A stretch of DNA of 12,456 nt from Oculatellaceae cyanobacterium bins.114. GTDB taxonomy: Bacteria > Cyanobacteriota > Cyanobacteriia > Elainellales > Elainellaceae. Below, piece after piece: positions 1 to 12,456 of this stretch; the stretch's first letter is position 1, and every line of letters begins with the position of its first letter. The translations under genes and the position numbers were made by a program. The notes beneath the pieces are model-generated. The model was not told the origin of the DNA. It did no database searches and saw only the letters and a list, made by a program, of their open reading frames with translations. The DNA is taken from contig JANRJA010000157.1 of NCBI GenBank assembly GCA_033764315.1, positions 1-12,456 of the forward strand, given 5' to 3'.

Positions 1-58
1 GGTAGTCTGGAATTTGTTTGAGGTGTTCGATGAGATTGAGGGTTTGAGGTTGAGTCAT
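1..58 (-). CDS. ISAs1-family transposase, N-terminal fragment (partial)
   Basis: Manual translation MTQPQTLNLIEHLKQIPDY... resembles the L-x-x-x-[LF]-x-x-I-P-D-x-R start of the DDE_Tnp_1_assoc domain. Only 19 codons are visible. Confidence 0.6.
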   Translation of the reverse strand, partial: MTQPQTLNLIEHLKQIPDY

Positions 59-119
59 GGTTGAAGCCAATGCACCTCAATCCATTTTGATTTTTATCCC
101 CATAAATGAAACCACCCTG
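1..119 (-). mobile_element. Left end of an ISAs1-family insertion sequence; runs off the window start
   Basis: The minus strand from 119 reads CAGGGTGGTTTCATT; ISAs1-family termini begin CAGGG. An inward-reading ORF starts at ATG 58 and resembles a transposase N-terminus. Confidence 0.65.
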
Positions 120-192
120 ACCTGATTTCAGCGGCAAGGGGGACGGCGACAGCCGGGGGGTCAATAAGACGCATCTTCATATAAAAACGGTA

Positions 193-317
193 TTAGTACT
201 GCTTTTCACAGATAGGGTTCAGAAATAAAACCAAGGGGTGTGGGGGCTGCGCCCCCAGCTAGAGCTTTCACCCCTGCACCCCAAATTCCCACCCCTATTT
301 ACGACGAGTTGTACTGA
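193..317. repeat. MITE-like small element with imperfect terminal inverted repeats and a GC-rich multi-hairpin core
   Basis: 193-217 matches the reverse complement of 293-317 at 17/25 positions (AGTAC...ATAGGG). The core 235-282 is GGGGTG-[TGGGGGC TGC GCCCCCA]-...-CACCCC. Confidence 0.6.
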
Positions 318-327
318 GCGATCGCCC

Positions 328-1989
328 CTAATCCAACAAGCTGAGTTGCACCGCATCATCTTCCGCTGCATCGTGTGCTTTAGGGGGTCGTCTACGGGTT
401 TTAGTAGGGTGAGGTTTAATCTCAACATGCGCCACAAACCAGGTTCGCAGGGCTTTTGCCTGTTCTAAATCCAGGTTCTCTAAATCAAGAGCAACGGGGA
501 ACAAATCAGGGTTGAGTTGGGTTGCCCAGCCAATCTCGCTAACAAAGCGATCGCTCCCAAAAGGCACGACTGATTCTGGCAATCGCCCTAAAAACGGAAT
601 GACGTTGTCGTGATGCATAAAAATCTGGCGTTGTTGCTCTAGTTGTTTTACCCGACGCTGTCGTGCCGTTTTGTAGTTGAGAATTGGCGGTGGATAGTCG
701 CACAAACGAGGGGGCATTCCCAATTGCTCTGGTGGCAAATGAGCAACTTCGGGTACCCATTGTCGAATGAAGCCGCCTTGAGGATCACAGCGATCGACAG
801 CGACTTGTCCAGGATTGTAAATGCGCGTCCAGGTTTTATCAACACAATGGGTTACGCCCGCCTGCATTGCCCACTGGTAGTGATCAATCGGGCAATCGCC
901 ATCAATTAAATGCCGCATAAAGTGTAATGCACCATACCGCCAATCCATCCCCAATAAATTGCTCAAAAAGCTAGAGTAGATGGCTCTGACTCGAAAATTT
1001 AGTTGCTTCCAACCGCCCGTGGCTTCTAGACAACGGGCAGCGGCATCAATGATGGGAAATCCGGTTTGACCCTCTTGCCATGCTTGATAGAGATCGTCGT
1101 CAAATGCCCAATCTTCTTGGTCAAAGATCTGATAGAGCGATCGCACTTCTAACTGAGGCAGGTAGCGGAATCTCTGAGCGAACCCACTGCCCCAGCGCAA
1201 CCGAGAGATAAATTGCTGTCGGCTCCGCTGCACTCGTGGGTCTTTAGAGTCCTGTAGCTGTTGAGCGGTGTGAAAACACTCGCGCACTGAGATCGCCCCA
1301 AATTTGATGTAAGGACTCAGCCCTGATGTGGCTTCTGCTCCGGGGTAGGACAATTGCCAGTAATAGCGATCGACTTTCTCGTCTAAAAACTCGCGTAGCA
1401 GCTGTCGGGCTGGCTCAATTCCCCCTGCTGGAATCAGCTTATCGTCAGCTATTAACCCTAATTCAGCTACATTGGGCAACGGCTCACTCTGCACTGACTC
1501 AGGAACGCAAATGCGACTGGGAACAGGAATGAGATCATCCTGCATTTGCATGTACCACAGGTCGCGATAGCGGGGATAGGGAATCAGGTCAGGGGTTGTG
1601 CCTGTTGGCTCAAACCAGCGAATCTTCATGTGTCGTTCTTGCAGAGCACGGTTTAGGCGAGCATCGCGGACTCGCCCATAAATGCGCTCAAAATCAACAT
1701 AGGCATAGATGCCATCGGCTTGAGTTTCTTGTACTAACTGGGGCAATATTTCAGCCGGATCTCCATAGCGGATGATCAGCCGCCCTCCTTGTTGTCGCAA
1801 GTCGTGATCAAGACTGTGCAAGCACTCCAGCATAAAAGCAACCCGTGCCGGAGCCGTTTCAGGATGGTATAACAGAGCCCGATCGAGCACAAATACTGGC
1901 ACCACCGATCCCCGCAGAGCAGCCCGATAGAGCGGCGCATGATCCACAATACGTAAGTCTCGACGAAACCAGACCAAAGTACAGGGCAT
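328..1989 (-). CDS. Cryptochrome/DNA photolyase family FAD-binding protein, divergent, with C-terminal extension (553 aa)
   Basis: Motifs LVWFRRDLRIVDHAPL, TSGLSPYIKFGAISVRE, WQEGQTGFPIIDA, DWRYG, LIDGD, RIYNP and DPQGGFIRQWVPE. ATG 1989 is preferred over TTG 2019 because family members begin just before the WFRRDLR motif. Confidence 0.92.
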   Translation of the reverse strand: MPCTLVWFRRDLRIVDHAPLYRAALRGSVVPVFVLDRALLYHPETAPARVAFMLECLHSLDHDLRQQGGRLIIRYGDPAEILPQLVQETQADGIYAYVDFERIYGRVRDARLNRALQERHMKIRWFEPTGTTPDLIPYPRYRDLWYMQMQDDLIPVPSRICVPESVQSEPLPNVAELGLIADDKLIPAGGIEPARQLLREFLDEKVDRYYWQLSYPGAEATSGLSPYIKFGAISVRECFHTAQQLQDSKDPRVQRSRQQFISRLRWGSGFAQRFRYLPQLEVRSLYQIFDQEDWAFDDDLYQAWQEGQTGFPIIDAAARCLEATGGWKQLNFRVRAIYSSFLSNLLGMDWRYGALHFMRHLIDGDCPIDHYQWAMQAGVTHCVDKTWTRIYNPGQVAVDRCDPQGGFIRQWVPEVAHLPPEQLGMPPRLCDYPPPILNYKTARQRRVKQLEQQRQIFMHHDNVIPFLGRLPESVVPFGSDRFVSEIGWATQLNPDLFPVALDLENLDLEQAKALRTWFVAHVEIKPHPTKTRRRPPKAHDAAEDDAVQLSLLD

Positions 1990-2087
1990 AAGGGCGATCG
2001 CTCTGTAATGTTGTAACAAAATCTAAACTTTACCTATTTAAAATTTAACGTACATAAGTCGGAAGGCGGAATTCTTTGTAAGATGCA

Positions 2088-2168
2088 TTTCGACTCCCAG
2101 GCGATCGCTCAGGACAAGCCGCTTAATACTCAAAATCTTTGCTCTAGGAGGGTTGAGCGGAGCCGAAA
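2088..2168. repeat. REP-like inverted repeat pair; the left arm is interrupted by a 23-bp HIP1-containing insert
   Basis: TTTCGACTC (2088-2096) plus CGCTTAA (2120-2126) matches the reverse complement of TTGAGCGGAGCCGAAA (2153-2168) at 14/16 positions. Confidence 0.45.
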
Positions 2169-2218
2169 CTCGGCATTTAGCTCACCAGCGATTGGGCTTC
2201 TGCTGATAGTCGCTAACC

Positions 2219-2263
2219 TCCACTTTACAAGTCTCCACCTCACAAGTCCTCACCTTACAAGTC
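2219..2263 (+). repeat. Three imperfect 15-bp tandem repeats
   Basis: TCCACTTTACAAGTC / TCCACCTCACAAGTC / CTCACCTTACAAGTC, ending 9 nt before the GNAT start codon. Confidence 0.85.
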
Positions 2264-2272
2264 CCTAGTCTT

Positions 2273-2818
2273 ATGCAAGCAACAGTCACAACCTGGTATC
2301 TCGAAATGCTCAGCCCAGAGCAACTACGCCCTGCTCTCTCCAACAATCCTGATTTGCAAGTAATGCGAGCAGAGGTGCCTTCCCCTGAACTCAGTCGTTT
2401 TCTCTATAGCAGCGTGGGGGGTGATTGGTATTGGCTGGGTCGTCTCAGTTGGAGCTATGACCAGTGGTTGACCTACCTCGATCGCCCAGCGGTGCAAACC
2501 TGGGTGGCCTATTTACGGGGCACTCCTGCCGGATATATTGAGTTAGAGGCTCAACCAGGGGAGCAAGTAGAAATCGCCTATTTTGGACTAATGCGACACT
2601 TTACTGGCAAGCGAATTGGGGGACACTTATTAACCATTGGGGTACAACGAGCTTGGGCAATGGGCGCGAGACGCGTATGGGTGCACACCTGCAACTTAGA
2701 TGGACCTTATGCCCTGGCTAATTATCAAGCCAGAGGGTTTCAACTCTATCAAGAAAGGACGCACACTGAGGAACTGCCAGAGCACCCGATCGGCCCGTGG
2801 GCAGGGGCTTATCGCTGA
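2273..2818 (+). CDS. GNAT family N-acetyltransferase (181 aa)
   Basis: Acetyl-CoA-binding motif A EIAYFGLMRHFTGKRIGGHLL; motif B RVWVHTCNLDGPYALANYQARGF. Confidence 0.9.
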   Translation: MQATVTTWYLEMLSPEQLRPALSNNPDLQVMRAEVPSPELSRFLYSSVGGDWYWLGRLSWSYDQWLTYLDRPAVQTWVAYLRGTPAGYIELEAQPGEQVEIAYFGLMRHFTGKRIGGHLLTIGVQRAWAMGARRVWVHTCNLDGPYALANYQARGFQLYQERTHTEELPEHPIGPWAGAYR

Positions 2819-2887
2819 GCGCGGTAAAATCTAAAATGAACCTAAAGCCTTTGACAGTGTAGTCCTTAGCACCAATCTACAACGATG

Positions 2888-2912
2888 TGTTACTGTATGG
2901 TGCATAAGTCGA
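2888..2912 (+). promoter_or_regulatory. Putative extended -10 promoter of glgP followed by a shared ATG-N3-CATAAGTCGA motif
   Basis: TG-T-TACTGT at 2888-2896 fits TGnTAnnnT. 2890-2912 is 18/23 identical to 5661-5683. Confidence 0.35.
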
Positions 2913-2932
2913 ATCTTAACTAATGGCTATTT

Positions 2933-5437
2933 ATGCATGTAGAGGACGATCGCACTGGGATAGACGTGAGGACGCTAAGACGTGCTCTGGCTGACAACCT
3001 TTACTGCATTCAGGGTAAAGATGAGCAGTTTGCCACGTTTTACGACTACTACATGGCGTTGGCATATACCGTGCGCGATCGCCTAACCCATCGTCGAATC
3101 AAAACCGTTCAGACTCATACTGAAACAGATGCAAAGGTTGTGTATTACCTGTCAGCTGAGTTTTTAATCGGACGATTACTGATCAACAATTTAATCAATT
3201 TAGGCATTTACGATGAAATGCAGCAGGCTCTAAAAGAGTCTGGATTAAACCTGGATGACCTGGTCGAGCGAGAAGAAGAACCCGGTCTCGGCAATGGAGG
3301 ATTAGGGCGTCTGGCCGCTTGCTTTTTAGACTCATTAGCGACATTAGAGATTCCAGCCGTTGGTTACGGTATTCGCTATGAGTTTGGCATTTTTGACCAG
3401 CTAATTGCCAACGGGTGGCAGCATGAGCGTCCTGATAACTGGTTGCGCTTTGGCAATCCTTGGGAGATTCCTCGTCCTGACTACACCGTAGAGGTTAAGT
3501 TTGGGGGACACACCGAAGCCTCCACTGACCCCGAAGGTCACTATCGGGTGCGCTGGTTCCCTCGCACTACGGTTTTTGGTACACCTTACGACATGCCCGT
3601 TCCGGGTTATCAAAACAATACGGTCAACACCCTCCGACTTTGGAGTGCCAAAGCAGGCGAAGACTTTAACTTTCAAGTGTTTGACGCAGGCGACTATACC
3701 CAAGCCGTTGCTGACAAAACATTTTCAGAGAATATTTCCAAAGTTCTCTATCCCAATGACAACACTCCTCAGGGCAAGGAATTGCGTTTACAACAGCAAT
3801 ATTTCTTTGTCTCCTGTTCGTTGCAAGATATTATCCGTCGTTATTTACGTCATCACTCTGATTTCAAAGCTTTCCCTGATAAGGCAGCGATTCAGCTTAA
3901 CGACACGCATCCCTCAATTGGTGTGGCTGAGTTAATGCGCCTGTTGATTGATGAATATCAACTCGACTGGGATGAAGCATGGAACATTACTCAACAAACC
4001 TTCGCTTACACTAACCACACCCTCCTCTCTGAGGCATTAGAGCGTTGGTCGGTGAGCTTGTTCCGGCGGTTGTTGCCCCGTCACTTAGAGATTATTTACG
4101 AAATCAACTATCGCTTTTTAAGCGACATCCAACTCAAATATCCCAAAGACGCGGCTCGACTTGCCCGGATGTCTTTGATTGAGGAAGGAGCCGACAAAAA
4201 GATTCGGATGGCGCATCTCGCTTGTGTGGGAAGTCATACCGTGAATGGGGTTGCGGCATTACACACGGAACTGATTAAGCAAGATTTGATGCGGGATTTC
4301 TATGAAATGTATCCCGAAAAGTTTCAAAACAAGACCAATGGCATTACGCCCCGTCGCTGGTTGTTGATGAGTAACCCAGGGTTGTCGCAGTTTATTACTG
4401 ACAAAATTGGCGATCGCTGGATTACCGATCTGGATGGGTTGCGCCGTCTCGAAGACTATGTTGACGATCCAGAGTTCCAATCGACTTGGCGGCAGATTAA
4501 ACAAAGCAACAAGCAGAGATTGGCAGATTACATTCAACGGACTAACAACATTGAGGTGGATGTCAATTCCATCTTTGATGTGCAAATTAAGCGCATCCAT
4601 GAATACAAGCGTCAATTGCTCTGTGTGTTGCACATTATCGCCCTCTATCAGCGGATCAAAGCCAATCCTAGTGCAGAGGTATTGCCTCGAACCTTTATCT
4701 TTGGAGGCAAAGCAGCACCAGGATATTTCATGGCAAAGATGGTGATCAAATTGATCAACTCTGTCGCCGATATGGTGAATTATGATGCTGATGTTGCAGG
4801 ACGCTTAAAAGTGGTGTTCTTAGGCAATTACAGCGTTTCATTGGGTCAGTTAGCCTATCCAGCTGCGGATTTATCGGAGCAAATCTCAACGGCTGGAAAA
4901 GAAGCCTCTGGAACGGGCAATATGAAATTTGCTCTGAATGGCTCTCTCACCATCGGCACGCTGGATGGAGCGAACGTCGAGATTCGTGAAGAAGTCGGTG
5001 CAGAAAACTTTTTCTTGTTTGGTTTAACGGCTTCAGAAGTGGTTGAGATGAAAGCAAATGGATATAATCCAATGCACTATTACCACACCAATCCAGAACT
5101 AAAAGGAGTGATTGATTCAATTAGTTCAGGATATTTCTGTCCACGTGAGCCTGGTATCTTTAAAGCCATTATTGATTCTCTGTTACACAGCGATGAATAC
5201 ATGTTGTTAGCAGATTTTCAATCCTATCTTGATTGTCAGCAAGAGGTCAGTCTTGCCTATCAAGGCACTCACACTTGGACTCGCAAATCCATTTTGAATG
5301 TGGCGAGAATGGGTAAATTTTCATCCGATCGCACTATTTGGGAATATTGCAAAGACATCTGGAAGGTACATCCTGTCAAGATCAATCTCGATGAATACTC
5401 CCATGACGCGGCTGGTTTAAAGATCACCCTGTCTTGA
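2933..5437 (+). CDS. glgP: Glycogen/starch/alpha-glucan phosphorylase (834 aa)
   Basis: Motifs EPGLGNGGLGRLAACFLDS, QLNDTHP, YTNHTLL, NKTNGITPRRW, QIKRIHEYKRQ, the PLP-lysine motif EASGTGNMKF, and KFSSDRTI. Full length; an in-frame stop at 2921-2923 fixes the start. Confidence 0.98.
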   Translation: MHVEDDRTGIDVRTLRRALADNLYCIQGKDEQFATFYDYYMALAYTVRDRLTHRRIKTVQTHTETDAKVVYYLSAEFLIGRLLINNLINLGIYDEMQQALKESGLNLDDLVEREEEPGLGNGGLGRLAACFLDSLATLEIPAVGYGIRYEFGIFDQLIANGWQHERPDNWLRFGNPWEIPRPDYTVEVKFGGHTEASTDPEGHYRVRWFPRTTVFGTPYDMPVPGYQNNTVNTLRLWSAKAGEDFNFQVFDAGDYTQAVADKTFSENISKVLYPNDNTPQGKELRLQQQYFFVSCSLQDIIRRYLRHHSDFKAFPDKAAIQLNDTHPSIGVAELMRLLIDEYQLDWDEAWNITQQTFAYTNHTLLSEALERWSVSLFRRLLPRHLEIIYEINYRFLSDIQLKYPKDAARLARMSLIEEGADKKIRMAHLACVGSHTVNGVAALHTELIKQDLMRDFYEMYPEKFQNKTNGITPRRWLLMSNPGLSQFITDKIGDRWITDLDGLRRLEDYVDDPEFQSTWRQIKQSNKQRLADYIQRTNNIEVDVNSIFDVQIKRIHEYKRQLLCVLHIIALYQRIKANPSAEVLPRTFIFGGKAAPGYFMAKMVIKLINSVADMVNYDADVAGRLKVVFLGNYSVSLGQLAYPAADLSEQISTAGKEASGTGNMKFALNGSLTIGTLDGANVEIREEVGAENFFLFGLTASEVVEMKANGYNPMHYYHTNPELKGVIDSISSGYFCPREPGIFKAIIDSLLHSDEYMLLADFQSYLDCQQEVSLAYQGTHTWTRKSILNVARMGKFSSDRTIWEYCKDIWKVHPVKINLDEYSHDAAGLKITLS

Positions 5438-5467
5438 TCAAACCTTTGGTAAAATATTGTTTCTGCG

Positions 5468-5495
5468 GCAGGGGCGTTTTGTAAAATGCTCCTGC
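5468..5495 (+). terminator. REP-like stem-loop downstream of glgP (possible terminator or mRNA stabiliser)
   Basis: GCAGGGGCGTTTT-GT-AAAATGCTCCTGC gives 13-nt arms with two G-U pairs, 30 nt after the stop codon. No U-tract follows. Confidence 0.55.
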
Positions 5496-5660
5496 TCAAT
5501 ACGTGTATCCCATCAGTAATACCGTATTGCCTGAACCATATTGTTGTTGGTTTTATTGTGTTGCTCCTGTTGGAACAAGATCTCTAGCGGCTCTGGGCGA
5601 TCGCATGTCTACTCATGCCTATAGGTTTAAAGTTAAGTACCCAGCAGCTTTCAAATGGGT

Positions 5661-5683
5661 TTACACTATGCACCATAAGTCGA
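5661..5683 (+). promoter_or_regulatory. Putative -10 (TACACT) and shared motif upstream of the substrate-binding protein gene
   Basis: TTACACTATGCACCATAAGTCGA; a second copy of the motif found upstream of glgP. Confidence 0.35.
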
Positions 5684-5740
5684 GTGTAATTTAACACTTT
5701 TGTCTAGCATTTCATCAGTGTTTACCATCGGGTTTGAGCT

Positions 5741-6760
5741 ATGATTAACCTCTTTCGCCGCCGTGTTATCCGATTTCTATGCTTAGCTGGACTCGCGTTT
5801 GGGTTATTAGTAGCCTGTAATGCTCAGAAACCTTCTGCTGAGGCTCCACAACTCTCCACTCAACCGTTGGTGGTGGCTTCCTCACCGTGGCCCGGATTTG
5901 CTCCCCACTATGTAGCCCTGGCAAAAGAGTTCTTTCAAGCAGAAGACATTCTAGTTGAAGACAGTTATTTTCAAATTGCGACGGATGTCAACACGGCTTT
6001 GTTAGCAGGAAGGGTTGATCTAGCTTGGACGGGTGTTCCTGATATGGTGATCATGGCAGAACAGGATCCGTCCCTGCGATTGATTGCTTTATCGGATTAT
6101 TCTAATGGCGCAGATGGCATTTTGGCGCGTAATGTCTCTCAACCTCAAGATCTCAAAGGCAAGCAAGTGGCTTGGGAAGAATTGCCCCTCCAGGCGTTAT
6201 TACTGCGGAAGTATTTAGAAACGGGCGGATTGGCTGAGCAAGACATTACATTGCTAACTATGCCTGCGGCTGAAGCGGCTACAGCATTTGCTAGCAAGCA
6301 AGTGGATGTGGCAGTTACCTATGAACCCTGGCTGTCAACAGCGGCGCAAGAGGGGCAGGGCGAAATCATCTTTTCGTCTAAAAATACCAACATTATTCCC
6401 GTTGGTTTAGTTGCAAAAGAAAGTGTGATTCAACAGCGCAAACCGGAGATTCTGGCATTCCTCAGGGCGATCGACAAAGGAGTGCAATTTGTCCGACAAA
6501 ACCCAGACGAGATGGCAGAGATTACCGCTAAAAAGCTGGGTGTCACTCCAGAAGAGGTGCCTGCTCTGCTAGAGACTGTCAGGATTTTTAGCATGGAGGA
6601 GAATGCCACGATCGTATTTAATGCTGATGATCCTTTAAATGTGATGGATAGCATCGAATTTGCTGCAAAAACGAGTCAAGAGATCAAGCTGCTCACTCAA
6701 CCTGTAGATGCAAAAACACTCTATGATGACTCTCTTGTGAAAGAGTTGCAAGGTAGTTAA
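5741..6760 (+). CDS. ABC transporter substrate-binding lipoprotein, SsuA/TauA/NMT1(THI5)-like (339 aa)
   Basis: Basic N-terminus, hydrophobic stretch and lipobox LVAC (Cys26). Motifs SPWPGFAPHYVALAKEFF, DYSNGADGIL, DLKGKQVA and VDVAVTYEPWLS. Confidence 0.9.
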   Translation: MINLFRRRVIRFLCLAGLAFGLLVACNAQKPSAEAPQLSTQPLVVASSPWPGFAPHYVALAKEFFQAEDILVEDSYFQIATDVNTALLAGRVDLAWTGVPDMVIMAEQDPSLRLIALSDYSNGADGILARNVSQPQDLKGKQVAWEELPLQALLLRKYLETGGLAEQDITLLTMPAAEAATAFASKQVDVAVTYEPWLSTAAQEGQGEIIFSSKNTNIIPVGLVAKESVIQQRKPEILAFLRAIDKGVQFVRQNPDEMAEITAKKLGVTPEEVPALLETVRIFSMEENATIVFNADDPLNVMDSIEFAAKTSQEIKLLTQPVDAKTLYDDSLVKELQGS

Positions 6761-6793
6761 GACATGTGCGGCTTGGTTGAAACGTTGTAAGTC

Positions 6794-7546
6794 TTAAACC
6801 GCTATACTCTGCGGCAAGTCGATGAATTGTTGCATAAACTGATCGGCTAACGGTTGTACAAACGGTGTGTGGTATCTTGCTTCGGCTAACATTTGCTCTA
6901 GGGTTGTGTCTTCAATTTGGCTATCTTCCAATTCTTTCTCGATCACGGCTCCGCAACTTCGCAATGCGGCTTCATTCATCTCTAAATGAAACTGAATGGC
7001 CCATACATGCTGCTGATAGCGAAATGCTTGATTGGGGTAGCGATCGCTCCAAGCTAGACGGACGCATTTGGGTGGAATCTCAAATGTGTCTTGATGCGAT
7101 TGAAACACATTAAACTGATCTGGCAAAACCTGAAATATGGGGTCGTGTTGGGCTGTGGGCATGAGTTTTACCTCACACCACCCTGCCTCTCGTCCATTCT
7201 CACCGCGATAGACCTTAGCCCCCAACACTTTTGCCAAAATCTGCGATCCCAAACAGATGCCCAACGTAGGAACGCCTTGCGCGATCGCCCCTTCAATTAG
7301 CCCAAACTCGTAGCGCAAAAAAGGATATTCCTCATCTTCAAAGGCACTCATCGCGCCCCCCAAAATGATCAGGTGAGAATAGTCAGTGATCGGTTCTGTT
7401 AACGTTTCGCCCAAAACCGTATCTAAATAGCGAAAGGGAATGGTGTTCTGACGCAGTTGGTTTTCCAATAATCCTAATTCTGAGCAAGTCTCGTGGCGAA
7501 TCACTAATACTCGATTTTGCTGTGGCACTCGATTTTGTCCTGGCAT
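6794..7546 (-). CDS. Stand-alone class I glutamine amidotransferase / gamma-glutamyl hydrolase-like protein (250 aa)
   Basis: LIILGGAMS, nucleophile elbow PTLGICLGSQ and QFHLE complete a Cys-His-Glu triad. AGGAG RBS at 7554-7558 (-). No synthase domain is attached. Confidence 0.9.
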   Translation of the reverse strand: MPGQNRVPQQNRVLVIRHETCSELGLLENQLRQNTIPFRYLDTVLGETLTEPITDYSHLIILGGAMSAFEDEEYPFLRYEFGLIEGAIAQGVPTLGICLGSQILAKVLGAKVYRGENGREAGWCEVKLMPTAQHDPIFQVLPDQFNVFQSHQDTFEIPPKCVRLAWSDRYPNQAFRYQQHVWAIQFHLEMNEAALRSCGAVIEKELEDSQIEDTTLEQMLAEARYHTPFVQPLADQFMQQFIDLPQSIAV

Positions 7547-7600
7547 TCTGCAACTCCTGAGTCAGACCTGTCCATCATTTTTGATTTGGAATTGCGATTT

Positions 7601-7618
7601 CCGTAATCTAGATAACGG
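7601..7618. promoter_or_regulatory. Near-perfect 18-bp palindrome containing an NtcA-like site (GTA-N8-AAC) between divergent genes
   Basis: CCGTAATCTAGATAACGG has one mismatched pair and keeps the GT-N10-AC core of the NtcA consensus GTAN8TAC. It lies near the middle of the 137-bp divergent intergenic region. Confidence 0.45.
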
Positions 7619-7683
7619 TTTTCAGCAATCTAACCATTGAGGATGAGTATATTCAATCTGTTGAAGCTTGTTATAACATCTTT

Positions 7684-8598
7684 ATGCCCAGCCCACTTAC
7701 CCACTTGACTTCAGAACAGGTCACCCAGTTTCACGAAGACGGGTTTTTGATTATTGAAGATCTTCTCGATCAGCACCTGGTTAATCAACTGGTGAATCGC
7801 GTTGACCCTTTGTTTGCCGGTGAATTTGAGACAGGGGTTTATCCTGATGAGTGGCATTGGAACCCTTACCTGAGCTTGCCGGGGGCATCGGGGCAGATGA
7901 CAGGTGTGTGGAAGTGCGATCGCACATTGGCAAGTGTCATGCTCTCTAGCGGATTGGGGCAAATTTGTGCAGCGTTGGGCAACTGGTCAGGTGCTCGTGT
8001 GCTGGTCGATGGTTTGTGGCGCAAACCCTATGGTGCTTCTGAAACCACGCTGCATCAAGATTCAATGTATTCCTTCTATCACACGCCGCAAGACATTGTG
8101 ATTGCGTGGATTGCCCTTAGCGATGCGGTGCATGGAGCGGGCACGATTGAATATGTGCGTGGTTCTCACAAATGGCCTCTGTCGCAAACGGTAGGCGAAT
8201 TTCACGCTGTCAACAAAAGCTATCGCTCTGATATGGAGCAAGCCGCTGAGCGGGCTGGAATTAGCCATCCAGAAGTGTTGCAACTGGAACTCAAACCGGG
8301 GAGTTGTGCCTTTCATCACGGGCACATGTGGCATGGCTCTGGCAAAAACACCACTCCTGGCAAGTTGCGACAAAGTTTAGTAGTGGCCTGCATCCCGGCA
8401 GAGTCTCGCTTTAAACCGGCTGAAACCTATGTGCCTGGAGGCTACATTGCGGGTCGATATAAGCAGTATGGCAGCGATGCAATGGATGAAAGCTTTTTCC
8501 CGATTTTGTGGACACAAGACGGCTATCGTACGCCCTTTTTAGCCGATTACTGTGAGGATGGGTTGCCAGCGGCTCCTGCTCTGGTTGCTCTGGCTTAG
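7684..8598 (+). CDS. Phytanoyl-CoA dioxygenase (PhyH) family Fe(II)/2-oxoglutarate dioxygenase, paralog 1 (304 aa)
   Basis: LTSEQVTQFHEDGFLIIEDLL start, HQD iron motif (8053-8061), WIALSDA, GTIEYVRGSHKW, distal His in WHGSG, and a 2OG-binding Arg in LRQS. Confidence 0.93.
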   Translation: MPSPLTHLTSEQVTQFHEDGFLIIEDLLDQHLVNQLVNRVDPLFAGEFETGVYPDEWHWNPYLSLPGASGQMTGVWKCDRTLASVMLSSGLGQICAALGNWSGARVLVDGLWRKPYGASETTLHQDSMYSFYHTPQDIVIAWIALSDAVHGAGTIEYVRGSHKWPLSQTVGEFHAVNKSYRSDMEQAAERAGISHPEVLQLELKPGSCAFHHGHMWHGSGKNTTPGKLRQSLVVACIPAESRFKPAETYVPGGYIAGRYKQYGSDAMDESFFPILWTQDGYRTPFLADYCEDGLPAAPALVALA

Positions 8599-8616
8599 TA
8601 AGGAGTTTTGTTGCCC

Positions 8617-9510
8617 ATGTCATATACCCCCATTCATCTGAGTGATGCTCAGATTGAGCAATTTCAGGAACAAGGCTTTCTGATTTTAGACAAGTTTTTA
8701 GAGTTGGCTCTGGTCGATCGCATTATTGAACGGCTTGATCCCCTCTTTGCTACGCGCTTTGAAACGGGCAACTATCCTGATGAGTGGTATGGTCGTCCGG
8801 GGTTAAACATTCCTAACTCGACTCGGCAGATGAGCGGTCTGTGGCACTGCGATCGCACCATTGCCAGTTTTACATTCTCGGCTGAGATCGCCCGTCTCAA
8901 CGCCACCTTGATGGGCTGGTCGGGTGGTCGGCTTGCCACCGATAGCTGCTGGATTAAGCCTCCCGGTGCTCCAGAGGTGGCTTTTCATCGCAACAACACC
9001 TACGCCGCCTGTATTGATCCCCCATCGCTGATCACCTGCTGGATTGCCCTCAGCGATGCCACCGCTCAGGCAGGCACGTTGGAGTATGTTCCTGGGTCTC
9101 ATTTATGGCGATGCACCGACCAACCCCGGTTTTTGCACGCCCCCAAAGACGACTATCGTCAACCCCTGTGGCAAGCGGCACACGAAGCTGGAGTCGATGC
9201 ACCCAAAATTCTCTCGGCTGAGATTCCTCCAGGCGGGTGCATCTTTTTACATGGTGACTTGTGGCACGGCTCTGGCATCAACCAAACCACCGACCAAACT
9301 CGTCGCAGCTTTGCCGTTAGCACTTTTTCGGCGCAGGCCCAGTTTCAATCAGAGACTCAGTACGGCTATATTTTTAGCCGCTATCGCCGAGTCACCTCTA
9401 TCGAGATGGATGAGAGCTTTTTCCCCATTTTGTGGACAGCGGATGGATATCGCTCTCCTCTGGCGCGGGATTACTGTGAGGATGCGCTTTTGCCTGCACT
9501 AGTTGTTTAA
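8617..9510 (+). CDS. PhyH family Fe(II)/2-oxoglutarate dioxygenase-like protein, paralog 2, with atypical HxN motif (about 297 aa)
   Basis: Collinear with paralog 1 (FETGxYPDEW, CDRT, WIALSDA, WHGSG, MDESFFPILWT), but HRN at 8986-8994 replaces HQD. TAAGGAG RBS at 8599-8605; the start could be TTG 8611 or ATG 8617. Confidence 0.9.
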   Translation: MSYTPIHLSDAQIEQFQEQGFLILDKFLELALVDRIIERLDPLFATRFETGNYPDEWYGRPGLNIPNSTRQMSGLWHCDRTIASFTFSAEIARLNATLMGWSGGRLATDSCWIKPPGAPEVAFHRNNTYAACIDPPSLITCWIALSDATAQAGTLEYVPGSHLWRCTDQPRFLHAPKDDYRQPLWQAAHEAGVDAPKILSAEIPPGGCIFLHGDLWHGSGINQTTDQTRRSFAVSTFSAQAQFQSETQYGYIFSRYRRVTSIEMDESFFPILWTADGYRSPLARDYCEDALLPALVV

Positions 9511-9695
9511 AGCAAAAGGAATGAAAGAGAGAGGACTGAATGTTGAGGAACAACAAGTACTGATCCTGTCGTTGCACTCTCGTGTGATCACATCATCTTT
9601 TTTCGATGCCCTTTTTTTATAATCTCCTGACAGAAGCACCCGAACTGGGCACCGATGCGAAGCGTCCCATGCTGCTAGTTTGAGAGTCAATCGGA

Positions 9696-9756
9696 GGGGG
9701 TCTGGGGGAAGCGGGTCGTACCCCAGCTAGGGGGTTTGGGGGAAGGCTTCCCCCAA
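9696..9756. repeat. G-rich double-hairpin repeat related to the core of the 193-317 element
   Basis: Two units of GGGGGTYTGGGGGAAG...CCCCA. Perfect 10-bp arms TTGGGGGAAG/CTTCCCCCAA at 9736-9756. Shares GGGGTsTGGGGG...CCCCAGCTAG with 235-262. Confidence 0.65.
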
Positions 9757-9864
9757 TGCTTGGGTCAACGAAAGATTAGAAATAGTTCAAGACCTGAGCC
9801 AATTCTTTTTAATTATTTGCGAAAAAATTATTAGGATCAAACAGTAGTCTGCATCTCTAGAACG

Positions 9865-10245
9865 ATGGCTCAAATCTTTATGGCGATCGCCGCTTTATTA
9901 GGAGGCACATCTGTTGCTGCTGGAGCTTTTGGCTCTCACGCATTACGGGAACGATTGAGCGATCGCGCCACTGAAATTTTTGAGATCGCTACCCGTTATC
10001 AGATGTATCACGCTCTAGCATTGCTGTTGGTTGGTATTTTGCTGAGTCGAGCAGAGTCGGCTCAAGCCCTACTGACTGGCTCAGCCTATGCCTTTATTGT
10101 AGGAGTGGTCATCTTTTCAGGCAGTCTCTATGCCCTCAGTCTGTCTCAAATCAAATGGTTAGGAGCCGTTGCTCCGTTAGGCGGACTAGCCCTGATGGTG
10201 GGATGGGGATGTCTGGCGATCGCTGCGTTGAATTTGAAGGGATGA
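9865..10245 (+). CDS. DUF423 (YgdD/TMEM256-like) small membrane protein (126 aa)
   Basis: Motifs GAFGSHAL, ATRYQMYHALALL, IFSGSLYAL and LGAVAPLGG...GW; four hydrophobic segments. Confidence 0.93.
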   Translation: MAQIFMAIAALLGGTSVAAGAFGSHALRERLSDRATEIFEIATRYQMYHALALLLVGILLSRAESAQALLTGSAYAFIVGVVIFSGSLYALSLSQIKWLGAVAPLGGLALMVGWGCLAIAALNLKG

Positions 10246-10283
10246 GTGGGAGAGACGCGATTAATCGCGTCTCTCCCACTCAT
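10242..10283. repeat. Perfect 42-bp palindrome (REP-like) overlapping the DUF423 stop codon
   Basis: ATGAGTGGGAGAGACGCGATT|AATCGCGTCTCTCCCACTCAT; the 21-nt arms are exact reverse complements with no spacer. Confidence 0.9.
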
Positions 10284-10329
10284 TCACTCTCCCTGGCAGA
10301 TTACTTAATGTTGCTTTACTCTAGTAGGC

Positions 10330-11511
10330 ATGGTTGAACAACTGAAGCCCCGTTATTCTGTTGCCTGGACGAATAAGATTGCTGAGATCCCGCAGACTGA
10401 GTGGGATGCGCTTGCCATGCCGCTAAAAACGCCGTTCCTGGAATGGGAGTGGCTGCACAATATGGAGTCGTCGGGCAGCACGACAGCAAAGGCAGGGTGG
10501 TTGCCCAATCACCTGACCATCTGGCGTGATGGTGTTTTGGTTGCAGCTGCACCCCTTTATCTTAAGGGACACAGTTACGGCGAGTTTGTCTTTGATCATC
10601 AGTGGGCAGATCTGGCGGCGCGGTTGGGCGTGCAATATTATCCCAAATTGTTGGGGATGTCGCCCTTTACTCCCGCTGAGGGATATCGCTTTTTGATCTC
10701 GCCTGACGAAGATGAAGACGAAATCACCGAGTTAATGATCTGGGCGATCGACCACTTTTGTCAGGAACAGGGCATTTCAGGTTGCAACTTTCTTTATGCT
10801 GATCCAGAGTGGCGGCAGGTCATGGAACGCCACGGCTTCGTCAGTTGGCTGCATCACAGCTACGTTTGGCAAAACCAGGGATTTCAAACTTTTGATGACT
10901 ATCTTGCGGTCTTTAACGCCAATCAACGGCGCAATATCAAACGAGAACGCAAAGCGGTAGAGAGTGCGGGGCTACAAGTACAACCGATCACGGGGGATGC
11001 CATTTCTAACTCGTTGCTGTCGTCGGTCTATCACTTCTATAGCGATACTTGCGATAAGTTTGGCTGGTGGGGCAGCAAGTATCTAACTCGGCGATTTTTT
11101 GAGCAACTACACTCCAACTATCGCCATCGCATTGTTGTATTTGCCGTGTTTGGTGAGCAAAATCCGGCTCATCCAGTGGGAATGTCTTTTTGCTTGACCA
11201 AAGGCGATCAACTGTATGGACGCTATTGGGGTGCAACGCAAGATTTTGACAATCTGCACTTCGACACCTGTTACTACACGCCAATTGAATGGGCGATCGC
11301 CAACGGCATTCAAACCTTTGATCCGGGAGCAGGGGGACGCCACAAAAAACGACGCGGATTCCCCGCGACTCCTAACAACTCGCTGCACCGCTTTTATGAA
11401 CCGCGATTGGATCAGATTTTGCGATCGTACATCGACAAAATTAACGACTTAGAACAGCAAGAAATTGACGGCATCAATCAAGACTTGCCCTTTAAACAAG
11501 CCAACAGTTAA
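10330..11511 (+). CDS. FemAB-like (DUF482) GNAT-fold protein (393 aa)
   Basis: Motifs PLYLKGHSYGEFVFDHQWA, YYPKLLGMSPFTPAEG, RRNIKRERK, LYGRYWG, LHFDTCYY and PGAGGRHKKRRGF. Confidence 0.92.
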   Translation: MVEQLKPRYSVAWTNKIAEIPQTEWDALAMPLKTPFLEWEWLHNMESSGSTTAKAGWLPNHLTIWRDGVLVAAAPLYLKGHSYGEFVFDHQWADLAARLGVQYYPKLLGMSPFTPAEGYRFLISPDEDEDEITELMIWAIDHFCQEQGISGCNFLYADPEWRQVMERHGFVSWLHHSYVWQNQGFQTFDDYLAVFNANQRRNIKRERKAVESAGLQVQPITGDAISNSLLSSVYHFYSDTCDKFGWWGSKYLTRRFFEQLHSNYRHRIVVFAVFGEQNPAHPVGMSFCLTKGDQLYGRYWGATQDFDNLHFDTCYYTPIEWAIANGIQTFDPGAGGRHKKRRGFPATPNNSLHRFYEPRLDQILRSYIDKINDLEQQEIDGINQDLPFKQANS

Positions 11512-11588
11512 TGGCAGTTGTCCGTTGTATTGAAGTAGTTTGGCGGCTGCAACCATTTTTACCCGACCCATAACAGGATAATCGTAAC

Positions 11589-11933
11589 CTACGGGTATTC
11601 TTGCTTCAGAATTAGTCTAATTGCAACATCTAATTCAGGAATTTTATTGATTACAACATCCCAAACAATTTCATAATCAACGCTGAAGTAGTTGTGAATT
11701 CATCGATCGCGCATTCCAGCCAAAGCTCGCCACTCAACAGCATCGTATTTTTGACGCACCCCATCCGGTAGCTGTTTAACTGCTTCCCCAATCACTTCAA
11801 TACTGCAAACGTAAGCGCGTTTCAAGGTTTCATCTTGTACAAATGTTGCCTTGTCTAAACTCGTGGAACTCATCATGATGTAAGTCGTTTCATCAAGAAT
11901 GTGTTGCAGATACTCACGAGCTGACGGAGACAT
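11589..11933 (-). pseudogene. HepT-like (DUF86/HEPN) ribonuclease toxin with an internal nonsense codon
   Basis: MSPSAREYLQHILDE...SIEVIGEAVKQLP...WRALAGMRDR*IHNYFSVDYEIVWDVVINKIPEL...EYP*. The in-frame TGA at 11700-11702 falls inside the R-X4-H-X-Y motif, and the frame continues to TAG at 11589-11591. Confidence 0.9.
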
Positions 11934-12096
11934 ACTCGACCTCATCCAAAATATGTGAACCAATGTAGGGACTTAACGACTCAATCGTGATGAGATCGAC
12001 TGCTCTGCCAAATAGATCTTCTAGGAAAAAAGATAGGTGTATAAAGTTATCAAACGTTTTTTGATCTGGCTCAAAAGTAACCAGAATATCAACATC
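11914..12096 (-). pseudogene. MntA-like minimal nucleotidyltransferase antitoxin, 5'-truncated
   Basis: Manual translation DVDILVTFEPDQKTFDNFIHLSFFLEDLFGRAVDLITIESLSPYIGSHILDEVEYVSVSS*. It overlaps the toxin start by 20 nt. An in-frame TGA precedes it, and no upstream FGS motif is present in any minus-strand frame up to 12164. Confidence 0.85.
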
Positions 12097-12164
12097 TCAA
12101 ATTCATCTACTTCATCGACTTTACCTAAGTTACCAAAGGGAAGTTGCTGTTGATTAGATGCAAT

Positions 12165-12456
12165 GGTAGTGCGTTAGGGTGATGTGGGTTTGGTGAAGTA
12201 GGAGAGAGCTCTATGAATCTACCCAAGCAATGGAATGTTGGCTCTGTGGTCATTCTAAGACCCACAAACATGGCAAAATGCCCAACGGACACCAACGATA
12301 CTTGTGCCTTGGATACAAACAAACCTTTTCTGAGAGCTTTGACACCCTGTACTATTATCGGCACGTCAGCCCAGAGCAGATTCAACAAGTTCTACAAGCC
12401 CATAGCGAAGGCACGAGTTTGGGAGGGATTAGCCGCATTACAGGACTGGCTTACAA
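12165..12456 (+). mobile_element. Left end of an IS1-family insertion sequence; runs off the window end
   Basis: GGTAGTG at 12165 fits IS1-family GGTnnTG termini and lies 65 nt before the transposase ATG. Confidence 0.75.
12230..12456 (+). CDS. IS1-family transposase N-terminus (InsA-like zinc ribbon plus HTH), partial and possibly degenerate
   Basis: Manual translation MECWLCGHSKTHKHGKMPNGHQRYLCLGYKQTFSESFDTLYYYRHVSPEQIQQVLQAHSEGTSLGGISRITGLAY...; CxxC...G.QRY.CxxY..TF followed by an EG.S...ISR HTH. Confidence 0.85.
   Translation, partial: MECWLCGHSKTHKHGKMPNGHQRYLCLGYKQTFSESFDTLYYYRHVSPEQIQQVLQAHSEGTSLGGISRITGLAY

Follow-up and report, generated by a model that had tools for sequence, protein, structure and literature searches.

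A conserved PhyH dioxygenase pair and class I amidotransferase of filamentous cyanobacteria as a candidate module for nitrogen scavenging from amines

What brings a class I amidotransferase (GATase) and two PhyH-family dioxygenases together in a cyanobacterial genome, and which of their neighbors belong with them? The window analyzed here is an entire contig of 12,456 nt (C68) from a 6.6-Mb cyanobacterial assembly that is 90.7% complete. A first-pass annotation of this DNA had proposed an organic-nitrogen scavenging module of four genes, all of which proved to be real and correctly placed according to the open reading frame list and a Pfam scan: an orphan SsuA/THI5-like binding lipoprotein (5741-6760, plus strand), the GATase (6794-7546, minus strand), PhyA (7684-8598, plus strand), and its paralogue PhyB (8617-9510, plus strand). 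The flanking glgP and DUF423 genes were likewise recovered by a profile scan of the window. The binding-protein and GATase genes are convergent and 33 nt apart, while GATase and phyA are divergent, as annotated, with 137 nt between their starts. The 18 nt reported between the two dioxygenase genes were confirmed from the PhyA stop to the PhyB ATG, and this gap contains an AAGGAG motif resembling a ribosome-binding site. An Rfam scan of the window returned no riboswitch and a single chance miRNA match, sigma-70 promoter and terminator scans gave no matches above shuffled sequences, and a search of a plasmid collection yielded nothing at 1e-20.

To delimit the module, we compared 57 cyanobacterial loci (L051 to L107; one genome per species, many contigs being short). 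Genes adjacent to phyA encoded the GATase in 53 loci, PhyB in 54, a glutamine synthetase (GS)-like ligase in 36, DUF6885 in 26, Amt in 15, and an APC permease in 10, the PhyB figure being a regular-expression count that missed variants in L055 and L089; L091 is a contig of 1.1 kb. The block is found in many filamentous cyanobacteria. In a wider sample of 301 genomes of the class, 21 carry the pair, with phyA and phyB side by side in every case. The ligase orthologue occurs in 15 of these 21 genomes versus 4 of the 280 others, and DUF6885 in 15 of 21 versus 5 of 280, counts that overstate independence because the genomes are related. Among the six pair genomes without a ligase orthologue (E ≤ 1e-130), one has a different GS-like gene adjoining an ethanolamine permease, and the remaining five have no GS-like gene within the region around the pair. 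Neither Rieske nor reductase genes were detected among the scanned recurrent neighbors. The proposed co-occurrence of the FETGxYPDEW-type PhyH clade with GATase1 and a GS-like ligase is thus borne out, whereas that with the binding protein is not. As judged from gene content and linkage, the conserved core is GATase1, PhyA, and PhyB, with the GS-like ligase and DUF6885.

The GATase matches PF00117 at 66.8 bits (cut-off, 22.8). Its Cys98-His187-Glu189 triad is intact, as previously read, and the three residues are kept in 25/25 Cys-type sequences. The protein is PRK07053/TM1158-like, although below the NCBIfam cut-off, and its peptidase C26 score is weak. Orthologues sharing at least 55% identity occur in 8 of 41 genomes, all adjoining PhyA, and the same slot is filled by two GATase lineages that are only about 20% identical (25 Cys-type and 30 Ser-type sequences). 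No synthase gene is adjacent, in agreement with the earlier reading, which had also considered that the protein might be the glutaminase subunit of a known synthase; models of GuaA, TrpG/PabA, HisH, and CarA all score far under their cut-offs. A complete GMP synthase (512 positions) is encoded on contig C193, and the genome holds eight further GATase-domain genes. The GATase is predicted to be a gamma-glutamyl-amide hydrolase.

PhyA scores 81.7 bits against PF05721 (cut-off, 22) and carries the motif H124-Q-D126...H217 together with R229, as expected for an Fe(II)/2-oxoglutarate (2OG) dioxygenase. In its clade, H124, D126, H217, and R229 are present in 63/63 sequences and K114 in 62/63; we presume from family knowledge the roles of the iron triad and of the 2OG-binding Arg and Lys. 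The structural model (pLDDT 94) adopts a double-stranded beta-helix fold and superimposes on SnoK with a Z score of 26.4 and a root mean square deviation of 3.0 across 243 residues. PhyA is therefore predicted, from these residues, to be the catalytic subunit.

PhyB shares 47% identity with PhyA (138/295) and has a PhyA-like modeled fold (pLDDT 96). A feature absent from the first-pass annotation is that PhyB reads H124-R-N126 at the HxD position, with H217 retained, and so lacks the H-x-D/E...H iron triad of catalytic PhyH proteins. The acidic iron ligand is missing from 119/120 PhyB homologues, with Asn in 114/120, so that PhyB is likely to assist PhyA with little or no catalysis of its own. 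The annotated scheme of two oxidations by two dioxygenases becomes doubtful, since the loss extends almost throughout the clade. It is improbable that both enzymes are active in sequence, with the His-Asn-His site of PhyB catalyzing either another oxidation or a reaction without redox change. In favor of this, mean within-clade identity is nearly that of PhyA (64% versus 68%), and the predicted 2OG-binding Lys and Arg are kept in 118/120 and 112/120 homologues, respectively. However, the distal His is replaced in 17/120 homologues, which, with the carboxylate missing, leaves these with one ligand. The strict adjacency of the two genes also argues for a joint function, and a catalytic/non-catalytic Fe/2OG heterodimer has precedent in TlxI-J (PMC11880133). 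A PhyA-PhyB complex model obtained a score of 0.91 (best control, 0.00), a level met by 116/157 solved complexes and 2/215 mismatched pairs, with 96% contact agreement and a partner pLDDT of at least 92. Since the interface is pseudo-symmetric and built on motifs common to single-copy relatives, and the two alignments had outgroup rows in common, it may be a family homodimer surface; the modeled contact is possibly a family-wide dimer interface.

The 137-nt intergenic region offers a further clue. At 7603-7616 (plus strand) lies an NtcA-type box, GTA-N8-AAC, that the first-pass annotation did not mention; it has one mismatch to the consensus GTA-N8-TAC (PMC3898017) and occupies an orthologue-aligned position. 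It is followed 22 nt later by a putative -10 box, GAGGAT (7639-7644, plus strand), that faces phyA; in class II NtcA promoters, GTA-N8-TAC is followed at a distance of about 22 nt by a -10 box of the form TAN3T. The exact consensus is present in 6/25 orthologous intergenic regions (0.8 in shuffles, maximum 4 of 300) and the consensus with one mismatch in 22/25 (13.2 in shuffles, maximum 19). Stricter patterns match 20/25 regions, or 15/25 with the -10 box, both having been refined after the alignment was inspected. Within the window, the exact box matches once, at 924, which is at chance level. Elsewhere in the genome, an exact box is found no farther than 170 nt from each of the ligase, DUF6885, and APC genes, and likewise from glnA, against a background of 141/4086 open reading frames. 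The phyA promoter is putatively of a conserved, near-consensus NtcA type.

The ligase (G000:C209:58819-60198), DUF6885, and the APC permease, which is the transporter recurring with the pair, are encoded on contigs other than that of the window. Enzymes that glutamylate organic amines (GoaS; PuuA/IpuC/AtdA1 type) are described as having lost the ammonium-handling residues of GS (PMC11335346, PMC7948447), and loss of the flap Glu and of Asp50 in the GS catalytic domain has been used to recognize them (PMC11335346). Both residues are gone from this ligase: in 34/34 members of its clade, Phe replaces the flap Glu, Tyr stands in the Asp50 column (although the loop is gappy in the alignment), and His replaces Tyr179. 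The ligase scores 287.9 against GmaS (TIGR03105 type; cut-off, 469.6) and 262.2 against PuuA (NF045547; cut-off, 650), and falls below the GlnA cut-off as well. With regard to the GoaS branch and its "15th motif," the alignment shows an N-terminal loop insertion in the ligase, and its scores against PDB entries are nearly equal for GSI-alpha, a 510-residue GS-like chain (8wwu), and GmaS. A DUF6885 profile found 0 matches among PDB sequences at E 10; the family was likened to phytochelatin synthase on the basis of the Atlas and an invariant Gln, Cys43, His194, and Asp214.

From gene content, linkage, residue patterns, and motif enrichment, we infer the reactions, substrate, regulation, and heterodimer as follows. 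The module probably serves NtcA-activated scavenging of nitrogen from a small aliphatic amine by gamma-glutamylation, Fe/2OG-dependent N-dealkylation, and amide hydrolysis. The amine would be imported by the APC permease and coupled to glutamate by the ligase at the expense of ATP, giving a gamma-glutamyl amide. PhyA, probably with an iron-deficient PhyB, would then use O2 and 2-oxoglutarate to hydroxylate a carbon adjoining a nitrogen, and the resulting carbinolamide would break down to an aldehyde and the dealkylated glutamyl amide (or glutamine). The GATase, perhaps also the papain-like DUF6885, would finally cleave the gamma-glutamyl linkage that is left, so that glutamate is recycled and a smaller amine or ammonium set free. 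The annotated idea of organic-nitrogen scavenging through gamma-glutamyl-amide chemistry is thus supported by the GATase1/ligase co-occurrence and the NtcA-type sites, while nothing in the analysis favors the suggested guanidine-like substrate. N-dealkylation is assigned by analogy, because every solved relative found in fold searches has an identity at or under about 22%, a further search having given only weak matches. Our guess at the substrate would be an amine with an N-alkyl or N-methyl group that exceeds methylamine in size, because methylamine itself has separate genes in the genome: GmaS-type genes above cut-off on C188 and C49, about 30% identical to the module ligase, and mgs-like genes on C16.

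Single-copy relatives of PhyA lie beside mgsABC-like genes in 12/76 loci. Among the 301 genomes, the single-copy paralogue is present in 39/39 carriers of a trimethylamine N-oxide (TMAO)-demethylase-like gene and is therefore a testable candidate for a dimethylamine (DMA) step; the single-copy relatives are candidates for serving a dimethylamine route. A glutamylmethylamide-dissimilating system was reportedly described in 1995. The TMAO-demethylase-like gene occurs in 0/11 pair-only genomes, so that dimethylamine from TMAO is disfavored as the substrate of the pair, and MgsC is absent from 9/21 pair genomes. A broader reading, which we rate well below even chance, is that FETGxYPDEW PhyH proteins are undescribed gamma-glutamyl-amide N-dealkylases. 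The single-copy members would convert dimethylamine to gamma-glutamylmethylamide, acting with GS-like ligases in cyanobacteria, Proteobacteria, and Acidimicrobiia without DMA monooxygenase, and PhyA/PhyB would be an active-plus-dead heterodimer for another amine under NtcA control. The known DMA monooxygenase is absent from many marine bacteria (PMC5520151). The pair as a stand-in for this enzyme is weakened by the presence of PF11927 (HODM_asu-like) here and in 17/41 relatives, the gene in this genome having no dmm-like neighbors, and by the lack of tracking of the Tdm-like gene. A copper amine oxidase was also considered as a downstream partner and rejected; it is found in 58/70 hand-picked genomes, with or without the pair, and is absent from 6/21 pair genomes.

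It is unlikely, to about the same degree as two active dioxygenases, that the module performs a Puu-like catabolism of a diamine, polyamine, or amino-alcohol. The ligase would shield one amino group, PhyAB would oxidatively deaminate or cleave the far end as KanJ does, and an aldehyde dehydrogenase (ALDH) would be followed by GATase deglutamylation as the obligatory final step. Such a step would fit the GATase being the most tightly linked gene and yet swapped for an unrelated lineage, and 2OG-dependent deamination is on record for KanJ (PMC13707489). The APC permease also speaks for it, as do an aminoaldehyde-type ALDH in 3 loci, an omega-aminotransferase above cut-off adjoining DUF6885 in L053 (a similar gene is found in L245), and, in L035, a permease that scores above cut-off as an ethanolamine transporter. 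However, ALDH and aminotransferase neighbors are rare, the ligase is far from the PuuA cut-off, and the genes that recur in the wider surroundings of the family are those for methylamine.

Biosynthetic tailoring, in which the ligase, dioxygenases, and GATase would make a small secondary metabolite via a glutamyl-protected intermediate, is very unlikely: the tailoring enzymes SnoK/SnoN, MysH, and GriE are among the closest solved folds, but NRPS, PKS, or other biosynthetic genes do not recur among the neighbor clusters, and importers and NtcA boxes suggest nitrogen-limited uptake. This annotated alternative is not favored.

The lipoprotein belongs to the Pfam NMT1/THI5 family and has a lipobox (LVAC, Cys26). 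Among the SsuA, TauA, and putative urea ABC binding equivalogs, its best score is 133.9 (cut-off, 163.5). It adjoins the pair in 0/57 related loci, 15 of which have the same orientation and at least 2.5 kb of sequence on the binding-protein side, and, besides this locus, only in a same-genus relative. Its orthologues (at least 64% identity) occur in 8/41 genomes. The pair is missing from 5 of these 8, and 6/9 pair genomes in this set have no orthologue; the distribution and neighbor genes of the orthologues are unlike those of the pair. The importer role given to it by the first-pass annotation is thus not supported, and the lipoprotein is probably a bystander outside the module. Least probable of all is the four-gene unit in which it imports a substrate, for example a guanidine-like one, for the GATase and dioxygenases, since its adjacency here and in the same-genus genome, the amide- or guanidino-catabolism-like genes near some orthologues (judged by sequence reading), and a low-scoring match to the family of putative urea ABC binding proteins are set against these distributions, convergent transcription, and the lack of an NtcA box upstream of the gene, a riboswitch, or a permease or ATPase gene among the window open reading frames.

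If nitrogen scavenging by N-dealkylation is correct, an Fe/2OG enzyme would be a new oxidant among gamma-glutamylation routes of amine catabolism, and mat, crust, and marine filamentous cyanobacteria would draw nitrogen from alkylamines. The route would consume 2-oxoglutarate, through which NtcA senses a shortage of nitrogen. PhyB, for its part, would represent a naturally occurring Fe/2OG subunit that is either dead or built on His-Asn-His. A literature search, with most subscription papers outside its reach, found no publication on this PhyH clade or module.

Among known systems, the isopropylamine (Ipu) and putrescine (Puu) routes likewise combine a permease, a GS-like ligase, an oxidation, a class I GATase-type hydrolase, and sometimes an aldehyde dehydrogenase. 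The oxidant is a P450 in Ipu and the flavin oxidase PuuB in Puu, whereas here the ligase is far under the PuuA cut-off and the GATase is TM1158-like. The GmaS/MgsABC/MgdABCD and DmmABC systems also glutamylate alkylamines for nitrogen, and no Fe/2OG step is among those described in the available text of PMC7948447, PMC5023235, and PMC5520151; N-methylglutamate pathway clusters also hold single-copy PhyA relatives. The Streptomyces GlnA4 ethanolamine route likewise obtains nitrogen from an amine by means of a permease, a GS-like ligase, an oxidation step, and a hydrolase, a combination that L035 recalls with its ethanolamine permease and another GS-like gene adjoining the pair, but a dehydrogenase and ALDH, and no dioxygenase, are proposed there for the oxidation (PMC6529630), and the usual module ligase falls in another clade. 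The degenerate-subunit design is reported for fungal TlxI-J and TlxA-C (PMC11880133). TlxI-TlxJ (PDB 7VBQ) are adjacent paralogues of related fold, one of them degenerate, that together make up one working enzyme, as predicted here, although they tailor a meroterpenoid and TlxI lacks the 2OG-binding Arg and a lid loop (PMC11880133), whereas in PhyB the Arg is mostly conserved and it is the iron carboxylate that is missing; the identity is 17%. Finally, the AtdA1A2A3A4A5/NpaA1-A5 aniline system, described in PMC11335346, which also names the Ipu and Puu gamma-glutamylation pathways, likewise has a GS-like ligase, a GAT-like hydrolase, and a two-subunit oxygenase acting on a glutamylated amine. 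Its oxygenase belongs to the Rieske type, works with a reductase, and attacks an aromatic ring (PMC11335346), an arrangement that the module does not share; here, the corresponding place is taken by a PhyH Fe/2OG pair without a reductase, with an NtcA-type promoter and a ligase from a separate clade.

The source genome (6.6 Mb, 90.7% complete), whose named relatives are filamentous cyanobacteria, had been proposed in the first-pass annotation to carry a four-gene organic-nitrogen scavenging module within the window, which makes up the whole of contig C68, and ORF calling bore out all four genes. These encode an NMT1/THI5-like lipoprotein (5741-6760, plus strand), a class I GATase with Cys98-His187-Glu189 (6794-7546, minus strand) and two PhyH proteins, PhyA (7684-8598, plus strand) and PhyB (8617-9510, plus strand), which are 47% identical and separated by 18 nt. 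The GATase gene is convergent with the lipoprotein gene and divergent from phyA, from which it is separated by 137 nt. The GATase scores below the cut-off for all synthase subunit models, and a complete GMP synthase is encoded elsewhere in the genome, away from the window. The window also encodes a photolyase/cryptochrome-family protein of 563 residues with a C-terminal extension (328-2019, minus strand), which falls below every NCBIfam subfamily cut-off. Towards the contig end, two short ORFs were labeled from sequence as a candidate HepT/DUF86-type fragment (11700-11963, minus strand) and a candidate IS1-type transposase start (12230-end, plus strand).

To define what belongs to the module, ORFs were called and clustered across the window and 92 further loci. 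Linkage was counted in 57 cyanobacterial loci (L051-L107), all with near-full-length matches at least 54% identical to PhyA, leaving out partial matches and the distant relatives L108-L122. The GATase gene was present in 53 of the 57 and phyB in 54 by regular expression, which missed PhyB variants in L055 and L089 (L091 is a 1.1-kb contig). Less frequent were genes for a GS-like ligase (36 loci), DUF6885 (26), Amt (15), an APC permease (10), a copper amine oxidase (9), a TMAO-demethylase-like (Tdm-like) protein (8) and an ALDH (3). When 4 kb was available on both sides (n = 30), the counts were 29 for the GATase, 20 for the ligase and 17 for DUF6885. GATase orthologues (at least 55% identity) were found in 8 of 41 relatives, every one adjoining phyA. 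The lipoprotein was not retained as a module member, since its gene occurred in 0/57 loci, its orthologues (at least 64%; 8 of 41 relatives) were found in other gene contexts and, in 5 of the 8, without the pair, and it had no exact NtcA box in the promoter scan of genes from this genome. As a side observation, L061, L069, L071 and L072 carry three tandem PhyH genes, i.e., two phyA copies followed by one phyB.

We also examined an evenly sampled, class-wide set of 301 genomes, in which the tandem pair was judged from coordinates and absence means no match with the query used. The PhyH family was detected in 54 genomes and the tandem pair in 21. Compared to the 280 other genomes, pair genomes were enriched in ligase orthologues (15/21 versus 4/280), DUF6885 (15/21 versus 5/280) and the methylamine-pathway protein MgsC (12/21 versus 32/280), although the sampled genomes are kin and these contrasts therefore overstate independence. 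The source genome itself encodes a ligase (C209:58819-60198) that is 72-73% identical to those of the clusters, as well as a DUF6885 protein (52%; C207) and a permease (65%; C94), all scattered from the pair.

In all 34 sequences of the ligase clade, the flap Glu is substituted by Phe and Tyr179 by His, and the Asp50 column holds Tyr, while Glu212 and His269 are kept. Enzymes that glutamylate organic amines are described as lacking both the flap Glu and Asp50 (PMC11335346). Assignment of the ligase as GlnA, GmaS or PuuA was ruled out by cut-off, and true GmaS-type genes are present separately in the genome. At least six GS-family genes were counted there in all, two of which exceed the TIGR03105 cut-off (C188:17804-19144 and C49:13316-14674); the genome also contains a cluster of sarcosine-oxidase-like and mgsABC-like genes (C16:2012-11698).

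Two lineages that share about 20% identity supply the GATase, with 25 Cys-type sequences placed divergently upstream and 30 Ser-type sequences downstream. The latter, marine-type GATases downstream of phyB (L082:11785-12588 and 29 related sequences), have Ser at the nucleophile position (G-F-S-F-A), accompanied by His-Pro-Glu in 30/30, and could possibly be serine-type class I GATases or inactive forms. DUF6885 (C207:13706-14560, L124) has invariant Gln, Cys43, His194 and Asp214 residues and shows likeness to the phytochelatin-synthase and C39 papain folds (TM ~0.55, Atlas feature score 0.93), with no match in a PDB sequence search. It was confined to genomes with this PhyH family (20/20 in the 301-genome sample). 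It looks like a papain-fold, phytochelatin-synthase-like enzyme, which provides a lead for naming this DUF and for a second glutamyl-handling enzyme.

A tree built from 51 of 136 sequences separated the dioxygenases into three groups, i.e., PhyA, PhyB and single-copy PhyC-type relatives (support 100/100, 100/100 and 95/94, respectively). The PhyA clade keeps H-Q-D...H and Arg229 in 63/63 sequences. Unlike the wider family, which is nearly all HxD, the 120 best PhyB homologues have H-R-N (114), H-R-K (3), H-R-A (2) or H-R-D (1), and 17 of them have another residue in place of the distal His. That both dioxygenases are active is consequently doubtful; TlxI-J has been reported as a precedent for an active and degenerate pair (PMC11880133). 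A PhyH fold is predicted for both PhyA (pLDDT 94) and PhyB (pLDDT 96), and their closest solved enzymes, SnoK/SnoN, MysH, GriE and proline hydroxylase, gave no substrate hint at about 20% identity. Among solved structures, the PhyA model was closest to a trypanosomal RNA-editing complex subunit (PDB 8fnc/8fni chain 14; Z 28.0, rmsd 3.0, 14% identity over 270 aligned residues), which ranked a little ahead of the bacterial enzymes. The PhyA-PhyB complex model scored 0.91 (best control, 0.00), a mark reached by 116/157 solved complexes and 2/215 mismatched pairs, with at least 96% contact agreement between runs and partner pLDDT of at least 92. The modeled interface involves the FETGxYPDEW and GYI loops from each chain. 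Since these motifs are common to single-copy relatives, the two alignments had outgroup rows in common and related enzymes form solved dimers, heterodimer preference is not implied and the model may reflect a family dimer surface.

The source genome encodes a third paralogue, PhyC, with H-Q-D (C84:4391-5296). Its cluster (C84:1864-12783, L050) also holds a GS-like gene of a different clade, together with genes for an SBP_bac_3 protein, Amt, MOSC, an acyl-CoA-dehydrogenase-like protein and a Tdm-like protein (DUF1989+GcvT) whose clade scores 831 bits against a cut-off of 1100. In the 301-genome sample, PhyC was present in 39/39 Tdm-like genomes, and the Tdm-like gene in 39/43 PhyC genomes versus 0/11 pair-only genomes. 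PhyC therefore fits the TMAO/dimethylamine branch, pointing to a different amine for the pair. In L256 (G091:C122:44000-63999), from another genome, both modules are fused in a single 15-kb cluster comprising GS-like, SBP, PhyC, ACAD-like, copper amine oxidase, Tdm-like, Amt, DUF6885, ligase, PhyA, PhyB and GATase genes. Phe replaces the predicted 2OG-binding Arg in L050:4391-5296 and seven related PhyC proteins (8/17 true PhyC-type sequences), so this subclade may use the co-substrate differently. Single-copy relatives had mgsABC-like neighbors in 12/76 loci, many of the remaining loci being short. One or two GS-like genes accompany mgsABC-like genes in L108-L110, L112, L118, L120 and L122 (Acidimicrobiia), and the same setting recurs in L113, L114, L207, L227 and L230. 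Several of these loci also encode an old-yellow-enzyme-type flavoprotein, which we take to be TMA/DMA-dehydrogenase-like (NCBIfam best match below cut-off). In another group of single-copy relatives, the neighbor is an amidase.

The canonical NtcA consensus is given as GTA-N8-TAC (PMC3898017). Of 25 distinct GATase-PhyA intergenic regions, 6 contained an exact box, against 0.8 in shuffles (maximum 4 of 300), and 22 contained a box with one mismatch, against 13.2 in shuffles (maximum 19). Patterns refined after this first test matched 20/25 (shuffles 3.1), or 15/25 (shuffles 0.95) if a -10 box had to follow at 22-23 nt. In the window, motif scanning placed an NtcA-type box, GTA-N8-AAC, at 7603-7616 in this intergenic region and a putative -10 box, GAGGAT, downstream at 7639-7644. 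Each of the three dispersed genes (ligase, DUF6885 and permease) has an exact box at most 170 nt from its start, and the positive control glnA has one too; across the genome, such a box lies within 250 nt of 141/4086 ORFs. Exact boxes were also found in the divergent promoter of L050. The module genes thus carry predicted NtcA-type promoter sites.

Because the PhyH family is neighbored by three different GS-like clades, a glutamyl amide is indicated as the dioxygenase substrate, and the earlier idea of nitrogen scavenging is supported in this form, through glutamyl amides. Substrate hints conflict: the pair adjoins mgs and gmaS-like genes in L066 and an ethanolamine permease in L035, it is fused to the Tdm cluster in L256, and an omega-aminotransferase or ALDH lies near it in a few loci. 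The main rival is a Puu-like diamine or amino-alcohol route. We commit to a route in which a small N-alkyl amine, as its glutamyl amide, would be N-dealkylated.

The literature searched (listings and the starts of abstracts) yielded no paper on this PhyH clade, and database names for these proteins are generic. KanJ is reported as a precedent for 2OG-dependent deamination (PMC13707489). The role of glutamylmethylamide has been called not well defined (PMC5023235), many marine bacteria are described as being without DMA monooxygenase (PMC5520151), and GmaS is reported to take dimethylamine only at a Km of 16 mM (PMC7948447). As proposed, the module would work like the gamma-glutamylation systems for aniline (Atd/Npa), as described in PMC11335346, and for isopropylamine (Ipu) and putrescine (Puu), also named there, and like the proposed GlnA4 ethanolamine route (PMC6529630). 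However, it includes no Rieske oxygenase and its ligase falls below equivalog cut-offs, and it is therefore a member of none of these systems.
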